From Armatimonadota bacterium (GTDB lineage Bacteria > Armatimonadota > Hebobacteria > CAIYQO01): a DNA stretch of 64,000 nucleotides. Below, one piece after another: positions 1 through 64,000 of the stretch. The stretch's first letter is position 1, and every line of letters begins with the position of its first letter. The notes beneath the pieces were generated by a model. That model worked only from the letters and a program-made list of their open reading frames with translations. It ran no database searches and was not told the DNA's origin. The translations under genes were made by a program, and so were the position numbers. The stretch is taken from assembly GCA_020060775.1 (NCBI GenBank), contig JAGUZN010000220.1, forward strand, positions 984-64,983, in the 5' to 3' direction.

Positions 1-101
1 ACCAGGTAAGTCAGGTCGTAACCGAGTTCCAACGCTTCCTTGAGGGGCAACTCACAACAGATGACCCGGATGCATTGCCGGTGCTGCAGATCGAGAGGTA
101 A
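1..101 (+). CDS. 3' end of an upstream gene (partial, product unknown). Its stop lies 5 nt upstream of the next start, so it is probably co-transcribed.
   Basis: Open frame from the window edge to TAA at 99-101 (..DDPDALPVLQIER*). The next ATG is at 107. Confidence 0.35.
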   Translation, partial: QVSQVVTEFQRFLEGQLTTDDPDALPVLQIER

Positions 102-106
102 CTCGG

Positions 107-3016
107 ATGATTCAAGCCTGGGTCTTTTCAAAACTGGAACCAGTCAAAGATGACCCGATGGTGGTCGTGCGTGACCCGTTGGGATTGACGGAAGGCATGG
201 AGAACGCATTACATGCCTGGGGTAAAACACACACCTACGCTGTGATCCCTTGTGCGACTAACCTGCTCTTCCGATATAAATATGAAGAAGCACGGGCGGA
301 TGAAACCATTAAGAAAATACTCATCCTTGATCGTACTCCTTTGAGTCGGCGCACACGTCCTGATTATCATCGAGCAGCGGCGCCGTTCTATCCAGATATA
401 TTGGCGCAAACGCGCCCCGAGGCGTGTATCGAACTGGATCTGCGGCAGTTCTTGCGTGAACAAACAAACGATGCGTATTGGCCACAGGAAGTGAATGAGC
501 CACGCCTGGCCCGCCTGCTCATGAAATATCTCGATGGAGCTCTGCGTGCCCATGAGAATCTACGGGCGGCAAGCCCTGATCGTTTCACCGACCAGGATTT
601 AAAAACGATCATCGCTTTTGCGGCTCTCGGTGTACCGGAAGCTGCTTTTAAGAATCTTTCCGCCAGTGAGTATTGGAAGATCGGTCTGCGTGGTCATCAT
701 GAATTGCGCGGGTTGGAGCAGCTCATGCCTGAGATCACCGAGACGATCACCGGCAAACTGAAGAAGGCACCAGCCCCGTTCTGTTGGCTTGCTGATAAAT
801 ATGACCCAGACACGGTGATCCGGGCTTTTTACCTTTCCGTTGTGTTGGCACAGCATGTGACGCACTGGCAAACGCTGCCGGCGAATGTTGATCCGATCTT
901 TGGGCGTATGGGCGGCATCGCCCCCGAGACCTTGCAGGATGCTGCCCCCAAGCTGGTGAGCCTTGATCCGGCACGAGCGCAAAGCGACATTCGCGCGATG
1001 GAAGATAAGTTGACCGTTAAGAATTTGCATTTTCTGCTACTCGAACAGATGCAAATTGAGGCACGGTTCGCTGAGGTGATCGAGAAAGAGCAATACTCGG
1101 AATTATTCCGTTCCCTCTCGCTCATTCTCGCCCTTGATAATCTCTGCTCAACACACCCGACCCAGGAAGCGCAAAAGCGGGTGAGTGAGGCGTTACTGGC
1201 TAAACGTTCACAACGCGCGCTGGTTGACCTTCGCCCTTCAGCGACCTGGAAAATATTACGACAGGCATATCTCCGTGCCGTACGACTTCTCGCCTTGCGT
1301 GGGCAACTTGGCAAATTCGTCAAGGAGCTTGACCAATTGCCGGAAACTACGCAGGTGCTCTATCTGGCGCCCGGTCAAGAAAAAACCGTTGCCTTTCATG
1401 TGAAGCCGGATATTTCACTAGCCACCAATAGTGAGAGAGCTTCAGGGGAGATGCCATGGGCACTTCGGGTGTGCCCGGTATGTTATGAGCGTGGCTTAAT
1501 AGAAGAAATTAGTACGCGATCTGAAAAATTCGGATCGATCCCCGTCTTGGTTAGTTACATATGCGAAAACGGTTGCCAACCACAGAGTGGCGAACGCCTA
1601 CACAACGATCCAGATGACAAAAAGAGAGAGTATTTTAAGAAATATGATGTCGGTAAATTGGCCGAGATAGAAGAAATGGAAATACCATATTGGTATCCGA
1701 GAAATCGCATGATGAATGCCCCTGAAGATCAGGAATGTTGGGGAGTAAAATGGCGCGCTGGAACTAGTAACTTTCGAACTGTCGACGAGTTGTTTACAAA
1801 ACGAAATTTGTGGGCTCTCGCTGTACTCTTCAATGCAGCTTCTCAAGAGCAGACCAGCGATGTGCTTAGGTTTAGACTGGAAGCCATTTTACTAAATTTG
1901 TCTCGTATGCAAGGTAACACTACTGATCCTCGCTTCCCCAATAACATTATTCGAGGGACTTATTATACACCTCAAATTATGCGTGAATACTCAGTTTTGC
2001 CGTGGTATGCCGGTAAGATACGAAATCTAATTGATGGTTATTCTAAATTATACCCTTCATACCAGGGCTTTGGAGAGGTTTGCATTTCTACACAATCTGC
2101 ATGTTCAATGGATGCCATTCCAGATAATTCACTTGATTACATATTCACTGATCCACCGTATGGGGACAAGGTTCAGTATGGAGAACTCAACTTTGTATGG
2201 GAATCATGGATGGGGTGGAATACACTTTGGCATGATGATGAGATCATAATTAATGACGTCCGGGGCAAGACCGAGCTTGATTGGTCTGAAATGATGGAGT
2301 GTGTAATTAAGGAGTGTTACAGAGTCTTAAAGCCTGGTAGATGGCTCACTTTATGCTATCACGACACTTCGGAGGGAACTTGGGCACTTGTCCAGGACCT
2401 GATGAAAAACGCTGGTTTTATAGTGGACGTTTCAGGCAGTACTCTATTTATCGAGACAGAGCAGAAATCGTTCAACCAGCTTACGGCTGATATCGAAGAA
2501 ATGTTCTTTATGGCGCACCGCATCTCAGCGCTAACACACCGGCATCCCAGGAGCCAGATGGCATGCGGTCTCTACTGCATAATGGCAAAAGGCTTGCTGT
2601 ATGGATTGACGCCCGGAGAGGCCTACCGGTTTATGGTCGAACAGGGGCATCGGTGCTACAACGTCACCCCGTTTCAGCAGGAGATGTCCCATTTCGCGCG
2701 CATCCTCTCTGGCGAACTAATCGGTATGCCTATTAACGAGATTGCCTCCAGCGGCTATGTCATACATACGCTGGAGGCCAGTCTGTGGTGCCTGCTCACA
2801 ACAGGCTCATTCGAGGATGCTGTATTGACGGCGGTGAACCTGGGCGACGATACCGATACGACGGGATGCGTTGCCGGCGGGCTTGCTGGCGTGAGTTACG
2901 GAGATCATGCAATTAATGCTACCTGGTTATCAGTTATTGTCCGGTCATCTGATATGCGAGCGCTGTCGCAGCACTTTCTGGCAGTGATACCGCAAGAGAT
3001 CGGTATAGGAGTGTAG
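107..3016 (+). CDS. Large multidomain protein. N-terminal region of about 430 aa is unassigned. Then a Cys-rich Zn-ribbon (CPVCYERG..CENGC), a beta-class amino-methyltransferase domain (N6A/N4C DNA MTase-like), and the C-terminal half of an ADP-ribosylglycohydrolase (ARH) fold.
   Basis: MTase motif IV 'SLDYIFTDPPYG' followed by 'RVLKPGRWLTLCYH', which resembles the AdoMet/FxGxG-region context of beta-class MTases. The C-terminus 'GYVIHTLEASLWCLLTTGSFEDAVLTAVNLGDDTDTTGCVAGGLAGVSYG' matches the conserved C-terminal metal-binding segment of the ARH/DraG family. The MTase segment (about 1500-2500) is visibly AT-richer than the flanking parts of the same ORF. Confidence 0.7.
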   Translation: MIQAWVFSKLEPVKDDPMVVVRDPLGLTEGMENALHAWGKTHTYAVIPCATNLLFRYKYEEARADETIKKILILDRTPLSRRTRPDYHRAAAPFYPDILAQTRPEACIELDLRQFLREQTNDAYWPQEVNEPRLARLLMKYLDGALRAHENLRAASPDRFTDQDLKTIIAFAALGVPEAAFKNLSASEYWKIGLRGHHELRGLEQLMPEITETITGKLKKAPAPFCWLADKYDPDTVIRAFYLSVVLAQHVTHWQTLPANVDPIFGRMGGIAPETLQDAAPKLVSLDPARAQSDIRAMEDKLTVKNLHFLLLEQMQIEARFAEVIEKEQYSELFRSLSLILALDNLCSTHPTQEAQKRVSEALLAKRSQRALVDLRPSATWKILRQAYLRAVRLLALRGQLGKFVKELDQLPETTQVLYLAPGQEKTVAFHVKPDISLATNSERASGEMPWALRVCPVCYERGLIEEISTRSEKFGSIPVLVSYICENGCQPQSGERLHNDPDDKKREYFKKYDVGKLAEIEEMEIPYWYPRNRMMNAPEDQECWGVKWRAGTSNFRTVDELFTKRNLWALAVLFNAASQEQTSDVLRFRLEAILLNLSRMQGNTTDPRFPNNIIRGTYYTPQIMREYSVLPWYAGKIRNLIDGYSKLYPSYQGFGEVCISTQSACSMDAIPDNSLDYIFTDPPYGDKVQYGELNFVWESWMGWNTLWHDDEIIINDVRGKTELDWSEMMECVIKECYRVLKPGRWLTLCYHDTSEGTWALVQDLMKNAGFIVDVSGSTLFIETEQKSFNQLTADIEEMFFMAHRISALTHRHPRSQMACGLYCIMAKGLLYGLTPGEAYRFMVEQGHRCYNVTPFQQEMSHFARILSGELIGMPINEIASSGYVIHTLEASLWCLLTTGSFEDAVLTAVNLGDDTDTTGCVAGGLAGVSYGDHAINATWLSVIVRSSDMRALSQHFLAVIPQEIGIGV

Positions 3017-3314
3017 GTCTGCCTCCGTTGATGTGGAACACTCATCGCTCTTATAGCGACAGCTTGCCCTTATTTATCCGTAGGGGGACGTCAATATCAA
3101 TTACTCGCGCTCGAAGACACTGCTCTGCATATGGTTGAAGATAGGCACGAATCGGTCATTTAGCTAATCCGACAGGCACTATAAACGACGTATCCATTGA
3201 TATTGCGGAGTCTCACGAAATCATTGCTGGTTTTGGACCTTAGGCGTATACTTGCTCTGTTGGGCAAGTAGCGTTTGGGTGCAAGCCATAGTAATCGGCT
3301 AATGGCGCTATTCT

Positions 3315-4388
3315 TTGAAAGGCGTGGAGCAGACCGTGGCAAAGTTGTTCATGAACGGCCTACAGCTAATTCTATCTTCCGATAGCTTCACTGCATACGA
3401 GGCAGAAATGCCCGAAGATGGTAGCTTGCGGAAACTGCGCGACCGATATGGCGACGGGTGGTTTTTCCATCGTCAAGGTAATAAGGTATATGGTTTTCCA
3501 CAAGTCGATCGTCCTACCATCCCATTTGGCACGTCCGTAGCATTAAAATGCCAAGAAAACCTTTCTATGCTAGCTGCGGTAGTCGGTGATATTATAGGAC
3601 GACGTCGATTCGGAGGCCAGGTATTATTCCGTCATCGTGGTGCGGAGTTCATCAGTAGTACAAAGGAACTCATCAGTGATGTCGCCAAACAAATGCCGGA
3701 TCTTCCCGACATAGTCAAGTTATTCAAAGCTTATCCACGTTTTACTTTAGAGGCAAAAGTCCTTGAGCTACGCGATGGCGATGGTGGGATCGGGTTATTC
3801 GTTACGTTGGGAAGCAGGTGGCGTATCGAAGCACCTCTCCACGATCTGTTGAGTAAAGGTATTGACCTTCAAGGTATGTACGTCGTTCGAAGGTATCCCG
3901 AGAAAGGCCAGCGGAGGCTTGTTGGTAGAATCTCCTGCATTGATAAAGGAACCGTCAAATTGCTAGAGTCATTCGACGGTACGGCTGAGATTGCGTGCGA
4001 CGACGTGTGGCTTGAAGGGAATAGAGAAAATTTTGCCTATTGCTTGAAGCACTTACTGAAGGCGCGTTACCTATCATTTGAGACTAAGCGTAGGGAAATA
4101 GAAGACCAGTTATTGTCGGGGCCTAAATTTCAGACAACGATACAAAGCATTGCACAGTCATTTACAAATAAGCCTCCCATGCAACTCACTCCTGATCTCC
4201 AGTGCATTGTTGGCGATATGATTTCCGTGAAAAATTTCGGCGGATACTGCACTGTGCGTGCCGCTTCTCCAGTGCAATGTTGCTATGATGCTGCACGGAC
4301 GCAACGGATGGAGTATCCCTGGAAAGGGATCGAAAATTTGGTCCGTTTAGTCGTGACACCTTTACAAGAAAATCACCGACGATACTAG
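3315..4388 (+). CDS. Hypothetical protein encoded immediately upstream of the short pAgo. It is a candidate pAgo partner (APAZ or N/PAZ-analogous half), but no motif is recognised.
   Basis: 357-aa ORF (TTG/alternative start at 3315, or ATG at 3351). Its stop at 4386-4388 lies 2 nt before the pAgo start. Its size plus the 404-aa MID-PIWI gives about 760 aa, roughly a long pAgo. Confidence 0.5.
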   Translation: MKGVEQTVAKLFMNGLQLILSSDSFTAYEAEMPEDGSLRKLRDRYGDGWFFHRQGNKVYGFPQVDRPTIPFGTSVALKCQENLSMLAAVVGDIIGRRRFGGQVLFRHRGAEFISSTKELISDVAKQMPDLPDIVKLFKAYPRFTLEAKVLELRDGDGGIGLFVTLGSRWRIEAPLHDLLSKGIDLQGMYVVRRYPEKGQRRLVGRISCIDKGTVKLLESFDGTAEIACDDVWLEGNRENFAYCLKHLLKARYLSFETKRREIEDQLLSGPKFQTTIQSIAQSFTNKPPMQLTPDLQCIVGDMISVKNFGGYCTVRAASPVQCCYDAARTQRMEYPWKGIENLVRLVVTPLQENHRRY

Positions 4389-4390
4389 TT

Positions 4391-5605
4391 GTGTTCCCCG
4401 ATAGTGAACAAGGACCTGTTGAACGATTCCTTCGTTCGTTTCGCGACGGGATATCGTCGTCAGCCTTTGCATCTGGCTTTGTCAGGAACTTTTCTCTCGT
4501 CAACTTAAAGATTGAAAAGGTGCGAGTACCCTGGCTGGGGAAAGGGAGTCAGGCTCCTGCGCAAGCGTATAGAAAGGCGATAGATGATTACTTGGCATCC
4601 GCAGATTCGGTGCCAGATGCTGGGATCGTCATTCTCCTAGACGAACATGCCAAACTTCCCGATGCGGTAAACCCGTATCTACATGCTAAATCATCATTGC
4701 TCACGGCAGGTGTCCCGGTCCAGGAACTACGGGTGCCGACTATCAAGCAAGCTGACACATCGCTTTCCTATACCCTGCGTAACATCGCTCTCGCTCTGTA
4801 TGCAAAAATGGGGGGAACCCCATGGACAGTCGACCAGGATATGACGATCAGCGATGAACTGGTGATTGGCATGGGGAGCTGCGCACTCGCAGAGAGCCGT
4901 TTTATAGAGCGTGAAAGATATGTTGGCATCACTACCGTCTTTCGAGGAGATGGCAGCTACCTACTGGGGAACATCTCCAAAGAATGTCCGTACCGTGAAT
5001 ATCCGCAAGTTCTGGAGAGCGAAACTATATCTGTATTGAATGAAATCAAATATCGGAACGGTTGGCGTCCCGGTGATACCGTGCGGATCATATTTCACAC
5101 CTACAAACCATTAAAAAATATCGAGGTAGAAGCGATTGCTGCCAAGTGTGTGCAAGCTATCAGCGGTGAGCAGAATATCGAGTTTGCATTCCTCACGATT
5201 TCTCATGATCACCCTTTTAGACTTTTTGATATCGACCAGCAAGGTATCAAGGGTACGAAAGGCATCTATGTTCCCCAGAGGGGAATTATTATGCAGCTTG
5301 GACGATACACTAGGTTGCTTTGTACAACAGGACCAGAGTTAGTCAAACGTGAAGGATTGCCTTTGCCAGCACCTCTGCTTGTTCATCTGCATCCTGCATC
5401 AACCTACCGTTCATTAGATTACCTAGCTGAACAAGTATTGAAATTTACTGCGCTCTCGTGGCGTTCGACATTGCCTGCGCCGAAACCAGTAACAATCTTT
5501 TACTCTGACCTGATTGCGCAATTCCTGGGTCGCTTACAGCGTATTCCTGATTGGTCTCCGGCAACTCTAAACGCAAAATTACGTGCGAGTCGGTGGTTTC
5601 TATGA
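4391..5605 (+). CDS. Short prokaryotic Argonaute (MID-PIWI), predicted catalytically inactive.
   Basis: PIWI hallmarks: 'NIALALYAKMGGTPW' (K-x-GG-x-PW motif), 'RIIFHTYKP' (counterpart of the 'IIFYRDG' motif, with the Asp lost) and 'AFLTISHDHPFRLF' (counterpart of 'VVQKRHHTRLF'). The first catalytic Asp position reads 'GMGSC' instead of 'GADVxH', so the DEDX tetrad is incomplete. The N-terminal 'NPYLHAK..VPVQEL' resembles the Y-K-Q 5'-end binding residues of a MID domain. Confidence 0.72.
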   Translation: MFPDSEQGPVERFLRSFRDGISSSAFASGFVRNFSLVNLKIEKVRVPWLGKGSQAPAQAYRKAIDDYLASADSVPDAGIVILLDEHAKLPDAVNPYLHAKSSLLTAGVPVQELRVPTIKQADTSLSYTLRNIALALYAKMGGTPWTVDQDMTISDELVIGMGSCALAESRFIERERYVGITTVFRGDGSYLLGNISKECPYREYPQVLESETISVLNEIKYRNGWRPGDTVRIIFHTYKPLKNIEVEAIAAKCVQAISGEQNIEFAFLTISHDHPFRLFDIDQQGIKGTKGIYVPQRGIIMQLGRYTRLLCTTGPELVKREGLPLPAPLLVHLHPASTYRSLDYLAEQVLKFTALSWRSTLPAPKPVTIFYSDLIAQFLGRLQRIPDWSPATLNAKLRASRWFL

Positions 5606-6843
5606 CGACGTATTTGTCAGGAGTATATGCTCAGCAACTTAGTACCCTAGCGACACATATCGCTGATGATGCAGTGTGGCCATCTCCGTACGCCGGGTTT
5701 CTTTACTATCTGTGTAACAAATACGATCAGCAGTTTCTGGCACCTTTGATTAACCCTTCACCGCCATGTGTTGAGCTCGGGCGGCTTTACGAGGCACCGA
5801 TTCTTGCATCAGCAGGATATTTATTCGCGCTTAACCATCCTGTAGTTCGTGCAAGTTCCGAAGCTTGGCATATTGGGTTTCAACGGCTTGCTGGGCGCGA
5901 TCCCTTCCCAATTGACCGCCAGTCATTCGTATATCGTCCAATAGAACTGCTTGGTATTACACTTGGAGTGAAGCACTGCCCTAATACTACGCAGGCAGAG
6001 ATTGATTGGCTTATAAATGTGCTACAGAGTGCTGAAAGCCGGCTGAAGAGTGCGTCCTGTTGGCAGTACCTGCTTGGTATGTATGCTTCACGACTACTGG
6101 GTAATTCCTGGGCAAAGCGTTCCTGGGATATTGGGCAATTCCCTGTGGATGACTTGAGCATCGTGGTATGGCTGTGCGCCAATACTCCTGATTTAGCGTT
6201 TGAATTCGGTGTAGACCAATTATACAAGCAAGCAGAGGAATCATTACTGACCCAGTGTGCAAAAACGGAGGTTACCATCCCAGATCCCGCACGTGCTGCA
6301 ATACTCTACTCTAGTCTTGACCGAGCTGTGAGCCGGAGTATTGAATCAGAGCACGAGCGCAATTGGCAAATAGGCCGTGATCAAGCCGATGCCCTCTCAA
6401 TCGTTATCACGTTATGCCGTAGATTTGATTTGTGTGTAAGGCAACTCCAACGTAGGCAGCGAAGTCGCAATCCTTTCACTGTACAAGATGAGTATGATGT
6501 CCAAGACCTGATGCATGCTTTGTTGAAGTTACACTTTGATGATGTTCGTCCCGAGGAGTGGACACCGTCATATGCTGGCAACGCATCACGCGTCGATTTT
6601 TTGCTTAAACGAGAGATGATCGTTGTTGAGGTAAAGATGACTCGCGATAGCCTAGCTCAACGTGAGCTAGCGGACCAATTAATTATTGATAAAGAGCGGT
6701 ATCGATCACATTCTGACTGCCGTATACTGGTGTGTTTTGTTTATGATCCGGAGCATCGCTGCACGAACCCGGCAGCATTGGAGAATGACCTCAGCGAGCA
6801 GATCGGTCTATTTAGGGTTGAAGCAATCGTCTCACCTGCGTAG
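5602..6843 (+). CDS. PD-(D/E)xK nuclease-like protein (restriction-endonuclease fold at the C-terminus). Candidate effector of the pAgo operon.
   Basis: Its ATG (5602-5604) overlaps the pAgo stop codon (TGA at 5603-5605) in an ATGA arrangement. C-terminal 'EYDVQDL..SRVDFLLKREMIVVEVK' gives an E...D...E-x-K arrangement typical of Mrr/DUF4365-like nucleases. Confidence 0.55.
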   Translation: MTTYLSGVYAQQLSTLATHIADDAVWPSPYAGFLYYLCNKYDQQFLAPLINPSPPCVELGRLYEAPILASAGYLFALNHPVVRASSEAWHIGFQRLAGRDPFPIDRQSFVYRPIELLGITLGVKHCPNTTQAEIDWLINVLQSAESRLKSASCWQYLLGMYASRLLGNSWAKRSWDIGQFPVDDLSIVVWLCANTPDLAFEFGVDQLYKQAEESLLTQCAKTEVTIPDPARAAILYSSLDRAVSRSIESEHERNWQIGRDQADALSIVITLCRRFDLCVRQLQRRQRSRNPFTVQDEYDVQDLMHALLKLHFDDVRPEEWTPSYAGNASRVDFLLKREMIVVEVKMTRDSLAQRELADQLIIDKERYRSHSDCRILVCFVYDPEHRCTNPAALENDLSEQIGLFRVEAIVSPA

Positions 6844-7290
6844 GTCTGCGGAGCAATGTTATGCAAATGCAATTCGTCGTACATCCGAGAACGTATGAGA
6901 TCAACGGCTATTTCTTTCAAGTGCTGTCATGTTGCGCGTTGACTGATGGGCAGGCAGCTAATGCTGCCATGCATTTTTATCAAACACATAAGCTAAAGAA
7001 GAAAGACAAAGGAAAATTAATTAAAGTCATAACGAGCCCTGATACGGATACTGCAGGAATCTTTGGGTAGCACGGCTACCTATGACTACAGATACGCCAA
7101 CCTAAGTTATGCAACGTGATCTGAAGGAAGCATTCAGCAGTATTACCAGGTTACTCCTACATGAGCGTGAGGAGTATTCATTAGGTCGGTCCAAAGACCG
7201 TGCTGATATTTTAAGCGCAGGGTCTCCAATTCCCTCATGGCAGCCCCTGCGACCATTACCTATGTGGATGGTCCTTCACTTATTTGATAC

Positions 7291-8298
7291 TTACAGATCA
7301 AGCAATGATGCCGAATTCTCTTGAAACAACACCCCCATGCGGATATACCGCTGCACCATCACATTCGACCGATGACCGGTCTGCTGCATGATAGATCGCT
7401 CGTTTGCACCTGCACGGGCGGCGGCGGTGCAGTGGCCGGCGCGCAGGGAGTGACCGCTGTAGCGTTTCGGATCAAGGCCGATCTCTTTCACCATCTTCTT
7501 GATGAGATTGGCGACGGCACGATCCGATAAGCGCTCACTGCAGAGTTTGTCATGACGGTTGATGCCGCGGAAGAGGGCGCCGCCGGTAATCCCGCTGGAT
7601 TCCAGCCAGGATTTCAAGGCACGCACTGGACAGGTTTCTTCATGAGTGCCAAATGGTATGGCGACCCAACGCCCTTCACCTTCTTGATCTGTTTTTGATC
7701 GGCGGAGGCAGATAACGACTCCTTCCTCCCTGAAGGTCAGGTCGGCGACATCAAAGGCGACCAACTCGGAGCGCCGGAAGGCGCCAGCGTATCCCAGGAG
7801 TAGCAGTGCGCGGTCCCGCCGGCCTTTCAATGTCTCTGGTAATACCGCCATGATGCGTCTCATGTCATCGGTCATCAAGGCATCGACCTGGCGGGCGGTG
7901 ACGCCGATCCGCCGGCGAATGCCGCGCATGACGGCCCGCACGGCGGCGTGTTGGGTGGGGGAGGGGTGGCCAGCGTGTTGGTGGATGGCGCTGATGGCGG
8001 CCATATAGCGCGAGAGCGTGCTGTACTTGTGGTCGGTCGTCGCCATCGCCGTCATGTAGCAGGCAATCGTCTCAGGGCTGGCCGGCATCGACGGCAAGTG
8101 GTATTGTTCGCACCAGGCCACGAACTGCTGCCAATCCCGCTCGTAGGCCTCCCGCGTGTGTTGCGAGATACCTTCCTCGATGAACTCCTGGACTTGCTCG
8201 ATCAGTGGAACGAGAAGGGTGTGATCGGGGTGCTGGTTGGCACTGGGCCCGATCCGGGCAGGCAGTGATGCTGGCTGGGTGATGGGAGCCTGATCCAT
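7291..8298 (-). CDS. Tyrosine site-specific recombinase (phage-type integrase).
   Basis: C-terminal catalytic box 'HSLRAGHCTAAARAGANERSIMQQTGHRSNVMVQRYI' (R..H-x-x-R...Y). The N-terminal SAM-like core-binding region is present. Confidence 0.85.
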   Translation of the reverse strand: MDQAPITQPASLPARIGPSANQHPDHTLLVPLIEQVQEFIEEGISQHTREAYERDWQQFVAWCEQYHLPSMPASPETIACYMTAMATTDHKYSTLSRYMAAISAIHQHAGHPSPTQHAAVRAVMRGIRRRIGVTARQVDALMTDDMRRIMAVLPETLKGRRDRALLLLGYAGAFRRSELVAFDVADLTFREEGVVICLRRSKTDQEGEGRWVAIPFGTHEETCPVRALKSWLESSGITGGALFRGINRHDKLCSERLSDRAVANLIKKMVKEIGLDPKRYSGHSLRAGHCTAAARAGANERSIMQQTGHRSNVMVQRYIRMGVLFQENSASLLDL

Positions 8299-8561
8299 TA
8301 ACTGAGTCTTATCGGAAGCTAGAATAGCTTCGAGCTCAGAATAGAGTCAAGTCGCGCCAGTTCAATCCTAAATGTGTTCCCCCTCGGGCTGTCCCCAGCC
8401 GTCATCCTCTGCATTTTCTACCCGAAATGCCTCTAGGCGAGTACGTTTGGCTACACATTTTGCCCTGGAGGTGCCATGTGTTCACGACAGATCGGTTTCT
8501 AGCTTCCGTTAAGACTCAGATATGAGCTACAACGTGTCTGGTAACACCGGTAGGGGGCAGG

Positions 8562-8927
8562 GTGCGTAATACGTTACTTTTAGTTGGTGGCGGCGAATTA
8601 TCAACGCTCATCTACAAGCCTGCCCTGGAGGACGCCAATTTTCAGGTAATCCTTACGCCTGATGCACGGGTGGCAGTGCAAATGGTCATACAGTACCATG
8701 CTCAAAGTATTCTCATTGATGATTCGATTCAGCCCAGTCAAGCTGAGGAAATCATCACCAATATCCATCAACTCACCCCAACAGTTAAGAGCATTTTGCT
8801 CTGTGATGGCGATAATATCAGTGATAATGCTCTCCAGTACCTGTTTGATGGCATATATCAGAAAAGCTGGCCATTACCAGTTTTAGTCACACTGGTTCGT
8901 TTTCTTCTGTGTCAGCAGGAGTCCTAA
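8562..8927 (+). CDS. CheY-like receiver-domain protein (stand-alone, possibly degenerate).
   Basis: 121 aa. 'LLVGGG..' start, 'ILIDDSI' acidic pocket and alternating beta/alpha pattern. Weak. Confidence 0.35.
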   Translation: MRNTLLLVGGGELSTLIYKPALEDANFQVILTPDARVAVQMVIQYHAQSILIDDSIQPSQAEEIITNIHQLTPTVKSILLCDGDNISDNALQYLFDGIYQKSWPLPVLVTLVRFLLCQQES

Positions 8928-9095
8928 GCAACCCGGCGTTTGCTAGAGTGGAAGAATGGGAAGCTTGACAATCCAAGCTGAAGAGCGTATCGTTTCACCA
9001 TATTAATGCATACCTCAACTATGTCCGAGATGCATATCGCCGTCTGCATTACCTGGGAGACATAACCGTCGCATCCGGGCACGCTGCGCTTTTTT

Positions 9096-9133
9096 CACCT
9101 CTTCCCGGATGCCGGGAAGGGGTTTTCTTTTTC
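9096..9133 (+). terminator. GC hairpin plus T-tract (intrinsic-terminator-like). One of two near-identical hairpin motifs in the window.
   Basis: cacctCTTCCCGGatgcCGGGAAGgggTTTTCTTTTTC: perfect 8-bp stem, 4-nt loop, U-run. Confidence 0.45.
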
Positions 9134-9180
9134 AGGGGGTCCGTTTGATTGCGCTTCGAGGCGATACCCGCTTGTTGCCT

Positions 9181-9939
9181 TTGGTCTCATGGTGGCAGAC
9201 AGAAATCCATACCGTGTTAAGCGACAAGCTGCAAGCGGTGGTGCTGGGCGGCAGCACGGTGCTTGGCGATTTCCAGCCGGGGTGGAGCGATGTCGATGTC
9301 TGCGTGGTGCTGCGTACGCCGATCACGGAAGCCGAAGGCGCTGTTATCGGACAGGTGCACGACGCCATGCGTGCCCACTTCATCGACGGTGGGCAAGATG
9401 GCTGGCGATCAGGTCAGGCCATTGAAGGTGCCTATATCACCGGCGAGATGTTGCAGTATGGACACGCTGGCACCTGTTACGTCGCCGGCGGTAGCACGCG
9501 CTGGTGGGGTGTGAAAGATCCTATTTCGCCGTTCGACCGCCTGATATATGCCCAACACGGTTGCTGGTTGTTTGGTGAAGAAGTGCCTATTGCCCTGCCA
9601 GATGGAAAGGCTTTGCGGGCACAATCTATCCGCGATTCGCAGGAATTCATAAACCCACCAGCCGGGTGCCTGGAATCCGCCATCTGGCTGGCCGGCATCA
9701 TGCACTGGTTGTCCCGCACGCTGGTCTTCTGGCGGGATGGGGAACTGGTATCCAAAACCGCCGCGCTGGAGCGCGAGGTCGCCGCTGGTAGACCGCTGGC
9801 GAGCGCCTTCATCCTGCCCCTGGCCTTGCGGCGGGAGGGGAGTGCAGCGTGCCGGCAGCATGTTGATGATCTTCGGTATAATTACCAGGCGAATCTTGAT
9901 ACGGCTGTGCAGTCATTGGTCGAAGTCGGACTGCTGTAA
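9181..9939 (+). CDS. Nucleotidyltransferase-domain protein (ANT/polymerase-beta superfamily). Start uncertain.
   Basis: 'AVVLGGSTVLGDFQPGWSDVDVCVVL' is a G-S-x9-13-D-x-D NTase signature. The ATG at 9109 listed in the ORF track lies inside the hairpin, so a downstream TTG/GTG start is more likely. Confidence 0.5.
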   Translation: MVSWWQTEIHTVLSDKLQAVVLGGSTVLGDFQPGWSDVDVCVVLRTPITEAEGAVIGQVHDAMRAHFIDGGQDGWRSGQAIEGAYITGEMLQYGHAGTCYVAGGSTRWWGVKDPISPFDRLIYAQHGCWLFGEEVPIALPDGKALRAQSIRDSQEFINPPAGCLESAIWLAGIMHWLSRTLVFWRDGELVSKTAALEREVAAGRPLASAFILPLALRREGSAACRQHVDDLRYNYQANLDTAVQSLVEVGLL

Positions 9940-9951
9940 TAGGGAGGCTAT

Positions 9952-10497
9952 ATGTCCGGATGGATCGAGACTATGAGCAACGTGCAACTGCTACACCCGA
10001 CCACTGATATTGAGCCGGAATACCGGGCGTTCATCGCCGAATTTATCGAGCAGCAGGAGCCAGAGATGTTTTATCGTCTGCCGGGAGACGACTTCGCTGA
10101 ATTCGTGGCGCAGTTGCACCGAGAGGCGCGAGGCGAGGGGCTGCCGGACTGGGCCGTGCCGCAAAATACCCTCTGGGCGGTGCGCGACGCACGGCTGGTT
10201 GGCGTGTTGAAGCTGCGCCATCGCCTCACCCCGGCGCTAGAGAGCCGTGGCGGGCACATCGGCTACTTCGTGCGTCCCTCGGCGCGCGGGCGCGGAATTG
10301 CCACCCGCATGCTGGCGATGGCGCTCGACAAGGCACGAGCCCTTGGCCTCACCCGCGTGCTACTCACCTGCGACATTGACAACCATGCCTCAGCCCGCGT
10401 AATGGTGAAGAACGGCGGCGTGCGCACCACCGACAGCGCGGACCCCGGCACCGGGTTGCCGCTGGCGCGATATTGGATCGATTTGGAGACAAGATGA
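9952..10497 (+). CDS. GNAT family N-acetyltransferase.
   Basis: 'RGRGIATRMLAMALDKARALGLTRVLLTCDIDNHASARVMVKNGG' is the acetyl-CoA-binding motif A region. Confidence 0.75.
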   Translation: MSGWIETMSNVQLLHPTTDIEPEYRAFIAEFIEQQEPEMFYRLPGDDFAEFVAQLHREARGEGLPDWAVPQNTLWAVRDARLVGVLKLRHRLTPALESRGGHIGYFVRPSARGRGIATRMLAMALDKARALGLTRVLLTCDIDNHASARVMVKNGGVRTTDSADPGTGLPLARYWIDLETR

Positions 10498-11126
10498 CGC
10501 AGACCCACTCGGCCATCCGCTGCACCCTCTTCGACTTCGCCGGCACGCTCAGCCCCACGCCGTACTTCTGGCCGCTGGGGGCCGACTTTTGCGCGGTGGT
10601 GACGGAGGCCATCTTTACCGGGGAGAACAAGGTACGCTGGGCCAGCCAGTGGTGCCGCGGTCAGCTCACTTCGTTGGATATCGCGAATTATCTCTCCGGG
10701 TTGACCGGTCTGTCGCCGGAACGCATCCTTACCGCATTAGACGAGGGCTGTGCCAAACTGCAGTTGCATCCGGCTATCTGGCGTTTTGCACAGGCTCAGC
10801 GGGCGCAGGGACGGCGTACTGCGCTGGTGACAATCAACATGGACGTCTTCACCCGCGTCGTCGCCCCCGCGCACGGCTTTAACCGGGTGTTCGATGTGGT
10901 GGTGAACTCGGCGGACTACGGCACGGAGGAGAAGAACGCGCTGTGCGAGATTGCCTTCGGTCAGTTGGATGGCTGCACCTTCGAGAACAGCCTGCTTATC
11001 GATGATATGCCAAAGTGTCTGGACGCCTTTCGGGCATGCGGGGGGATGGCGTACCAGTATACGACGGATGAGGCGTTTGCAGAATGGGCGCAAACTCTGG
11101 AGGAGAGTGGATATGTCCTGGCCTAA
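10494..11126 (+). CDS. HAD-like hydrolase (divergent).
   Basis: ATGA overlap with the upstream GNAT stop. The N-terminal 'CTLFDFAGTL' resembles HAD motif I (DxDGTL). Confidence 0.45.
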   Translation: MTQTHSAIRCTLFDFAGTLSPTPYFWPLGADFCAVVTEAIFTGENKVRWASQWCRGQLTSLDIANYLSGLTGLSPERILTALDEGCAKLQLHPAIWRFAQAQRAQGRRTALVTINMDVFTRVVAPAHGFNRVFDVVVNSADYGTEEKNALCEIAFGQLDGCTFENSLLIDDMPKCLDAFRACGGMAYQYTTDEAFAEWAQTLEESGYVLA

Positions 11127-11805
11127 AGCACTATTGCTGGATTTCTACGGGACGGTGGTACTGGATGACGATGCAGCGTTGACCGCTATTTGTGAAAAAG
11201 TGGCCTTGGTTGCCGCGCAGGACGTGTCAGCCAAAGACGTCGCCTCCTACTGGTGGAGGCAGTTTACCGAACTCTTCCAACAAAGTCACGGTGACGAATT
11301 TCGAACGCAAGTGGAACTCGACATTCTCTCCCTCGAGCGGGTACTGGACCATTTCTGTGCACCACTTGATGCCAAGGCGCTAATCTCACCGCTCTTTACG
11401 TACTGGGAAACACCGGAAATGTGGCCGGAAGCGCGTGAAGTATTAGAGCAATGTGATCTGCCAATTTGCCTGGTCTCGAACATCGACAATGCAGAACTCG
11501 CTATCGCGCTACAGAGGAACAATCTCACCTTTCAGTATATCGTCACCAGCGAGGATTGCCGCGCCTACAAGCCGCATCCGGCGCCTTTTATGCGCGCGCT
11601 GGAATTACTCGGATTGGAGCCACACGAGTTATTGCATGTAGGCGATTCGTTGACCAGTGACGTGCGGGGCGCACAGGCGCTGGGCATTCCGACGTTATGG
11701 ATTAACCGGACGGGGCGAAAGCTTCCGGAAGATTGTTCGCCTGAATATGTTGCGACTGATCTATATGGCCTACTTTCGGTATGCGTAACGGCGGTAACGC
11801 CATGA
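11113..11805 (+). CDS. HAD-superfamily hydrolase, subfamily IA.
   Basis: 'ALLLDFYGTVV' (motif I) and 'HVGDSLTSDVRGAQALGIPTLWINR' (motif IV). The start at 11113 is chosen over the 10951 ORF extension because it follows the upstream stop and conserves the HAD N-terminus. Confidence 0.7.
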   Translation: MSWPKALLLDFYGTVVLDDDAALTAICEKVALVAAQDVSAKDVASYWWRQFTELFQQSHGDEFRTQVELDILSLERVLDHFCAPLDAKALISPLFTYWETPEMWPEAREVLEQCDLPICLVSNIDNAELAIALQRNNLTFQYIVTSEDCRAYKPHPAPFMRALELLGLEPHELLHVGDSLTSDVRGAQALGIPTLWINRTGRKLPEDCSPEYVATDLYGLLSVCVTAVTP

Positions 11806-12647
11806 AGGTTGAACGGTTTGATGATCCTCACGCCTTTTGCGACCGGGTGCTCCCCCTGTTGCTGCGGCATGAGGCCGAGAACAACCTGATGATCAGCGTC
11901 GCTCTGCGCCTGGCAGACGGCACCGGCACGTGGGGTGATGCCCCACCCGTGCTGTATGCGGTGGAAGATGCCGGACAGATGATAGCTGCAGCGCTGCAGA
12001 CACCGCCGCATTACCTGCAACTGACGCGGATGGGGGAAGATGCGCTTGCGTGTCTCGTTGATGCGTTACGGGCTGGCAATCATGCACTGCCGGGCGTGTT
12101 GGGGCCCGTCGGGGTGGTAGAGACATTCGCAAAGCGCTGGGCAGATGGCCGTGAGCTACAGGCACAGGTTGAGAAAGGTATGGGCATCTACCAGTTGGAG
12201 CGTGTGGTACCGCCGGCGCATCCTGGCGGGCTACAGGCGTTAGCAACCGAAGACGATATCCCCCTGCTGCTGGAATGGCTGCGAGATTTCTTCCACGACA
12301 CCGGGCTCCCGGAGCAGGAGAACGAAGCGCTCATACGCAAGGCGCTGTCTGATGAACGCTTTTTTCTCTGGCAAGCTCCTGCCCCCGTCTCGCTGGCGGC
12401 CTGCTGCGGCCCGACGCCGCACGGCATGCGCATCAACTCCGTCTATACCCCGCCGGAGCAGCGGGGCAAGGGCTATGCCTCCGCCAACGTCGCCGCGCTC
12501 AGCCAGCACCTGCTGGACAACGGCTGCCTGTTCTGTTATCTGTTTACTGATCTCGACAACCCGACCTCGAACAGCATCTACCAGAAGATCGGGTACCGGC
12601 GGGTGTGCGAGTTTACGTCGGTGCGGTTTACCGATGTGCAGGGGTAA
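11802..12647 (+). CDS. GNAT family N-acetyltransferase.
   Basis: 'PEQRGKGYASANVAALSQHLLDNGCLFCYLFTDLDNPTSNSIYQKIGYRRV'. ATGA overlap with the upstream HAD gene. Confidence 0.7.
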   Translation: MKVERFDDPHAFCDRVLPLLLRHEAENNLMISVALRLADGTGTWGDAPPVLYAVEDAGQMIAAALQTPPHYLQLTRMGEDALACLVDALRAGNHALPGVLGPVGVVETFAKRWADGRELQAQVEKGMGIYQLERVVPPAHPGGLQALATEDDIPLLLEWLRDFFHDTGLPEQENEALIRKALSDERFFLWQAPAPVSLAACCGPTPHGMRINSVYTPPEQRGKGYASANVAALSQHLLDNGCLFCYLFTDLDNPTSNSIYQKIGYRRVCEFTSVRFTDVQG

Positions 12648-12653
12648 CGGATA

Positions 12654-14564
12654 TTGCTTATCCCATCACGGGAAAGAATGTGTGATATGGAACGCTTCGC
12701 CCCGTATACCGAGAACATCCTTCGCATTGACCCGGCGCATCATGCGAAAGCTGCCTTGATTACGACCGGGAACCTGGACAACGCGTACCAGGAATACCGC
12801 CGTGATATTCAGCGGCGGACGCTCTGGTTGTGCCAGCACGGCCAGTGCGAACCCCGGTTCTTCGCTGGGGATGACGCTCATGCGCCGGCATGGGCGCCGT
12901 CTGATCGGTGGGTCGCCTATCTCTGCCGGGCGTCCGGCACGACACAACTCTGGGTCGCCCAGTCTGATGGTACGCAACCTCGTCAAGTGACAGCCTGGAT
13001 GCCGGACGAGGATAATGCGTTTCAAGGGGCACTGATCCTATGGACCCCCGATGAGCGCAGCATGGTCTTCACATCATCTACAGGAGATGGCATCCGTATC
13101 ACGGGGGTGGCGGTATCTGGTCGCGATCCATTTGTCGTTGCCGAACTCCCGTCACCGCAAGGCCATTTGTTGGGATGGGACCTCGATGCCACGCGATGCC
13201 TGGTCTCGACGAGAACGAGTATCGTGTCTCTCGCAGTCAAAAGCGGCACCTGCGAGACACGGTGCGCAGAACAGCATGATCATGCCTGGCTCGATCATGC
13301 TGGTGATCTCTGGCTTACCCGGATCATGGATCATGAACTCCATGTTGGCCTGGTTGCCGATGCCGGAATATGCGCATGGCAATGGACATTGCCATTTGAT
13401 ACGGTGGTCGACAACATCTATGCGTTCGATGCGCAACGGCGCGTGGTCTACCTGCTGCGCCATGCAGGAATGATGCGTCAGTTACTGGCATGGCACTTAC
13501 CCACGGGAGTCGTACGTGATTGCACGCCACCTGACACCGTGGTTGCGGCAGAATGTGAACGAGTTCCATCGCCAGCGATATACAGCAACGCTTGCTGGTT
13601 TTTCGCATCGACCTCAGTGCATGCGGCGGAAGTCTACCGCGTGACCCCTGACAGTGTCCCCATGAGAATGACCAGCCGGGTACCACAGATTCAGCCCGCC
13701 ACTCTGCCGGAAAGTCGGCGCATCACCTGGCAGAGTGCGGGGTGGGAGATCGAAGGCATCCTCGTGCTGCCGACCACCCAGCAGGAAGCTGCACCACCGT
13801 ACCCCACTGTCGTGTATTTGCACGGGGGGCCGGAACTTGAGGTGCAATATGCCTTTGAGACGCTGGCCAATCGTCGCGGGCAAAGTGCTGCGTATGACCT
13901 GGCCGCCGCAGGATTTGCCGTACTGTTGCCAAACGTCCGGGGCAGCCGCGGATACGGACGGGCTTTCATGGCCGAACTGGGAGATTACCACCTGTTTGAT
14001 CAGCCGTTCGCCGATGTCATGGCGGGGGTCGATACCTTGGTCGCTTCCGGGATTGCCGACCCGGCACGGTTGGGCATTTATGGATTCAGCTACGGCGCGG
14101 AGCTGGCCCTCTGGGCTATCGGTCACACCTCGCGCTTTGCCGGGGCTGTGGGTATCTGTGGGCGGTATGATCAGGAGCATCTTGCGCGCTGTTCCGGTGC
14201 CCCGTTTCACACCCTGAACGCGACACGATTAGGGGCCGCGGACCCCCAGGAGGTCTGGCAGAAGCCAGAGCTCTGGCAGCACCTGTCACCAATGCACCAT
14301 ATCGATAAGATACAAACGCCCGTGTTGTTAGTGGAAACAGCGGCGGAACGGCGTCCTGGCACGGAAGCGCAACCGCTACTGTCGGCGCTCCTGCAGCAGG
14401 GGGTCGAGTCGCACCTGCGGTATTATCCCGAGGCGTTTCATGGTGGAGGATGGCATCTCGGTTATCAGGAAGACTACTCGCGACGGTTGGTCGCCTGGTT
14501 CCGGCATATCCTGCTGGGGGAAGCATTGCCCGCAAGGTTTAGCGTGCAACAAGAGGGTATGTAA
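12654..14564 (+). CDS. S9 family serine peptidase (prolyl oligopeptidase / acylaminoacyl-peptidase-like) with an N-terminal beta-propeller.
   Basis: Nucleophile elbow 'GFSYGAELALW' (GxSxG). N-terminal WD/TolB-like repeats. Confidence 0.72.
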   Translation: MLIPSRERMCDMERFAPYTENILRIDPAHHAKAALITTGNLDNAYQEYRRDIQRRTLWLCQHGQCEPRFFAGDDAHAPAWAPSDRWVAYLCRASGTTQLWVAQSDGTQPRQVTAWMPDEDNAFQGALILWTPDERSMVFTSSTGDGIRITGVAVSGRDPFVVAELPSPQGHLLGWDLDATRCLVSTRTSIVSLAVKSGTCETRCAEQHDHAWLDHAGDLWLTRIMDHELHVGLVADAGICAWQWTLPFDTVVDNIYAFDAQRRVVYLLRHAGMMRQLLAWHLPTGVVRDCTPPDTVVAAECERVPSPAIYSNACWFFASTSVHAAEVYRVTPDSVPMRMTSRVPQIQPATLPESRRITWQSAGWEIEGILVLPTTQQEAAPPYPTVVYLHGGPELEVQYAFETLANRRGQSAAYDLAAAGFAVLLPNVRGSRGYGRAFMAELGDYHLFDQPFADVMAGVDTLVASGIADPARLGIYGFSYGAELALWAIGHTSRFAGAVGICGRYDQEHLARCSGAPFHTLNATRLGAADPQEVWQKPELWQHLSPMHHIDKIQTPVLLVETAAERRPGTEAQPLLSALLQQGVESHLRYYPEAFHGGGWHLGYQEDYSRRLVAWFRHILLGEALPARFSVQQEGM

Positions 14565-14642
14565 TGGCCTAGATAAGCGGTATGGCTCTCACCACATCGT
14601 GACGGGCCGGGTACAAGCATACCCGGCCCCCCCGATGACAGG

Positions 14643-15896
14643 TTACACCATCCGCACCAGCTTCCGCTGCTGGTTATCCCAACGCCATTCGGCTTGAGTA
14701 CCGTACAGGTGGACACCACCGAGCCAACGGTCGATGCCGTTGAGGGTGATCCAATCGGCCTGACCACGCATGACAGCTTCACCGTCGGAGGTAAGGGTAT
14801 ATGTTGTCTGAGTAATTGGCCAATCGCAGCGCGGAAGATCATGCGCGTGTTCGAGTCCACTGATAGTCAGAAGCGGATATTCGCGCGAAGCTAGCGGCTC
14901 GAGTTGATCAAATAGGTAGGAGAGACCGAAATAGGCAGGTTGCTCGAGGTCTGAGAGCCGGTGGAATATCTGATCATAACGATGATACCCATTGGCGACC
15001 AGTTCGAGGATCTCCTGCTCCATGCGATTCACCCCGTTTAGCAACGTGGGAAAGCGTTCCAGATGCTTCAGCAGCGCTGGGGCTAGATACGGGAGTGCAG
15101 AAGTGTCACCAGCAAGCACATGCTCAATCGAGGTCGGGTCCGCCGAACGGTAAGCCTGCCATGCTGCGACACCCAGGGTTGTTTGCACAGCGGACACCGG
15201 CTGTCGCTGCGGCAGCAAGCCGGCCAACTGCTCGTTGGATAGCTCACCCAGGCCATGGAAGACAGGTTTGCCCGGGTACTCGCCAATGCAGATGAGGCTG
15301 AGGGTAGTTCTGCCAAGCGTCTGGCGAGAGAACCAATCGAGTTGGCGGCAGAGCACGACCTGGTCGTATAAGCATGCGTCAAACCAGAGCACCACTTCCT
15401 GATACTCGGGAAACTCGGCTAATCGCCGGTCCATGTTCTGCAATGCCTGGATCGCCTGTGCGGGTGTCGGGAAGATTTCGGTGAGTTGCTGGGCACGCAA
15501 TTCCAGCCACTGCTGCTCCGTAACCCCGGAGGGAGTCGGCCCCTCGATCAGCGGGTCCAGCCAAGTCATGACGGTGCCAGGCACTCGGCTCTCGCGCAGA
15601 ACCAAGGCGGGCAGTTCGATGCAGAAGACGTGGAGATATCGCCGGGGGTCTTCCTGTTCGACATACTGCTTCAACGCACGCCAACTGGTGAAACCATAAT
15701 CTTGTGCAAGCGCAAATTGCATCTCCGTGAGTGTGACATCGGCTGATAGGATCTCATCCGGTGAGGCTGATGTAAATCGATGGAGATGCCGCAACACCGT
15801 ACAGACGGTCTGATCGCCCTGCTGGTGCGCGCGGAGGAGTGACTTGGCCTGCTTTTTGAGGTTTTCCAAGCTAGGCCGTGAAGGTAAGCTGGTCAT
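14643..15896 (-). CDS. Hypothetical protein.
   Basis: Start moved to the internal ATG (MTSLPSRPSLENLKK..), which is preceded by AAAGGAGG. No family recognised. Confidence 0.45.
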   Translation of the reverse strand: MTSLPSRPSLENLKKQAKSLLRAHQQGDQTVCTVLRHLHRFTSASPDEILSADVTLTEMQFALAQDYGFTSWRALKQYVEQEDPRRYLHVFCIELPALVLRESRVPGTVMTWLDPLIEGPTPSGVTEQQWLELRAQQLTEIFPTPAQAIQALQNMDRRLAEFPEYQEVVLWFDACLYDQVVLCRQLDWFSRQTLGRTTLSLICIGEYPGKPVFHGLGELSNEQLAGLLPQRQPVSAVQTTLGVAAWQAYRSADPTSIEHVLAGDTSALPYLAPALLKHLERFPTLLNGVNRMEQEILELVANGYHRYDQIFHRLSDLEQPAYFGLSYLFDQLEPLASREYPLLTISGLEHAHDLPRCDWPITQTTYTLTSDGEAVMRGQADWITLNGIDRWLGGVHLYGTQAEWRWDNQQRKLVRMV

Positions 15897-16095
15897 ATGA
15901 CCTCCTTTCAACATTTGCCTGGCGTCTGCAATCACAGGCTGAAAGAAGGTGTCTTCATTCAGGGAACACGCATGGCAGGCTTGGCCCTTTCCGCAGACTG
16001 GAGGTGCCCATGACACACCTCTGTGGAGTATAATCAGTTGAACAGGTGCTGTCAACGGCAAGCGACAGCCGACAGCCTTTTCGAGGGAAGACCCG

Positions 16096-16941
16096 ATGCA
16101 CGCAGTGACTTATCACATCGCTCCGCCAAGCTGGACACACGAAGACCCGAATCCCTTCACTGCCGACGGCAGCTACGGGCCGGGTTGGAGCTGCTTTCGC
16201 ATTCGTGAGGAGACAGATAGCCGTGGGTGGAATGGTCGAGGAACAAACGGCCTTTTTGCCTATGTGGTGGGTCGCGGATGGAAGCGCAATCTGGCCGCTG
16301 ATCTGGCTGACTTCATCCGCTATGAATCCATCTACGGGCGGCAGTGCATCATCAGCGTGCCGGCAGATATGGGGTGCACCTTCGTCGAGCGAGCATTGGC
16401 TGAGACGCCGGACTGGTCGGTGGTGCGCCCGGATGACCCGAAATGGCTGGTGCATTCCACCACCGTACAGGGGTGGGCGGCCATTCAAGCCTGCGGCGAG
16501 TTGCGTGCGCAGGCCCGCTTGCGCCGAGAAGGTGTCGTCATGCCCAACCTGGGCGGCGACTGGCTGGGAGAGCCGGCGGATTACGCCGACTACATCATCC
16601 TGGCGACCGCTGGCGCCATGGCTCCCGAGTTCGTAGTGGCTTCCCGCAACGCCAACCGACTGCACACCGAACCGGACACCCCCTACACGCCGGGAGCGCG
16701 TCTCTTCTTCGACGGGCACCAGATGATTCGCGACGGCTTGATCGTCCGCGACGGCCTGCATGGGGCCAAGGTATACGACCATCTGCCACTCGATCCCTAC
16801 TTGGTCGCTGCGGTGACGTCACACGACCTTGACCCCGAGGGGGAAGTCACCGCCTGGACGCCAAAGTCATTCTGCTTAGCGGCGCTGGAATATTTTTCGT
16901 CGGTTGTGGGGGAGCCAGTGCCGTATGAGCATTGGGCGTGA
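16096..16941 (+). CDS. Hypothetical protein.
   Basis: 281-aa ORF in the expected orientation. No motif recognised. Confidence 0.4.
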   Translation: MHAVTYHIAPPSWTHEDPNPFTADGSYGPGWSCFRIREETDSRGWNGRGTNGLFAYVVGRGWKRNLAADLADFIRYESIYGRQCIISVPADMGCTFVERALAETPDWSVVRPDDPKWLVHSTTVQGWAAIQACGELRAQARLRREGVVMPNLGGDWLGEPADYADYIILATAGAMAPEFVVASRNANRLHTEPDTPYTPGARLFFDGHQMIRDGLIVRDGLHGAKVYDHLPLDPYLVAAVTSHDLDPEGEVTAWTPKSFCLAALEYFSSVVGEPVPYEHWA

Positions 16942-16962
16942 TATTGAAGGCGGAGAGATCGC

Positions 16963-18009
16963 ATGCGGCAGACACCCTTCACACAGGAACAATGGGCCGA
17001 CATCCTGCAGCGAGTGGTGGGATGGACCGATACCCGCGTGACAACGATTGACGTATTACGGGGGCAACACCCGCCGTATACGTGTCGGCTGTCGCTCGTC
17101 GGGAGTCAGGCACCATGTCCGATCATTGCCAAGGTCGCCGTTCCCTATGGCCCGCGACCGGCGGATGTGGAAGGCCTGCTCCATGCGTGGTTGCTCGCCG
17201 TAGGGGCGCCGTTGCCGCGGCTGTTGTGGCATGGCATGATTGCTAATGACATGGCGCTGGTGTTGCTCGACGATCTCGCCATAACGCACCGACTGCACAC
17301 CCACGAACACCTGTGGTCGCCGGACGAGATACGCGCCGTAATGTCGGCCACGGCGCAATTCCATGCCGCCGGGATGCGCTTGCCTCTTGCGCAGCTGCGC
17401 CACCGGCATCCCTGGCTCGTGCCGGCCTCCTCGATATGGAGCTCCTGGTTGCCGGATATTTGCGCGCGCGCATCACGGCCGCCGTTACGGGTCACCGACC
17501 CCCATTCCCTGGAAGCGTTGCAGCGGCTGCATGACTGGATGCAGCGGTATCGCACACCACTCACTGCATGGGAAACGATCATCCATGCGGACATCTTTTG
17601 GGGCAATGTGGCACTCTATGATACGGTTGATGGTGTGCAGGCCACCCTCCTCGATCTCGGTTCGGCATCGATTGGACTTCCTCAGTATGACGCCGTTTAT
17701 CTCAGGCTGCGTGGTGGTTTCCCCACTGATGCCGGCGATGACATCTGGCCACACAGTGATCGCTGGTATGAAGACGTGCTGCGTCCGCTGCTCCCAGCGC
17801 GACACACGGATGGGCCGTCCTGGGACGTGGCACAGGCTGTTGCCGAGGTGCAAATGAATCTGGAATGGCATGCCCATATTATCGCACTGCTCGATAAAGG
17901 CGATCAGGCCACCCTACAAGACCGGGATCTCCTCGCCAGGCAAGTGCGCGGCCCGTTATTCGGTGAGACATTCATACACCTGTGCCAGCGACTTTTTACA
18001 TTTGTATAA
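16963..18009 (+). CDS. Phosphotransferase-family protein (APH / choline-kinase-like small-molecule kinase).
   Basis: Brenner motif 'IIHADIFWGN' (HxDxxxxN) and 'LLDLGSA' (DxG). Confidence 0.55.
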   Translation: MRQTPFTQEQWADILQRVVGWTDTRVTTIDVLRGQHPPYTCRLSLVGSQAPCPIIAKVAVPYGPRPADVEGLLHAWLLAVGAPLPRLLWHGMIANDMALVLLDDLAITHRLHTHEHLWSPDEIRAVMSATAQFHAAGMRLPLAQLRHRHPWLVPASSIWSSWLPDICARASRPPLRVTDPHSLEALQRLHDWMQRYRTPLTAWETIIHADIFWGNVALYDTVDGVQATLLDLGSASIGLPQYDAVYLRLRGGFPTDAGDDIWPHSDRWYEDVLRPLLPARHTDGPSWDVAQAVAEVQMNLEWHAHIIALLDKGDQATLQDRDLLARQVRGPLFGETFIHLCQRLFTFV

Positions 18010-18136
18010 TGCGAGATTGAGAGCATGATGTCGTGAATCTCACGCAGAGTTGCGGGAGACGAAGCGAGAGCGGGAACGATAAAGACTTGTGTCCTGCGTC
18101 ATGGTTATTACGCGATCATGCTCTCGAATGCCAGGG

Positions 18137-20667
18137 CTAAATCACCACATTCACCACTCTTCCCAATACTACAATGACCTTCGCCGGCTCTCTGTCTGCC
18201 AGTGAGTATTGCACCTTCGGGCTGGCCAGCGCCAGGACCCTCACCGTGTCTTCATCGGCATCCGCCGGCACGGTCAGGCGGTCACGGACTTTGCCGTTGA
18301 CCTGGATGACCAGTATCACCTCCTCAACGCTGGCGACCGTTGCGTCTGGTGTTGGCCAGGGGTGGCGGTACAGAAAGCCCATCTGCCTCAGGCCCTCCCA
18401 CATCTCGTCGGCGATATGCGGCGCGAAAGGGGAGAGCAGCACCACCAGGTGCTCGATGGCCTCATCCAAGGCGGCAGAGCGCTGTCTATCCGGCAGGCGT
18501 TGGGACACTTCATACATCGCGTTAACCCATTCCATCAACGCCGCCAAGGCGGTGTTAAAACGGAAACTCTCCAGGTCTTCGGTGACTTTGGCGATGGTCT
18601 GGTGGGTTTTTCGGCGCAATGCCATCTCATCACCCTGCGCTTGGGCAATGCTTGTGCGCCAGACGGTGGCGTCAAAGCCCTCCGCGTGCCGGGCGACTAG
18701 CCGCCACACGCGTGCCAGAAAGCGTGCCGCACCGCGGATGCCCTCCTCGCTCCACAGCACCGTCTCCTCGAAGGGCGCGACGAACAGCTCATAGATGCGC
18801 AGCGCGTCGGCGCCGTACTGCGCGGCCATCTCGTCGGGGGTGACCACGTTGCCGTAGCTCTTGCTCATCTTCACCCAGCGCCACACCCACTGCTCCTCGG
18901 GAATGGTCGCACGCTCCTCCGGGCGCAATACCTTCCAATTCTCGATGGCGTCTTCGCCGCCCACCGTGCGGCCTGGCGTGCGCGTCAGCATCATGCCCTG
19001 GTTGCGCAGGGTGGTGAAGGGCTCGGTGAAGCCCACCAGGCCGGCATCATACAGCACCTTGGTCCAGAAGCGCGCATACAGCAGATGCATCACCGCATGC
19101 TCGGCGCCGCCCACGTACAGATCCACCGGCAGCCAGGCATCCACCGCTTCTCGTGAGAATGGTGCCTCTGTATTGTGTGGGTCTGCGAAACGCAGAAAGT
19201 ACCATGAGGAGCAGGCGAAGCCACCCATGGTATCCGTCTCGCGCCGTGCCGGACCGCCGCAGGTGGGGCAGGTCGTCTCGACGAACTCCGGGATACCCGC
19301 CAACGGTGATTCTCCGGTGCCAGTCGGCTGATACTGCTCAACCTCGGGCAGCAGCACGGGTAACTGGTCTTCGGGTACCGGCACCTCGCCGCACTGCGGG
19401 CAATGGATGATCGGAATGGGCGCTCCCCAGTAGCGCTGCCGGGAGATCAGCCAGTCGCGTAATTTGTAGGTGACCACCCCGCGGCCCAGCCCGCGTTCGT
19501 CCAACCAGCGAATGCTCTGCTGCACCAGTGCGGATGCCTCCGGTTCACCGGAGAAAGGGCCGGCGACGGTCATGCCGTCAGCATACACCGGTATCATGGG
19601 TAGGCCATAGGTCTCTGCAAACGCTGCATCGCGTGCATCATGCGCCGGTACCGCCATGATGGCGCCAGTGCCGTAGCCCATCACCACGTAATCGGCGATC
19701 CAGATGGGGATGAGGTCGCCGGTGGCCGGGTTGACGGCAGACGCGCCGGTCCACACCCCCGTCTTCTGCCGACCTTCCGCCAGCCGGTCGATTTCGCTGT
19801 GGCCCCGGGCATGGGCGATGTAGGCATCGACTTCTCTACGCTGGGTATCCGTGGTGATCTCGGCGACCAGCGGGTGCTCGGGCGCCAGCACGACAAAGGT
19901 GGCGCCCCACAGCGTATCCGGGCGTGTGGTGAAGACGCGCAAGGGTTCCGAGCGACCGACCACCGGGAAGGCGATCTCCGCGCCCTCACTGCGCCCAATC
20001 CAGTTCCGCTGCATCGCCTTGATGCCCTCCGGCCAGTCCAGGGTCTCCAGGTCGGCTAGCAGCCGGTCGGCATAGGCGGTGATGCGGAAGAACCACTGGG
20101 GCAGTTGCCGCTGTTCGATAGGCGTGTCACAGCGCCAGCAGCGGCCGTTTACCACTTCTTCATTAGCCAGCACCGTGCGATCCTGCGGGCACCAGTTCAC
20201 CGGCGCCTGCGCGCGATACGCCAACCCCATCCGATATAACAGCAGGAAAATCCATTGCGTCCAGCGGTAATACGACGGGTCGCTGGAGTTGACTTCTCTC
20301 GACCAGTCGTACGCCAGGCCGATCAGGTCCATCTGGTGGCGATAATTTGCGGCGAACTCCTGCACCATCGGTTGTGGGTGGCGCTGCAGGCGGATGGCTT
20401 CATTCTCTGCCGGCTGACCAAAGGCATCCCAGCCCATCGGATGCAGCACGTTGAACCCGCACATCGCTTTGTAGCGCAGGAAGGCATCGGTGGGCACGTA
20501 GTTCTTGAAATGCCCCACGGAAAGCCCCGCCCCGCTGGGGTAGGGGAAGAACTCCAGCCCATAATACTTCGGTCGGTCGTGGCATAATTCGGCTTCGAAC
20601 AGCCGCGCCTCGCGCCAGCGCTGCTGCCATTTTCGTTCTATCACTTGAAATTCATATCTTTCCAGCA
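18137..20667 (-). CDS. leuS: Leucine--tRNA ligase.
   Basis: Class I aaRS motifs: HIGH-type 'PYPSGAGLSVGH' and KMSKS 'WVKMSKSYGNVV'. Typical bacterial LeuS length. Start set at the ATG preceded by GGAGGAGG, giving MLERYEF.. Confidence 0.95.
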
Positions 20668-21037
20668 TATCGCCTCCTCCAGATACAAAAAGCCCAGGGG
20701 CAAATGCCTCTGGGCCTGGTCGCTTCGCTATTGGGCTGTTTTCTCGCGTCACCCAGCAGCAAACCGCCCAGACCCCTTGGTAAGAAGGAGTCCGGTCGTC
20801 TGCAGGCTAAGCTGGATGAACAGGATGCGCATAGATTGCTCCGTTGACCGATTATAACGAAACAGGGGGAGACTGTCCATCACTACATCGGCCAGGTCTG
20901 TGCACTTGCCATTCATTAACTATCATTACCACTATTTATCATTGATACTTACGAATGCCATTGACGGATACTTTTGGGAGGGATATCGTGTGAGTGGAGC
21001 ACCGGTGATACTCCGGTACAAGAGGAGGGCGATCATG

Positions 21038-22504
21038 AGCACTGAGATGGTTACAGCGGAGCAGGAATTGCTCTCACTCGAAGACGCCGCCGAGTTCTTA
21101 TGTGTGAGCAAGTCGACGATGTATCGGTTGCTCGATCAACGCAAGCTGACCGGCATGAAGGCGGGGAAGCAGTGGCGGTTTCGCAAAGAAGACCTTCTTG
21201 CGTATATGCAGCGCGGGCCTGCCGCTCAGGCGCTGGCCAAAGTGCCCATGCCGGTGCTGGATACCGAACTGGATTTCCTTGGAACGGAGTTGGCAAAGGC
21301 GGGCACCGAACCCGCGGCCTGCGATTATCCGATGCTGGAAGATGAAGCGGGAAGAATCACCCAGTATCTCCGCCGGCTCGTCTGGCTGCTGCATACGCTG
21401 CGTGGAAGCGATATCCATCTGAACCCCATCTGGCAGGCTGATGGCGCGGCCGTGCAACTCGTCCTGCGCGTTGATGGCGCGCTACGAGAGATTCGTCGCT
21501 TGCCATTCGTCATGTACGACGCGCTAGTGCTGGAATGGAAACGTCAGGCAGAGCTGCCGATCGAGGATACGCATCACCCGCATGAGGGACGCTCACAATT
21601 CGTCTTCGGAGAGATCATGCTTTCTCACCGCGTCGCCACGGTGTCGACCATTTATGGTGAAAAGGTCTCGGTGCGTCCTCTCCCGACTACCATCCCCACG
21701 CTGCAGGTGCTGGGCATCGACGACACACCGTTAGTGGCGTTGAGCAAGCGCCAGCGTGGATTGCTCATCTTTGCCGGTCCCACCGGCTCGGGCAAAGCCA
21801 CCACCATGTCGGCGTTCGTGCAGGAGATTCTCACCCATGGCCCCCGCAACATCATGACCGTGGTTGATCCGGTCGAGTATATCTTCATGCACGGCGTCAC
21901 CCATCTGAATCTGGCGCAGATGACGCCGGTCGAGGGACTGCGCGCCGTGTTGTACCACGATCCGGATGTCGTCATGCTCGGCGAGCTGCGGGACGATCCT
22001 GAACTTGCACAGCAGGCGATATGGACGGCGGAAACCGGTCATCTCGTCCTCACCTGCCAGCATGCCAGCGATCCTGTCGAACTGCTATACGAGATGCTCG
22101 CTATGGGCGTGAAGCGCGCCCTTTTCGCCAACAATCTGATCGGCGTGGTCTATCAACAGCTTGCCCCCAAGCTTTGCGCGCAATGCCGTATACCGGCCAC
22201 GCCGGAACCGGACACTCTGGAGAAGATGCGCCAGGCAGCGCGAGCGGGTGGGTATACGCTGCCGGAGGACGCGGTGTTTTACCAGCAGACGGGTTGCCCA
22301 TCGTGCGGCGGCCGTGTCGCCTTGCATGAGTTCATCCTCTTTACCCCCGAGGTGCGCCAGGCCTTTCTGCAGTGCGCCTCGAAAGAGGAATTTACGAAAG
22401 AGCTACGCGCGCAAGGACTGCTATCCTTCTTCGCGGCGCAGGTGCAACAGGCTGTATCGGGTAAAATCTCGCTGGAGACGCTACAGCGCTATATGCCGTA
22501 CTGA
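21038..22504 (+). CDS. Excisionase/MerR-type HTH fused to a GspE/PilB-family secretion ATPase.
   Basis: HTH 'LSLEDAAEFLCVSKSTMYRLLDQRKLTGMKAGKQWRF'. Walker A 'GPTGSGKATT', 'GELRD' box and C-terminal 'CPSCGG' tetracysteine. AGGAGGG RBS before the ATG at 21038. Confidence 0.7.
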   Translation, partial: STEMVTAEQELLSLEDAAEFLCVSKSTMYRLLDQRKLTGMKAGKQWRFRKEDLLAYMQRGPAAQALAKVPMPVLDTELDFLGTELAKAGTEPAACDYPMLEDEAGRITQYLRRLVWLLHTLRGSDIHLNPIWQADGAAVQLVLRVDGALREIRRLPFVMYDALVLEWKRQAELPIEDTHHPHEGRSQFVFGEIMLSHRVATVSTIYGEKVSVRPLPTTIPTLQVLGIDDTPLVALSKRQRGLLIFAGPTGSGKATTMSAFVQEILTHGPRNIMTVVDPVEYIFMHGVTHLNLAQMTPVEGLRAVLYHDPDVVMLGELRDDPELAQQAIWTAETGHLVLTCQHASDPVELLYEMLAMGVKRALFANNLIGVVYQQLAPKLCAQCRIPATPEPDTLEKMRQAARAGGYTLPEDAVFYQQTGCPSCGGRVALHEFILFTPEVRQAFLQCASKEEFTKELRAQGLLSFFAAQVQQAVSGKISLETLQRYMPY

Positions 22505-22715
22505 GGTTGGCGCCTGCTATAGAGAACTATTGCCAATATGAGGAACCGGTATTGAGCCCGCTTGTGATGGCGATTGCTCGAGCCAAACGTTGACACCTGC
22601 CGCTTGCCTCACTATACTGCGCATATGCTGTTCATTAATCCGGTCATCGAACATACCTTCCGTCTGTACGCGTGGGCTCCATAGCCGTCGTGCCGGGATG
22701 TATTGTATTCGCTTT

Positions 22716-22755
22716 CTCACCCCTCCCGGTACTCGGGAGGGGTTTTCGCTTTACC
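22716..22755 (+). terminator. GC hairpin plus T-tract (terminator-like). Second copy of the hairpin motif at 9096.
   Basis: ctcaccCCTCCCGGtactCGGGAGGggTTTTCGCTTT. Confidence 0.45.
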
Positions 22756-22769
22756 AGGAGGGCAACGCC

Positions 22770-23606
22770 ATGGCAACCATAAAATATGATCCCCAATGGG
22801 TGCGTGACTTCTACGATGCCTACGGCATGCAGGAGTGGGAACGGTTTGACCGTCATCCCATGCTGCGCATCGCCTTCGCCATCCATCAGCACTACCTGCG
22901 GCAGTATCTGCAGCCGGGACAGCATATATTGGAGATCGGCGCGGGCGCCGGGCGCTTTACCCAGGTGCTGGCAGAGATGGGCATGCGGGTGACCGTGGCC
23001 GATATCTCACCGATCCAATTGGCGTTGAACCGGCAGCAGGCCGACACGCATGGCTTTGCGTCGGCAGTTGACCAGTGGGTCGAGTGTGATGCCTGCGATC
23101 TGCGCGGACAGTTTGCCGACAAGGCTTTCGACGCGGTGGTCGCCTATGGCGGCCTGCTCAGCTACGTCTTCGATCAGGCCGGCTTGGTGCTGACCGAGTT
23201 GCAGCGCGTGGTGATGCCGGGTGGTCCCATCTTTCTGGAAGTAATGAGCCTGTGGGGGGCGATCCATTGCTATCTGCCGCCGGTGTTGTCCATCGACCCG
23301 GCGGTGAACCGCCAGATCGTCGCCCGCGGTGATCTGGACCGGGAGTTGGCGATTTCCACGCACTATTGCCACATGTATCGTGCCAAGGAGTTCCGGCAAC
23401 TGATTGAGGAGTGCGGACTGACCATCGAGGTCATGAGCGCCAGCAATGCGCTCTCCACCAACTGGGAAGAGCAACTTCGCACCATCCATGAAGACAGCCC
23501 TGCCTGGCAGCACCTGCTGGAAATGGAACTGGAAGCCTGCCGCGAGCCGGGGTGTCTGGACATGGGCACGCATTTGATTGCGGTGTGCCGGAGGAGCACG
23601 ACATGA
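22770..23606 (+). CDS. Class I SAM-dependent methyltransferase.
   Basis: Motif I 'ILEIGAGAGRFTQVL'. Start at the ATG after CAGGAGG. Confidence 0.7.
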   Translation: MATIKYDPQWVRDFYDAYGMQEWERFDRHPMLRIAFAIHQHYLRQYLQPGQHILEIGAGAGRFTQVLAEMGMRVTVADISPIQLALNRQQADTHGFASAVDQWVECDACDLRGQFADKAFDAVVAYGGLLSYVFDQAGLVLTELQRVVMPGGPIFLEVMSLWGAIHCYLPPVLSIDPAVNRQIVARGDLDRELAISTHYCHMYRAKEFRQLIEECGLTIEVMSASNALSTNWEEQLRTIHEDSPAWQHLLEMELEACREPGCLDMGTHLIAVCRRSTT

Positions 23607-24004
23607 ATGAACAGACTATTCCTGTGCCAACCCTCGCAGAGATGCGCGCACTGGAAGAAAGCCTACTGAAGCCTGATCTGCGCTCGTCACCAGAGGTGCT
23701 TCAGCGGATGCTGGCAGATGATTTTCTGGAGTTTGGTGCGTCGGGCCGTTCCTATGATAAACAACAGGTGATTGCAGGCCTACTCAATCAGGTCGAAGAA
23801 GAGTTTGTTATCGATGACTTCTGCATACGGCACTTGGCTCCGGGGGTGATATTAACGACATATCGGGTGACGCGTCGGCGTAACCCGTCTCATGTAGCGC
23901 CATACTCTTTGCGCAGCTCGGTCTGGAAATACCTGCTGGGGCACTGGCAAATGCTCTTTCATCAAGGCACGCCAACTGATCTGTCTACCAATGAGCATGG
24001 ATAA
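23603..24004 (+). CDS. NTF2-like / DUF4440-like small protein.
   Basis: ATGA overlap with the upstream MTase. Size and alpha+beta pattern suggest a SnoaL/NTF2 fold (weak). Confidence 0.4.
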   Translation: MNEQTIPVPTLAEMRALEESLLKPDLRSSPEVLQRMLADDFLEFGASGRSYDKQQVIAGLLNQVEEEFVIDDFCIRHLAPGVILTTYRVTRRRNPSHVAPYSLRSSVWKYLLGHWQMLFHQGTPTDLSTNEHG

Positions 24005-24046
24005 CGACAGCATGGCACCTGCAGTATGCCAGAAGGCAGGGTCGTA

Positions 24047-24931
24047 ATGAAAGAGATGAAGACGTTACACTGCCAACATTGGTCCTCGCGTGCGCGCCTC
24101 GACGCTCTCCTCCAGCGGCTCATCGCCTGCTTGCCAGGAGTGCCGGGCTTTCGGACCTTGTCGCTCTTCGGCTCGGTGGCGGAAGGGCGGGCCGACGGCT
24201 ACTCGGATATCGATATGATCCTGACCACCGACGATTTGCCGGCGGCGCAGCATGCCGTGCTTGATGTGTTGGAAGCGGGTGTCGGGCCGGTGGAGAGTTG
24301 CTGGGCCATCGCGCTGCGCCCGGATGAGTGGAATCCGACGATCATCTTCTCGGAGGAGGGCTATTACCACAAGCTCGACCTCGGGCTGGTGGCATCGACC
24401 GCCGTCACCCCTACTATCCCACCGGAGCAAACCACCGTGTTGGTGACACAACCGGTGGGGCATCAACGCGCTTCGGCACCGGAGAGCACGGCCTATCTGC
24501 CGCCATACGGCTCGGTCGGACATTTCTTGCTCGGGCAATTGCTTGGCGGCAACCGCTATTGTAAAGCGCGCAAGCGCGGGCAGCCGCTCACCTGCTACCG
24601 CTTCGTCTCCGCCGCGGCGGACTGGTGCCTGCGTGCCCTGCATGTGCGCTTAACTGGCAAAGTAATGTGGCAGGGCAAGCTGTCCACGGAGGAATACGCC
24701 GTCCTGGGTGGCCTTGATACCGGTGGCCGGGGCCGCACCATCCTCGCCGCCTTGGACTACTCGACCCCGGAGAAGATGGATCAGTCGCTCTGCGGCATCT
24801 TCCGGCACCTGTACGAACTCTGCGGGGAGATATCTGCCATGCAGAGCGAAGTATTACCGGTCGGCATGTTCGAGCGCATGCTGGATTTTATGAGGACTGA
24901 GTTGGACATTGCAGAAGGACACCAACCATGA
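24047..24931 (+). CDS. Nucleotidyltransferase-domain protein.
   Basis: 'LSLFGSVAEGRADGYSDIDMILTTDD' (GS..D-x-D). Confidence 0.6.
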   Translation: MKEMKTLHCQHWSSRARLDALLQRLIACLPGVPGFRTLSLFGSVAEGRADGYSDIDMILTTDDLPAAQHAVLDVLEAGVGPVESCWAIALRPDEWNPTIIFSEEGYYHKLDLGLVASTAVTPTIPPEQTTVLVTQPVGHQRASAPESTAYLPPYGSVGHFLLGQLLGGNRYCKARKRGQPLTCYRFVSAAADWCLRALHVRLTGKVMWQGKLSTEEYAVLGGLDTGGRGRTILAALDYSTPEKMDQSLCGIFRHLYELCGEISAMQSEVLPVGMFERMLDFMRTELDIAEGHQP

Positions 24932-25749
24932 CGAATGTCGCCGACTTCTACACCCAGGGTGCCGCCCGTGAATGGGAACGTCTGGAGCAGGCACCGTATC
25001 AGCACCTGGAATTCCAGGTGACCCTGCACTTCCTGCGCAAGCACCTGCCGCCGGAGGGCGTGATCCTCGACGCCGGTGGCGGGCCGGGGCGGTATGCGCT
25101 GGCGCTTAGCCGCGAAGGGCGTGAGGTTGTGCTGTGCGACCTGGCGCCGGGCAATATCGCCCTGGCACGGGAGCAGTTCACTGGGGAACCTGAAGCGGTG
25201 CGTGCCCGGCTGCGCGAGGCACAGGTGGCGGATATTCGTGCCCTACCGTATGCGGACAGCACGTATACCGCCGTGCTCTGCCTGGGTGGGCCGCTGTCGC
25301 ATCTGCCTGATCCAATGGATCGCGAGCAGGCGGTGCGGGAACTGGTGCGCGTGGCCGCGCCCGGCGGGCTGGTGGTGCTGACCGGCATCGGCGCCCTGGC
25401 GGTGTTGCGCACCATCATCATGATCTGTCCGCACGAACTGGTCGACGGCTCGCTGGACACCTTTTCCAATGACGGCAACTCCCCCGGCCCAGGCGGCATG
25501 CTCTGGCACTGGTTCCGTGCGGCAGAGTTGCGAGAACTGGCGGAGTCGGCCGGTTTGACCACCCTGGAGATGGCCGGCTGCCAGGGACTCTCCACCGGCC
25601 TGGAGGAGGCAACAAACCGACTCGCGGCGAACGAAGAGCAATGGCAGCGCTGGCTCGATATCCTGCTGGCCACCGCCACCGAGCCGCCGGTGGTCGATAT
25701 GGCGGAGCATCTGCTGTATGTTGGGCGCAAGGAGGGGATACGTGAATGA
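24928..25749 (+). CDS. Class I SAM-dependent methyltransferase.
   Basis: 'VILDAGGGPGRYALAL'. 4-nt overlap with the upstream gene. Confidence 0.7.
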   Translation: MTNVADFYTQGAAREWERLEQAPYQHLEFQVTLHFLRKHLPPEGVILDAGGGPGRYALALSREGREVVLCDLAPGNIALAREQFTGEPEAVRARLREAQVADIRALPYADSTYTAVLCLGGPLSHLPDPMDREQAVRELVRVAAPGGLVVLTGIGALAVLRTIIMICPHELVDGSLDTFSNDGNSPGPGGMLWHWFRAAELRELAESAGLTTLEMAGCQGLSTGLEEATNRLAANEEQWQRWLDILLATATEPPVVDMAEHLLYVGRKEGIRE

Positions 25750-26573
25750 CGCACCAGCAGACCCCGACGATGCTTCGCGCAGCCATGGTCAGTTATCCTG
25801 TCGCTCTCGGTGATGTCGATGCCAATCGGCGGGTGATTGAGACGACATTGGCCGCGCATGATGGCATCGACCTGTTCGTCTTCCCCGAACTCTGCCTGTG
25901 CGGAAACCTGCCGCCAACCATTGAGGCGATGAGCCGTGTTGCTGAGGCCGTGCCAGCCGGACCATCCGCCCAGCACATGATCGCACTGGCACAACGCTAT
26001 CAGACCGTGCTCTGTGCCGGTATTATCGAGGTGGAGGACGGTGCGTATTATGCCACGCACTTCCTCTGTGGGCCACAGGGCTATCTCGGGAAGCAACGGA
26101 AACTGTTTCCCTCGCGCGGGGTGCCGCATACCGGAGATCTCTCCGGCGGGCGAAATGTCACCCAGATAGAGCTCTTTGGCGTGGGGTGTGCTATCCTCGC
26201 CTGTGCAGACTGGATGCTGCCGGAAGGGCCTTACCTGGCGAGTCTACAGGACGTGGCACTCATCCTTGCCCCGACAGACAGGTATGAATCATCACGGATG
26301 GACCTGCTCTGCCAAATCGGTCAGGCGCGGGTATTCGACAGTCACGCCTGCCTGGCTGTCGCCTTCGGGCGTGACGCGTCCTGTCACGACGACGCGCCCA
26401 CTGGTCTGGTCGTCCATGCGGATAGCACCGTACAGATGGAAGCCTGTGCCGACTCCGCTGTGCAGGTCATGGTATCCGAGTTGTGCCTTCAGCCTCCCCT
26501 GCACCGGTGGGGGAGGCCTGTTGATCGGGTGACGACCGTTTGGGAGGTTATAGGAGGATCACATGATCGATGA
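25746..26573 (+). CDS. Carbon-nitrogen hydrolase (nitrilase superfamily).
   Basis: 'DLFVFPELCLCG' (catalytic Glu region) and 'ILACADWMLPE' (Cys region). Confidence 0.65.
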   Translation: MTHQQTPTMLRAAMVSYPVALGDVDANRRVIETTLAAHDGIDLFVFPELCLCGNLPPTIEAMSRVAEAVPAGPSAQHMIALAQRYQTVLCAGIIEVEDGAYYATHFLCGPQGYLGKQRKLFPSRGVPHTGDLSGGRNVTQIELFGVGCAILACADWMLPEGPYLASLQDVALILAPTDRYESSRMDLLCQIGQARVFDSHACLAVAFGRDASCHDDAPTGLVVHADSTVQMEACADSAVQVMVSELCLQPPLHRWGRPVDRVTTVWEVIGGSHDR

Positions 26574-27351
26574 CATCGCTGCCGTGAACCGCGAACGCTG
26601 GAATGCCATGGCCAGCGCCAAGGTGATGTTCTCACGACCGTTCTTCGACTTCACCCGAGAAGAGGCGGCTGCCTACATCCACTGCGATACCATGCTCGGT
26701 GATGTGGCAGGCAAAGACGTGCTGTGCCTGGCGAGTGGGGGCGGACAGGATTCGGCGGCGTTCGGTTTGCTGGGGGCCAGTGTCACGGTATTCGATCTGT
26801 CCGACGTGCAATTGTCTCGTGATCAGGATGCCGCCCGATCTCATGGCTACACGGTGCAGACCGTGCAAGGCGACATGCGCGACCTGTCCGCCTTCACAGC
26901 GAACACCTTCGACATTGTCTGGCAGCCCTATTCCATCAATTACAGCCCGACGGTCGAGCCGGTGATCGCCGAAGTGGCCCGCGTGCTGAAGCCCGGCGGC
27001 ATCTATCACCTGGCCTTCGCCAATCCGTTCGCGCTGGCGATGGACAACGGTTGGGACGGTAACGGCTATCCCCTGCGCGACCTGTATCGAGACGGCGAGG
27101 ACATTACACGGTTCTTCCCCATCTGGGAACTGGAGCAGGAGGACGGTACGGTTGTGACCGTCGAGCGCCCGCACGAATTCCGCCATACGCTGAGCACCAT
27201 GTTCAATACGCTCGCCCGGCAGGGGTTCCAGTTCATGCAGATGTCAGAATGGGTGCGTCCGGATATCGACCCGGAGCAGGGCTCCTGGGCCCATTTCACC
27301 CAGTGTTGCCCGCCGTATCTGCAGACGTTCTGGCGGTGGGGTGGTTCGTAA
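26563..27351 (+). CDS. Class I SAM-dependent methyltransferase.
   Basis: 'VLCLASGGGQDSAAFGLLGASVTVFDLS'. Confidence 0.7.
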   Translation: MIDDIAAVNRERWNAMASAKVMFSRPFFDFTREEAAAYIHCDTMLGDVAGKDVLCLASGGGQDSAAFGLLGASVTVFDLSDVQLSRDQDAARSHGYTVQTVQGDMRDLSAFTANTFDIVWQPYSINYSPTVEPVIAEVARVLKPGGIYHLAFANPFALAMDNGWDGNGYPLRDLYRDGEDITRFFPIWELEQEDGTVVTVERPHEFRHTLSTMFNTLARQGFQFMQMSEWVRPDIDPEQGSWAHFTQCCPPYLQTFWRWGGS

Positions 27352-27504
27352 GTGCACGTCTGCTGCAGGTCGAAGTCGTAACCGGGTGCTTCGATGTCGA
27401 TTGCGCATGTGGCTGAGCATGCTTGAATATTGAATCTACACATGATGTCCCTGCCGCGCAACGATGCCGGCATGTGCTGACCTGATGCCGTCAGCATCTT
27501 TCGT

Positions 27505-29088
27505 ATGGAGGTGGATGACATGATGACACGCATTACACTGGTGCTGCTCCTGCTGGTCAGTCTCGTCGTCACGGTGCAGGCACAGGCACCGTTGAAGACC
27601 GAGGTATTGCATTGGCCGGAGGGGAAAGCCGCGGCGGTGGCGTTGACGTTCGACGACAATGTGCTCAGTCAACTCACCACTGCGATTCCGGAGTTGGAGA
27701 AACACGGCTACCGCGGCACCTTTTTCATCGTGGCACAATGGCTGGATCTCCCGGCGTCCGAGGAAGGGCTGGCGGTACAATGGCAGCAGGTGGCCCGGCG
27801 CGGGCATGAGATCGGCTGCCATACCTACTCGCACGCCTTTTTGACATCACTGCCCGAGGAAGCCCTTCAACGGCAAATCCAGGACGCAAAAGGAATCATT
27901 GAGCACTGGATCGGCGAGGGAAACTGCCGGATGTTCCGCGCGCCTTCGGCTACGAGTCCTGCGGCAGAGAAGCTGATCCGCGAACTCTTCCCGCTGAACG
28001 CCGTGAACCTGGGGCGGGACGACAAGGTGATTTGTACCGTGCCGCGCACCTATGGGGACGTCAAACGACAGATCGACCAGACGATCGCCGACCGCGGCAT
28101 CTATCTGCCCATCTGGCACGGCGTCGGGGCTGATTTCACGAAGATCTCCACCGAAGATTTCCAGCACGTGCTGCAGTATCTGGACGAGCGGCGTGCGGTT
28201 GTGTGGGTGGCCACCATGAGCGAGGTGGCACGCTATGTCGGCTTGCGCCAGCAGGCCGTGGTCTCATCGGAGGGGGGCATCCACCTGGTGCTGCCGCCGG
28301 GGATGGACATCAAACGGTTCAATGTGCCGTTGTGGCTGCGCACGACGGTACCGGCCGAGTGGACAACGGTCTGCCTGCGGCGCGGGCTGTCATGTGCCGT
28401 GGTTCCGACGGTAGCCGCGCCAGGGGGGCGCATAATTGATTACCTGGTGGCACCGGGCGAGACCTGGTCCATCGAACGCTATACCCCCATTGACACGACG
28501 GCGCTTAAGCTGACAAATGTCGCAACCGCATCGTTCGACACCCCGGAAACGCTCAAGACATGGACGGTGATCAGCGGGAAGGCGCAGGTTGCGGATGGAG
28601 TGGTGCGCCTGGAGAATGGCAGTGGTCTGCTGCTCAACGATTTACAGTTGGCGGATGGGCAACTGCGCGGTCGGTTCCGGTTGACTGATGATCCCGCGCT
28701 GCGGAAATATGCCTGCTGGGCCGGCCTGCTCTTCCGCGTGCGCGCCGTCTGGCCGGCGAACGGCTATACGGGACTATTTTACGAACTGGCGAACCAACCC
28801 GAATACAGCGATTTCCGTCCCAATCGGGTGTTGCTCTGGCAGCAATTAGGCTACAAAGAGCCGACGTGGCCCAACCGGCTCTGCGGTTCGGGAGCATCGG
28901 AACAGCCTTCCGGCGCCTGGCACACCTTCGAAGTCACCATCCAGGGTGACCGGCTGCGCTATTTGGTTGACGGCAAGCTCGTCTTCCACCTCGCGGGCCT
29001 GGACCCGGCCGCGGGCCAAGTAGGCCTACGGGCGATGAACTCGGCAGTAGAATTCGACGATATTGTCGTCTCGCGCATCGAGCCATAA
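27505..29088 (+). CDS. Secreted polysaccharide deacetylase (NodB domain) with a C-terminal DUF1080/LamG-like domain.
   Basis: Signal peptide MMTRITLVLLLLVSLVVTVQA. 'VALTFDDNVLSQ..GYRGTFFIV' NodB motifs. C-terminal 'GDRLRYLVDGKLVFH..AVEFDDIVV'. Confidence 0.7.
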   Translation: MEVDDMMTRITLVLLLLVSLVVTVQAQAPLKTEVLHWPEGKAAAVALTFDDNVLSQLTTAIPELEKHGYRGTFFIVAQWLDLPASEEGLAVQWQQVARRGHEIGCHTYSHAFLTSLPEEALQRQIQDAKGIIEHWIGEGNCRMFRAPSATSPAAEKLIRELFPLNAVNLGRDDKVICTVPRTYGDVKRQIDQTIADRGIYLPIWHGVGADFTKISTEDFQHVLQYLDERRAVVWVATMSEVARYVGLRQQAVVSSEGGIHLVLPPGMDIKRFNVPLWLRTTVPAEWTTVCLRRGLSCAVVPTVAAPGGRIIDYLVAPGETWSIERYTPIDTTALKLTNVATASFDTPETLKTWTVISGKAQVADGVVRLENGSGLLLNDLQLADGQLRGRFRLTDDPALRKYACWAGLLFRVRAVWPANGYTGLFYELANQPEYSDFRPNRVLLWQQLGYKEPTWPNRLCGSGASEQPSGAWHTFEVTIQGDRLRYLVDGKLVFHLAGLDPAAGQVGLRAMNSAVEFDDIVVSRIEP

Positions 29089-29174
29089 CATGCCTGGAGG
29101 ATGAATATCGCGCCAGCGCCGGAGTCGGCGATTACACGGGGTGATGATGTGTTATTTTTTCTCGATATGGCGGA

Positions 29175-38309: not shown

Positions 38310-39698
38310 ATAACGTAGGATATTTTTCGCACTTTCACCGAGGGGTTGCGGTGTAGCCCTTTCGCTGAGTAGAGTGTAAGCGCCAACTTACCATACTCAC
38401 GAAAGGGACTACACACGATGAACACTACGACAATCACTGGTGAGAGTCAAGCCCAAGCCGGGCTGGTGACGATCAATGAGGGGGAGCTGCGGGCGCATCT
38501 CGACCAGATCGTCACCGGCGCGGTGGAAGAGACGCTGAACCAATTGCTTGACGCGGAAGCGGAGGCGTTGTGCCAGGCGCGACGCTATGAGCGGACGGCG
38601 ACGCGGCAAGATACGCGGGCCGGGCATTACGCGCGTAAGCTCCAGACGCGGGCGGGCGAGGTGACGCTGAAGGTGCCGAAACTGCGGCAGCTGACCTTTG
38701 AGACGGCGATCATCGAGCGCTACCAGCGCCGGGAAGCCTCGGTGGAAGAGGCGCTGATCGAGATGTACCTCGCCGGGGTGAGCGTCCGGCGGGTGGAAGA
38801 CATCACCGAGGCGCTGTGGGGCACGAAGGTGAGCGCCTCGACGGTGAGTGACTTGAATCAGAAGCTCTACCTGCGCCTGGACGACTGGTTGGCCCGTCCG
38901 TTGACCGGGGACTTTGCCTACGTCTATCTGGACGGGCTCTGGCTGAAGAAGAGTTGGGGCGGCGAGGTGCAGACGGTCTCGGTGCTGGTGGCGGTGGGGG
39001 TGAGCGCCGACGGCTACCGGGAGATCCTGGGAGTCGCCGAAGGCATGAAGGAGGATACCGCAAGTTGGCGGGACTTCCTGCGGGGGATGAGGGCGCGGGG
39101 ATTGCAGGGTATCCGGCTGGTGGTCTCCGATTGCTGCCTGGGGCTGGTGGAGGCGCTGGGCGAGGTCTTCCCCGAGGCTGCTTGGCAGCGGTGCGTGGTG
39201 CACTTCTACCGCAATGTGCTGGGACAGGTGCCGCGGGGTAAGAGCCGGGAGGTGGCGACGATGCTGAAGGCGATTCATGCCCAGGAGGATCGCACGGCTG
39301 CCCTGCAGAAAGCAGAGGATGTCGCCGGGAAACTCCGGGGGCTGAAGCTGGAGAAGGCGGCCAAGGTGCTCCAAGCGGGCATCGCCGATACGCTGGCGTA
39401 CTATGCCTTCCCGAGTGAGCACTGGCGGAGTCTGCGTACGAATAATCCGTTGGAACGACTGAATCGAGAGATCCGTCGGCGGACCCGCGTGGTGGGCTGT
39501 TTCCCCGATGGCCGCTCGGCGGTGATGCTGGTGACCGCGCGCCTGCGGTATCTGGCCAGTAAAGACTGGGGGACCAAGCGGTATTTGAACATGCAACGCC
39601 TCTGGGACGCGGCGCCTTCCGGGGAGGAGGGCGCGTAGCGCGGAGGACAATCAGGCGCTCATACTCTACAAAAAGTGCGAAAAACTCTGGACACTACC
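38310..39698 (+). mobile_element. IS256-family insertion sequence, about 1.39 kb, apparently intact.
   Basis: Single Mutator-type transposase ORF. Imperfect terminal inverted repeats sharing TTTTTCGCACTTT (left 38323..38335; right reverse complement at 39672..39684). Left end 'GATAACGTAGG' resembles the IS256 IRL start. Confidence 0.75.
38418..39638 (+). CDS. IS256-family (Mutator-type) transposase.
   Basis: 'YVYLDGLWLK..AVGVSADGYREILG' and the characteristic IS256 N-terminus 'HLDQIVTGAVEETLNQLLDAEAEALCQARRYERT'. Confidence 0.88.
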   Translation: MNTTTITGESQAQAGLVTINEGELRAHLDQIVTGAVEETLNQLLDAEAEALCQARRYERTATRQDTRAGHYARKLQTRAGEVTLKVPKLRQLTFETAIIERYQRREASVEEALIEMYLAGVSVRRVEDITEALWGTKVSASTVSDLNQKLYLRLDDWLARPLTGDFAYVYLDGLWLKKSWGGEVQTVSVLVAVGVSADGYREILGVAEGMKEDTASWRDFLRGMRARGLQGIRLVVSDCCLGLVEALGEVFPEAAWQRCVVHFYRNVLGQVPRGKSREVATMLKAIHAQEDRTAALQKAEDVAGKLRGLKLEKAAKVLQAGIADTLAYYAFPSEHWRSLRTNNPLERLNREIRRRTRVVGCFPDGRSAVMLVTARLRYLASKDWGTKRYLNMQRLWDAAPSGEEGA

Positions 39699-39707
39699 TT
39701 TTTGAGG
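39699..39707. repeat. Right copy of the target-site duplication (TTTTTGAGG).
   Basis: See the left copy at 38301..38309. Confidence 0.55.
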
Positions 39708-40242
39708 TGGTTTTCGCTGGTCGTGGGGGAGGGGGGAACGGAAATATAACCGAGAGAGGAACATGGCAAAGAACATGTACGGTAAACCCGGAACTGACCG
39801 CCAAAAGAGGAACAATTTTATACTCAGCGGCTTGATGTGTTAATCGGCGTTTCGGGGTTAGGCCCCTGCGGAGCCACACCCCTTTCGCCAGCCAACTGCT
39901 TATAGCATTAGGTTAACCGACCGTCGGAGATCATCCGGCGGTTTTTTCGTGTTTGTGAGCACGAATTCTCTCTCGGCGAGAGATTTCAGGTACTTACCTT
40001 AGCACTACACGCGCCCCCCATCGCCACCCCATCTCTCCGAAATTGCCCACTTCTCTCTGCCGCTCTGAGAGGTTCTCTCTGTCCGGTTAACAGCATGCGG
40101 AAATGATTTTCAAAATGCGGAAAAAGTGTATACCGGGGTGGAAAAGTTGTAAAACAAGGGTGGAGAAACTGCTGACTGTTGAGTCATCGACGATGTCTAC
40201 TGTCCTACTTAAGCATATGCGTATTTTGGGAGAAGGGGTGAC

Positions 40243-41010
40243 ATGGGATGGAAGCGAAAGTATAATGATCTTATCGTGAAATCACCTACCTTGTTGAGGT
40301 ATTATGCTTCATCGAAGGGTATATCAATGTCACCAACTATTGGGCATCATTCAGAATTACCGCTTACGACCGAGCAAGTATTAGCGCTGACGCGCATAGT
40401 GTTTCTCGATCCAGTCGACCCTGTGCCGTGCGACTTGATTTTCATTTTCGGTGGAACGCATCCTGGGGCGTGGGAGGCAGGAGCCGAAGCTTACTTTAAC
40501 GGATTAGGGCAGCAAATCTTTGTGGTTGGCGGTATTCCCCGAAATCCGAAAGCACCGCATGTTTCCTGGACGGGCGAGGACCGCTTCGTCCCTAATTGCC
40601 GGCGAATTGCGACTAATCTGATTCGCCTTGGTGTCCCAGAACATGTCATCAGTTGCGACGAGCGTCCATTGAATTCCTACGAAGAGGCAATGTGCCTCCG
40701 TGCATTCATTGGTACTCACCCGGAAATCGTCAGTGTGCTCTTTATCTCAAAAGGCTGGGGAATCGGTCGGCAATTTCGTACGTTACACCACAACCTGCCT
40801 GGTGACATTGTATTGGTGCCATACCCCTTTGAAACTAACCTTGGTGAGGGTGAAGCTGTCACACGGGAAAATTGGGCTGACAGCCCACAGGGTAGAGCGA
40901 TGGTTATTGCAGAATACAACCGCATACTAACTTATGGAAAACAGGGCGGTCTCACACCGTTGGCGTCTCCGGTTGTTGGGTTAGAAGACATAAGACTATC
41001 GCATCTGTAG
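40243..41010 (+). CDS. DUF218 (YdcF/SanA-like) domain protein.
   Basis: 'DERPLNSYEEAMCLRAFI' resembles the DUF218 ES..NT.EN motif. Moderately AT-rich. Confidence 0.45.
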   Translation: MGWKRKYNDLIVKSPTLLRYYASSKGISMSPTIGHHSELPLTTEQVLALTRIVFLDPVDPVPCDLIFIFGGTHPGAWEAGAEAYFNGLGQQIFVVGGIPRNPKAPHVSWTGEDRFVPNCRRIATNLIRLGVPEHVISCDERPLNSYEEAMCLRAFIGTHPEIVSVLFISKGWGIGRQFRTLHHNLPGDIVLVPYPFETNLGEGEAVTRENWADSPQGRAMVIAEYNRILTYGKQGGLTPLASPVVGLEDIRLSHL

Positions 41011-41459
41011 ATACACCCCAATTCCGTACAGGTTAGATGGTGATAGAATGGTACAAGCTTGATACCTGATGCGATATGTTGCCACTGCTGCCGTTGCATT
41101 GCCCAGTCTGGGATCATGGCAATCCGTCGCAACTCCTTTTCGCTCATCGGGTCTTTCCCGTGCTGCATCGGTAGCTCTGTCAGTTGCTCCTGAATCTCCG
41201 GTGCCAGGAATTTCAGCGTGAGAATCTGCGCGACCCGTGCTCGCGACATCTGTGCCAGCCGGGCGATCTCCGCATAGTCCTTTACGGCGCCTTGCGCGAT
41301 CAAGTCATCAAAGTGATGCGCCAGCGCCAGCACGCGCGCTACGCGGGGTATGCGTCCGACGGGCTGGGGCTTCTCGCCTTGTCGCAATACCTTCCGTCCC
41401 TTTGCTTGTGTGGCGAAATGCACAGTGTATTCCATGCGGAGTGGGGTCTCGGTGCTCAT
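40932..41459 (-). CDS. ParB/KorB-like HTH DNA-binding protein (no ParB N-terminal GERRxR domain).
   Basis: 'YAEIARLAQMSRARVAQILTLKFLAPEIQEQL' is a ParB-type HTH. Confidence 0.4.
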   Translation of the reverse strand: MSTETPLRMEYTVHFATQAKGRKVLRQGEKPQPVGRIPRVARVLALAHHFDDLIAQGAVKDYAEIARLAQMSRARVAQILTLKFLAPEIQEQLTELPMQHGKDPMSEKELRRIAMIPDWAMQRQQWQHIASGIKLVPFYHHLTCTELGCIYRCDSLMSSNPTTGDANGVRPPCFP

Positions 41460-41462
41460 AGC

Positions 41463-41657
41463 TTATGCCTCCTCAATGTGTTGTGCGGCCAGTTGTTGGG
41501 CGCTGGTCATCTCATCGTATAATGCGGCGATGCCGGTGGGGCGGAAGGTGATGCCGATCTTCCCGGTGCTCGCGGTGAAGTCGATCTGCTCAATGAGCAA
41601 ACGCAGGATGCGTGCGCGCTCGACGCGGTAGAGGACATCCCAGACCGGATCGAACAA
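41463..41657 (-). CDS. Small hypothetical protein upstream of the ParB-like gene.
   Basis: 64-aa ORF, 3 nt from the next start. No motif. Confidence 0.25.
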   Translation of the reverse strand: MFDPVWDVLYRVERARILRLLIEQIDFTASTGKIGITFRPTGIAALYDEMTSAQQLAAQHIEEA

Positions 41658-41680
41658 TTCCAGCGCGGCGCGGAAGTCCG

Positions 41681-41797
41681 TAATACGGTGACACGTAATA
41701 CGGTGACAGGTTAGTAATACTGTGACAGGTTATGTATTTCGCGTAATACGGTGACAGGTTATGTATTTCGCAATAATAGCTAACCTGTCATCGTATT
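41681..41797. repeat. Array of four direct and one inverted copy of an 18-bp unit (TAATACGGTGACAGGTTA). Putative iteron, operator or centromere-like site.
   Basis: Units at 41681, 41696, 41716 and 41744. An inverted copy lies within 41772..41797. Units 3 and 4 share the extension ATGTATTTCGC. Confidence 0.7.
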
Positions 41798-41907
41798 CTA
41801 TGGCGACGCGAATTATGTAAGTTCTCGACCTTTAATGTTATGGTATGCCTCGACGATATAGAGATGATGGTTGACATGAGAGAAGAGAAAAGCGTATATC
41901 TTCTTGT

Positions 41908-42699
41908 TTGGCCGTGACCGAATCTATTCACACCATGAGGAGATTTCCCGAAATGGACATTCCCCGGATCTTCAATATCACTGAAAGCGCTCACCGCATC
42001 CATAACCCGTTTACACCCGACAAGCTCGCTAGGCTCGGCGAGGCGCTGCGTCTGGAAAGGGGGACCCGCGTGCTCGACCTCGGCAGCGGTTCGGGGGAGA
42101 TGCTGTGCACCTGGGCACGTGATCACGGAGTCATCGGCACCGGCATCGACATGAGCCAATTGTTCACGGAGCACGCGAAAATCCGCGCTAAAGAACTCGG
42201 CGTCGCCGATCAAGTCCAGTTCATCCATGACGATGCTGCCGGCTACGTCGCCGACGAAAAGGTCGATGTGGCAGCCTGTGTCGGCGCCACGTGGATCGGC
42301 GGTGGAGTCCCCGGCACGATCGAGCTGCTGGCACAGAGCCTCAGCACCGGAGGGATCATCCTCATCGGCGAGCCCTACTGGCGGCAGTTACCGCCGACGG
42401 ACGATGTTGTCAAAGGGTGTCATGCCCATTCAATCTCCGACTATCTCATACTGCCTGAACTACTCGCGTCGTTCGGCCGCCTTGGCTATGATGTCGTGGA
42501 AATGGTGCTGGCTGACCAGGATGCCTGGGACAGATACGAGGCGGCCAAATGGCTCACCATGCGCCGATGGCTTGATGCCAATCCCGACGATGAGCTCGCG
42601 AACGATGTCCGAGTCCAACTGACCTCGGAACCTGAGCGCTACGCCACGTACACGCGTGAATATATGGGCTGGGGCGTGTTCGCACTGATGGCGCGGTGA
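41908..42699 (+). CDS. Class I SAM-dependent methyltransferase.
   Basis: 'VLDLGSGSGEMLCTWA'. Confidence 0.7.
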   Translation: MAVTESIHTMRRFPEMDIPRIFNITESAHRIHNPFTPDKLARLGEALRLERGTRVLDLGSGSGEMLCTWARDHGVIGTGIDMSQLFTEHAKIRAKELGVADQVQFIHDDAAGYVADEKVDVAACVGATWIGGGVPGTIELLAQSLSTGGIILIGEPYWRQLPPTDDVVKGCHAHSISDYLILPELLASFGRLGYDVVEMVLADQDAWDRYEAAKWLTMRRWLDANPDDELANDVRVQLTSEPERYATYTREYMGWGVFALMAR

Positions 42700-42762
42700 T
42701 GCGTTGTGGCATCCAGCGGGTTGTCACTGACACCGCGTCCTGACTATAACCGGAGGGTAGCT

Positions 42763-43404
42763 ATGCCGAACGTTGTCATTTTTGGAGCGAATGGGCTGAC
42801 TGGCCAGCAGCTCATCACACAGATGCTGGCCAAGGGGTGGAGCGTCACGGGAGCCGTACGTCGGCCGGAAACGCTGGAAGCCTTTGGCTCGCAGATTACT
42901 GTCAAGCAGATCGCTTTTAATAACGATGACAGTATTCGGAGTGCCGTCTCCGGACAGGATGTCGTCGTTTCTGCACTTGGATCTGGAGGACTCCGCGAGT
43001 CAGCGCGACCCACCAATCTATATAGCACGTCGATCAAAGCAATCACCAACGCCATGCTGGAGCAACGTATCTCTCGCGTGTATACGATCTCTTCCGGGGG
43101 CGTCGAGTATGATGCGGGTGCCCCCTGGTACTTCCGAGCTTTGCTTAGGCCGTACTTGATTAACAACTACCTCGACATGATGAAGATGGAGACGATCCTC
43201 GAAGAATCCCCATCGCTGATCGAGTGGACTATTGTCCGTCCAACTTATCTGCTGGATGGCCCGTCCAGACAGTATCTGGTGAGCGACCGGACACTTGGTA
43301 CAGGGTCATTCAAAATTCACCGGGTGGACGTGGCAGCCTTTATTATCCAGGATATCGAACGCGGGGAATGGATCCGTAAGCATCCCGTGCTTGGATACCC
43401 GTGA
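42763..43404 (+). CDS. NAD(P)-binding Rossmann protein (NmrA / atypical SDR-like).
   Basis: 'MPNVVIFGANGLTGQQLI' (GxxGxxG). GGAGGG RBS. Confidence 0.62.
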   Translation: MPNVVIFGANGLTGQQLITQMLAKGWSVTGAVRRPETLEAFGSQITVKQIAFNNDDSIRSAVSGQDVVVSALGSGGLRESARPTNLYSTSIKAITNAMLEQRISRVYTISSGGVEYDAGAPWYFRALLRPYLINNYLDMMKMETILEESPSLIEWTIVRPTYLLDGPSRQYLVSDRTLGTGSFKIHRVDVAAFIIQDIERGEWIRKHPVLGYP

Positions 43405-43604
43405 TCTTCATTGGGAAATGCTTGCATCAGCGAGTGGCTGTGACAGCGGATGGTCGGAGCGTTTTCGCATGCATGCTCGATTAGGACCCTGATACCGTTG
43501 CCGCCAAGCGAGAGACCCTATTCTCTACAATCTGAATACTGATCAGGTTAACTGCCGACGCGGGCAAGGTGTGGAACGATGGTGGTTTTAGGTGACCCCA
43601 GTGT

Positions 43605-43785
43605 CCTAAAAACTGTTTTGAAAGTCTCTATCCGGTCTCGCTTGATCTTTTCGCGGCGGTCCCTGCCGGGCCTCCTCACCCTATCGGCCCTGGATAGTAC
43701 CTCGTCGTCCCGGCAGGGACCGCCGCGAACATCTACGGCGCGATCCGCGAACAGATCCTTTCAAAACAATTTCTAAGATATGCGA
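43605..43785. repeat. Nested-palindrome element of about 170-180 bp, copy A (MITE/REP-like or structured RNA).
   Basis: Outer inverted repeats AAAACTGTTTTGAAAG / CTTTCAAAACAATTT. Inner 19-bp stem CGCGGCGGTCCCTGCCGGG / CCCGGCAGGGACCGCCGCG. About 85% identical to copy B at 62210..62375. Confidence 0.7.
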
Positions 43786-44151
43786 GAAGAGCCCCGAGCA
43801 GTTGGATGTCAAGACGATTTTCAGCGGCAGGTCTCTTGGACATGTTATCGGCAATGATGGGCGGCGAGTTGCGGCCGTGGAGATCTGGTCGAAATATGGC
43901 GATTTGGTCGGGAAGAGGTGCGAGAGATGCGCTCACGAGCCCGGCGCAATATGCCCCTTCCACTCTTTCGTGCAATCAATCATGTCATTTCATCGATGCC
44001 ACCTACTTGACAGGGAAGAGGGATCGTGATTCAATATAAGTGTAGTTTACACCTATGGGTGAGTAACATCACGTTCGACAAGACGTGAATGCCCTGCCCA
44101 GCCATGTAGAGCATTCCAGACGGATTCGGCTGGAATGGAAAGGAGCAGACA

Positions 44152-44484
44152 ATGCCAGGTGGAGATGGAACAGGCCCAGCGGGAGTGGGCCCGATGACGG
44201 GGCGAGGAGCCGGCTACTGCGCCGGCGCCGGTGTTGCGGGAAGCGCATCGCTGATCCCCGGTCGCGGACGCGGCATGGGGCTTGGCCGGGGTTTCGGTCG
44301 TGGCGTGTGTCGCGGTCTCGGATGGATTGGCGTCCTTGCGGCCGGCGGCTTGCTCGCTCGCACATTGTTCGGTTCGGCATCGAGAGCCGATGAAAAGGCC
44401 CTGTTGACCGAACAGGCCAGGAATATGGAAGGCGCGCTCGCCAATATCAAGCAGCGCCTGAGTGAACTTGACAAAGACGAGTGA
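44152..44484 (+). CDS. DUF5320-like small protein (Gly-rich N-terminus, C-terminal coiled coil).
   Basis: N-terminus 'MPGGDGTGPAGVGPMTGRGAGYCAG' is typical of the DUF5320 family that travels with NifX-like/MinD-like Fe-S gene clusters. Confidence 0.5.
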   Translation: MPGGDGTGPAGVGPMTGRGAGYCAGAGVAGSASLIPGRGRGMGLGRGFGRGVCRGLGWIGVLAAGGLLARTLFGSASRADEKALLTEQARNMEGALANIKQRLSELDKDE

Positions 44485-44547
44485 TCCCCGTGCTGCCTGA
44501 CCGGCAGTTCTGGCTGGTCAGGCAGCGTGACACCAGGAGTGCCAGTT

Positions 44548-45393
44548 ATGCGCATCGCCATCGCCAGCGGGAAAGGCGGCACCGGAAAGACCACGGTGGC
44601 CGTCAATCTTGCGCGCATCCTCTGCCGCCGGGAGGCGGTGCAATACGTGGATTGCGATGTCGAGGAACCTAATGGTCATCTTTTCCTCACGCCGTCGATC
44701 ACGCAGACGGCACCGGTGACGATCCCTGTCCCCGACGTGCGCGACGATCGCTGTACGCATTGTGGGGCGTGCAGTCAACTCTGCCAGTATCATGCCATCG
44801 CCGTGCTCAATCACATGACGCTGGTGTTCCCGGAGCTCTGTCACGGCTGCGGCGGGTGCGCCCGCGTCTGCCCGGAGCAGGCCATCAGCGAGGTGGGGCG
44901 TCCCATCGGGGTTGTCGAACGTGGGATGGCCGGCAGCGTGGCGTTTGTGCACGGGCGGCTGAATGTGGGCGAAGCGATGAGCCCGCCGCTGATACGGGCG
45001 GTGCAGGCGTTGGCGGACCCACAGGCGACCGTCATTCTCGATGCGCCGCCGGGTACCTCCTGTCCGGTCATCGCCGCGATTCGCCCGAGCGACGCGGTGG
45101 TGCTGGTCACCGAGCCGACCGCCTTCGGTCTGCATGACCTGACGCTGGCGGTGGAGATGGTGCGCGTGCTCTCTCGTCCCATGGGTGTGGTGCTCAACCG
45201 CGCGGATATGGGTGATGACCGTGTCGAGCAGTTTTGCGCGCGGGAAGGCATTCCCATTTGGGGGCGCATTCCGCATGACCGGCGGATTGCCGAGGCCTAC
45301 TCGCGAGGGGAGATCGCCGTTGATGTCCTTCCGGACACCATACCCTTTTTTGCGGCCGTTATCGATGCCATCCGAAGTGAGGTGCCGGCATGA
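44548..45393 (+). CDS. MinD/Mrp-superfamily P-loop ATPase with two 4Fe-4S ferredoxin-type motifs.
   Basis: Deviant Walker A 'IASGKGGTGKTTV'. 'CTHCGACSQLCQ' and 'CHGCGGCARVCP'. Confidence 0.72.
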   Translation: MRIAIASGKGGTGKTTVAVNLARILCRREAVQYVDCDVEEPNGHLFLTPSITQTAPVTIPVPDVRDDRCTHCGACSQLCQYHAIAVLNHMTLVFPELCHGCGGCARVCPEQAISEVGRPIGVVERGMAGSVAFVHGRLNVGEAMSPPLIRAVQALADPQATVILDAPPGTSCPVIAAIRPSDAVVLVTEPTAFGLHDLTLAVEMVRVLSRPMGVVLNRADMGDDRVEQFCAREGIPIWGRIPHDRRIAEAYSRGEIAVDVLPDTIPFFAAVIDAIRSEVPA

Positions 45394-46298
45394 GAGAGAT
45401 TGTGATCATCAGCGGCAAGGGGGGCACGGGGAAAACGAGCGTGACGGCAGCCTTTGCCAGTATAGCCCCACGTGCTGTGCTGGTGGACTGCGATGTCGAT
45501 GCCGCCGACCTGCACCTCATTCTCACCCCCACCGTGCAGGAGACGCATGAATTTTATGGCGGCAACACCGCACGCATCGCACAGGAGCGTTGCCGGCGGT
45601 GCGGGATATGCGTTGACGTGTGCCGCTTCGGCGCGGTCTTCACTGACTCTCGTGAGACTGACGATGATCGAGCTGCGGTGTACGCGATCGATCCGATCGC
45701 CTGTGAGGGGTGCGGTGTCTGTGCACATCTGTGTCCCCATCAGGCCATTGCCTTTACCGAGGCCCTCAACGGCCACTGGTTCCACTCTGACACCCGCATG
45801 GGCCCCATGGTGCATGCGCGGCTGGGCGTGGCGGAAGAGAACTCGGGAAAGCTGGTGACGCTCATTCGGCGTGAAGCGCGCGCCCTGGCCGAGGCCCAGG
45901 GGCATGATCTGATCCTGGTGGACGGCCCGCCGGGCATCGGGTGTCCGGTGATCGCTTCACTGTCAGGCGCCGATCACGTGGTGATTGTGACCGAGCCGAC
46001 GGTTTCCGGCAGTCACGATATGGCACGCGTGGTCTCGCTGGCTGCACACTTCAACGTGCCGGCCAGCGTCATCATCAATAAAGCGGATCTCAATCGGGAT
46101 AAAGCCGCGGAGATTGTGCACTATGCACTGGCGCACCGGATCGGCGTACTGGGTGAGATTCCGTATGATTCGGTGATCACGCGCGCGCAACTCGCCGGCC
46201 TCAGTGTGATCGAGTATGGCGATAATCCGGCGAGTGATGCATTGCGCACGATCTGGAGCCGGCTGCAGCAGCATATGGCAACAGAATGTGTTCGATGA
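45390..46298 (+). CDS. Second MinD/Mrp-superfamily P-loop ATPase with 4Fe-4S motifs (paralog of the upstream gene).
   Basis: 'ISGKGGTGKTSV'. 'CRRCGICVDVCR' and 'CEGCGVCAHLCP'. 4-nt overlap with the upstream gene. Confidence 0.72.
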   Translation: MREIVIISGKGGTGKTSVTAAFASIAPRAVLVDCDVDAADLHLILTPTVQETHEFYGGNTARIAQERCRRCGICVDVCRFGAVFTDSRETDDDRAAVYAIDPIACEGCGVCAHLCPHQAIAFTEALNGHWFHSDTRMGPMVHARLGVAEENSGKLVTLIRREARALAEAQGHDLILVDGPPGIGCPVIASLSGADHVVIVTEPTVSGSHDMARVVSLAAHFNVPASVIINKADLNRDKAAEIVHYALAHRIGVLGEIPYDSVITRAQLAGLSVIEYGDNPASDALRTIWSRLQQHMATECVR

Positions 46299-46386
46299 GG
46301 AATTTGCCGCACGGATTGGCATGCAGGCAGGGTATCTGACGTCGGTGATCGGGTAGTCCCTCTGGCCATCAGCCCTCTGGGTGGGC

Positions 46387-46773
46387 TTACTGCACCGCCC
46401 GCACATCATCGACAAACGCGGCCATGGCCTGGGAGAGCTTTTCGAGGACCACGCTCCACTCGCGGAGATGTTCGTCGCCACTCTCGGTCAATCGATAGAC
46501 ATGGCGCGCGGGACCACTGCCGCTCACATCCCACTCGGAAACCACATGGCCATTCATCTCGAGTTGTTTCAGCGTGCGGTAGAGCGCGGCCCGTTCGATC
46601 TCGGCGTCCGTGAGCGCATGCTCATTCAGCGCCGTCGCCAATTCGTAGCCATACGACGGACCATGTTTCTTGAGCAACAGGAGCACGACCGGCTCAACGA
46701 ACCGGTAGAGATTTCCCATCGCGCAGGTGCATGGACGATCGGCGCCATGACGATGACACTGGCCTCTTGGCAT
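46387..46773 (-). CDS. PadR-family transcriptional regulator.
   Basis: 'LLLLKKHGPSYGYELATAL..ALYRTLKQLEMNGHV' is a winged-HTH of PadR type. Confidence 0.75.
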   Translation of the reverse strand: MPRGQCHRHGADRPCTCAMGNLYRFVEPVVLLLLKKHGPSYGYELATALNEHALTDAEIERAALYRTLKQLEMNGHVVSEWDVSGSGPARHVYRLTESGDEHLREWSVVLEKLSQAMAAFVDDVRAVQ

Positions 46774-46905
46774 AGAATAATTTCTCCCTATGTGTGAAAT
46801 GCGGATATAGACAATAATTATACCATGCCACGCCGGCCTTGTCGCATCGGGCGGTGGGTAGAGCTTGTTTGATTTCGCACCTGCAATCTGTCGTGTAGTA
46901 CCCGC

Positions 46906-47265
46906 CTACCAGTGCCCGGCAACATCCGCTGACGCAGCCGGTTGCAGCGTTCCAGCGTGATACGCCGCTAACGCATCTTCGGCGGTACCACTGGCGCCCA
47001 GGTAGACAGTCACTCCGGCTGCCTGCAAGACGCGAAAGGCTTTCGGGCCGCAATGGGGAGCCAGTACCGCCGATACTCCCTCGCGTACGAGCGTCTCTGA
47101 CGATTGAATGCCGGCACCCTGCACGGCCTGCAGGTTCGGGGTGTTCTCCACCGCCTGCCAGGCGCCGGTTTCCGTGTCAAACAGGAGAAACCAGGGAGCA
47201 CGGCCAAAACGGGCGTCAATCATGGCGGTGGGTGTATTACCAACGGTCGGGATGGCGATCTTCAC
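46906..47265 (-). CDS. Dinitrogenase FeMo-cofactor-biosynthesis-domain protein (NifX/NafY/NifB-C-terminal-like).
   Basis: 'KIAIPTVGN..IDARFGRAPWFLLFDTETG..LAPHCGPKAFRVLQAAGVTVY'. GTG start preceded by GGAGGA was chosen instead of the longer ORF. Confidence 0.65.
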   Translation of the reverse strand: MKIAIPTVGNTPTAMIDARFGRAPWFLLFDTETGAWQAVENTPNLQAVQGAGIQSSETLVREGVSAVLAPHCGPKAFRVLQAAGVTVYLGASGTAEDALAAYHAGTLQPAASADVAGHW

Positions 47266-47445
47266 GGTGTATCCTCCGTACGCAAATGCGTTGTGCATAT
47301 AGGTGTAAAGTACACCATATTCTCCGTGAAACAACCCGTTCTGTCAATAGACGTGCAACATGGCGGGAAAGAGCGCAGGGGGAGAAGGCAGCCTCTCCCC
47401 CTGCAGTGTGAGCATCGCGGCATCCGCGGACTCTGCCACCGGCCG

Positions 47446-47943
47446 TTATGCGGCTTTGCGGTTGATGCTCTCTTGGGCAAGGCTGGTCAGCAGTTCATCG
47501 GTCTGCGATTCTTGCTGCAGTGTCGTTTGCAGCAAATCGGCGACATCGTTGCGGCCGAGCGTGCGGGCATACGTGCGCAGCGTGCCATAGCTGGAGATCT
47601 CGTAATGTTCGACCTTTTGGGCTGCGGCGATCAGGGCGGCATCAATGGCGGCGGCGTTGCCCTTGGCCTTCAGCACTTTCTCGCCGTCACGCAGGATGCC
47701 CTTCATTCCTTTGCACTCTTCTTCCGTCGGCGTGATGCCGAGCATCGTAAAGACCTGGTGCAGGCGATTGATCTGATCGTGTGTTTGTTTCAGATGCGCC
47801 TCGAACTTGGCTTTCAGGCGCGGTGAGGAGGCGTGATCGATCATCTCCGGCATGACCTTCACGATCTGTTGCTCGGCGTCGAGTATATCATTGAGTTCCG
47901 TGACGAATACATCGTGCAGGGAATCGAGCGATTGGTGGCTCAT
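47446..47943 (-). CDS. Ferritin-like DUF892 (YciE/YciF family) protein.
   Basis: 'LHDVFVTELNDILDAEQQIVK..', paired four-helix-bundle repeats and 'KVEHYEISSYGTL'. Confidence 0.78.
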   Translation of the reverse strand: MSHQSLDSLHDVFVTELNDILDAEQQIVKVMPEMIDHASSPRLKAKFEAHLKQTHDQINRLHQVFTMLGITPTEEECKGMKGILRDGEKVLKAKGNAAAIDAALIAAAQKVEHYEISSYGTLRTYARTLGRNDVADLLQTTLQQESQTDELLTSLAQESINRKAA

Positions 47944-48111
47944 AGCGCATCACTCCTTTGCGTACATGCCATCCCGCAATTTCCCACAATTGGTAGCTGC
48001 GGCGATGTCTGCAGGTTCTGTACCCGGCCCGTCGCGACGTAAATTACGGGAGGTGTGCGCGCCACCTCACAGCCGTCGCCGGCACGCATCGTGTACAGCC
48101 GTGGAGTGATA

Positions 48112-49836
48112 TCAGCGTGACAACACGGCCTGTGTCGGGTTGATCGGTGGACGTACGACCCAATCCGTGTCAGGAACGACGTGAAAGAGCCGATTCAGTT
48201 CGCTGAAACCTTCGAGGCAAGCGGGCGTGGGTGCGCCCCCGTTGGTTTTTAACTCGCTGTCCATCATCGCCCGTATGTAGAGGATGCGCCAGCGCCATGA
48301 GGCGCGCACCGACTCCGACAGTAGGCGATCGATATGCTGCATTGCAGCGAAGGCATCCTCGGCTCCGGGGTCGGGCTGAGGCGCGAGGCCTTGCGAGGGG
48401 AACCAGGGAAGCTTCACACCATCCAATTTTCCCGGCCACCAGCGGAAATGATGATTCTGCTCAAGGGTGTATATAACTGAACGCACATCAGCAACAGCTT
48501 CCGGTGAGAAGTAGTATGCGATGTACTCTCCTAGAATCTCGTCCACGGTGGCGTCCGGGTTCCAGTAGAGTTGCGTCCAGAGCACCTTGTTGATATCTTC
48601 GAAGATGCCTTCCGAATAGGGGAACCCCCCGGCGAGGGCATCACTCACGCGAATCCATTCACGATGAAAACGCTTGGGCTGCGGATTGGCGCCAAAGCCG
48701 CCCCAGGGAAACATGCCCCACATGCTGATTTCGGGGAAGCCCACAACCGGCAACCCGAGGGCTGCCCCTTCATGAACGGGAACCTGCTGCTCATCAGGGA
48801 AGAAATGCTCCATAAGGAGCCCATCCACTAATTCCGGTCGCTCCTGCAGGATACGGGCCACGTCACGCCATTCTGCCTGGTTGAAATACCAGGTCGACAG
48901 GATGACCTTGACTCCGGGCAACTTGCGGCGAGCGAGACTGCTCACGGATTCGACACAGCGCATGAATCCGTTGGAACCCCAGGGACGGCACTGTTCGCAG
49001 CCGCATCCTCCCTGGTCGTACGGCCAAATGCCAATATGGCTCGGTTCGACCTCGCGCGCCCAATCGAATTCATCGCCGAGCACCTGCAGAATGTAGTCCA
49101 TGCCGCTGGGAGTGGATGGGCATACCGCCACATCGTAATAGCCGCCACGTTTCGCGGTGGCGTCAGCACGAAGCTCAAGCGGACTATTCGCATACGCCTC
49201 ATTGCCCACGGCGAGCAACATGGTGTCCAATCCGAGCCGTCTGGCTGCCGCCAGCATCTGCCGGAGGCGCTCGCGAAACGCGACGGCTTCGGGGTGATCG
49301 CTGTGCTCGAAATGGTGCATATCGTACCAGACGGCCAGCGTATTCATCCCCCACAGGGCGAGTTCTTCGATGTAACGAATAACCTCATCGATGGGCGCGG
49401 TCTGATAGAAGTTGTAGTAATGTGTCGCAAAGTAGATGCCCCGCAATTTTTTTACCGGTTTGGAAGCGCCGCGCCAGTCGCCCGGGGTGAAGACGCCGGG
49501 GGCAAAGCGCGATGTGCGAAGAAACTTGCCGATGCCGTACAGCACGCCGCGCGCGTCACCGCCAGCGATGCGAACCGTCTCGCATGGGCCATCCTCGATC
49601 GCATACCCCTCAGCATCCAGTTCGGGTAGGATGGATAACTCAATGGTGCAGCTGTGATTGTCAGCACAGCGCACGACTGTGCCGCAGCGTGCAGCGACCT
49701 GCCGGTGAAGCAGATCGGCAAGCGCCTGCAGCAACGGCGACGCATCTGCCGGGACGATGACCCGGATATCCGGTGCATCGGTTGAATATTCTTGCATACT
49801 CATACCACTCCTTGCGTGTATAGTTGCGATGTCCAC
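48112..49836 (-). CDS. Hypothetical protein, possibly a TIM-barrel glycoside-hydrolase-like enzyme.
   Basis: 'LAVGNEAY' (NE catalytic-acid-like) and 'CGCEQCRPWG'. Weak. Confidence 0.4.
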   Translation of the reverse strand: MDIATIHARSGMSMQEYSTDAPDIRVIVPADASPLLQALADLLHRQVAARCGTVVRCADNHSCTIELSILPELDAEGYAIEDGPCETVRIAGGDARGVLYGIGKFLRTSRFAPGVFTPGDWRGASKPVKKLRGIYFATHYYNFYQTAPIDEVIRYIEELALWGMNTLAVWYDMHHFEHSDHPEAVAFRERLRQMLAAARRLGLDTMLLAVGNEAYANSPLELRADATAKRGGYYDVAVCPSTPSGMDYILQVLGDEFDWAREVEPSHIGIWPYDQGGCGCEQCRPWGSNGFMRCVESVSSLARRKLPGVKVILSTWYFNQAEWRDVARILQERPELVDGLLMEHFFPDEQQVPVHEGAALGLPVVGFPEISMWGMFPWGGFGANPQPKRFHREWIRVSDALAGGFPYSEGIFEDINKVLWTQLYWNPDATVDEILGEYIAYYFSPEAVADVRSVIYTLEQNHHFRWWPGKLDGVKLPWFPSQGLAPQPDPGAEDAFAAMQHIDRLLSESVRASWRWRILYIRAMMDSELKTNGGAPTPACLEGFSELNRLFHVVPDTDWVVRPPINPTQAVLSR

Positions 49837-50894
49837 TTCACGCAGTGATCCAGTAACTGTTCGCCCTCATCGCGGCTGGCGCACCAGACCTGCAGCATCA
49901 GCAATGCTGGATCCAGCGAACGCACCAGTGGCTCGACATTGGACAGCGGCACATCGATGTGGACAATTTTCCCCGCGGCCTGAATGTGCTGATACATCTC
50001 CAGGTGCGCTGGCCCATTCGGCGGTTCGCTCGGCGTGGGTATGTACTGGATCACCCTGAGATACGGCAACGACAACAGGCGGGGCAAGTGTTGCCGGGCA
50101 TCGCCGCCATCCAGGTGATACCACAATGCTGAAAACGCCTCGGCATACACCTCGAGTTCCGGTAACACAAACTGGTCGAACTGCTCTGGGGAGAGCATGC
50201 AGGAGACATCCGATTGCGTGACTTTGAATGGTTCGGGCGCCCAAAAACGCATCCATCCAGCATTGCCGTACCAGTAGTGGTGTCCTGCTTCGCGCATGAA
50301 CGCCTGCAACTCATGCTGCACTTGCGCTTGGTCCCGTGCTCCGGTAACCACGGCCTCAGCCATCCACTCGGGATGATCCATCAACCCGAGCATGAAGGCT
50401 TCTGTGCCCATATGCATCGACAACAAGTCGCTGGCAGGCAGCCCGACGGGTTGGCCGAGAAGAAAATTATCTTCGGCGGCCATGGCGCACAGCGCCCGCA
50501 ACAGCGTGCGGTATCGGTGCATCCAGGGGCTGTCCGGGTCGTGCCGAAACGGTGATGGCCGAGAGAAGTCGACCTCCTGCGTGGCAAACCAGATCGTATC
50601 CGGCGCGAATTGCGGCGTGCCGCCCAGGCAGGCCATCCAATTCGCCATCGTCAAACAGGACGGCGCGGCCTCGCCCCCCCACCAGGTCGTCTCCAATTTG
50701 TGGCGAAAGGCGGGGAGCAGGTACTCAGGATCAAGCCAGCGCGCTTCATCATCGGCCGGCTCAGGCACAGCCAATGGACGCATTGTCGGCTGTGGAGCCA
50801 TGACCGCCATGCATGGGCGGTCCAGCCGCTCGCCGTGCCAGAGGGCGGTCAACCGATACTGTGCCTCCGGCCAATCTGCTTTGTACTGCATCAC
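49800..50894 (-). CDS. Hypothetical protein (possibly uroporphyrinogen-decarboxylase/MtaA-like fold).
   Basis: 364-aa ORF overlapping the upstream gene by 37 nt. No firm motif. Confidence 0.4.
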   Translation of the reverse strand: MMQYKADWPEAQYRLTALWHGERLDRPCMAVMAPQPTMRPLAVPEPADDEARWLDPEYLLPAFRHKLETTWWGGEAAPSCLTMANWMACLGGTPQFAPDTIWFATQEVDFSRPSPFRHDPDSPWMHRYRTLLRALCAMAAEDNFLLGQPVGLPASDLLSMHMGTEAFMLGLMDHPEWMAEAVVTGARDQAQVQHELQAFMREAGHHYWYGNAGWMRFWAPEPFKVTQSDVSCMLSPEQFDQFVLPELEVYAEAFSALWYHLDGGDARQHLPRLLSLPYLRVIQYIPTPSEPPNGPAHLEMYQHIQAAGKIVHIDVPLSNVEPLVRSLDPALLMLQVWCASRDEGEQLLDHCVKWTSQLYTQGVV

Positions 50895-51096
50895 ATACCC
50901 TTTATCACAGCGGTAACTGTGAAGTGAGAATCACATTGCTACGTTGGTGAAATTCATCGCCGGCAACCTTGTGAAAATATCGCTACTCGTTTTACAGCAT
51001 GGAAATGAGTACGATGGGTGTGCGGCTATTGATCTCTACAGCCGAACAGGCGATAATCACGAACATCGTTCCCCCGGGCCTGGAAGGAGACCGCAG

Positions 51097-52389
51097 ATGG
51101 CCAACCTCCATATTCGTAATGTCACCGCCGTCATCATGGACGAGCACCATACCATCCTGGAACAGGCCGCCATCGTCACGGATGGGGCGCATATACATTT
51201 TGTCGGTCCACTGGCGCAAGCTCCCGACCCCGCTGCGGATGATGCCGTTATCGATGCCGATGGCATGGTGGCCATCCCCGGGCTGATCAATGCCCATACG
51301 CACCTGGCGATGACGCTCTTCCGGGGGGCGGCTGACGACCTCCCGCTGATGACCTGGCTGCAGGAGAAGATCTGGCCGGTCGAGGCGCATATCACCCGTG
51401 ACGATGTCTACTGGGCCTCGCTGCTGGGCATTGCCGAGATGCTGCGCGCCGGCGTCACCACCTTCAACGACATGTATTGGCATGTCGAAGCGGTGGCCGA
51501 TGCCGTGCGCGAAAGCGGCATCCGCGCCGGCCTGTCGGCCGTGGTCATCGGCGTGGTGCCGCACGCTGAGGCATTGCTGCACGAGGCCGAGGCGCGCGTG
51601 CAAGCGTTTATTGCTGAAGGCCATCCGCGCATCGTGCCCTTCTTTGGCCCGCATGCGCCCTATACGGTGCCGGAAGCGATGATGCGCAAGATTGTTGCGT
51701 TGGCGCACACGTACGGCGTGCGTATGCACACCCACCTGTCGGAAACTGCCGGAGAAGTGGAGTCGAGCCGGAATCTGAGCGGGATGACCCCCATTGCGCT
51801 CATGGACGCCTATGAACTGTTTACCAGGCCAACCACCGTGGCGCATGGCGTGCATGCCACCGACCACGACATTGCCGTGCTGGCGCATCGCGGCGTTGGG
51901 GTGGCGCACTGCCCCAGCAGCAACATGAAGCTCGGCTCGGGCATTGCTCCGGTGCCGGACATGTTGCGGGCCGGCATTGCCGTTGGCCTGGGCACCGACG
52001 GCGCCGGCAGCAATAACACCCTCGATGTGCTGCGCGAGGTGCGGCAGGCGGCGTTGCTGCACAAGGTTGGGGGTGATGCCACCGCCGTGCGTGCAGCAAC
52101 CGCGTTGGCCATGGCCACGCGGCAAGGTGCCGCCGCCATGCACCTGGAGCACCTTGGCATGCTGGCGCCCGGCTACCTCGCTGATATCGCCCTGCTCGAT
52201 TTCCAACAACCGCACCTCACGCCCGGCGGTCGCGTGGTGTCGCATCTGGCCTATGCCGCATACGCCGGCGATGTTGATACCGTGATTGTGCATGGGAAGG
52301 TGTTGATGCGTGGGCGGCAATTCGCTACGCTGGATATAGAGCGTATCCGGGCGCGCGTGCGCGAGAGTGCCGATCGATTGTTTTCGTGA
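51097..52389 (+). CDS. mtaD: Amidohydrolase of the MtaD/SsnA/TRZ-ATZ family (likely 5'-methylthioadenosine/S-adenosylhomocysteine or 5'-deoxyadenosine deaminase).
   Basis: 'AIPGLINAHTHLAMTLFRGAADDLPLMTWLQEKIWPVE', with HxH metal site and conserved D near the C-terminus. GGAAGGAG RBS. Confidence 0.78.
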   Translation: MANLHIRNVTAVIMDEHHTILEQAAIVTDGAHIHFVGPLAQAPDPAADDAVIDADGMVAIPGLINAHTHLAMTLFRGAADDLPLMTWLQEKIWPVEAHITRDDVYWASLLGIAEMLRAGVTTFNDMYWHVEAVADAVRESGIRAGLSAVVIGVVPHAEALLHEAEARVQAFIAEGHPRIVPFFGPHAPYTVPEAMMRKIVALAHTYGVRMHTHLSETAGEVESSRNLSGMTPIALMDAYELFTRPTTVAHGVHATDHDIAVLAHRGVGVAHCPSSNMKLGSGIAPVPDMLRAGIAVGLGTDGAGSNNTLDVLREVRQAALLHKVGGDATAVRAATALAMATRQGAAAMHLEHLGMLAPGYLADIALLDFQQPHLTPGGRVVSHLAYAAYAGDVDTVIVHGKVLMRGRQFATLDIERIRARVRESADRLFS

Positions 52390-52441
52390 GAGGTACAGCC
52401 AACACCGTGCTGCGCGCTGCGGACGGAAAGGAACCCCTGTC

Positions 52442-53278
52442 ATGAAGCTGGCCTTCAGCACCTTGGGTTGTCCAGCGTGGACGCTGGCGCAAGTCATCGA
52501 GGCGGCGCAGCGCGATGGCTACGACGGTGTCGAGTTTCGCGGGCTGCGGGAGACGATTGAACTCACCGAAGCTCCCGACTTTTCCCCTGCCCACATCGCT
52601 GATACGCGCGCTCGCCTGGCGGATGCCGGCGTGGCGGTGGCGTGTGTGTCCACCGGACTGCGCGTGGTGTCGGCGACGACCACGCGCATCGACCGCCATA
52701 CCCTGGTCGAGCATGCCCGCCGTTATGTCGACCTGGCGAAAGAGGTCAACGCGCCCTACATTCGCCTGTTTTGCGGCGAGGTGCCGGAGCATCACCCGCG
52801 CGCCATCGCCCTGGAACAGGCCGTGGATGCTCTGCAGCAGATCGGTGACTTTGCGCAGGGGCGTGAGGTCATCGCCCTGTTGGAGACGCACGACGCCTTT
52901 GTGAGCAGCGGCGAGCTCATGGACCTGCTTCGCCTCACCCATCATCCTGCGGTGCAGGTCCTCTGGGATATCCATCATCCCTACCGCCTGGCCGGTGAGA
53001 CGATTGCCCAGACCATGCGCAACCTGCACGGTCATATCCGCAGCACCCATGTGAAAGACTCGGTGTTGCATGAGGATGGGGAACAGTACACCTTTGTGCC
53101 GGTAGGGCAGGGGGATGTGCCGATCCCCGCGGCCCTGCGCGTGCTGCACGACACCGGATACGACGGTTACCTCACCTTCGAGTGGGAACAGCGCTGGCAC
53201 CCCCACCTCGCCGCGCCCGAGATCGTCTTCCCGCAGTATGTCCGGCAGATGCGCGCCTGGCTCGCGGAACTGCAGTAG
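52442..53278 (+). CDS. Sugar phosphate isomerase/epimerase (xylose-isomerase-like TIM barrel).
   Basis: 'MKLAFSTLGCPAWTLAQVIEAAQRDGYDGVEF'. Confidence 0.68.
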   Translation: MKLAFSTLGCPAWTLAQVIEAAQRDGYDGVEFRGLRETIELTEAPDFSPAHIADTRARLADAGVAVACVSTGLRVVSATTTRIDRHTLVEHARRYVDLAKEVNAPYIRLFCGEVPEHHPRAIALEQAVDALQQIGDFAQGREVIALLETHDAFVSSGELMDLLRLTHHPAVQVLWDIHHPYRLAGETIAQTMRNLHGHIRSTHVKDSVLHEDGEQYTFVPVGQGDVPIPAALRVLHDTGYDGYLTFEWEQRWHPHLAAPEIVFPQYVRQMRAWLAELQ

Positions 53279-53595
53279 ACCGGATGATGGCACACGCCAG
53301 GCCCCGCGCTTTCCGCATCTCGGTGGGGCGGGGCCTGGCGGTTGCAGTCATCCGCCCCCAACTCCCCCTGCCTGCGGAATTTGCACAGCTTAACCGCCAT
53401 CCCCGCCGTTCTCAAGAAAAGTGTCGTAAAGCTGCACATATTCCCTTGACAAGAGGTGCAACACTGGAGGCGATCACTGTCCACGCTGTCGTTTCGCCGG
53501 TCATGTACCTGGTCGCGCGGGGATCGGTTACACACAGCGTGCGCTCGGTGAACATACGAGAACACTGTCACAGGGAACAAAAGGAGGATCTCCCT

Positions 53596-54630
53596 ATGCT
53601 TAGGATGATGGCCGTTCTCGCGGTGGGGGGCGCGATGCTCATCAGCAGCCTCGCGTACGCTGCCCCGAGGGAGCTTTCGAGTGGTGACCTGGACACCGTC
53701 GCGGCTGGTGCGTACATCGACCAGTTCATTCCGACGATGCCGAATTCCGTGAATACCAATGCCGAATTCGCCTATGGCGACATTGCCGAAGCCGTGGGCG
53801 GCGCGGCGATCGTGGGTGATGCCAACGAAGTGACGTTGGCCGGCGCGACATGCGATGGCATTGCCGTGATTGGTAATGACAACATTACCGCTGACAACTC
53901 CAATGTGGTGGACGACGGCGCCGAGGTGGCGATCGCCGGCAATCACAACTCTGCCCTGCGCATCGATCAGGAAGATGCCGTGGCTGCGCTGGTGATTGGC
54001 CCCAATGCCACGTTCGATATCACCTTCAACGATGTTGAAGGCCTGATCGACGACGGTTCCGCCGTCGTCATCGGCGACAATAACCTGGTGGACGTGTACA
54101 TGGATGACACGGACGTCTATGGCACCATTGGCGGTAATTTCAGCCTTGTCGATACGAATACGGCAACTGCGACGATTGCGCAAACCAATACCGCCAACGC
54201 GAGTGGCGAAAGCAGTGCCGATATCACGCAGGCCAACATCGCCAACATCACCATCAACCAGAATGGCGATAACGACGATGCCTATGGCGTCATTGCGAAG
54301 GAAGCCAAGGTCGATCACGCCTTCAACGTGGATGAGCTCTACGTTGACGTGTCAGCGGATATCTGTGGTTCCTTCAACAAGGAAGACACCGCGATTAGCA
54401 TCTGCGGGCAGAATGGCGTATCCACCAATGTGAACGGCAATGCGGCCGGCCTGCAGGAAATCGGCTCATTGCTCAACACCACGAACGCCGCTGCCTCCGG
54501 CACCGGCGCGTTGGCCGATAACGGCTCGAGCATCTCGGCTGATGCCTTTGCGGACACCGCCGCCACCCAGATCGTGTTGAACGGCGTGTGCGTGGGGATC
54601 GGCATCTTCGTCGATGGTGGTGCTCGATAG
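53596..54630 (+). CDS. Secreted Asn/Asp/Gly/Ala-rich imperfect-repeat protein, paralog 1. Candidate amyloid-type fibre subunit.
   Basis: Signal peptide MLRMMAVLAVGGAMLISSLAYA, then 'ELSSGDLDTVAAG'. Repeats of the type 'IAVIGNDNITADNSNVVDDGAEVAIAGNHNSAL' and 'ANITINQNGDNDDAYGVI'. RBS AAGGAGGATCTCCC is identical to that of paralog 2. Confidence 0.7.
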   Translation: MLRMMAVLAVGGAMLISSLAYAAPRELSSGDLDTVAAGAYIDQFIPTMPNSVNTNAEFAYGDIAEAVGGAAIVGDANEVTLAGATCDGIAVIGNDNITADNSNVVDDGAEVAIAGNHNSALRIDQEDAVAALVIGPNATFDITFNDVEGLIDDGSAVVIGDNNLVDVYMDDTDVYGTIGGNFSLVDTNTATATIAQTNTANASGESSADITQANIANITINQNGDNDDAYGVIAKEAKVDHAFNVDELYVDVSADICGSFNKEDTAISICGQNGVSTNVNGNAAGLQEIGSLLNTTNAAASGTGALADNGSSISADAFADTAATQIVLNGVCVGIGIFVDGGAR

Positions 54631-54969
54631 ACCATCGCGGCTGATAACAGGTGAAACCAGGTGTGCGCACCCCGGGCATGCAATGGCTCGGGGTGCGTTG
54701 CTTAGTGTTGATACCCTGCGGAGCCCCGGAAGAGGGAGTGGATGAGAAAGTTGACAGATGCTCGGTTTTGCACAGGTTCTCCACCAGACGGCTTGTTCGT
54801 CAAGAAAGTGACGCCACTCCTGCACATATCTCCTTGACAATCGGTGTGATACTGAGGGCGATCATCGTACCGCCAACCCGCATGGCTGGTCGGGGTACTT
54901 CCCGCGCGACGACCCAGACAGGGACGCCGGAACGGTGAGACTATCACTGGGAAGTAAGGAGGATCTCCC

Positions 54970-55857
54970 ATGAAGACGAATGTGGGCGCGTTGCTGGTGG
55001 CAGGGCTTTTCCTCTGCAGCAGCATCGCAATCGCCGCACCGAAAGCACTTTCGAGTGCCGAGCTGGATGGCGTGGCGGCCGGGTTTGGTAACTGGGCCCC
55101 CCCGTCGACGAACAATACCCCGCAAAACATCCCCTTTATGGTGACCGAGGATGTCGCGGTGGCTGAACTCGGTGGACTGGCGATTGACGGTAACGAGAAC
55201 GAATACAAAGAGGCCTTTGCATCTGAAGATGCTATTGCCGTGATCGGCAATGACAACGAGACGATCGATGGCAGCAATTTCGTTGATGGTGATGGTGACT
55301 GCGAGATTGCCATCGCCGGCGAGATGAACGAAGCCATCTCGATCGAGCAGGATGCCGACTTCGCGCTGGTGGCCGGTGAGAACCTGTCGCTGAACGCGAC
55401 CTATAACGAAATCGGCAGTGTGGACGAGTCGGCGGTCGTGCTCGGCACCAACAATCACGTGACGGTGACGCAGGACGACACCTATATCGATGGTTTCATC
55501 GGCAACGGTGGCTACGGTGTGATTGCCAAGGAAGCCTGTGTCGTAGATTCCTTCAACACCAGCATCGTCGAGACCTATGTCACGGTGACCATTGAAGATT
55601 CGTTCAACTGCATTTCCAACACCCTGGACATCTCCGGCCAGAACAACATGACCGCGCTGGTGAATGCCAATACGTTGGGCGATCAGTACATCGGCGTGGC
55701 CGTGAACGTGACTAACGCGGCTGCGACCTCGAGTGCGCCTGGTCCGTCGGCGCCGGTGGTGGCGACCGCGCAAACGGCGGTTACCCAGGTTGTGGTCAAC
55801 GGCTCCTGCTTCTTCGGCATCGGAGTCATTGATCTCTTCCCTGGTAATGGCGGTTAA
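54970..55857 (+). CDS. Secreted Asn/Asp/Gly-rich imperfect-repeat protein, paralog 2.
   Basis: Signal peptide MKTNVGALLVAGLFLCSSIAIA, then 'ALSSAELDGVAAG'. Repeat content similar to paralog 1. Confidence 0.7.
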   Translation: MKTNVGALLVAGLFLCSSIAIAAPKALSSAELDGVAAGFGNWAPPSTNNTPQNIPFMVTEDVAVAELGGLAIDGNENEYKEAFASEDAIAVIGNDNETIDGSNFVDGDGDCEIAIAGEMNEAISIEQDADFALVAGENLSLNATYNEIGSVDESAVVLGTNNHVTVTQDDTYIDGFIGNGGYGVIAKEACVVDSFNTSIVETYVTVTIEDSFNCISNTLDISGQNNMTALVNANTLGDQYIGVAVNVTNAAATSSAPGPSAPVVATAQTAVTQVVVNGSCFFGIGVIDLFPGNGG

Positions 55858-55953
55858 GTCGCCGCAGTCGGTTCGAACGCAAGGCGGAAGGCTTTGTCGT
55901 TCGTCTGCACGGGGGCCGGGCTCACCCGGCCCCCACCGAGATAGGAGGGAGTG

Positions 55954-56484
55954 ATGACCACGAAGATTCTGCGATGGATGCTGCTCGGTGTCCTGAGCAT
56001 CCTGTGCATCAGCATCGTGGCTGCGGCGACTCCCCGCCCGTTGGCCGACCACCAGTTGGATGACGTGTACGCTGCGGGGTTCGATGTACAGGTCGATTTT
56101 AACATGGATGTTGCGGCGGAACGGCCGGAATCGGTCATTTTGCTATCCGGCGATCAACAAGCGTTGGAGTCGCTCGCCGGTCAGGGGATCACCCTGACGC
56201 GCACCATGGGCGGCGGGCGCAACACCGCCGGGCTCGACCCGAACGGCACCTATGTGCCGAATTTGCAAAACCTGACCAATAACACGATCAATCTCTCTGG
56301 AAACGCGTTGCAGAACGCGACGAGCCTGCTCAACATTTTTGCGTTGGAAGGCGATGTCGCGGTCGGTCTGAACCTGAACGTGGTGGTAAACCCGGTGAAC
56401 AGTCCGGTGAATGTGTCACAAATGAACCTAAACTGGGGCACACTCAATCTTTCGAATGCGTTGCCGACATTCGCTTCCCCGTGA
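55954..56484 (+). CDS. Secreted repeat protein, paralog 3 (shorter).
   Basis: Signal peptide, then 'LADHQLDDVYAAG'. N/L/T-rich repeats 'LNLNVVVNPVNSPVNVSQMNLNWGTLNLSN'. Confidence 0.6.
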   Translation: MTTKILRWMLLGVLSILCISIVAAATPRPLADHQLDDVYAAGFDVQVDFNMDVAAERPESVILLSGDQQALESLAGQGITLTRTMGGGRNTAGLDPNGTYVPNLQNLTNNTINLSGNALQNATSLLNIFALEGDVAVGLNLNVVVNPVNSPVNVSQMNLNWGTLNLSNALPTFASP

Positions 56485-56524
56485 AACGAGTAGACTAGAG
56501 GAGAAGCGTAACCCCGGAGGACGT

Positions 56525-57247
56525 ATGCGAAAGTTGAACCATCTGGTCACGATGACCGTGTTGGTATGGTGGGTTCTACTGCGAACCTCACCCGCGCTCG
56601 CGGGTGAGGTTCGCGTCCCCACCTCATCGTTTGGCGCCGGCATTTCGGTGAGCGTTGAGGTGAAGAGCATCAAAGAGATGCGCGAGGACGAGATGGTGCT
56701 GCAGCGGCTGGACTACAGTTGCGGGTCAGCCGCCCTCTCCACGATGTTCACGTCCTACCTGCACCAGGCCTACACGGAGGAGGAGATCATCGACTTTCTC
56801 CTGCAGAGCGGCAATATGCAAAAGTTTCTGGCGCGCAAAGGGTTTTCCATGCTTGACCTGAAACGCTTTGCGGAAGCGCATGGGGTCAAGGCGATCGGCT
56901 ATGAACTGGACCTGGAGAGCCTGGCAGAACTGAACCAGCCGGTGCTCATCCCGCTCTTCCGCAAAGCACAGGATATGCGTCACTTTGTGATCTTCCGTGG
57001 CATGCATGATGGCCGTGTCTTCCTGGCAGACCCGGCGGTGGGGCGTACGGTTATTCCCGTTGCGCAGTTTGAAGAGGAATGGACGCCGCGCGTCGGCATG
57101 GTCTTCCAGCGCCCGGGCTGGCCGACATGCGACGTGCATGCGCTGGCGGTTGAGGATCGCGATCGCATTTATCTGGATACCGAGCAAGTACGCGCCTTGA
57201 TTACCAATACCGTGGCGGACGTCTTCCACCAGGCGAATGAGTTTTAA
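56525..57247 (+). CDS. Secreted papain-like C39-family cysteine peptidase (stand-alone).
   Basis: Signal peptide. Catalytic Cys context 'QRLDYSCGSAALSTMF'. His context 'MRHFVIFRGMHDGRVFLADPAVG'. Confidence 0.75.
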   Translation: MRKLNHLVTMTVLVWWVLLRTSPALAGEVRVPTSSFGAGISVSVEVKSIKEMREDEMVLQRLDYSCGSAALSTMFTSYLHQAYTEEEIIDFLLQSGNMQKFLARKGFSMLDLKRFAEAHGVKAIGYELDLESLAELNQPVLIPLFRKAQDMRHFVIFRGMHDGRVFLADPAVGRTVIPVAQFEEEWTPRVGMVFQRPGWPTCDVHALAVEDRDRIYLDTEQVRALITNTVADVFHQANEF

Positions 57248-57363
57248 ATTTACCGTGTGAACCGTCAACATATACCGATGGCATCCCACTGTGATGGGAT
57301 CGGCAGTCGAGAGAAAACGATCGAAGAGTGATTAAAAACACGAGCTGAGAGGAGAAGATATCC

Positions 57364-58458
57364 GTGCGTATCACACCGGTTTTTGTTGCAGTGCTGGCAG
57401 CGCTGTGGTGCTGCCTGATGTCTGCCGCTACGGCACAGGTCACGCAATTACCCGGCATTCCTGCGGAAACCAGCCCGTTGCCCGTGGAAGACACGGCACC
57501 TGCCCCCCTACCCACCGGCGAGGGAGAGGACGAGGTGGCGCCACCGCCGGCCGAAGAGGCGGCGTTACCCTCGCAGGTACGGCGGGCGGACCTGATGATC
57601 AAGCGCGGCGAAGCTGAGTTGGAATGGCGCGTGTCCTACTCGCATTTCTCCTCCAACACCCTGTTTATCGATGGCGTGGCCATGTTGCCGATCATGGTTA
57701 TCGGCAATGTGGCGGTCGAACGCGTGCGGCGCGACCTGATCATCACGTCGGCGGCGGTGCGCTACGGGTTGCAGGACAATCTGGAGGGCGAGGTTCGCCT
57801 CCCCTTCCGCTACCAGTTCGAACGCCGGGCTGTTCCCGATGCCTCGCCCCCGCAGGAAGATACGCTCAACGGCTTCGGCCTGGGTGATATCGAAGGGGCA
57901 CTGTATTACCAACTTCCCAAGACACCGCAGAGCACCGTGCGGTGGATCGTCAGCGCCGGGGTGAAAACCGCTACCGGCAAGGATATCTTCGAAATCGATA
58001 CCAACGAGGAAGTCCCACTGGGCTCGGGGTTCTGGAGTTCGAAGTTCGGCATCACCGGCATGAAGATCGCCGATCCCGCCGCGATCTACTGGAACGCGGG
58101 CTTCACCTATAACTGGCTGCGGGAGAATATCCGCATCGTCTCGACAGATCAGACGACCGGCGACACCGTAGTCAGTTACGTCAATATCAAACCGGGCAAC
58201 ACTATCGATTTCGGCGGCGGCGTGGCCTATGCGCTGAATCCCAAACTCTCCCTCAACATGGGCGTGTCCGCCAGCTTTAGCGGTTCGACCACCTCAAACG
58301 ACCGGCGCGTGCCCAACACCGCGGTGACCAGCGCCACCCTCCGGTTAGGGGCGGTGTGGGTAGGGGAAGTCCTGCCGGTTGATCTCTCGCTCGGCATCGG
58401 GCTCACGGAAGACTCTCCGGACTTCACGCTCGAATTCCGTCAGAACTATCGATTTTGA
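57364..58458 (+). CDS. Secreted protein with a Pro/Ala/Glu-rich linker and a C-terminal beta-barrel-like domain ending in an aromatic residue (outer-membrane transporter-like; FapF-like by architecture).
   Basis: Signal peptide MRITPVFVAVLAALWCCLMSAATAQ. Alternating hydrophobic beta-strand pattern. C-terminal '..EFRQNYRF'. Confidence 0.55.
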   Translation: MRITPVFVAVLAALWCCLMSAATAQVTQLPGIPAETSPLPVEDTAPAPLPTGEGEDEVAPPPAEEAALPSQVRRADLMIKRGEAELEWRVSYSHFSSNTLFIDGVAMLPIMVIGNVAVERVRRDLIITSAAVRYGLQDNLEGEVRLPFRYQFERRAVPDASPPQEDTLNGFGLGDIEGALYYQLPKTPQSTVRWIVSAGVKTATGKDIFEIDTNEEVPLGSGFWSSKFGITGMKIADPAAIYWNAGFTYNWLRENIRIVSTDQTTGDTVVSYVNIKPGNTIDFGGGVAYALNPKLSLNMGVSASFSGSTTSNDRRVPNTAVTSATLRLGAVWVGEVLPVDLSLGIGLTEDSPDFTLEFRQNYRF

Positions 58459-58631
58459 GCATGCCGGCAGCAGCCCGGATATCAATGGTACGGTATGGTT
58501 GAGTGGGGGAGGGCATGCCATGCATCCTTCCCCCCGCATCTTCTGACCGCTCGAATCTCGCCTGACCTTGCCAGAACCGGCGTTGATCCGTATACTGTGG
58601 GCATTCCGGCATCCCCGCCTGACGACCGCCC

Positions 58632-61600
58632 ATGTTTCTCAAACGATTAGAGTTGTACGGATTCAAAACCTTTGCCGACCGCACCGAGCTGGAACTGGGT
58701 CCCGGCATCACGGCGATCGTGGGCCCCAATGGCTCAGGCAAAAGCAATATCAGCGATGCCATCCTCTGGGTGCTCGGCGAGCAAAGCACCAAAGCCCTGC
58801 GCAGCGCGCGGTCGACCGATGTCATCTTCAAGGGGTCGGAGTCGCGCAAGGCGCTGGGCATGGCCGAGGTCAACCTCACGCTCGACAACGAGCACGGCGA
58901 TCTCCCCATCGATTATAACGAGGTCACCGTCACCCGCTGCGTCTTCCGCTCCGGCGAGTCCGAGTACCTGATCAACCGCACCCCGGTGCGCCTGCGCGAT
59001 GTCCATGAACTGTTTATGGACACCGGCATCGGCAAGCACTCGTATTCCATCATCAGCCAGGGTGAAGTGGATGCCGTGCTTTCTTCGCGCTCGGAAGACC
59101 GTCGCGCGCTCTTTGAAGAGGTGGCGGGCATCACGAAGTACAAGCACCGCAAAAAGGAAGCCCTGCGCAAGCTCGAGCAAACACAGCAGAACCTGTTGCG
59201 CGTGAGCGATATCATCAACGAACTGGAATCACAGCTCGAGCCCATGGCCGCGCAATCGGAAAAAGCCAGGCAGTATCAGGTGCTCAACGCCGAACTCACC
59301 GACCTCCACCTTTCGCTGGTCGTCGCACAGTACCAGGGGTTGCAGGGCAGCCTGGCGCGTTCGCGCGAACGGGAAGCCGAACTGCACCAGGAACTCGAGC
59401 AGTTGCGCCATACCCTGCAGCAGGCTGAAGTGAAAGAGACGACCTTGCGCGCCGCGTTGCAGCAACTCGAGGACGAGTTGGAGGAACGGCGCGGCGTGGA
59501 GAATCGCCTGGCGGCAGCCGTGCAGGGCACGGAGAGCAAGCTTGCGTTGCTCAAACAACAGGAAGATGTCGCGCGTAAAGAGTGTGAACGCATTGAGCGC
59601 GAACGCGGCGAGGGCGAGCAACAGGCCGAAGCGCTGCAGTGCGAAATTGACACCGCCGAGCAGGAGCAGGCGCGTTTGCAGGAGATCATCGCCGGCCTCG
59701 AGGGGGAAATCGCCGCGGCGGATGATACGCTGAAAGAGGCCACTGCCGCGGTGGAAGCGGTCGCGCAACAACTCCATGAGCGGCGCGGCGCTTACCTCGA
59801 CGCCCTTGACCAGGTGGCGAAAGTGCGCAATGAACTGGCGCGCCTGGATTCGATGCTGAAAACCTCAGACGGGCGTTTGACGCGCATTGCCGAGGAACGT
59901 CGTGAAGTCGACGGCAAACTCGCTGCCCGGCGAGCAGAGAAGCAGACCGCCGATGCCCGCGTCCACGCGTGTAAAACCGCGCGCGAGTCCCTCATCGCCA
60001 GGCGTAATGAAGTGAATGCTGCCCGCCAGGCTGCCGTGGAACAGCAGGCAGAAGCGCGACAGCAGGAACATCGCCTGCGCGAAGGATTGGCCGGCTTGCG
60101 CGAGCGCCAGCGCACCCTGCAGGAATTGGAAGATTCGCTGGAAGGTTACTTTCCCGGCGTACGCGCGGTGATGGCGGCCGCACAGTCGGGCACGTTGGCC
60201 GGCTGGTATGCGCCGGTTACCGAATTGATCAATGTGCCCGCCGAGCTGGAGACGGCCGCGGAAGTCGCGCTCGGCGCGAATTTACAAGACGTGGTGACCG
60301 ATGGCGAGCAATCCGCGAAAGCGGCGATTTCCCTGCTGAAGCGCGCCAACGCGGGGCGCGCGACGTTCCTGCCGATGGATCTGATCTCCCCCGCTCCCCG
60401 GGCGACCGTGCCGGACATGGATGGCGTACTCGGTCTGTTCATGGATTTAGTGGGCTACGACCACCAGCATGAGCGCGTGGTGCAGCATATTATGGGGCGC
60501 GTGATCGTCGCGCGTGATCTGGATGCCGCGCTCGCCGCCGCCAAATCGCCGCACGCCAGCGGGTGGAATCGCATCGTCACGCTGGAAGGCGAGGTTGTCC
60601 ATCCCTCGCGCGCCATGACCGGTGGTTCGAAGGGACGGGGCAGCGGGCTGCTCACGCGCAAACGCGAACTGCAGGAACTCACCGAGCAACTGGAGACGCT
60701 GGAGCGCAAAGCGCAACAGGCGCACACGCGATATCAGGAGATTACCGCCGAGCTGCAGCGCCTGGAGGGCGAGGTGGTCCGCGTTGCCAAGCAGAGCGAA
60801 CAGGCGGCAGCGCAGCAAGCGGAGGCCGAACGCGCGGTGGCGACCGTGCAGCGCGACGTGCAGGCGCTGGATGAACGCCTCGGCGCTCTCGATGAAGAGA
60901 CCGCGTGGATCACGCGGGAGGTGGAGGAAACCCGCGCCGACCATCAGCGCTTGCTCGAGTCGCTGGCCGAAACCGAGGGACGCCAACGCGAGGCCGAGCA
61001 GGCCATTGCCGAGGCGGAGGGGACACTGGCGGCAGAACAGCGCGAGCGCGATACGGTGACCGAGCGGTTTGCCGCGCTGCGCTTAACACTGACCGAAGTG
61101 CGCGGACAGTGGCAAACCCAGCAGGCGGCAGCACGTCGGGCATCGGAGCAACGCGAAGCCCTGCACCAGCGGCTGCAGCAGCATGACAGCACGACCGCGC
61201 GGTTAGCCGAGGAGATCGCCCAACTGTGCGCGAAGCACACCGACGCCGCGGCTGAACTCGAGCGCCAGCGCGCTGCCCTGCAGAAAAGCGGGACGGATCT
61301 GGAGGGGGCGCGGGGACGGCGCACCGCCATGCTCGAGGCCATCGCCGCCAGCCTGGAAGCGCAGAAGGCCCTGCGCGAACAGGTGGAGGGCTGCCAGGAC
61401 CGCGTGCACCGCACGGATTTGCGCACCACGCAGATCGAGACGGAGCTCGGCTTCCTGGAGACGCAGTTCTTCGAGGATTACCGCCTCACCACCGAACAGG
61501 CGATTGTCCGCGCGAAACCGGTGGAACACCGCGGCGTGGCCATCGCCCGCATGAAGGAATTGCAGGCCGCCGTCGATGAGTTGGGCACCGTCAATTTGGG

Positions 61601-62204
61601 GGCCATCGAGGAGTACGACCGCATCTGCGAGCGCTTATCCTTTCTCACCGCCCAGCGCACTGATCTGGAAGAAGGGCGCGCCAGCCTGCTGAAGGTGATT
61701 GTCGAGATCGACACGACGTGCAAGGAAAAATTCCTCGAGGCCTTTGCCGCGATCGCCCGCGAGTTTCAGGACCTGTTTGCGCAACTCTTCGGCGGCGGCA
61801 CGACGCAACTCACCCTGGAAGACCCGGCGAACGTGTTGGAGAGCGGCATCGAGATTCATGTCACCATCCCGGGAAAGCGCAATCAGCATCTCCTGCAGCT
61901 CTCCGGGGGGGAGCGGGCGCTCACTGCGCTGGCGTTGCTGTTTGCCATGTTGCGCGTGAAGCCCAGCCCCTTCGTGGTGCTCGACGAGATCGACGCGCCT
62001 CTCGACGAAGCCAATGTCGGGCGCTATTGCGATGTACTGCTCGGCTTCACCGACCGCACCCAGTTCCTGGTGGTGACCCACAACAAGGGCACCATGGAGG
62101 CTGCCGACGTCCTGTACGGCGTCACCATGGAAAAGGCCGGGGTGTCCAAGATCATCGGCGTCCGCCTGTCCGACGGCCAGCAGACCCTGCCCGTCACTGC
62201 CTAA
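58632..62204 (+). CDS. smc: Chromosome segregation protein SMC.
   Basis: N-terminal Walker A 'FKTFADRTELELGPGITAIVGPNGSGKSNI'. Long coiled coils with central hinge 'AGWYAPVTELINVP'. C-terminal signature 'LSGGERALTALALLFAM..VLDEIDAPLDE'. Confidence 0.95.
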   Translation: MFLKRLELYGFKTFADRTELELGPGITAIVGPNGSGKSNISDAILWVLGEQSTKALRSARSTDVIFKGSESRKALGMAEVNLTLDNEHGDLPIDYNEVTVTRCVFRSGESEYLINRTPVRLRDVHELFMDTGIGKHSYSIISQGEVDAVLSSRSEDRRALFEEVAGITKYKHRKKEALRKLEQTQQNLLRVSDIINELESQLEPMAAQSEKARQYQVLNAELTDLHLSLVVAQYQGLQGSLARSREREAELHQELEQLRHTLQQAEVKETTLRAALQQLEDELEERRGVENRLAAAVQGTESKLALLKQQEDVARKECERIERERGEGEQQAEALQCEIDTAEQEQARLQEIIAGLEGEIAAADDTLKEATAAVEAVAQQLHERRGAYLDALDQVAKVRNELARLDSMLKTSDGRLTRIAEERREVDGKLAARRAEKQTADARVHACKTARESLIARRNEVNAARQAAVEQQAEARQQEHRLREGLAGLRERQRTLQELEDSLEGYFPGVRAVMAAAQSGTLAGWYAPVTELINVPAELETAAEVALGANLQDVVTDGEQSAKAAISLLKRANAGRATFLPMDLISPAPRATVPDMDGVLGLFMDLVGYDHQHERVVQHIMGRVIVARDLDAALAAAKSPHASGWNRIVTLEGEVVHPSRAMTGGSKGRGSGLLTRKRELQELTEQLETLERKAQQAHTRYQEITAELQRLEGEVVRVAKQSEQAAAQQAEAERAVATVQRDVQALDERLGALDEETAWITREVEETRADHQRLLESLAETEGRQREAEQAIAEAEGTLAAEQRERDTVTERFAALRLTLTEVRGQWQTQQAAARRASEQREALHQRLQQHDSTTARLAEEIAQLCAKHTDAAAELERQRAALQKSGTDLEGARGRRTAMLEAIAASLEAQKALREQVEGCQDRVHRTDLRTTQIETELGFLETQFFEDYRLTTEQAIVRAKPVEHRGVAIARMKELQAAVDELGTVNLGAIEEYDRICERLSFLTAQRTDLEEGRASLLKVIVEIDTTCKEKFLEAFAAIAREFQDLFAQLFGGGTTQLTLEDPANVLESGIEIHVTIPGKRNQHLLQLSGGERALTALALLFAMLRVKPSPFVVLDEIDAPLDEANVGRYCDVLLGFTDRTQFLVVTHNKGTMEAADVLYGVTMEKAGVSKIIGVRLSDGQQTLPVTA

Positions 62205-62209
62205 GAAAC

Positions 62210-62375
62210 TGTTATGAACGTCTCTGTCCGGTCTCGCGTGATCTGTTCGCGCCAGTCCGTATCGGGACTCCTCACCCTATCGGTCTTGGAGAGTACCTCG
62301 GCGTCCCGATACGGACGGCTACGAACATCCACGGCGCGATCCGCGAACAGATCCTTTCACAACAATTTCTAACAC
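62210..62375. repeat. Nested-palindrome element, copy B (see 43605..43785).
   Basis: Begins 3 nt after the smc stop. Inner stem GTCCGTATCGGGA / TCCCGATACGGAC carries compensatory changes relative to copy A. Confidence 0.7.
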
Positions 62376-62427
62376 AGAGGCGCCGCTCAACGCGACGCCT
62401 CAGAATCATTCCGCCTGCCGCAGCGCC

Positions 62428-63282
62428 CTATACCCGCGCGCCAGCCACCCGCTCGTAGAGCGCCATGAAGCGCCGCCCGTACTCGAGGTAGCTGTCGAAG
62501 AGCAACTGCTCGCGCTCCTCGCCACCGATGTCGCCGGTATGCACCACTGCAGCGATATGCGGTTCGATCGAATACCCGCCGTCATAGCCGTGCTCGAGCA
62601 GGATGCGCACCGAGTCCTCTACGCGGCAACTGCCCTCGCCCGGGTAGGTGAAGATCGGCTTGTGGTCCTCACTCATGTAACCGTCCTTGATGTGGACATG
62701 CACGACGTGATCGATTACTTTACGCAGGTAGTCCTGGGCATCCTGTTGGTGGATGAAGGTATTTCCGGTATCGAACACCAGCTTCAGCGCCGGGCTGTCC
62801 ACCCGCTCCAGCAGTTCCAGCGTGTTCTCCGGCGATTCGCCACCCCAGCCGGTGCAGTTTTCGTGCAGCAGGGTGATGCCGCCATCTTCCGCCATTGTCG
62901 CCAGTTCGCGAATGCGGCGCACCGCTTCATCGCGCCAGGCCTCATCGGACAAGCCATCGTTCTCGAACGACATGATGCGGATGAATGACGTGCCGCTGCG
63001 CTGCATGCGCGGGATCGCCTGGCGCAACTCGTTGACATCCCGTGCGAAATCACCGCTGATCTTGCGGCTCCAGTTCGCCAGCGCTGAGGCAAAGCAGCAG
63101 ATGGTCATCCCGGCTTCCTCGATGGCCTCGAGCGCACGGTCGAAGGTGGCGTCATCGACCAGTGTCGCATTCGTGCCTTCGATCAAACGCAGTTCCAGTT
63201 GTTGCCAGCCCAGTGCCTTGTGCGCGGCGATTTGCTGCGCGACTTTACCGCCGGCTTCATCGGAAATCCCAGTGAAATACAT
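62428..63282 (-). CDS. Sugar phosphate isomerase/epimerase (xylose-isomerase-like TIM barrel).
   Basis: 284 aa. 'ITLLHENCTGWGG', 'HVHIKD' and an 'EPH'-type metal-ligand pattern. Confidence 0.62.
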   Translation of the reverse strand: MYFTGISDEAGGKVAQQIAAHKALGWQQLELRLIEGTNATLVDDATFDRALEAIEEAGMTICCFASALANWSRKISGDFARDVNELRQAIPRMQRSGTSFIRIMSFENDGLSDEAWRDEAVRRIRELATMAEDGGITLLHENCTGWGGESPENTLELLERVDSPALKLVFDTGNTFIHQQDAQDYLRKVIDHVVHVHIKDGYMSEDHKPIFTYPGEGSCRVEDSVRILLEHGYDGGYSIEPHIAAVVHTGDIGGEEREQLLFDSYLEYGRRFMALYERVAGARV

Positions 63283-63382
63283 GGTTGCACTCCTTGAATG
63301 TGCGGGTGACAGTGTTATCCAGTGTGTATGGTTTGACGAGGCAGTAACGCATTCCTGCCCCAGATGGATAAAGTGGAATGCG

Positions 63383-63772
63383 TTAGTCGACCAATACGCT
63401 GATCAGCAGGATGATGCCGAGCATGACGACAATCATGCTCGACAGGACGACGGCGGTGACGATGCGGGTAAAGGTGCGCAACTGCTGTGCGATGGAGTCG
63501 GCGCGCTCGCGGCACTCGACCAATACGGCCGCCGGAACCATGCGCAACGCCAGCGCAATGCCCACGGGCACGATCACCAGGTCATCGAGGTAGCCGAGTA
63601 GGGGAAGCGAATCGGGGATGAGATCGATCGGACTGAGGAGGTAGGCGAGCACCAACAGCACTACCGCCCGGGCTTTCCATGGCGTCTGCTGATGCCGGAA
63701 CGCCAGGTACAACGTGGCGCTCTCACGATTCAGTCGGTGCGCCCAGGTGCGCCACCCTTTCCACGAGGCCAT
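63383..63772 (-). CDS. DUF1232 (YkvA-like) small membrane protein.
   Basis: 'SPIDLIPDSLPLLGYLDDLVIVPVGIALAL'. Confidence 0.62.
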   Translation of the reverse strand: MASWKGWRTWAHRLNRESATLYLAFRHQQTPWKARAVVLLVLAYLLSPIDLIPDSLPLLGYLDDLVIVPVGIALALRMVPAAVLVECRERADSIAQQLRTFTRIVTAVVLSSMIVVMLGIILLISVLVD

Positions 63773-63775
63773 ACT

Positions 63776-64000
63776 TCAATACCCCAACGCTTGCAGGCGT
63801 TCCAACGTGAGCCCACCGGATGACTCCCGGGCGGTGAGCAGTCGGTCGATATAGCGGGCGAGGAGATCGACTTCGATATTCACACGGTCACCCACAGCAC
63901 GCAGGCTCAGCGTGGTCGCCTGCAAGGTGTGGCGGATCAGCGATACGGCGAAGGTCTCTGCGGTCACCGATACCACCGTCAAGCTGATGCCGTCCACGGC
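63776..64000 (-). CDS. ribE: Riboflavin synthase alpha subunit, C-terminal part (gene continues beyond the window edge).
   Basis: 'DGISLTVVSV..DRVNIEVDLLARY' is the second lumazine-binding repeat. Confidence 0.55.
   Translation of the reverse strand, partial: AVDGISLTVVSVTAETFAVSLIRHTLQATTLSLRAVGDRVNIEVDLLARYIDRLLTARESSGGLTLERLQALGY

Follow-up and report, generated by a model that had tools for sequence, protein, structure and literature searches.

Does the locus considered here encode a new kind of Argonaute (pAgo) system, or a known kind whose appearance has been altered by a change in its DNA? Within the 64,000-nucleotide stretch of an Armatimonadota contig that was analysed (termed here the window), a 404-codon open reading frame with PIWI signatures (ORF2) lies between a 357-codon frame (ORF1) and a gene for a PD-(D/E)xK nuclease-like protein. 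A first-pass annotation, made from the letters alone, interpreted these as a three-gene, translationally coupled operon built around a short, inactive pAgo, and proposed that this arrangement was not among the characterised pAgo systems. The three ORFs and every motif that it listed are present at the positions it gave, as are the 2-nt gap between ORF1 and ORF2 and the ATGA overlap between ORF2 and the nuclease gene (Table 1). The analysis described here leads to a different view of what they are.

Table 1. Features of the locus (window positions)
Feature	Positions	Strand	Description and basis
Promoter-like site TTGATA-16-AATCAT	3197..3224	+	In the 298-nt gap preceding the pAgo gene; weak, consensus match only
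ORF1	3315..4388	+	357 aa; TTG start; TAG stop at 4386-4388, 2 nt before GTG 4391
pAgo 5' part	3315..4337	+	Frame 0; N, L1, PAZ*, L2 region; fused-protein residues 1-341; PADLOC and RsAgo alignment
Likely true pAgo start	3326..3338	+	GGAG (3326-3329), 6-nt spacer, in-frame GTG 3336
Frameshift site AAAATTT	4333..4339	+	One A fewer than the family codons GA(A/G) AAA T(T/A)(T/C)
pAgo 3' part	4337..5605	+	-1 frame; MID and inactive PIWI; PADLOC, Pfam Piwi, RsAgo alignment
Out-of-frame ORF1 tail LVRLVVTPLQENHRRY, then TAG	4338..4388	+	ORF1 residues 342-357, unaligned to the pAgo model
ORF2	4391..5605	+	404 aa; GTG start; stop 5603-5605; contains YAKMGGTPW, GMGSC, RIIFH, SHDHPFRLF
bAgaN-type effector	5602..6843	+	413 aa; ATG inside ATGA overlaps the pAgo stop; Pfam, PADLOC, profile match
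Terminator-like hairpin GGCAGCTAATGCTGCC and T-run	6953..6977	+	110 nt past the effector stop; pattern match only

One Argonaute gene in two reading frames

Three-frame translation places ORF2 in the -1 frame relative to ORF1. That frame stays open for a good distance 5' of the annotated GTG, which is the first start codon after the preceding stop in the frame and which, on inspection, has no Shine-Dalgarno sequence before it. Because conserved pAgo sequence is encoded there (positions 4337-4390 specify FGPFSRDTFTRKSPTILV), ORF1 and ORF2 are, on this evidence, not two genes but the halves of one ancestral gene that was split by a 1-nt frameshift. Inserting one A into the A-run at 4333-4336 yields a single 763-aa ORF with no other stop. 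Homologues read W.G(I/L)(E/D)(K/R)(Y/F)GPFSR(D/E)TF..K(K/R)SP.ILVVFPD across the break, as does the frame-corrected window, and the 18 codons now stranded between the break and the GTG still encode the family segment FGPFSRDTF..KSP.ILV. Since these codons match the family consensus at 14/18 positions, they would not have been free to drift for long. The 16 codons with which ORF1 ends (LVRLVVTPLQENHRRY), in contrast, specify residues with no homology to anything and are readily explained as a by-product of the frameshift.

The first-pass annotation had proposed HMM searches of the three proteins. These returned Pfam Piwi for ORF2 (E 4e-17), REase_DpnII-MboI for the third protein and the PADLOC pAgo_II model PDLC02379 (724 positions) across both halves, ORF1 covering positions 2-314 (E 6e-45) and ORF2 positions 334-724 (E 2e-156); Pfam gave no match for ORF1. 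The 5' part of the gene aligns with residues 23-~350 of RsAgo (PDB 5AWH). The suggestion that the 357-aa and 404-aa products amount to the N-terminal and MID-PIWI halves of a long pAgo is thereby upheld, whereas the proposal of an evolved split within a three-gene operon gives way to a frameshift in a single gene. In an AF2 model, TILVVFP forms the first MID strand (beta1, E15-21, pLDDT ~93), which begins 14 residues beyond the break point in the A-run; residue 19 of the segment that was modelled, inside this strand, corresponds to the GTG, and both the ORF1 and the ORF2 product lack the conserved GPF motif and most of beta1. The deposited sequence thus holds no single ORF that encodes the intact protein, and the sensor as sequenced is most likely non-functional.

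Apart from the missing base, both halves are perfectly preserved: no other lesion occurs over 2.3 kb, and all key residues are kept. Such preservation would be equally consistent with a very recent mutation, with an error in sequencing and with a gene that is still in use. Homologue alignments begin at residue 8-13 of the ORF that starts with TTG at 3315; together with the GGAG that precedes the GTG at 3336 by a 6-nt spacer, this makes that GTG the likely true start of the gene.

Argonaute class and key residues

Long-B pAgos are full-length proteins (N-L1-PAZ*-L2-MID-PIWI) with a reduced PAZ, a substituted DEDX tetrad and a canonical YK MID motif, and belong to the long-B clade (Ryazansky et al. 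2018, PMC6299218). Residues 11-763 of the frame-restored protein align with RsAgo residues 23-778 (E 2.6e-201), gaplessly at the junction and with no large gaps elsewhere; the corresponding value for EcAgo (23wq_f) is E 5.5e-83. Among solved structures, RsAgo scores 673 bits and EcAgo 282 bits (both are long-B), whereas long-A Agos reach at most 28 bits; likewise, ORF2 scores 520 bits with pAgo_II and no more than 60 bits with the pAgo_I models of PADLOC.

Restoring one base also recovers the long-B architecture with its reduced PAZ, which in the deposited form is spread over two frames. The catalytic tetrad is substituted (PIWI*), as the first-pass annotation had recognised: G521 (in VIGMGSC) aligns with RsAgo G529 at the position of the first Asp, and RIIFH and SHDHPF stand in for the RDG and RHH motifs. 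In the MID domain, Y455, K459, Q470 and K498 (fused-protein numbering) align with RsAgo Y463, K467, Q478 and K506, which we take to be the 5'-phosphate-binding residues of that protein, so that the motif is of the YK type. The protein ends in SRWFL. Judged by these alignments, it is an RsAgo-like, catalytically inactive long-B pAgo, and not the short pAgo that had been proposed.

The effector gene and the BPAN operon

The downstream PD-(D/E)xK nuclease, with its start overlapping the pAgo stop, was correctly called. Its product matches the Pfam REase_DpnII-MboI domain (E 2e-51) and the PADLOC Aga_Helical-REase model (E 1.7e-74), and its family profile matches residues 258-383 of EcbAgaN (PDB 23wq; E 6e-19) with the D-EVK motifs aligned. 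An AF2 model (pLDDT 87) shows an all-helical N-terminal domain (~1-283, with helices over 2-283) and an alpha/beta PD-(D/E)xK nuclease domain (~297-411). The catalytic motif is intact: D332 (6595-6597) and E343, V344 and K345 (6628-6636) lie in columns that are invariant or nearly so in the family, and the D-to-EVK spacing of 11 residues equals that of EcbAgaN (D298/E309-K311). For the helical domain, searches by sequence and by fold gave no match to EcbAgaN. The annotations of NCBI/JGI include a 413-aa protein identical to this one.

A BPAN operon consists of a long-B pAgo gene directly followed by a bAgaN gene (Song et al. 2023, PMC10620215), whose product combines a regulatory helical N-terminal domain with a C-terminal PD-(D/E)xK nuclease bearing D-EVK (PMC10620215). 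The window has this gene order, joined by the ATGA at 5602-5605, and the 413-aa protein has this architecture and motif by Pfam, PADLOC, profile and AF2. The locus is thus very probably a two-gene defence operon of the BPAN type, comprising an inactive long-B pAgo gene that is frameshifted in its A-run and a bAgaN gene. Hence the arrangement is not an uncharacterised one, as had been supposed: long-B pAgos with a downstream nuclease are the BPAN systems, whose function and mechanism were characterised in 2023 (PMC10620215) and 2026 (PMC13535254), and split long-B pAgos with helical-PD-(D/E)xK effectors have also been reported (PMC10954474).

Relatives of the locus

Searches found 134 pAgo homologues; among the 120 listed, nearly all are single proteins of ~730-800 aa, and the few shorter ones come mostly from contigs of less than 8 kb. 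The best homologue among those listed is 53-54% identical; no relative above 54%, which would show the ancestral nucleotides directly, and no second copy of the sequence, for comparison, was found. In the 23 related genomic loci that were retrieved, each complete pAgo gene forms one contiguous HSP, and in 15 related loci an effector homologue follows the pAgo gene at an (A/G)TGA overlap, which bears out the pairing of nuclease and pAgo. A split between the N half and MID-PIWI is absent from the 23 loci and from the 120 listed proteins, and no homologue carries a frameshift at the A-run site; the sole related pAgo gene in two pieces (at locus L022) is broken within PIWI.

A separate observation concerns related cyanobacterial long-B pAgos, which are adjoined by a helical-CHAT protease effector; this is the only lead encountered here with real potential for novelty.

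Flanking sequences and island context

The upstream region contains fewer promoter-like sites than do shuffled sequences, so the site at 3197..3224 is only a candidate. The hairpin GGCAGCTAATGCTGCC is a candidate for the end of the operon; it lies inside a 69-aa ORF (6861..7070) for which no homologues were found. GC content is ~0.48 at the locus versus ~0.60 in the flanking chromosome, and a neighbouring ORF of 969 aa is mosaic, combining a truncated methyltransferase with half of an ADP-ribosylglycohydrolase; this degenerate neighbour and the low GC provide a plausible context for decay within an island. The 20 other genes checked in the window have ordinary domain matches (apart from seven without a family match) and no sign of splitting, among them leuS (871 aa), SMC (1190 aa) and T2SSE; hence the assembly is apparently not riddled with indels.

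Alternative explanations

An error of sequencing or assembly would account for the break if the organism has five As, and with them a functional single-chain long-B pAgo, and the deposited contig misses one. A 1-nt length change in a homopolymer is the commonest kind of base-calling error, and an unbroken gene would also have no second lesion in 2.3 kb, all of its functional residues and an intact effector partner. At normal coverage, however, consensus errors are less expected in a run as short as four to five bases; the unsplit genes elsewhere in the window argue against an indel-rich contig; and the degeneracy of the adjacent gene makes decay in this island plausible. We consider an error unlikely, yet worth keeping in view, and less probable than a recent inactivating mutation, which the frameshift probably is. 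That the break might instead have produced a functional, newly arisen split pAgo--an N-L1-PAZ*-L2 chain of 357 aa and a MID-PIWI chain re-initiated at GTG 4391, together controlling the nuclease as a heterodimer like fAfAgo--is an idea with precedent, inasmuch as split long-B pAgos are known, having arisen several times, and work as heterodimers with an upstream N-subunit and downstream helical effectors (PMC10954474). The break, moreover, is close to the domain boundary at which natural split pAgos divide, and the 2 nt between stop and GTG would permit termination-reinitiation. Yet an evolved split should comprise two complete subunits with their own starts, conserved as such in relatives, and here the GTG lies inside MID beta1, the GPF motif and most of that strand are lost from both products, the N-fragment ends in 16 junk residues, the GTG is merely the first start available in its frame and has no Shine-Dalgarno sequence, the stranded codons still fit the consensus, and among relatives only L022 is divided, in a different domain. 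Such a split is improbable.

Programmed -1 frameshifting would rescue the gene in another way: slippage at A_AAT_TTG (4334-4340), the frame-0 reading of the site, would yield full-length pAgo (...KGIENLGPFSR...) in a fixed proportion to the N-fragment of 357 aa. The heptamer does have the form X_XXY_YYZ, ORF2 is in exactly the -1 frame and the product would be as long as the homologues; however, loss of one A from GAA-AAA-TTT creates this heptamer automatically, so that it is not independent evidence, the downstream region has no stable structure beyond that of shuffled controls (z -0.06 and -0.83), no SD-like element is well placed upstream, and none of the homologues is frameshifted at this point. 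A conserved signal with a stimulatory element is therefore not what the site presents, and programmed frameshifting is very improbable. As for a new type of short-pAgo system, with an APAZ-less 357-aa partner and a separately encoded nuclease, ORF2 taken alone does consist of MID-PIWI only, with a dead active site; ORF1, though, is the N-terminal half of the same long-B model and of RsAgo, and the best matches of ORF2 are full-length long-B pAgos rather than short-pAgo models. Model coverage, the homologue set and the RsAgo alignment together refute this notion, to which we give practically no weight. There is, finally, a slim chance that the frameshift is real and the locus nonetheless still works, with the N-fragment and a re-initiated MID-PIWI, or a little full-length protein made by -1 slippage, still licensing bAgaN. 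If so, it would offer a snapshot of how split and short pAgos originate, in which an RsAgo-type long-B pAgo gene has lost a single base near its L2/MID boundary.

Proposed mechanism and implications

By analogy with EcBPAN, an intact pAgo of this operon would use its YK-type MID pocket to take up small RNA guides with a 5'-phosphate and, once loaded, would recognise complementary invader DNA. It would then recruit autoinhibited bAgaN dimers through their helical domains, and a higher-order assembly (8:8 in EcBPAN) would turn on indiscriminate DNA degradation, thereby killing the infected cell (that is, abortive infection). On the preferred reading of a frameshifted BPAN operon, a single-base deletion in the A-run would have caused frame 0 to end after 16 junk codons and left the remainder of the gene readable only from a GTG located within MID beta1, and for this reason the locus has the look of a 357-aa unknown protein beside a 404-aa 'short pAgo'. 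What is left would be a recently inactivated pAgo copy in a low-GC, rearranged island with its effector gene still intact.

The main value of this analysis is therefore a correction: an apparent new three-gene short-pAgo system belongs to the characterised BPAN family, with a one-base frameshift in its sensor gene. Pairs of a 'short pAgo' and an unknown upstream protein are due a check of frame continuity before being called new. Because the 404-aa fragment stands as a protein of its own in public annotation, the error can find its way into pAgo censuses. Should the frameshift be real, the locus would be one more example of a toxic abortive-infection system switched off at its sensor with the nuclease intact.

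Comparison with known systems

Short pAgo systems (SPARTA, SPARSA and SPARDA) combine a MID-PIWI-only pAgo with an APAZ domain fused to TIR, Sir2 or DUF4365/HNH. An inactive PIWI is common to these and to the window pAgo; the guide-dependent toxic effector and abortive infection found in them would be expected here as well. In the window, by contrast, N-L1-PAZ*-L2 belongs to the pAgo gene itself and the effector is a separate helical-REase protein; Pfam and PADLOC found no TIR, Sir2, DUF4365 or APAZ-fusion partner at the locus.

Split long-B pAgos with downstream PD-(D/E)xK effectors were described in 2024 (PMC10954474), namely fAfAgo (AfAgo-N plus AfAgo) and a pair from Streptomyces sp. P3; in A. 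fulgidus DSM4304 the N-subunit gene carries a 2-bp deletion (PMC10954474). [quoted passage not shown] In natural MID-PIWI subunits, of which AfAgo is one, both the GPY/GPF motif and MID strand 1 are retained, whereas in the window these residues are out of frame, and no relative is split there.

RsAgo (Rhodobacter sphaeroides, PDB 5AWH/6D8x) is the reference long-B pAgo, to which the window pAgo aligns over nearly its full length; the two share a Gly substituted for the first catalytic Asp (GMG), the Y-K-Q-K 5'-phosphate pocket, the C-terminal SRWFL and the reduced PAZ. By manual mapping, the RsAgo Glu-finger E569 aligns with R561 of the window protein, which E562 adjoins. RsAgo, too, has a predicted nuclease gene directly downstream (PMC10620215); the window gene differs in being interrupted by a 1-nt deletion, and host and island context differ as well.

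EcBPAN (E. coli; PMC10620215, PMC13535254, PDB 23wq) likewise has an inactive long-B pAgo followed by a helical plus PD-(D/E)xK effector with D-x11-EVK. The window pAgo, which is frameshifted, resembles RsAgo much more closely than it does EcAgo, and the helical domain of its effector lacks detectable sequence similarity to that of EcbAgaN. From the shared features, an RNA-guided, DNA-triggered collateral DNase that brings about abortive infection, as in EcBPAN, would be expected of this family member.

A single long-B pAgo gene in two frames

The three ORFs of the operon (see table) begin and end exactly where the first-pass annotation had placed them, and every motif that it quoted (YAKMGGTPW, GMGSC, RIIFH and SHDHPFRLF) was found. 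Its recognition of PIWI in ORF2 was likewise borne out (Pfam Piwi, E 4e-17); ORF1 yielded no Pfam domain match. Both ORFs match the same 724-position PADLOC long-pAgo model, PDLC02379, ORF1 corresponding to positions 2-314 (E 6e-45) and ORF2 to positions 334-724 (E 2e-156). The frame of ORF2, which is -1 relative to that of ORF1, is open 5' of its GTG, where it reads ...RKFGPFSRDTFTRKSPTILVVFPDSEQG. When one A is added to the run at 4333-4336 (GGG ATC GAA AA[A] TTT GGT), a single ORF of 763 aa (termed here the restored pAgo) results, without further stop. Residues 11-763 of the restored pAgo align with RsAgo (PDB 5AWH; E 2.6e-201), and this alignment is ungapped across the junction (YPWKGIEKFGPFSRDTFTRKSPTILVVFPDSEQG versus YAWRGLSQFGPFDRPSFANRSPRILVVYPSSTQG); a second alignment was obtained with EcAgo, from the E. 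coli BPAN complex (PDB 23wq; E 5.5e-83). A BPAN system consists of a long-B pAgo and a nuclease gene downstream (PMC10620215). The suggestion that ORF1 and ORF2 each encode one half of a long pAgo is thus upheld, both being covered by one PADLOC model and by the RsAgo alignment; the accompanying description of a three-gene system is not, as these two ORFs constitute one frameshifted gene and the system therefore has two genes.

The restored pAgo has 134 homologues in a large protein collection, the top identity being 53-54%. Of the 120 homologues listed, nearly all are one-piece proteins of about 730-800 aa, and most of the few that are shorter come from contigs under 8 kb. In the 23 related genomic loci retrieved for comparison (designated by L numbers), each complete pAgo copy is one contiguous open frame, and the codons at the position of the break encode G(I/L)(E/D)(K/R)(Y/F)GPFSR--as in the Chloroflexota locus L012, which reads GGG ATC GAG AAA TAC GGT. 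Because these codons are intact in the related loci, the window is best explained if GAA AAA TTT has lost a single A.

Judged by its sequence, the window pAgo is a long-B pAgo and not, as had been proposed, a short one. Gly521 of the restored pAgo stands at the position of the first catalytic Asp, its counterpart in RsAgo being Gly529; also conserved are the YK-type 5'-phosphate pocket (Y455, K459, Q470, K498) and SRWFL at the C-terminus. All three features, listed by Ryazansky et al. as those of long-B pAgos (PMC6299218), are common to the window pAgo and RsAgo.

Features of the pAgo operon and its surroundings (window positions)
Feature	Position	Strand	Description
Mosaic ORF	107..3016	+	969 aa; three modules, each matching different protein families
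ORF1	3315..4388	+	357 aa; TTG start, TAG stop at 4386-4388
ORF2	4391..5605	+	404 aa; GTG start
ORF3 (effector)	5602..6843	+	413 aa; ATG at 5602 within ATGA, overlapping the ORF2 stop
69-aa ORF	6861..7070	+	directly after the effector gene; no family match
Terminator-like hairpin	6953-6977	+	GGCAGCTAATGCTGCC followed by a T-run; inside the 69-aa ORF; pattern match
XerD-like tyrosine recombinase gene	7291..8298	-	335 aa; GC ~0.6; just downstream of the operon

Consequences of the break

Past the break, frame 0 runs through 16 unrelated codons (LVRLVVTPLQENHRRY) before reaching TAG. Between the preceding stop of the -1 frame and the GTG at 4391 there is no other possible start; because this codon is merely the first available one, the neat 2-nt spacing between ORF1 and ORF2 is incidental. 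In an AlphaFold2 model of the -1-frame product begun at F342 (mean pLDDT 81), model residues 15-21 (TILVVFP; block pLDDT ~93) make up the first strand of the MID sheet, the GTG being residue 19; according to this model, a product begun at the GTG would be without the conserved GPF motif and the greater part of that strand. Of the 18 codons stranded by the break, 14 still agree with the family consensus, which implies that the lesion is recent, or is not real, or is bypassed.

The 404-aa MID-PIWI fragment has been entered as an ordinary protein in NCBI and JGI (65,141-nt contig); the N-terminal fragment was not found in public annotation with any of three start codons tried. Since the MID-PIWI fragment is recorded in this way, censuses based on protein records may count a short or truncated pAgo.

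Genomic setting

The operon lies within a low-GC stretch at ~1500-7200 (GC 0.40-0.52), and the adjoining, chromosome-like DNA, where leuS, smc and a T2SSE ATPase gene are located, has a GC of 0.58-0.65. A tRNA scan of the 64-kb window found none, and no att-type island boundary was identified. The joints between the modules of the mosaic ORF are spanned by no match: the first module (residues 1-410) is similar to the N-termini of ~970-aa proteins; the second (450-796) corresponds to the middle of PglX/DUF1156-like DNA methyltransferases (850-930 aa), ending about 290 residues before its homologues do and leading straight into the next; and the third (794-961) matches ADP-ribosylglycohydrolases, though only their C-terminal half. 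At the joints GC changes stepwise, from 0.53 to 0.42 and then to 0.54. This ORF, a hypothetical protein in NCBI and JGI, is probably a rearrangement scar in which gene fragments have been fused in frame.

Origin of the interrupted frame

Four readings of the split were weighed, the probability of each being conditional on the locus being a BPAN. A real and recent inactivating deletion has about an even chance of being correct: the base composition of the island (GC about 0.48 versus about 0.60) is foreign, the neighbouring mosaic ORF is also damaged, and the other window genes examined give no indication of splitting. That the deposited contig is short of one A through sequencing error is somewhat unlikely, though consistent both with a lesion that is a change in homopolymer length and with the absence of a second lesion. 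It is improbable that ORF1 and ORF2 encode a functional two-piece pAgo, given that the MID strand is truncated, that the ORF1 product ends in a junk tail, that a Shine-Dalgarno sequence is missing and that none of the relatives compared is split. A programmed -1 frameshift at A_AAT_TTG is hardly credible, inasmuch as this heptamer arises automatically from the deletion, the frameshift is shared by no homologue, and RNA folding 3' of the slip site is nothing beyond that of shuffled controls (z -0.06, -0.83).

A nascent functional split, or a pAgo rescued by slippage, would be moderately interesting if true; its prospects are slim. Phase variation or transcriptional slippage at the A-run was set aside because known contingency tracts are much longer than its four or five bases. 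Searching for a second copy of 3000-7100 by blastn gave no plasmid match, and metagenome contigs, when scanned for exact matches to the junction with either four or five A residues, gave none either. Neither these searches nor exact-protein look-ups recovered a second copy that would show the ancestral base count.

The effector gene

ORF3 matches REase_DpnII-MboI in Pfam (E 2e-51) and Aga_Helical-REase, Class II, in PADLOC (E 1.7e-74), and an identical protein is present in NCBI and JGI annotation. A single-sequence phmmer search of PDB sequences gave no match, a family profile being required to reach EcbAgaN, the nuclease of the E. coli BPAN. Such a profile, built from ORF3 and eight homologues from related loci, matches the nuclease domain of EcbAgaN (23wq chain 1; E 6e-19) with RxDxxL...EVK aligned. 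D332, E343, V344 and K345 of the effector are invariant or nearly so, and have the same spacing as EcbAgaN D298/E309-V310-K311, which are needed for DNase activity and defence (PMC13535254). In an AlphaFold2 model of the effector (pLDDT 87), residues 2-283 form an all-helical N-terminal domain and residues 297-411 an alpha/beta C-terminal one; a Foldseek search of the PDB (to April 2026, apparently without 23wq) gave no match with E <0.1 and is uninformative on the helical domain. Conservation of the nuclease beside homologous pAgos, a point on which the first-pass annotation had staked its proposal, is evident: in 15 related loci the pAgo is followed by an effector homologue, which in every case starts at the same (A/G)TGA overlap. 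This association is real, and the nuclease is genuinely the partner of the pAgo. The region of the 69-aa ORF is more likely the 3' untranslated region of the operon than a gene.

Effectors and damaged copies among relatives

In certain cyanobacterial relatives the gene after the pAgo retains the helical N-domain without the nuclease. These loci are L004 (8328-10088) and, from Nostoc/Nostocales, L001 (8307-9755), L002 and L008; their pAgos are long-B and 51-54% identical to the window pAgo, and their helical domains show 33-34% identity to window effector residues 1-313. The place of the REase is taken in L004 (OZ248343.1, Rivularia sp. MAG, plasmid 1) by a CHAT caspase-like protease domain (Pfam PF12770, E 7.8e-11; HFCGHG...LNACYS), and in the Nostoc loci by a tail of ~190 aa that was not recognised. 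Neither PMC10620215 nor PMC10954474 lists a protease among the effectors of long-B pAgos, and a full-text literature search for CHAT with pAgo returned nothing relevant.

Elsewhere the effector is spread over two frames (L013, 1277-2216; Nostoc MAG) or cut to 189 aa (L005, 8307-8876; Coleofasciculus MAG), or the pAgo is in two frames (L022, 102-1143; Bacteroidetes MAG). These apparently damaged copies are due either to a toxic system being inactivated often or to errors in assembling the MAGs.

Comparison with known systems

The arrangement had been thought uncharacterised; a long-B pAgo with a nuclease is, however, already described as BPAN, which recognises target DNA by means of a guide RNA and degrades DNA collaterally, leading to abortive infection (Song et al. 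2023; PMC10620215). RsAgo, too, has a nuclease gene downstream (PMC10620215). In the structure of the activated 8:8 EcAgo-EcbAgaN complex, reported by Liu et al. (2026), the helical N-domain of EcbAgaN autoinhibits the nuclease and engages the pAgo (PMC13535254). Nor is the idea of a split pAgo new: there are long-B pAgos that are genuinely split and that have arisen repeatedly, their genes being ordered as N-subunit, MID-PIWI and then a helical-domain effector with TM, TIR, HEPN or PD-(D/E)xK (Manakova et al. 2024; PMC10954474). The locus described here is very probably an additional member of the BPAN family, and one that is probably broken.

Follow-up and report, generated by a model that had tools for sequence, protein, structure and literature searches.

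SMC homologues assign the window (the whole 64-kb stretch of DNA analysed here) to an uncultured lineage of Armatimonadota; one recorded contig carries an identical SMC, and the next best homologue is 69% identical. A repeat search of the window returned a single direct-repeat family; its two members, each 178 nt long, occupy 43599-43776 and 62195-62372 and share 84% identity without gaps. MAFFT alignments of the two members, copies A and B, concur with the repeat search (84-86% identity). Over the 164 or 165 bp of the element proper the copies are about 86% identical, a divergence of 14%, which bears out the value of about 85% given in the preliminary description. The two copies are found at unrelated loci 18.6 kb apart, and their flanks are unrelated to each other. 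The element has a G+C content of 57%, the same as that of the window, and its ends are richer in A+T.

Copy A is situated in a 747-nt gene-free gap, 203 nt past an NAD(P)H-binding gene (ending at 43404) and 375 nt before a DUF5320 gene (starting at 44152). Copy B occupies most of a 223-nt gap between the convergent smc gene (58632-62204) and a xylose-isomerase-like TIM-barrel gene. The preliminary description had placed both copies immediately downstream of a gene; this is correct for copy B and holds only loosely for copy A. The parts of the element and its borders are as follows.

43610-43773, no strand assigned: copy A, element proper, 164 bp, full-length imperfect palindrome (repeat search, nhmmer, covariance model, folds)
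43607-43609, no strand assigned: copy A, left candidate target-site duplication TAA (alternatively CTAA, 43606-43609); homology with copy B begins here
43609-43624, + strand: copy A, left terminal inverted repeat, AAAACTGTTTTGAAAG, one mismatch to the consensus GAAAYTGTTWTGAAMG (pattern search, inverted repeat I3)
43650-43729, no strand assigned: copy A, inner hairpin, arms 43650-43670 and 43709-43729, 21 perfect bp, 38-nt loop with CTCCTCACCCTATCGG (inverted repeat I8, 100% complementary; folds)
43758-43773, - strand: copy A, right terminal inverted repeat, GAAATTGTTTTGAAAG on the - strand (pattern search)
43774-43776, no strand assigned: copy A, right candidate target-site duplication TAA (alternatively CTAA, 43773-43776); homology with copy B stops here
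62205-62369, no strand assigned: copy B, element proper, 165 bp (repeat search, nhmmer and covariance-model matches, folds)
62202-62204, no strand assigned: copy B, left candidate target-site duplication TAA, identical with the smc stop codon (alternatively CTAA, 62201-62204; ORF end and in-register comparison)
62205-62220, + strand: copy B, left terminal inverted repeat, GAAACTGTTATGAACG (pattern search)
62244-62327, no strand assigned: copy B, inner hairpin with 82% complementary arms (62244-62271, 62300-62327), in which the three compensated pairs and four uncompensated breaks are found on comparison with copy A (inverted repeat I5, pair tables)
62354-62369, - strand: copy B, right terminal inverted repeat, GAAATTGTTGTGAAAG on the - strand (pattern search)
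62370-62372, no strand assigned: copy B, right candidate target-site duplication TAA (alternatively CTAA, 62369-62372; in-register comparison)

Several other features were observed in the window. Downstream of copy A, an operon at 44152-46298 encodes the DUF5320 protein and, after it, two P-loop ATPases of the MinD/ParA type, of which the first, at least, has inserted 4Fe-4S ferredoxin domains. This set of DUF5320 and MinD/ferredoxin genes is typical of anaerobes. The region from 31000 to 41000 is apparently accessory or mobile, with an AbiEii toxin gene (31090-31917), an IS256/Mutator transposase gene and several ORFs without a Pfam match. It also contains a 66-nt inverted repeat (73%) at 31576-31641 and 33117-33182, and a stretch at 34-38 kb, holding a sodium:solute symporter gene, in which G+C falls to 40-45% against the mean of 57%. 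At 41682-41797, between a 64-aa ORF (41463-41657, - strand, no Pfam match) and a methyltransferase gene (41908-42699), there are five copies of the 17-nt motif AATACGGTGACAGGTTA, four direct and one inverted, where 0.06 would be expected by chance. The copies are irregularly spaced (15-36 nt from start to start), and the first two overlap by 2 nt. This array resembles an operator, an iteron set or a group of binding sites of a transposon end. A 26-nt inverted repeat at 8299-8522 (TAACTGAGTCTTATCGGAAGCTAGAA and TTCTAGCTTCCGTTAAGACTCAGATA, 92% complementary, around 172 nt) may bound a second, unrelated small element. Also, a G+C-rich hairpin stands alone at 53281-53354, with arms of 27 nt (85% complementary) around a 20-nt loop; its sequence is unrelated to that of the element.

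The borders of the two copies are sharp. In an in-register comparison, the likeness between them ends rightward exactly after CAATTTC TAA and leftward at CC TAA. Each of the two copies has a direct repeat of TAA on each side, which can also be read as CTAA. The exact ends of the element are ambiguous by one base at the left, where copy A is without the terminal G that is present in copy B; a TAA duplication with G-terminal repeats implies that this G was lost in copy A, and a CTAA duplication implies that it was gained in copy B. The host sequence just to the left of the insertions is also alike, reading CAGTGTCC before TAA in copy A (43599-43606) and CACTG-CC before TAA in copy B (62195-62201). 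The shared CA[G/C]TG(T)CC is native smc coding sequence at copy B; the transposase may prefer a wider target, or the likeness may be fortuitous.

The left border of copy B coincides with the end of smc. Copy B had been described as starting 3 nt after the smc stop; in fact, the stop TAA itself lies inside the repeat, and the element proper begins directly after it. The SMC tail, ...LPVTA, resembles the ...EPVAAG and ...EPVGTG of relatives, so what precedes copy B belongs to the native gene and not to the element. The insertion of copy B would have targeted the smc stop codon and left the SMC protein unaltered. For copy A, removal of the element together with one TAA restored no recognisable gene.

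Terminal inverted repeats of 16 nt, with the consensus GAAAYTGTTWTGAAMG, bound both copies and coincide with the ends of the homology. When GAAAYTGTTWTGAAMG was searched with up to three mismatches, four matches were obtained in 64 kb, all of them element ends, against a chance expectation of 1.4. An element of 164/165 bp (within the range of about 50-500 bp) that has no coding capacity, carries inverted repeats at its exact ends and is flanked by direct repeats corresponds to a MITE. MITEs are known to have terminal inverted repeats, flanking direct repeats and long stable stem-loops, and to contain no transposase (PMC3184786). The short length, the missing coding capacity, the terminal and direct repeats, the unrelated sites and the stable stem-loop together make up the anatomy of a bacterial MITE, and the two repeats are probably copies of such a non-coding element in this uncultured Armatimonadota bacterium. 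Duplication of an intergenic palindrome that is neither mobile nor functional, by chance or as part of a segment, would accord with there being just two copies and none elsewhere in the collections searched. It is, however, a most improbable account of 178 nt at 84% identity between flanks that are unrelated on both sides, of precise boundaries marked by a direct repeat and inverted repeats, and of fold z-scores down to -11.

The TA-centred duplication of 3-4 bp points to a DDE transposase of the IS5 type. IS5-family derivatives use TA-centred targets of 3-4 bp (YTAA or CTAG), and CTAA/TAA is found at both copies. IS5-family ends such as GAGACTGTTGCA resemble GAAACTGTT of the element (PMC4596501), and GAAACTGTT agrees at 8/9 positions with the GAGACTGTT of an IS5-type P. 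gingivalis end, a comparison drawn from one table and carrying no statistics (PMC4596501). Target-site duplications of 3 bp are also made by PIF/Harbinger, the eukaryotic relatives of IS5 (PMC2213677), and plant MITEs prefer TA or TAA targets (PMC5172404). The sole transposase in the window (38418-39638) belongs to the IS256/Mutator family, and the GAAAYTGTTWTGAAMG motif is absent from its surroundings; no transposase bearing the terminal repeats of the element was found within the 64-kb window.

Each copy folds into one long imperfect hairpin that is far more stable than shuffled sequence (z from -6 to -11). The RNA fold of the + strand has a free energy of -87.2 kcal/mol for copy A (z = -9.3) and -76.8 kcal/mol for copy B (z = -6.4), and that of the - strand is -103.5 kcal/mol (z = -11.2) and -99.2 kcal/mol (z = -10.1) respectively. 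The DNA fold of copy A is -47.3 kcal/mol (z = -9.1). In these folds the two ends of the element pair with each other along its whole length, and no separate end hairpins are formed. The inner stems noted earlier, TCCCTGCCGGG/CCCGGCAGGGA in copy A and GTCCGTATCGGGA/TCCCGATACGGAC in copy B, are present exactly as quoted, and the loop sequence reported as conserved is identical in both copies. A small stem inside the loop is not conserved between them.

A fold-back of this kind could also be moved as single-stranded DNA by an HUH/Y1 transposase, in a REPIN/RAYT-like or IS200/IS605-derived manner, with CTAA as a cleavage or target tetranucleotide instead of a duplication. The whole element is one fold-back whose arms appear to co-evolve, and CTAA at the left flank and the right end would mimic the target and the right-end cleavage site of the IS200/IS605 type. 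Arm co-evolution has been reported for REPINs. However, the inverted repeats of the element reach the termini and its ends pair, whereas IS200/IS605 elements have separate subterminal hairpins; a single palindrome of 165 bp is unlike REP units of 20-40 nt; and no Y1 transposase was seen among the proteins scanned in the partly annotated window. Movement by an HUH enzyme is thus very unlikely. As specific identities, a REPIN or REP-RAYT system, which consists of doublets of 20-40-nt REP units and has neither DDE-type terminal inverted repeats nor a target duplication, is contradicted by the single 165-bp palindrome, the inverted repeats reaching the termini and the flanking direct repeats, and an IS200/IS605-derived palindrome by the full-length pairing of the left end with the right.

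The pairing was compared between copies A and B over the 53 pairs of the main hairpin. Most pairs (42/53) are invariant. Six are altered on one side: three of these survive on the - strand as G-U pairs, and the others are broken. The other five are altered on both sides: three are Watson-Crick compensated (C-G to G-C, G-C to A-T and C-G to T-A), one changes from T-A to G-T, which pairs on the - strand only, and one is broken. The earlier statement that both arms had changed with pairing preserved is therefore confirmed for three Watson-Crick double changes. In a permutation that placed the 16 observed substitutions randomly over the 106 paired positions as independent sites, the probability of at least five double-sided changes was 0.0005 and that of at least three Watson-Crick compensated pairs was 0.003-0.006. 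The shuffle control of the covariation tool gave 37/500, and this control is nearly powerless with two sequences. The arms of the element do not evolve independently.

The three compensated pairs are confined to a run of four adjacent base pairs, so that one or two multi-base events may have produced them all. Adjoining them in the same stem, copy B has four uncompensated breaks, one of which is the double change that does not pair. With the compensated changes clustered in this way and four breaks beside them, selection on the hairpin is no more than plausible. Replication template-switching in quasipalindromes copies one arm onto the other (PMC7202029), and such correction between arms could give the same pattern without selection. 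The compensatory changes had been called the signature of selection; the excess of double-sided changes is significant under independent sites, but the clustering, the breaks in copy B, the sample of two sequences and the template-switching alternative weaken that conclusion.

If the hairpin itself were the selected unit of a fold-back mobile element, either through an obligatory single-stranded DNA intermediate or as a - strand RNA hairpin used by the host or the element (e.g. an RNase III-processed 3'-UTR), the concerted change of the arms despite 14% divergence would be explained. This is an unlikely reading; were it true, the element would be the first of its sort to be characterised in Armatimonadota. 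Also unlikely is a structured non-coding RNA or regulatory hairpin (a 3'-UTR stabiliser, bidirectional terminator or sRNA), that is, a paralogous pair under selection for RNA pairing and possibly a domesticated MITE. The very stable hairpin, which is more stable on the - strand, the excess of double-sided, pair-preserving changes and the position of copy B between convergent genes all favour an RNA, and bcr1 of Bacillus offers the precedent of a transcribed mobile repeat with compensatory changes (PMC3184786). Four of the five wobble-type changes retain pairing on the - strand only, but this bias of 4 versus 1 is not significant (binomial P of about 0.19). The uncompensated breaks in copy B and the small loop stem that differs between the copies also argue against an RNA, which would in addition leave the terminal inverted repeats and flanking direct repeats unexplained.

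Searches for known RNAs and signals bear on the same question. Rfam gave no match at gathering thresholds in the whole window, and over copy A only generic hairpin matches, far below threshold, were obtained at E<=10; no Rfam family was thus recovered even at that level. No sigma-70-like promoter was scored at copy A or B. An intrinsic (Rho-independent) terminator was rejected since no U-tract site was scored at either copy; the sole terminator-like site nearby, at 62380-62393 on the - strand, is outside the element. The preliminary description had offered either an RNA hairpin, as a terminator or sRNA, or a MITE-like DNA hairpin. The second alternative is supported by the terminal inverted repeats and flanking TAA/CTAA, which that description did not mention, and the first finds no support in the U-tract and Rfam results.

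Three other identities were tried and rejected. The integron attC core motifs R'' (RYYYAAC) and R' (GTTRRRY) are both absent from both strands of both copies and from the roughly 10-20 nt that flank each copy on either side, which argues against an attC site. A template or variable repeat of a DGR was rejected because the differences between A and B are not adenine-specific. A protein-coding mini-gene was also rejected: the sole frame open in both copies differs at 16/55 residues and has no homologue and no Pfam match. The concatenated six-frame translations of both copies, which could also have caught spurious ORF calls over other copies, had no match among 5.8 billion proteins.

Further copies of the element were sought in several collections. 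A BLASTN search of both copies against plasmids and phages gave no match. The exact seed CCGCGAACAGATCCTTTCA had six matches in 185,579 species genomes, all confined to 19-22 nt around the seed, and the exact seed CGATCCGCGAACAGATCCTT had two in the JGI metagenomes, limited to the seed; both results are attributed to chance. The seeds in these two large scans were an exact 19-mer and 20-mer from the right arm only, and the scans did not return the window's own contig, so they say little on the copy number in the source genome. Three scans of viral contigs, with loop, left-arm and right-end patterns, yielded one 16-mer match without further similarity. A covariance model, as proposed in the preliminary description, was built from the two copies (R1); when it and an nhmmer profile were run on the window plus some 115 kb of sequence surrounding smc in four related lineages of Armatimonadota, copies A and B were recovered and no further copy. 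Exact look-ups of SMC, its identical database entry, the downstream isomerase and the IS256 transposase, which could have led to further contigs of the organism, gave no record. In total, two copies were found in 64 kb and no third in any collection searched, all of which lack the source contig. Across these collections, the element family is not widespread.

In the relatives, smc is followed by unrelated sequence without the element; the closest available ones have 66-69% SMC identity, and synteny is not conserved. The absence of a copy from their 115 kb and the unrelated 3' regions of smc fit a lineage-specific insertion. Every relative examined has its own gene order past smc, and on one related Armatimonadota contig (L013, 13986-15818) PemK and PIN/PhdYeFM toxin-antitoxin genes are located there. 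The junction downstream of smc is apparently variable within the lineage.

Among known MITEs, MITEPsy1 of Pseudomonas syringae pv. phaseolicola derives from ISPsy2 of the IS5 family and makes a 4-nt duplication at CTAG or YTAA; its transposition was demonstrated by experiment (PMC3189936). Like MITEPsy1, the present element is small and non-coding, has terminal inverted repeats (16 nt, compared with 18 nt in MITEPsy1), is flanked in both copies by CTAA, and, in the collections searched, appears to combine a low copy number with a restricted host range. It differs in its length (165 nt, against 100 nt for MITEPsy1) and shares no detectable sequence similarity. MITEPsy1 has also not been described as a full-length palindrome. 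In addition, the parent IS of MITEPsy1 is known and its transposition has been seen, whereas the present element is known from sequence alone.

Chunjie of Geobacter uraniireducens and Nezha of cyanobacteria likewise have terminal inverted repeats and flanking direct repeats, and are mostly intergenic and sometimes abut genes (PMC3184786). Chunjie is of similar size (178-235 bp), and its predicted RNA stem-loops of -98 to -130 kcal/mol compare with -77 to -104 kcal/mol here (PMC3184786). However, it has 9-bp direct repeats and is A+T-rich (PMC3184786), in contrast to the 3-4-bp TAA/CTAA and host-like G+C of the Armatimonadota element. The bcr1 repeat of the Bacillus cereus group is also mobile and measures about 155 bp; compensatory changes maintain its RNA structure, but some copies have lost stability (PMC3184786), a mixture that is also seen between A and B. 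Unlike the present element, bcr1 has 5-bp direct repeats and a cruciform-like structure of several stems, and it is known to be transcribed (PMC3184786); the two have no sequence similarity. Tourist-like MITEs and PIF/Harbinger share the 3-bp TAA target-site duplication and short terminal inverted repeats (PMC5172404, PMC2213677), but they are eukaryotic, high-copy and A+T-rich, so that the kinship is one of mechanism only and not of family. A crude word search found no literature report of MITEs in Armatimonadota. The element is most likely a known, common kind of selfish DNA and not a new kind of RNA gene. It has no sequence relative in the collections searched.

As a MITE, the element would depend for its movement on a DDE transposase acting in trans, probably an IS5-family enzyme, whose gene would be found elsewhere in the genome. 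This enzyme would bind both ends and insert the element at TAA/CTAA by a staggered cut of 3-4 bp, the repair of which would duplicate the target. At copy B the target would have been the smc stop codon, with the gene left intact. Since the whole element is a palindrome, a read-through transcript or single-stranded DNA could fold into a hairpin of about 55-65 bp, which may incidentally stabilise or punctuate neighbouring mRNAs; no host function would be needed as an explanation. The paired changes in the inner stem may have arisen by selection on the fold-back, at the level of the element or of the RNA, or by template-switch correction between the arms.

If the element is a MITE, two intergenic regions of an uncultured Armatimonadota genome would be transposon insertions and not regulatory RNAs, which is mainly a matter of annotation. 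It opens no long-standing question; the point worth following is the concerted change of the arms across many copies. More copies could test whether the arms of palindromic MITEs are kept complementary by selection or by replication-templated correction. The element family could also serve as a marker for strain typing or insertion polymorphism. Copy B would illustrate the use of a stop codon as an insertion target without damage to smc, and the presence of a MITE would imply that an active or recently active transposase, probably of the IS5 type, exists in this lineage.

Follow-up and report, generated by a model that had tools for sequence, protein, structure and literature searches.

The closest described relative of the locus that we analyze here is the amyloid-export machine of Pseudomonas, which is encoded by fapABCDEF. 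Its stand-alone C39 peptidase, FapD, acts in the periplasm; the secretion of FapC requires the catalytic cysteine of FapD, and N-terminal peptides are missing from FapE alone (Rouse et al. 2017, PMC5557850). The outer-membrane channel of this system, FapF, is related to the COG4313 channels (Rouse et al. 2018, PMC6173800). A second relative, the Fil system (FilA-F in Acinetobacter and Pseudomonas; NCBIfam NF050077-79), is annotated as a putative pilus. Peptidases of the same fold family also remove double-glycine leaders in PCAT systems (class II bacteriocins, ComC/ComA, and LahT), where export is via an ABC transporter. We consider curli to be an analogy only. Curli combine a major subunit with a conserved subunit of smaller size, their degenerate repeats of ~20 residues contain G-x-N, and their subunits are exported unfolded across the outer membrane; all of this may apply to our locus as well. 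However, there is no sequence relation to CsgA or CsgB and no CsgG, CsgE, or CsgF, and the channel here is of another family.

In the 64-kb window (the whole stretch of DNA that was analyzed), five genes, probably from a member of the phylum Armatimonadota, appear to encode a distant cousin of the Fap machine with a new family of cargo. We estimate a probability of roughly 70% that this is two-step secretion and assembly of the FapD/FapF type, with processing of a leader, for a new family of acidic surface proteins rich in Asn, Asp, Gly, and Ala. That the product is a fibre is a more tentative idea, which we would not bet on. The five genes reported by the first-pass annotation are real, co-oriented reading frames (Table 1), and all five proteins start with a Sec-type signal peptide (an n-region, a hydrophobic core, and an A-x-A site, as read from the translations). 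As in Fap, low-complexity cargo with Sec signals is encoded upstream of the machinery. The gene order had also been described as Fap-like, and this holds for the pairing of C39 peptidase and barrel but not for the order itself: in fap, fapE sits between fapD and fapF, while here the small-subunit gene is upstream of the peptidase gene, and there is no FapA. Downstream of the barrel gene lies smc, rather than the FadL-like FilD, FilE, or FilF of Fil systems. The smc flank is shared with three homologous loci (L002, L089, and L090) and the upstream flank (an amidohydrolase and AP_endonuc_2) with L004, so we take the locus to be chromosomal and ancestral.

Table 1. Features of the locus, in coordinates of the window.
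Feature	Position	Strand	Evidence or remarks
Conserved non-coding region upstream of rep1	53366..53595	+	Promoter or operator blocks, 5' leader, RBS context AAGGAGGATCTCCC
rep1, large acidic cargo gene	53596..54630	+	ORF and translation; 344 aa
Leader motif LSSGDLDTVAAG of rep1	53674..53709	+	Whole-window motif scan; predicted C39 cleavage after AAG
Conserved non-coding region upstream of rep2	54740..54969	+	Blocks as upstream of rep1
rep2, large acidic cargo gene	54970..55857	+	ORF and translation; 295 aa
Leader motif LSSAELDGVAAG of rep2	55048..55083	+	Whole-window motif scan; conservation in large-cargo family
GC-rich hairpin, 10 bp, no U tract	55911..55934	+	Between last cargo gene and small-subunit gene
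rep3, small N-rich subunit gene	55951..56484	+	177 aa (~178); public gene call starts at 55954
Leader motif LADHQLDDVYAAG of rep3	56041..56079	+	One extra residue before AG
Secreted stand-alone C39 cysteine peptidase gene, FapD/FilB homologue	56525..57247	+	240 aa
Outer-membrane beta-barrel gene, FapF homologue	57364..58458	+	364 aa

The first two genes, rep1 and rep2, encode paralogous large cargos (47% identity). The rep1 protein has a signal peptide, a pro-leader, and a region rich in Asp, Asn, Gly, and Ala in which degenerate repeats occur; its C-terminal module is conserved. The mature form has a pI of about 4.05 and a net charge of -39. These cargos are extremely acidic (about -12 net per 100 residues), with almost no Lys or Arg, which is unlike CsgA or FapC. 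Such acidity makes spontaneous amyloid formation less likely and may mean that folding depends on cations. Both rep1 and rep2 belong to a rare family without known relatives: the rep1 family has 33 representatives among 1.84 billion proteins, and a word-indexed search of 5.8 billion sequences with rep2 found only rep2 itself and one relative (42% identical). As the first-pass annotation had suspected, the cargos are not recognizably similar to Fap or curli subunits. HMM comparisons left FapB/C and CsgA/B unmatched (as well as FapE), there was no match to FilA/DUF6160 in Pfam or NCBIfam, and no other family was matched in Pfam, NCBIfam, or PDB; we regard them as a new family. The imperfect repeats that had been attributed to all three proteins do not occur in rep3. 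In rep1 and rep2 they are weak: five or six hhhG[DN]xN motifs are spaced ~19-24 residues apart, with an autocorrelation z of only ~3. Longer homologues show them more clearly (z of 5-8.6). Homologous cargos range from ~250 to 1448 aa; the middle varies and the C-terminal module is conserved. Because AlphaFold gave no confident fold for rep2 (pLDDT 54) or rep3 (pLDDT 40), a beta-solenoid or amyloid core of the cargo has no support from models.

Both rep1 and rep2 are preceded by a conserved non-coding region of their own. The two regions are 77% identical, and their blocks recur before cargo genes in L002, L004, L008, L089, and L090; the region upstream of rep1 has no Rfam match and no covarying RNA structure. 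The 14-nt RBS context that had been reported as identical before rep1 and rep2 is indeed present in both places. We disagree that it indicates a recent duplication: this context and ~230 nt of upstream sequence are conserved before cargo genes in other genomes, where the cargos have strongly diverged, so it is no sign that rep1 and rep2, themselves well diverged, arose recently. The hairpin between rep2 and rep3 (fold of 55858-55950: -50.3 kcal/mol, z of -3.3) has counterparts of 10-13 bp with other sequences at the same place in L002, L004, L006, L089, and L090, and it is a candidate attenuator or mRNA-stability element. The cargo genes have individual upstream regions, and the hairpin sets them apart from the small-subunit gene and, behind it, the genes for the peptidase and the barrel; this arrangement suits a design of major subunits plus machinery.

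The same machinery might instead export acidic secreted or surface proteins that do not form fibres and that fold only outside of the cell, such as a cation-binding matrix, an adhesin, or an S-layer-like protein. The low pI and the scarcity of Lys and Arg would suit such proteins, as would the Asp/Asn/Gly-rich motifs, the variable middle and conserved end of homologues of such different sizes, and the disordered monomer models; also, no amyloid subunit or solved fibre resembles the cargos. Nevertheless, the only characterized relatives of the machinery export fibre subunits (Fap, and Fil if its annotation as a putative pilus is right), and tandem paralogs with strong individual RBSs that are followed by a hairpin look like major-subunit genes. 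We consider non-fibre cargo unlikely, but it is a serious alternative.

The third gene had been described as another repeat paralog. It encodes a distinct small protein instead, as profile comparison finds that rep3 shares only its N-terminal leader with the rep1/rep2 family (hhalign, 95%); this leaves two paralogs. With nine homologues at 48-57% identity, rep3 is a separate conserved subunit. In most of the related loci examined (L002, L004, L006, L088, and L090), its orthologue immediately precedes the C39 gene, and in L089 the small gene sits among cargo paralogs. An Omnitrophota MAG and Ectothiorhodospira encode weak relatives upstream of their C39 genes.

What we find most informative about this locus was absent from the first-pass annotation: in rep1, rep2, and rep3, the Sec signal peptide is directly followed by a double-glycine-type leader, L-S-x-x-E/D/Q-L-D-x-V-x-A-G. 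The pro-leader of rep1 has 16 residues (APRELSSGDLDTVAAG), and that of rep3 is PRPLADHQLDDVYAAG↓FD. When all six frames of the window are translated, the motif turns up in precisely three places, which are the starts of rep1, rep2, and rep3, and 200 shuffles gave 0 occurrences; this is more than chance. As judged by position-specific conservation, 27 of the 32 representatives of the large-cargo family have the leader, and three of the five that lack it are N-terminal fragments. The leader is also present in all nine rep3 homologues. It was not found near the N-terminus of the 1448-aa cargo of L006. Positions -16 (A), -15 (P), -12 (L), -7 (L/M), -6 (D), -4 (V/I), -2 (A), and -1 (G) are nearly invariant, and cleavage is predicted at residues 35-38 across the large-cargo representatives. 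Both AlphaFold models (rep2 and rep3) place a helix on the leader (residues 29-36 in rep2). The exact scissile bond is uncertain: position -2 is Ala rather than Gly, and the additional residue that precedes AG in rep3 leaves two possible cuts in this protein, behind AAG or behind YAA.

In other phyla, too, cargo proteins near C39-barrel pairs have related leaders behind the signal peptide. In the FilA/DUF6160-like subunits, which also occur as tandem paralogs, the signal peptide is followed by [LIM]xDxxLSxV[ST]G[QRG], and the paralogs in 35 loci have [LIM]xDxxLSxV[ST]G[QRG]DG[IV]. RGG↓F is invariant in 14 FapE-like proteins, and 48 of 49 Pseudomonas FapE have LRGR↓Y/F. FapE is a small subunit whose leader has the same register (...DSEMAELRGR↓Y), but the Fap leader ends in G-R while ours ends in the canonical A-G; the rep3 leader aligns with the RGG↓F site at a probability of only 56%. 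A leader is present on every cargo here but is missing from the Pseudomonas major subunits FapB and FapC. Export of the major cargo therefore does not depend on a leader in every system.

The presumed processing enzyme is, as reported earlier, a stand-alone secreted C39 peptidase, with its cysteine in SCGSAAL (C66) and its histidine in RHFVIF (H153). Across 20 homologues, Q60 and D169 do not vary either, so the Gln/Cys/His/Asp set is intact. It matches Pfam PF03412 (72.6 bits versus a cut-off of 22) and is closest to FilB (NCBIfam 1.5e-35, 34% identity), with FapD, which shares the catalytic Cys and His, next (1.2e-28, 31% identity to the Pseudomonas protein). The closest peptidase domains in PDB are those of LahT150 (6mpz) and ComA, which come from PCAT transporters, and the leader fits the double-glycine consensus (L(-12) S/T(-11) E/D/Q(-8) L(-7) V/I(-4) A/G(-2) G(-1)). 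Could rep1-3 be bacteriocin-like toxins or signaling proteins whose leaders are removed during export? We think that this is very improbable. The ORF list for the locus includes neither an ABC transporter nor an immunity gene, and export here would be through an outer-membrane barrel; the leaders are internal, after a Sec signal peptide, rather than N-terminal; the peptidase is itself secreted, as a free periplasmic protein; the mature proteins are large (130-300 aa), highly acidic, and of low complexity; and the locus is conserved in the chromosome beside smc in several genomes.

The last protein had been described as having a P/A/E-rich linker, a beta-barrel-like C-terminus, and a terminal YRF. 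The linker and the YRF are seen in the translation, and residues 75-363 match the crystallized FapF barrel (PDB 5o65, E = 5e-21), so that the homology extends across the entire barrel. NCBIfam gives FapF (1.4e-28) and FilC (7e-18). BLASTP aligns only residues 82-364, with FapF 122-422 (25% identity over the barrel), and the linker lacks a coiled coil, unlike the N-terminus of FapF. The NCBIfam scores of both the peptidase and the barrel are far below the Fap and Fil equivalog cut-offs, and we view these proteins as genuine, though remote, homologues of FapD/FilB and FapF/FilC. Because the peptidase resembles FapD/FilB and the barrel is homologous to FapF, the Fap-like reading of the machinery holds. 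The two genes are neighbors in 83 of 87 loci examined (from Armatimonadota, Omnitrophota, Aquificota, Nitrospirota, Desulfobacterota, and Pseudomonadota), and both the Armatimonadota loci and Ectothiorhodospira preserve the layout of cargo, small subunit, C39, and barrel. That the barrel is instead a COG4313 or MetA-type channel for the uptake of hydrophobic compounds, beside these genes by coincidence, is the least credible idea of all: it would explain why Pfam Phenol_MetA_deg barely passes (23.1 bits versus a cut-off of 22) and draws on the kinship of FapF and COG4313 noted above, but a PDB sequence search returns FapF rather than a COG4313 structure, and the conserved pairing and layout would be left unexplained.

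If FapD/FapF-type secretion is correct, then rep1, rep2, and rep3 would be made as pre-pro-proteins, and Sec would carry them across the inner membrane. Removal of the signal peptide by signal peptidase, after A-x-A, would expose a pro-leader of 14-16 residues (A-P-R/K-x-L-S-x-x-E/D/Q-L-D-x-V-x-A-G) in the register of double-glycine bacteriocin leaders, with hydrophobic residues at -12, -7, and -4, Ser or Thr at -11, an acidic residue or Gln at -8, and small residues at -2 and -1. The periplasmic C39 peptidase would bind this leader and most likely cut after A-G. Cleavage would probably hand the still-unfolded protein to the FapF-like barrel, or license its export, and, by homology to FapF, the barrel would pass the cargo across the outer membrane. 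Outside of the cell, the abundant large cargos rep1 and rep2 might assemble into a fibre or matrix. More speculatively, rep3 could be a nucleator, an anchor, or a secretion primer, by comparison with FapE, FapB, and CsgB. A leader that is encoded next to a periplasmic protease provides a testable answer to the question of what this class of protease cuts.

Five genes in the same orientation fill positions 53596-58458 of the window: two large cargo genes (rep1 and rep2), a gene for a small Asn-rich subunit (rep3), the gene for a C39 peptidase, and the gene for a FapF-like protein, which we refer to as the barrel protein. As judged from its sequence, this locus is a system of the FapD/FapF kind. 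Its cargo family is new, and each of its cargos has a canonical leader of the double-glycine type. In their translations, all five proteins have a Sec-type signal peptide, with a basic n-region, a hydrophobic core, and an A-x-A site. The first-pass annotation read the locus as Fap-like, and that observation is largely borne out.

Features of the locus and their positions in the window
Feature	Position	Length	Remarks
Region upstream of rep1	53366-53595	230 nt	
rep1	53596-54630	344 aa	
Region upstream of rep2	54740-54969	230 nt	
rep2	54970-55857	295 aa	
Hairpin	55911-55934		At the equivalent place in other loci (L002, L004, L006, L089, L090); structure kept, sequence differs
rep3	55951-56484	177 aa	
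C39 peptidase	56525-57247	240 aa	Start as in the public gene call (P0003)
Barrel protein	57364-58458	364 aa	

The locus is chromosomal. Amidohydrolase and AP_endonuc_2 genes lie upstream and smc lies downstream, the same genes flank homologous loci in metagenome-assembled genomes of Armatimonadota, and the G+C content of the locus is about that of the remaining window. Elsewhere in the window, the stretch at 33600-39650 has a G+C content of 0.40-0.45, versus about 0.60, and encodes a sodium:solute symporter and two open reading frames without a Pfam family. An IS256/Mutator-family transposase (38418-39638) comes next, and the stretch is probably a horizontally acquired segment. At 20900-22504 there is also an unusual fusion, a type II/IV secretion ATPase (T2SSE) with an N-terminal HTH_17 DNA-binding domain.

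The C39 protein passes the gathering score of Pfam PF03412 (72.6 bits; cut-off 22). Its best matches in NCBIfam, to FilB (NF050078; 122.9 bits, E = 1.5e-35) and to the FapD equivalog (NF058616; 99.9 bits, E = 1.2e-28), are both far under the curated cut-offs of 475 and 330 bits, and its identity is 34% to a Pseudomonas FilB and 31% to a genuine FapD from Pseudomonas. We take it to be a homologue of FapD but not an equivalog. Its matches to solved structures include LahT150 and ComA, both of them double-glycine protease domains. It is a stand-alone secreted peptidase with a signal peptide (MRKLNHLVTMTVLVWWVLLRTSPALA, then GE) and an intact Gln/Cys/His/Asp set: Q60, C66, H153, and D169 (numbered in the 240-aa protein) are invariant among 20 aligned homologues, the most distant of which have 24% identity.

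Because residues 75-363 of the barrel protein match the crystallised FapF barrel over its whole extent (PDB 5o65, E = 5e-21), the gene is not predicted to encode a non-barrel soluble protein, and the earlier prediction of a barrel holds. The similarity is to the barrel part only: in BLASTP, residues 82-364 align with residues 122-422 of FapF at 25% identity, and the match to the FapF equivalog (NF058560; 99.8 bits, cut-off 700 not reached) is confined to HMM positions 120-420. The N-terminal periplasmic coiled coil of FapF has no counterpart in the barrel protein, which has a P/A/E-rich linker instead. The score against FilC (NF050079) does not reach the cut-off either (65.1 versus 630 bits). 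The protein also scores just above the cut-off of Pfam PF13557 (COG4313 / Phenol_MetA_deg; 23.1 versus 22 bits), but a search of the PDB returns FapF alone. Pfam does not split the two groups.

Directly behind the predicted signal-peptidase site, which follows a signal peptide of 22-26 residues, rep1, rep2, and rep3 continue with APRELSSGDLDTVAAG, APKALSSAELDGVAAG, and TPRPLADHQLDDVYAAG, respectively. In a six-frame translation of the whole window, this leader pattern has exactly three matches, which are the N-termini of rep1-3, and it has none in 200 shuffles. The leader is found in 27 of 32 representatives of the large-cargo family, and 3 of the remaining 5 are N-terminal fragments. The 27 leaders are conserved at -16 A, -15 P, -12 L, -11 S/T, -8 Q/E/D, -7 L/M, -6 D, -4 V/I, -2 A, and -1 G, with the -1 residue at position 35-38 of the protein. 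All nine rep3 homologues have LxDxQLDxVYAAG followed by F. AlphaFold2 gave no confident fold for rep2 (28-sequence alignment; pLDDT 54) or for rep3 (9 sequences; pLDDT 40), and the leader is helical in both models.

The double-glycine consensus of PCAT substrates is L-S-x-x-E-L-x-x-I/V-x-G-G, with G-A and A-G tolerated. The cargo leaders match this consensus, and their register is that of the double-glycine leaders on which the C39 domains of bacteriocin exporters act. The setting is different, however. PCAT substrates carry the leader at the extreme N-terminus and have no Sec signal, whereas here the leader comes after a Sec signal peptide; and PCAT export runs through an ABC transporter to which the C39 domain is fused, whereas this locus contains no ABC transporter and its C39 peptidase is separate and secreted. 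A heuristic scan found 23 signal-peptide-plus-leader candidates at most 3.5 kb from a peptidase gene (in 506 kb) versus 8 farther off (in 565 kb), and several of the 8 are extra cargo paralogs.

When we scanned one genome per species, we found at least 595 relatives of the C39 peptidase. We examined 87 loci, which are the window, the loci that we had found earlier, and the best 80 from that scan of at least 595 relatives. A FapF-like barrel is also encoded in 83 of the 87. This pairing, along with the homology of both proteins, supports the Fap-like reading as far as the machinery is concerned. (Homologues of fapD and fapF were previously reported to be co-located in five further phyla; Rouse et al. 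2018, PMC6173800.) By the HMM classes of their neighbouring genes, the loci fall into four groups: 35 loci are Fil-type, with several FilA/DUF6160-like paralogs; 26 encode a small FapE-like protein right behind the peptidase; 10 are of the window's type; and 16 are unclassified. The loci of the window's type include an Omnitrophota metagenome-assembled genome and Ectothiorhodospira haloalkaliphila, the latter with the gene order cargo, cargo, small subunit, peptidase, barrel.

Two of the other groups have leader-like motifs as well. The FapE-like proteins have an invariant RGG and then a near-invariant Phe or Tyr, with [VL]Sxx[EQ]Lxx ahead. In the FilA-like proteins, a signal peptide is followed by [LIM]xDxxLSxV[ST]G[QRG]DG[IV], and this N-terminal region resembles Pfam DUF6160 and the FilA model weakly, with scores under the curated cut-offs. 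The Fil-type loci (35 among the loci numbered L010-L087; for example, L014 3576-7803, L040 3930-7397, and L081 4144-7414) have up to six tandem FilA/DUF6160-like paralogs, and a few kb off, several of them have a conserved gene whose product is about 230 aa long (MGWLS...QLLVKKKLISEEQL...).

We also retrieved genuine Pseudomonas fap operons with the sequence of the FapF structure and took the open reading frame upstream of fapF to be FapE. In 48 of 49 (among loci L091-L170; L092 5860-6609, for instance), FapE has a signal peptide and then KPIE[LM][KN]D[SA]E[ML]AxLRGR followed by Y or F, which is a leader of the double-glycine type with Arg at -1. FapB and FapC of the same operons have no such leader. 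That the leader is on FapE, but not on FapB or FapC, points to FapE as the substrate of FapD. [quoted passage not shown] 2017, PMC5557850). A 2025 paper states that FapD "modifies Fap proteins" and no more (PMC12459412). In the literature that we searched, with incomplete coverage, we found no mechanistic description of these leaders (DUF6160, FilA/FilB, or FapD since 2019), and there may be an earlier account elsewhere.

By these comparisons, the locus lies outside the Fap and Fil families as they are curated. The models for the Fap subunits FapB and FapC, for FapE, and for FapA find nothing in rep1-3. The FilA model (NF050077) has no match in the locus, the FilB and FilC matches are under their cut-offs, and no FadL-like or other Fil genes lie downstream. 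Neither Pfam nor NCBIfam gives a curlin repeat or CsgG match. rep1-3 have no match in either database at E ≤ 1, which agrees with the first-pass statement that they show no obvious sequence similarity to Fap or curli subunits.

The large cargos, rep1 and rep2, are paralogs with 47% identity. Relatives are few: among 5.8 billion proteins, a word-indexed search gave one, and full HMMER searching of a set of 1.84 billion representatives gave 33 proteins, nearly all from uncultured bacteria and apparently mostly from Armatimonadota. The family profile has no match among PDB sequences. The members share the N-terminal leader, a variable middle rich in D/N/G/A/T that sets their length (about 250 to 1448 aa), and, at the C-terminus, a conserved module some 120 residues long (GVIAxEAxVxDSFN ... 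DSFNVxTNTLxISGQ ... NLNVTxA ... QxVxN). The cargos are extremely acidic, with a pI of about 4.05 and a net charge of about -12 per 100 residues, and we speculate that they might fold outside the cell in a cation-dependent way. The imperfect repeats that had been described in rep1 and rep2 are present, as 5-6 hhhG[DN]xN motifs 19-24 residues apart, but they are weak (autocorrelation z about 3); in longer homologues they are stronger (z of 5 to 8.6). The longest, a highly repetitive 1448-aa cargo (L006 3018-7364; z = 8.6 at lag 41), keeps the conserved end at its C-terminus but has no leader motif near its N-terminus; either the leader rule does not hold for it or its start is miscalled. Many large-cargo homologues (L002 3754-5355 and 5693-7363, the L008 cargos, and the proteins P0142, P0143, P0149, and P0151) have a hydrophobic end with a terminal Phe, such as ...TDITVTF, ...LVNIQF, or ...TITITF, which is like an outer-membrane beta-signal. 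The ends of rep1 and rep2 are not of this kind.

rep3 had been taken for a third repeat paralog, which we do not find: hhalign of the rep3 family with the rep1/rep2 family aligns the leader only (95% probability). Its alignment with the FapE-like proteins is likewise confined to the leader. The nine close homologues have 165-185 aa. In most of the Armatimonadota loci examined, the rep3 orthologue is directly upstream of the peptidase gene, and in one locus (L089) it is among the cargo paralogs. We claim no homology between the Asn-rich C-terminal segment of rep3 and the large cargos' C-terminal module: the real comparison scored 9.6 bits at best, and the highest score in 1020 shuffles was 7.5 bits. 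In the PDB, the rep3-family profile has a single weak match, to the phage short tail fibre gp92 (9zd7, residues 312-387; E = 0.0023, 20.6 bits), which may reflect similar composition only.

The 230 nt ahead of rep1 and ahead of rep2 are 77% identical. The same blocks (TTTGCACAGGTT.T.CACCATAG, CAAGAAAGTG.CGGGGAACCTG.ACAT, GTGCGAGACT, CATCGG, CCGCAGCGGCGAC, and AAGGAGGATCTCCC-ATG) are found before large cargo genes in L002, L004, L008, L089, and L090, even though the cargo proteins have strongly diverged. The shared ribosome-binding-site context had been interpreted as a sign of recent duplication, but because AAGGAGGATCTCCC precedes diverged cargo genes in five other genomes, we consider it a conserved element instead. 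GGAG/CUCC pairing could span the Shine-Dalgarno sequence of the cargo genes. A riboswitch is not supported, as an Rfam scan of the locus gave no credible match and RNAalifold on 13 upstream regions gave just a 4-bp hairpin over the ribosome-binding site, with no covariation. Scans for sigma-70 promoters and terminators gave no excess over the shuffle expectation. The conserved region is probably a promoter or operator plus leader, for a regulator. In all six loci checked, the last cargo gene is followed, ahead of the small-subunit gene, by a GC-rich hairpin (10-13 bp, lacking a U tract), which is a candidate attenuator or mRNA-stabilising element. This layout would suit subunit genes that are highly expressed and machinery genes that are expressed less.

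We infer that the leader is cut and that cutting is coupled to export, as follows. Sec export and removal of the signal peptide would lay bare the pro-leader; the periplasmic C39 peptidase would bind it and cut after A-G; and the unfolded protein would then travel through the FapF-like barrel. Dependence of cargo secretion on both the catalytic Cys and the barrel has been demonstrated for Pseudomonas Fap only (PMC5557850). Outside the cell, rep1 and rep2 would form the bulk of a structure, with rep3 as a conserved minor subunit that acts as a primer, nucleator, or anchor. A Fap-like amyloid or fibre is a hypothetical product.

More broadly, we suggest that a Sec signal plus a double-glycine-type leader is the common address tag of a secretion class that spans phyla and pairs a C39 peptidase with a FapF-like barrel (Fap, Fil, the FapE-like loci with RGG before Phe, and the window's type), and that cutting the tag in the periplasm is the committing step of export. 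We give this a probability of roughly 0.45, or slightly worse than even. If it is true, then FapE, with LRGR before Tyr or Phe, would be the long-sought substrate of FapD in Pseudomonas, and the window's locus would be the clearest natural example, with a canonical tag on every cargo. What periplasmic C39 peptidases of the FapD type act on, and what they do, has been in question since 2017. From this locus and its relatives, we predict that a leader directly behind the signal peptide is cut after V-x-A-G, after R-G-G or, in FapE, after R-G-R. The locus further contributes a rare cargo family that had no name before, and it shows that the export module of peptidase and barrel serves at least four unrelated cargo families in several phyla. 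If the products are fibres, then they would be a new and very acidic kind of bacterial surface polymer.

Follow-up and report, generated by a model that had tools for sequence, protein, structure and literature searches.

A Candidate Double-Glycine-Type Leader behind the Sec Signal Peptides of Proteins Encoded Next to a Secreted C39 Peptidase and a FapF-like Barrel

Why would proteins equipped with a Sec-type signal peptide carry, directly behind it, a segment that resembles the leaders recognized by C39 peptidases, and is this segment cut by the peptidase encoded next to them? The question is raised by a cluster of five genes, A to E, in the 64,000-nucleotide stretch of DNA analyzed here as a whole (the window), bounded by a sugar-phosphate-isomerase-like gene and smc, and found in a host that probably belongs to Armatimonadota. 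The cluster consists of the following genes:

53596..54630, forward strand: subunit A, 344 aa (open reading frame, Shine-Dalgarno sequence, motif position)
54970..55857, forward strand: subunit B, 295 aa (open reading frame; paralogue of A)
55954..56484, forward strand: small subunit C, 176 aa (open reading frame; alternative start GTG at 55951 possible)
56525..57247, forward strand: C39 cysteine peptidase D, Sec-secreted, 240 aa (PF03412, FilB and FapD matches)
57364..58458, forward strand: FapF/FilC-like outer-membrane beta-barrel E, 364 aa (FapF and FilC matches)

The start codons of A, B, and C are backed by Shine-Dalgarno sequences, with AAGGAGGATCTCCC being common to A and B, directly 5' of the ATG. 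Neither an Rfam scan nor a promoter/terminator scan of 52.8-58.7 kb returned a signal above chance.

Peptidase D and Barrel E

The initial annotation described the peptidase as Sec-secreted rather than fused to an ABC exporter, and this is borne out by its domain content: PF03412 (Pfam, E-value 3.4e-20) is the sole domain of D, following a hydrophobic N-terminus, an ABC domain is lacking, and no ABC gene is found in the cluster by open reading frames, Pfam or NCBIfam. Its features are as follows:

about 56525-56602, forward strand: signal peptide of D
56702-56704, forward strand: catalytic Gln60
56720-56722, forward strand: catalytic Cys66
56981-56983, forward strand: catalytic His153
57029-57031, forward strand: catalytic Asp169

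These four residues are invariant in 20 homologues and align with those of the homologous double-glycine protease LahT150 (6MPZ, E-value 8e-6), the fold and the catalytic residues being homologous to those of ComA as well. Among the NCBIfam models, D best matches FilB (1.5e-35), at 122.9 bits and thus below the family threshold of 475, and it also matches FapD (1.2e-28), at 99.9 bits against an equivalog cut-off of 330, which makes it a homologue and not a member; Pseudomonas FapD itself is matched at about 1e-24. Gene E follows after 116 nt on the same strand, and its product has a signal peptide, as does D, succeeded by an N-terminal linker rich in Pro, Glu, and Ala. It matches FapF (1.4e-28; 99.8 bits against an equivalog cut-off of 700, again a homologue and not a member), FilC (7.1e-18; 65.1 bits, below the family threshold of 630), and the Pfam family Phenol_MetA_deg (8.7e-5), and matches Pseudomonas FapF at about 1e-24. 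E is presumed to be the export channel. The pairing is a recurrent one: a barrel homologue is present within 79 of 83 peptidase loci, in 61 of them on the same strand. The A-E cluster is distantly related to the fiber-secretion systems Fap of Pseudomonas and Fil of Acinetobacter.

The arrangement had also been called unusual, which holds in comparison with the ABC-fused (PCAT) systems and does not hold beyond them, since the Fap/Fil type, with its periplasmic FapD, had been described before: Pseudomonas Fap (fapABCDEF) has been defined as a ‘hybrid secretion system’, in which FapD is a known and essential periplasmic C39 peptidase, its catalytic Cys38 being needed for secretion (Rouse et al., 2017; PMC5557850). 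The tandem of a Sec signal and a double-glycine-like leader on the substrates, in contrast, seems not to have been described before, and no paper on such a module was found.

A Leader Module behind the Signal Peptides

In A, B, and C, the N-terminus opens with a basic n-region and continues with a hydrophobic core up to a site of the AxA type (AYA↓AP, AIA↓AP, and VAA↓AT, respectively; the arrow marks the predicted bond), the signal peptides being assigned by these rules and by conservation in relatives. These segments, of 22-24 residues and ending in AxA, are followed by segments of 16-18 residues with the spacing of a double-glycine leader:

53596-53661, forward strand: signal peptide of A, MLRMMAVLAVGGAMLISSLAYA
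53662-53709, forward strand: candidate leader of A, APRELSSGDLDTVAAG
54970-55035, forward strand: signal peptide of B
55036-55083, forward strand: candidate leader of B, APKALSSAELDGVAAG
55954-56025, forward strand: signal peptide of C
56026-56079, forward strand: candidate leader of C, ATPRPLADHQLDDVYAAG

Characterized C39 substrates end strictly in GG, GA, or GS, and the PCAT consensus combines hydrophobic residues at -12, -7, and -4 with Glu at -8, Gly at -2, and Gly, Ala, or Ser at -1. The spacing in A, B, and C is L-12, E/D/Q-8, L-7, V-4, A-2, and G-1, with E or D at -8 in A and B, and with one additional residue in C. The strings quoted by the initial annotation are all found behind the Sec signals in the translations, AYAAPRELSSGDLDTVAAG↓AY in A (LDTVAAG at 53689-53709), AIAAPKALSSAELDGVAAG↓FG in B (LDGVAAG at 55063-55083), and VAAATPRPLADHQLDDVYAAG↓FD in C (LDDVYAAG at 56056-56079). 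Its proposed fit to the double-glycine consensus applies to the spacing, but at -2 all three have Ala in place of the canonical Gly. The cleavage position it placed after AAG is retained for A and B, while in C the family-wide register suggests VYAA↓GF as the likely scissile bond, one residue before AAG↓FD. The leader-region peptide sequences are APRELSSGDLDTVAAGAYIDQF for A, APKALSSAELDGVAAGFGNWAPPS for B, and ATPRPLADHQLDDVYAAGFDVQVD for C.

The three proteins match no Pfam or NCBIfam family, nor any Fap family at E<=1, and the structures predicted with AlphaFold2 were unusable, both for C (pLDDT 44, from an alignment of 7 sequences) and for B (pLDDT 32, from 3 sequences). The mature part of A is acidic and rich in Ala, Asp, Asn, and Gly, with (A/V)(V/I)IGxDN-like repeats. 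Apart from B itself, 5.8 billion proteins contained just one homologue of it, P0002, which is 42% identical and has kept the leader. The family of C comprises 29 cluster representatives, with signal peptide and leader kept in all 19 of the sequences inspected, LDxVYAAGF invariant across 7 homologues of C, and a conserved C-terminal block, ISGNALQN..SLLN..A..GDVAVG.NLNVVVNP.NS.

Could the motif be a product of chance, or of simple paralogy, through recent duplication or through a sequence rich in Ala, Gly, and Asp? A and B are indeed paralogues (40% identical), and A, B, and C are compositionally biased, but the best local match between C and B covers the signal peptide and the leader (E-value 3e-4), the C-terminal match being weaker (0.017). 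A leader HMM built exclusively from loci outside Armatimonadota, and searched against the 1227 six-frame segments of the full window (98.7 thousand residues), places exactly these three sites on top, C with 12.7 bits (E-value 0.006), B with 12.5 bits (0.007), and A with 7.0 bits (0.46), each match lying exactly behind the signal peptide, and the fourth-best match scoring 5.5 bits; the motif in A, B, and C is therefore not due to chance. The same conclusion is reached from the wider sample of 84 loci, where the leader HMM matches 103 of the 950 signal-peptide-like open reading frames and shuffled sequences would yield 0.1. With shuffled decoys and the leave-clade-out test as the controls for enrichment, an origin by chance or paralogy is effectively refuted, and we give it hardly any credence.

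At least one signal peptide plus leader match is found in 50 of the 84 peptidase-encoding loci, from several phyla, and heuristic detection found no leader-bearing gene within 8 kb in about one third of the peptidase-barrel loci. Positions left free by the search expression are still conserved (hydrophobic at -12, Asp at -10, polar at -11 and -6), conservation drops beyond +3, and the -1 residue in relatives is often Gln, Arg, or Lys. The closest relatives, metagenome-assembled genomes of Armatimonadota whose peptidases are 53-57% identical, retain the synteny. The relatives examined possess two to four large subunits and one small subunit per locus, all with A(F/Y/I)A↓AP and, directly behind it, xxL(S/T)xx(Q/E/D)L(D/A)xV(x)AG. 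Other carriers have unrelated mature parts, examples being the DUF6160/FilA proteins, small QNSGNNVLIQN proteins of proteobacterial loci (not homologous to the C family in a profile-profile comparison, probability 8.5%), a 915-aa Omnitrophota protein, and FapE. The association of leader, peptidase, and barrel is thus observed across phyla, and sequence comparison supports the view that the leader is a portable module which goes together with Sec-secreted C39 peptidases.

It might be argued that the segment stays part of the mature protein, for example as an N-terminal helix or strand for contacts between fiber subunits, and is convergent with a leader. Residues past the motif are conserved in each family, GF(D/N)V in the C type, DG(I/V)S in DUF6160, and (V/I)(F/L)D(Y/W)(V/F)(F/L)G in relatives of the A/B type, and AlphaFold places a helix at the motif, with very low confidence. 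Against this, unrelated subunit families share the signal peptide and the motif only, the similarity ending at the pair of small residues; the motif, spaced as in known leaders, shows a strict linkage to a C39 peptidase gene in the neighborhood; and the N-terminal peptide of FapE is absent in vivo in published mass spectrometry. We regard retention in the mature protein as improbable, more so than the docking function considered below.

FapE and the Proposed Route of Export

FapD is essential for amyloid secretion in Pseudomonas, and its substrate and recognition sequence have been in question since 2013-2017, the substrate also in reviews up to December 2025. According to Rouse et al. (2017; PMC5557850), the Fap proteins are devoid of canonical C39 sequences, and in a review of December 2025 FapD is only ‘thought to’ process FapE and FapF. 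Genuine FapE, recognized by its NCBIfam model at 349.8 bits, has a signal peptide followed by SSAFKPIEMNDAELAELRGR and then by FVMPGR, and its module, PIEMNDAELAELRGR↓F, is of the same type as in A, B, and C. This occurrence in FapE and in FilA-type subunits, beside related proteases, points to the module as a candidate for the FapD target. Residues 21-38 of FapE, an ideal tryptic leader peptide, are absent from published mass spectrometry, in which other FapE peptides reach up to 24 counts; this is consistent with removal of the leader, although the gap is partly explicable by the unfavorable size of the products of trypsin (GR, FVMPGR, and a 51-mer) and gives no position for a cut. The FapE candidate leader peptide reads SSAFKPIEMNDAELAELR, and a tblastn search of FapE peptides against plasmids gave no match. 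FapB and FapC of Pseudomonas lack such a leader and are secreted nonetheless, so that passage through the barrel does not generally depend on it.

The motif could alternatively be a targeting or docking signal that is not cleaved and that directs the subunits to the outer-membrane channel. It would then be read either by the peptidase, in the role of a chaperone, or by the FapF-like barrel through its periplasmic part, with the substrate of the protease being elsewhere, such as in the periplasmic linker of the barrel. Cleavage of the FapF linker was considered possible by Rouse et al., and non-catalytic C39-like domains are substrate chaperones in type 1 secretion (PMC5557850); the non-canonical -1 residue of many relatives would also agree with docking. 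However, the catalytic residues of D are invariant and Cys38 of FapD is essential, no leader-like motif is found in E by the leave-clade-out HMM in the window, the FapE leader peptide is missing from the mass spectra, and a cleavage site, unlike a mere docking helix, would require a small residue such as the one conserved at -2. An uncleaved docking signal thus appears to us unlikely.

It seems more probable than not, instead, that A-E is a Fap/Fil-type system for secretion of extracellular fibers, in which the leaders would be cut by D after Sec and signal peptidase I have acted. A, B, and C would cross the inner membrane via Sec and be cut by signal peptidase I at AxA, exposing a double-glycine-type propeptide of 16-18 residues, which likely forms an amphipathic helix whose one face carries L-12, L-7, and V-4. 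Periplasmic D would bind this propeptide and cut at the pair of small residues, AAG↓ in A and B, and AA↓G or AAG↓ in C, and the unfolded subunit would probably be handed over to barrel E for export and assembly, by analogy with ABC-fused C39 exporters. The anatomy, the homologies, the catalytic residues, and the association seen across phyla are established by the sequences, while cleavage, the exact bond, its coupling to export, and the fiber nature of A, B, and C are what we infer.

A broader rule may be proposed for Gram-negative fiber systems (Fap, Fil, and relatives in Armatimonadota, Aquificota, Omnitrophota, and Pseudomonadota), to which we give slightly less than an even chance: the substrates would bear two concatenated signals, a Sec signal with which the inner membrane is crossed and a leader of the double-glycine type that serves the outer membrane, with the free periplasmic C39 peptidase as the receptor and gatekeeper of a FapF-type barrel, in effect an ATP-independent ‘outer-membrane PCAT’. 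If this rule were true, FapE would be the substrate of FapD, cut at about Arg40↓Phe41 (numbering of Pseudomonas sp. UK4), and double-glycine leaders, familiar from cytoplasmic ABC exporters, would gain a role in the periplasm and at the outer membrane. The module offers a concrete and conserved candidate site in FapE, in FilA-type pilins, and in many unannotated proteins, provides a sequence signature to search for cargo in hundreds of uncharacterized peptidase-barrel loci (free C39 peptidases occur in more than 589 loci), and suggests a possible portable tag for secretion of unfolded proteins across the outer membrane.

Comparison with the Fap, Fil, and PCAT Systems

The likeness to Fap lies in a Sec-secreted periplasmic C39 peptidase adjoining an outer-membrane barrel and in subunits that are (here putatively) Sec-dependent fiber proteins. 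In contrast to Fap, no similarity to FapB, FapC, or FapE is detectable in any of the three subunits, the cluster lacks FapA, the leader is present on every subunit while in fap operons it is on FapE only, and the host phylum is probably Armatimonadota, versus Pseudomonadota for Fap. Fil pili and FilA were reportedly first characterized by Hori et al. in 2011. The Fil system (Acinetobacter filABCDEF) is approached most closely through D, whose best match is FilB, and E, which matches FilC, and the same leader model fits the DUF6160/FilA-type proteins in the peptidase loci, which have a signal peptide followed by (L/I)xDxELSxV(S/T)G(Q/G/R), and whose genes are on the opposite strand in five Oxalobacteraceae loci. 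A, B, and C, however, do not match DUF6160 or FilA, counterparts of FilD, FilE, and FilF are lacking from the five-gene cluster, and the residue at -2 is Ala rather than the Gly of the DUF6160/FilA type.

With the PCAT systems (ComA, LahT, PCAT1), the cluster shares a homologous peptidase fold with its Gln/Cys/His/Asp set, and its leaders agree with theirs in spacing, positions -12, -7, and -4 being hydrophobic, position -8 acidic, and the terminal positions small. It differs in that the leader is behind a Sec signal peptide and not at the extreme N-terminus, that D is predicted to be a free periplasmic protein, whereas the PCAT peptidase is a domain on the cytoplasmic side of the ABC exporter, that the export proposed here is across the outer membrane via a barrel, that the substrates are fiber-like proteins of 130-530 residues versus small peptides, and that the terminal pair is A-G or G-x, versus G-G/A/S. 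Overall, the A-E cluster has the features of the broader class, a free periplasmic C39 peptidase and a FapF-like barrel, encoded adjacently and both with signal peptides, along with a feature that we, and not the literature, propose for this class, a neighboring candidate substrate in which a signal peptide is followed by a double-glycine-like leader.

A secreted C39 peptidase and three leader-bearing subunits

The cluster comprises five co-oriented genes flanked by a sugar-phosphate-isomerase-like gene and smc, with start codons chosen by Shine-Dalgarno sequences and signal peptides called by heuristics:

A, 53596-54630, subunit: signal peptide MLRMMAVLAVGGAMLISSLAYA, leader APRELSSGDLDTVAAG, then AY
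B, 54970-55857, subunit: signal peptide MKTNVGALLVAGLFLCSSIAIA, leader APKALSSAELDGVAAG, then FG
C, 55954-56484, subunit: signal peptide MTTKILRWMLLGVLSILCISIVAA, leader ATPRPLADHQLDDVYAAG, then FD
D, 56525-57247, C39 peptidase
E, 57364-58458, FapF/FilC-like barrel

Pfam identifies D as a C39 peptidase (PF03412, E 3.4e-20), with 'putative pilus system C39 peptidase FilB' (1.5e-35) and 'fibril amyloid maturation endopeptidase FapD' (1.2e-28) as top NCBIfam matches, both scoring far under the family cut-offs. Its N-terminus is hydrophobic and signal-like, and it lacks an ABC domain, in agreement with the initial annotation, which had the cognate peptidase secreted and not ABC-fused. Aligning 20 homologues shows no variation at Gln60, Cys66, His153, and Asp169, and, of the solved structures compared by sequence, the double-glycine protease domain LahT150 matches best (6MPZ, E 8e-6), with ComA matching too. 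For E, the matches are the amyloid transporter FapF (1.4e-28), FilC (7.1e-18), and Pfam Phenol_MetA_deg, and phmmer comparisons of D and E with true Pseudomonas fap operons recovered FapD and FapF, at ~1e-24 each. This homology to FilB/FapD and FapF/FilC makes the cluster distantly related to the Fap 'hybrid secretion system', in which FapD is the C39 homologue of D and FapF the barrel homologue of E. Secretion in the Fap system depends on the catalytic Cys of FapD, a periplasmic C39 protease to which no substrate is assigned (PMC5557850; PMC6173800).

Context and composition suggest that A, B, and C are fibre subunits. The three motif strings first noticed in these proteins are all present verbatim, each behind a typical Sec signal peptide with an AxA-type site, as had been claimed. 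Counted backwards from the final Gly, the leaders of A and B read G-1, A-2, V-4, L-7, E/D-8, L-12; the spacing is that of double-glycine leaders, with Ala at position -2 as the exception. Signal peptide plus leader (the module) is also the best alignment between B and C (E 3e-4), their C-terminal match being weak (55606-55710 versus 56269-56382, BLASTP E 0.017; pattern N..NT(L/I).(I/L)SG.N..T.L.N...LGD..(I/V)G(V/L).(V/L)NV). The best-conserved part of the mature C-family protein, ISGNALQN..SLLN..A.GDVAVG.NLNVVVNP.NS, corresponds to this block, which may be a shared assembly or channel-recognition element.

Further features of the window concern its non-coding and low-GC parts. AAGGAGGATCTCCC, directly 5' of the ATG, is identical in A and B, and the long intergenic regions 5' of A (317 nt) and B (339 nt) have common conserved blocks (53420-53595, 54790-54969), including TTTGCACAG and CTGCACATAT..CCTTGACAA, that may act as a promoter or 5' UTR regulatory element common to both genes; neither Rfam nor a sigma-70 scan gave a match. 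Read in frame, the stretch before the A and B start codons gives 'KEDLP', as does that before subunit starts in the peptidase loci of three relatives (L001, L083, L085), so that the ribosome-binding region is conserved across genera. The stretch 33600-39700 (GC 0.40-0.45 versus ~0.6 elsewhere) encodes a sodium:solute symporter (35385-36842) and two ORFs without a Pfam family, followed by a Mutator-family (IS256-like) transposase (38418-39638, E 1e-114), and is probably a horizontally acquired island.

Conservation and distribution of the module

B has a single non-self homologue among 5.8 billion proteins, at 42% identity and with the leader kept. For D, 132 homologues pass E<=1e-10, the nearest (53-57% identity) being from Armatimonadota metagenome-assembled genomes, from which we infer placement of the window in Armatimonadota. 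These nearest loci are syntenic: genes for two to four large subunits and a single ~175-aa subunit accompany those for the peptidase and barrel, and two of the three loci have smc downstream. All their subunits have a signal peptide ending in A(F/Y/I)A before AP, then xxL(S/T)xx(Q/E/D)L(D/A)xV(x)AG. In 1.84 billion proteins the C family is represented by 29 clusters, and each of the 19 representatives that were read retains the module. Large subunits of L001 (genes 1837, 3742, 5649) and L083 (2754, 4717) have alternating C-termini (..ITVTF, ..LTITF, ..ISVSF, or ..VNIQF) whose last residue is Phe, resembling an outer-membrane-protein beta-signal, unlike A and B, which terminate in GIGIFVDGGAR and GIGVIDLFPGNGG.

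When genomes were scanned with the alignment of the peptidase, 80 loci emerged, many of which, by regex and HMM scans, have the module on proteins that are not related to A, B, or C. Pfam DUF6160/NCBIfam FilA-type proteins carry it in Burkholderiales and other Pseudomonadota (for example SAS, AMTPIQDAELSTVSGQ, DGVSIA); five Oxalobacteraceae loci (L027, L043, L051, L070, L075) have up to five such genes in tandem, all with the leader, on the strand opposite the peptidase. Small C-type proteins with VSDSELDSVYAQ before GF occur in Aquificota, Omnitrophota, and deltaproteobacterial loci, and one Omnitrophota locus has the module on a 915-aa Ser/Ala/Asn-rich protein. In Fap-like beta- and gammaproteobacterial loci, a true double glycine is often encoded in the gene after the peptidase (SNQELAALRGG before FE, SEDQLDDMRGG before FD), and the gene just upstream of the peptidase belongs to a small unannotated family with the C-terminal end QNSGNNVLIQNATILNL, whose best-conserved N-terminal feature is L-x-x-x-R-G-(G/R/K), 25-60 residues past the signal peptide. 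These secreted proteins (112-165 aa, ending ..AF.GASG..TV(I/V)QNSGNNV(L/I)IQNATI.NL; L020, L030, L037, L045, L047, L050, L060, L061, L067, and others), whose genes end ~350-500 nt upstream of the peptidase start, have no Pfam or NCBIfam match and no detectable homology to C.

A FapF-like barrel is encoded in 79 of 83 peptidase loci, and in about one third of loci no leader-bearing gene was seen within 8 kb. Such peptidase-barrel pairs occur in Marinobacter (L014, L022, L023, L042, L046, L055, L057, L062, L063, L072) and in Oleiphilaceae and relatives (L024, L026, L034, L035, L041, L074), lying directly downstream of hupB- and ppiD-like genes in several of the latter (L026, L034, L035, L041, L074); their substrates may be encoded elsewhere or have a divergent leader.

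Could the motif have arisen by chance or paralogy? The 84 loci contain 950 signal-peptide-like ORFs, in whose N-terminal regions the leader HMM gave 103 matches at or above the 8-bit threshold; shuffling these regions gives an expectation of 0.1. At least one match fell in each of 50 loci; ~60 matches are training sequences, the remainder thus being new. A leave-clade-out model built on 56 non-Armatimonadota segments ranked C (E 0.006), B (0.007), and A (0.46) top in the whole six-frame window, the next match scoring 5.5 bits. Chance and paralogy are thus effectively excluded. These HMMs are short, with -8, -7, -4, -2, and -1 constrained by the regex used for selection; in a non-redundant cross-family alignment, regex-free positions are also conserved (-12 hydrophobic, -10 Asp, -11/-6 polar), information content falling to background beyond +3.

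FapE and the proposed processing

An experimental link is provided by FapE. With contiguous Pseudomonas sp. UK4 FapE peptides as the query (residues 133-209; Rouse et al. Supplementary Data 6, PMC5557850), 32 metagenomic fapE loci were recovered, the closest FapE being 97% identical over the fragment and matching the NCBIfam FapE equivalog at 349.8 bits (cut-off 250). All 30 N-terminally complete sequences read MNTxRWLT..AASxPAYA, then SSAFKPIE(M/L)xD(A/S)E(L/M)A(E/D/Q)LRGR, then (F/Y)VMPGR, which places behind a Sec signal a leader of the A/B/C type (M/L-12, E-8, L/M-7, L-4, G-2, R-1). In genuine Pseudomonas FapE (L087-L116, fapE at ~3600-4350), PIEMNDAELAELRGR follows the Sec signal and precedes FVMPGR, and FapE is the only ORF of the fap operons to match the leader model.

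Published FapE peptide positions agree with numbering from the second Met, giving signal peptide 1-20 and leader 21-40. The 18-residue tryptic peptide SSAFKPIEMNDAELAELR (21-38) was never detected, other FapE peptides having up to 24 spectral counts, and an 'absence of the first ~70 residues' was reported (PMC5557850). As the tryptic products after residues 21-38 are GR, FVMPGR, and a 51-mer, this absence is compatible with a cut at ~40/41, and, so reinterpreted, the data suggest a FapD cut near there in FapE in place of an ill-defined loss of '~70 residues'.

A, B, and C would be processed in two steps, as the initial annotation proposed, by signal peptidase and then by a C39 cut. On the model of ABC-fused C39 exporters, the peptidase probably also links recognition of the leader with hand-over of the subunit to the barrel. 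In a variant, signal peptidase would be idle and release from the membrane would come from the C39 cut alone; conservation of the AxA sites speaks against this. The invariance of the catalytic residues, the small residue conserved at -2, the boundary of the module, and the data on FapE all count against reading the motif as an uncleaved docking signal or as a structural N-terminal element. Within two-step processing, the exact cut position is uncertain: in all families an invariant small residue (Gly/Ala) lies two positions past the hydrophobic one at -4 and is followed by a variable residue (G, Q, R, A, K, E). If canonical geometry applies, cuts are predicted after AAG in A and B, RGR in FapE, G(Q/G/R) in DUF6160 proteins, and VYAA in C, the last one residue before the site first proposed.

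Relation to known systems

The type of system is already known. Rouse et al. described Fap proteins as being without canonical C39 sequences (PMC5557850), and the literature searched contains no description of a Sec signal plus double-glycine-type leader on Fap, Fil, or related substrates. This tandem-leader rule appears to be new, as do the leader on every subunit of the window cluster and the occurrence outside Pseudomonadota, with unrelated subunits. While in the Fap operons the leader match is confined to FapE, in the window cluster the leader is present in all of A, B, and C.
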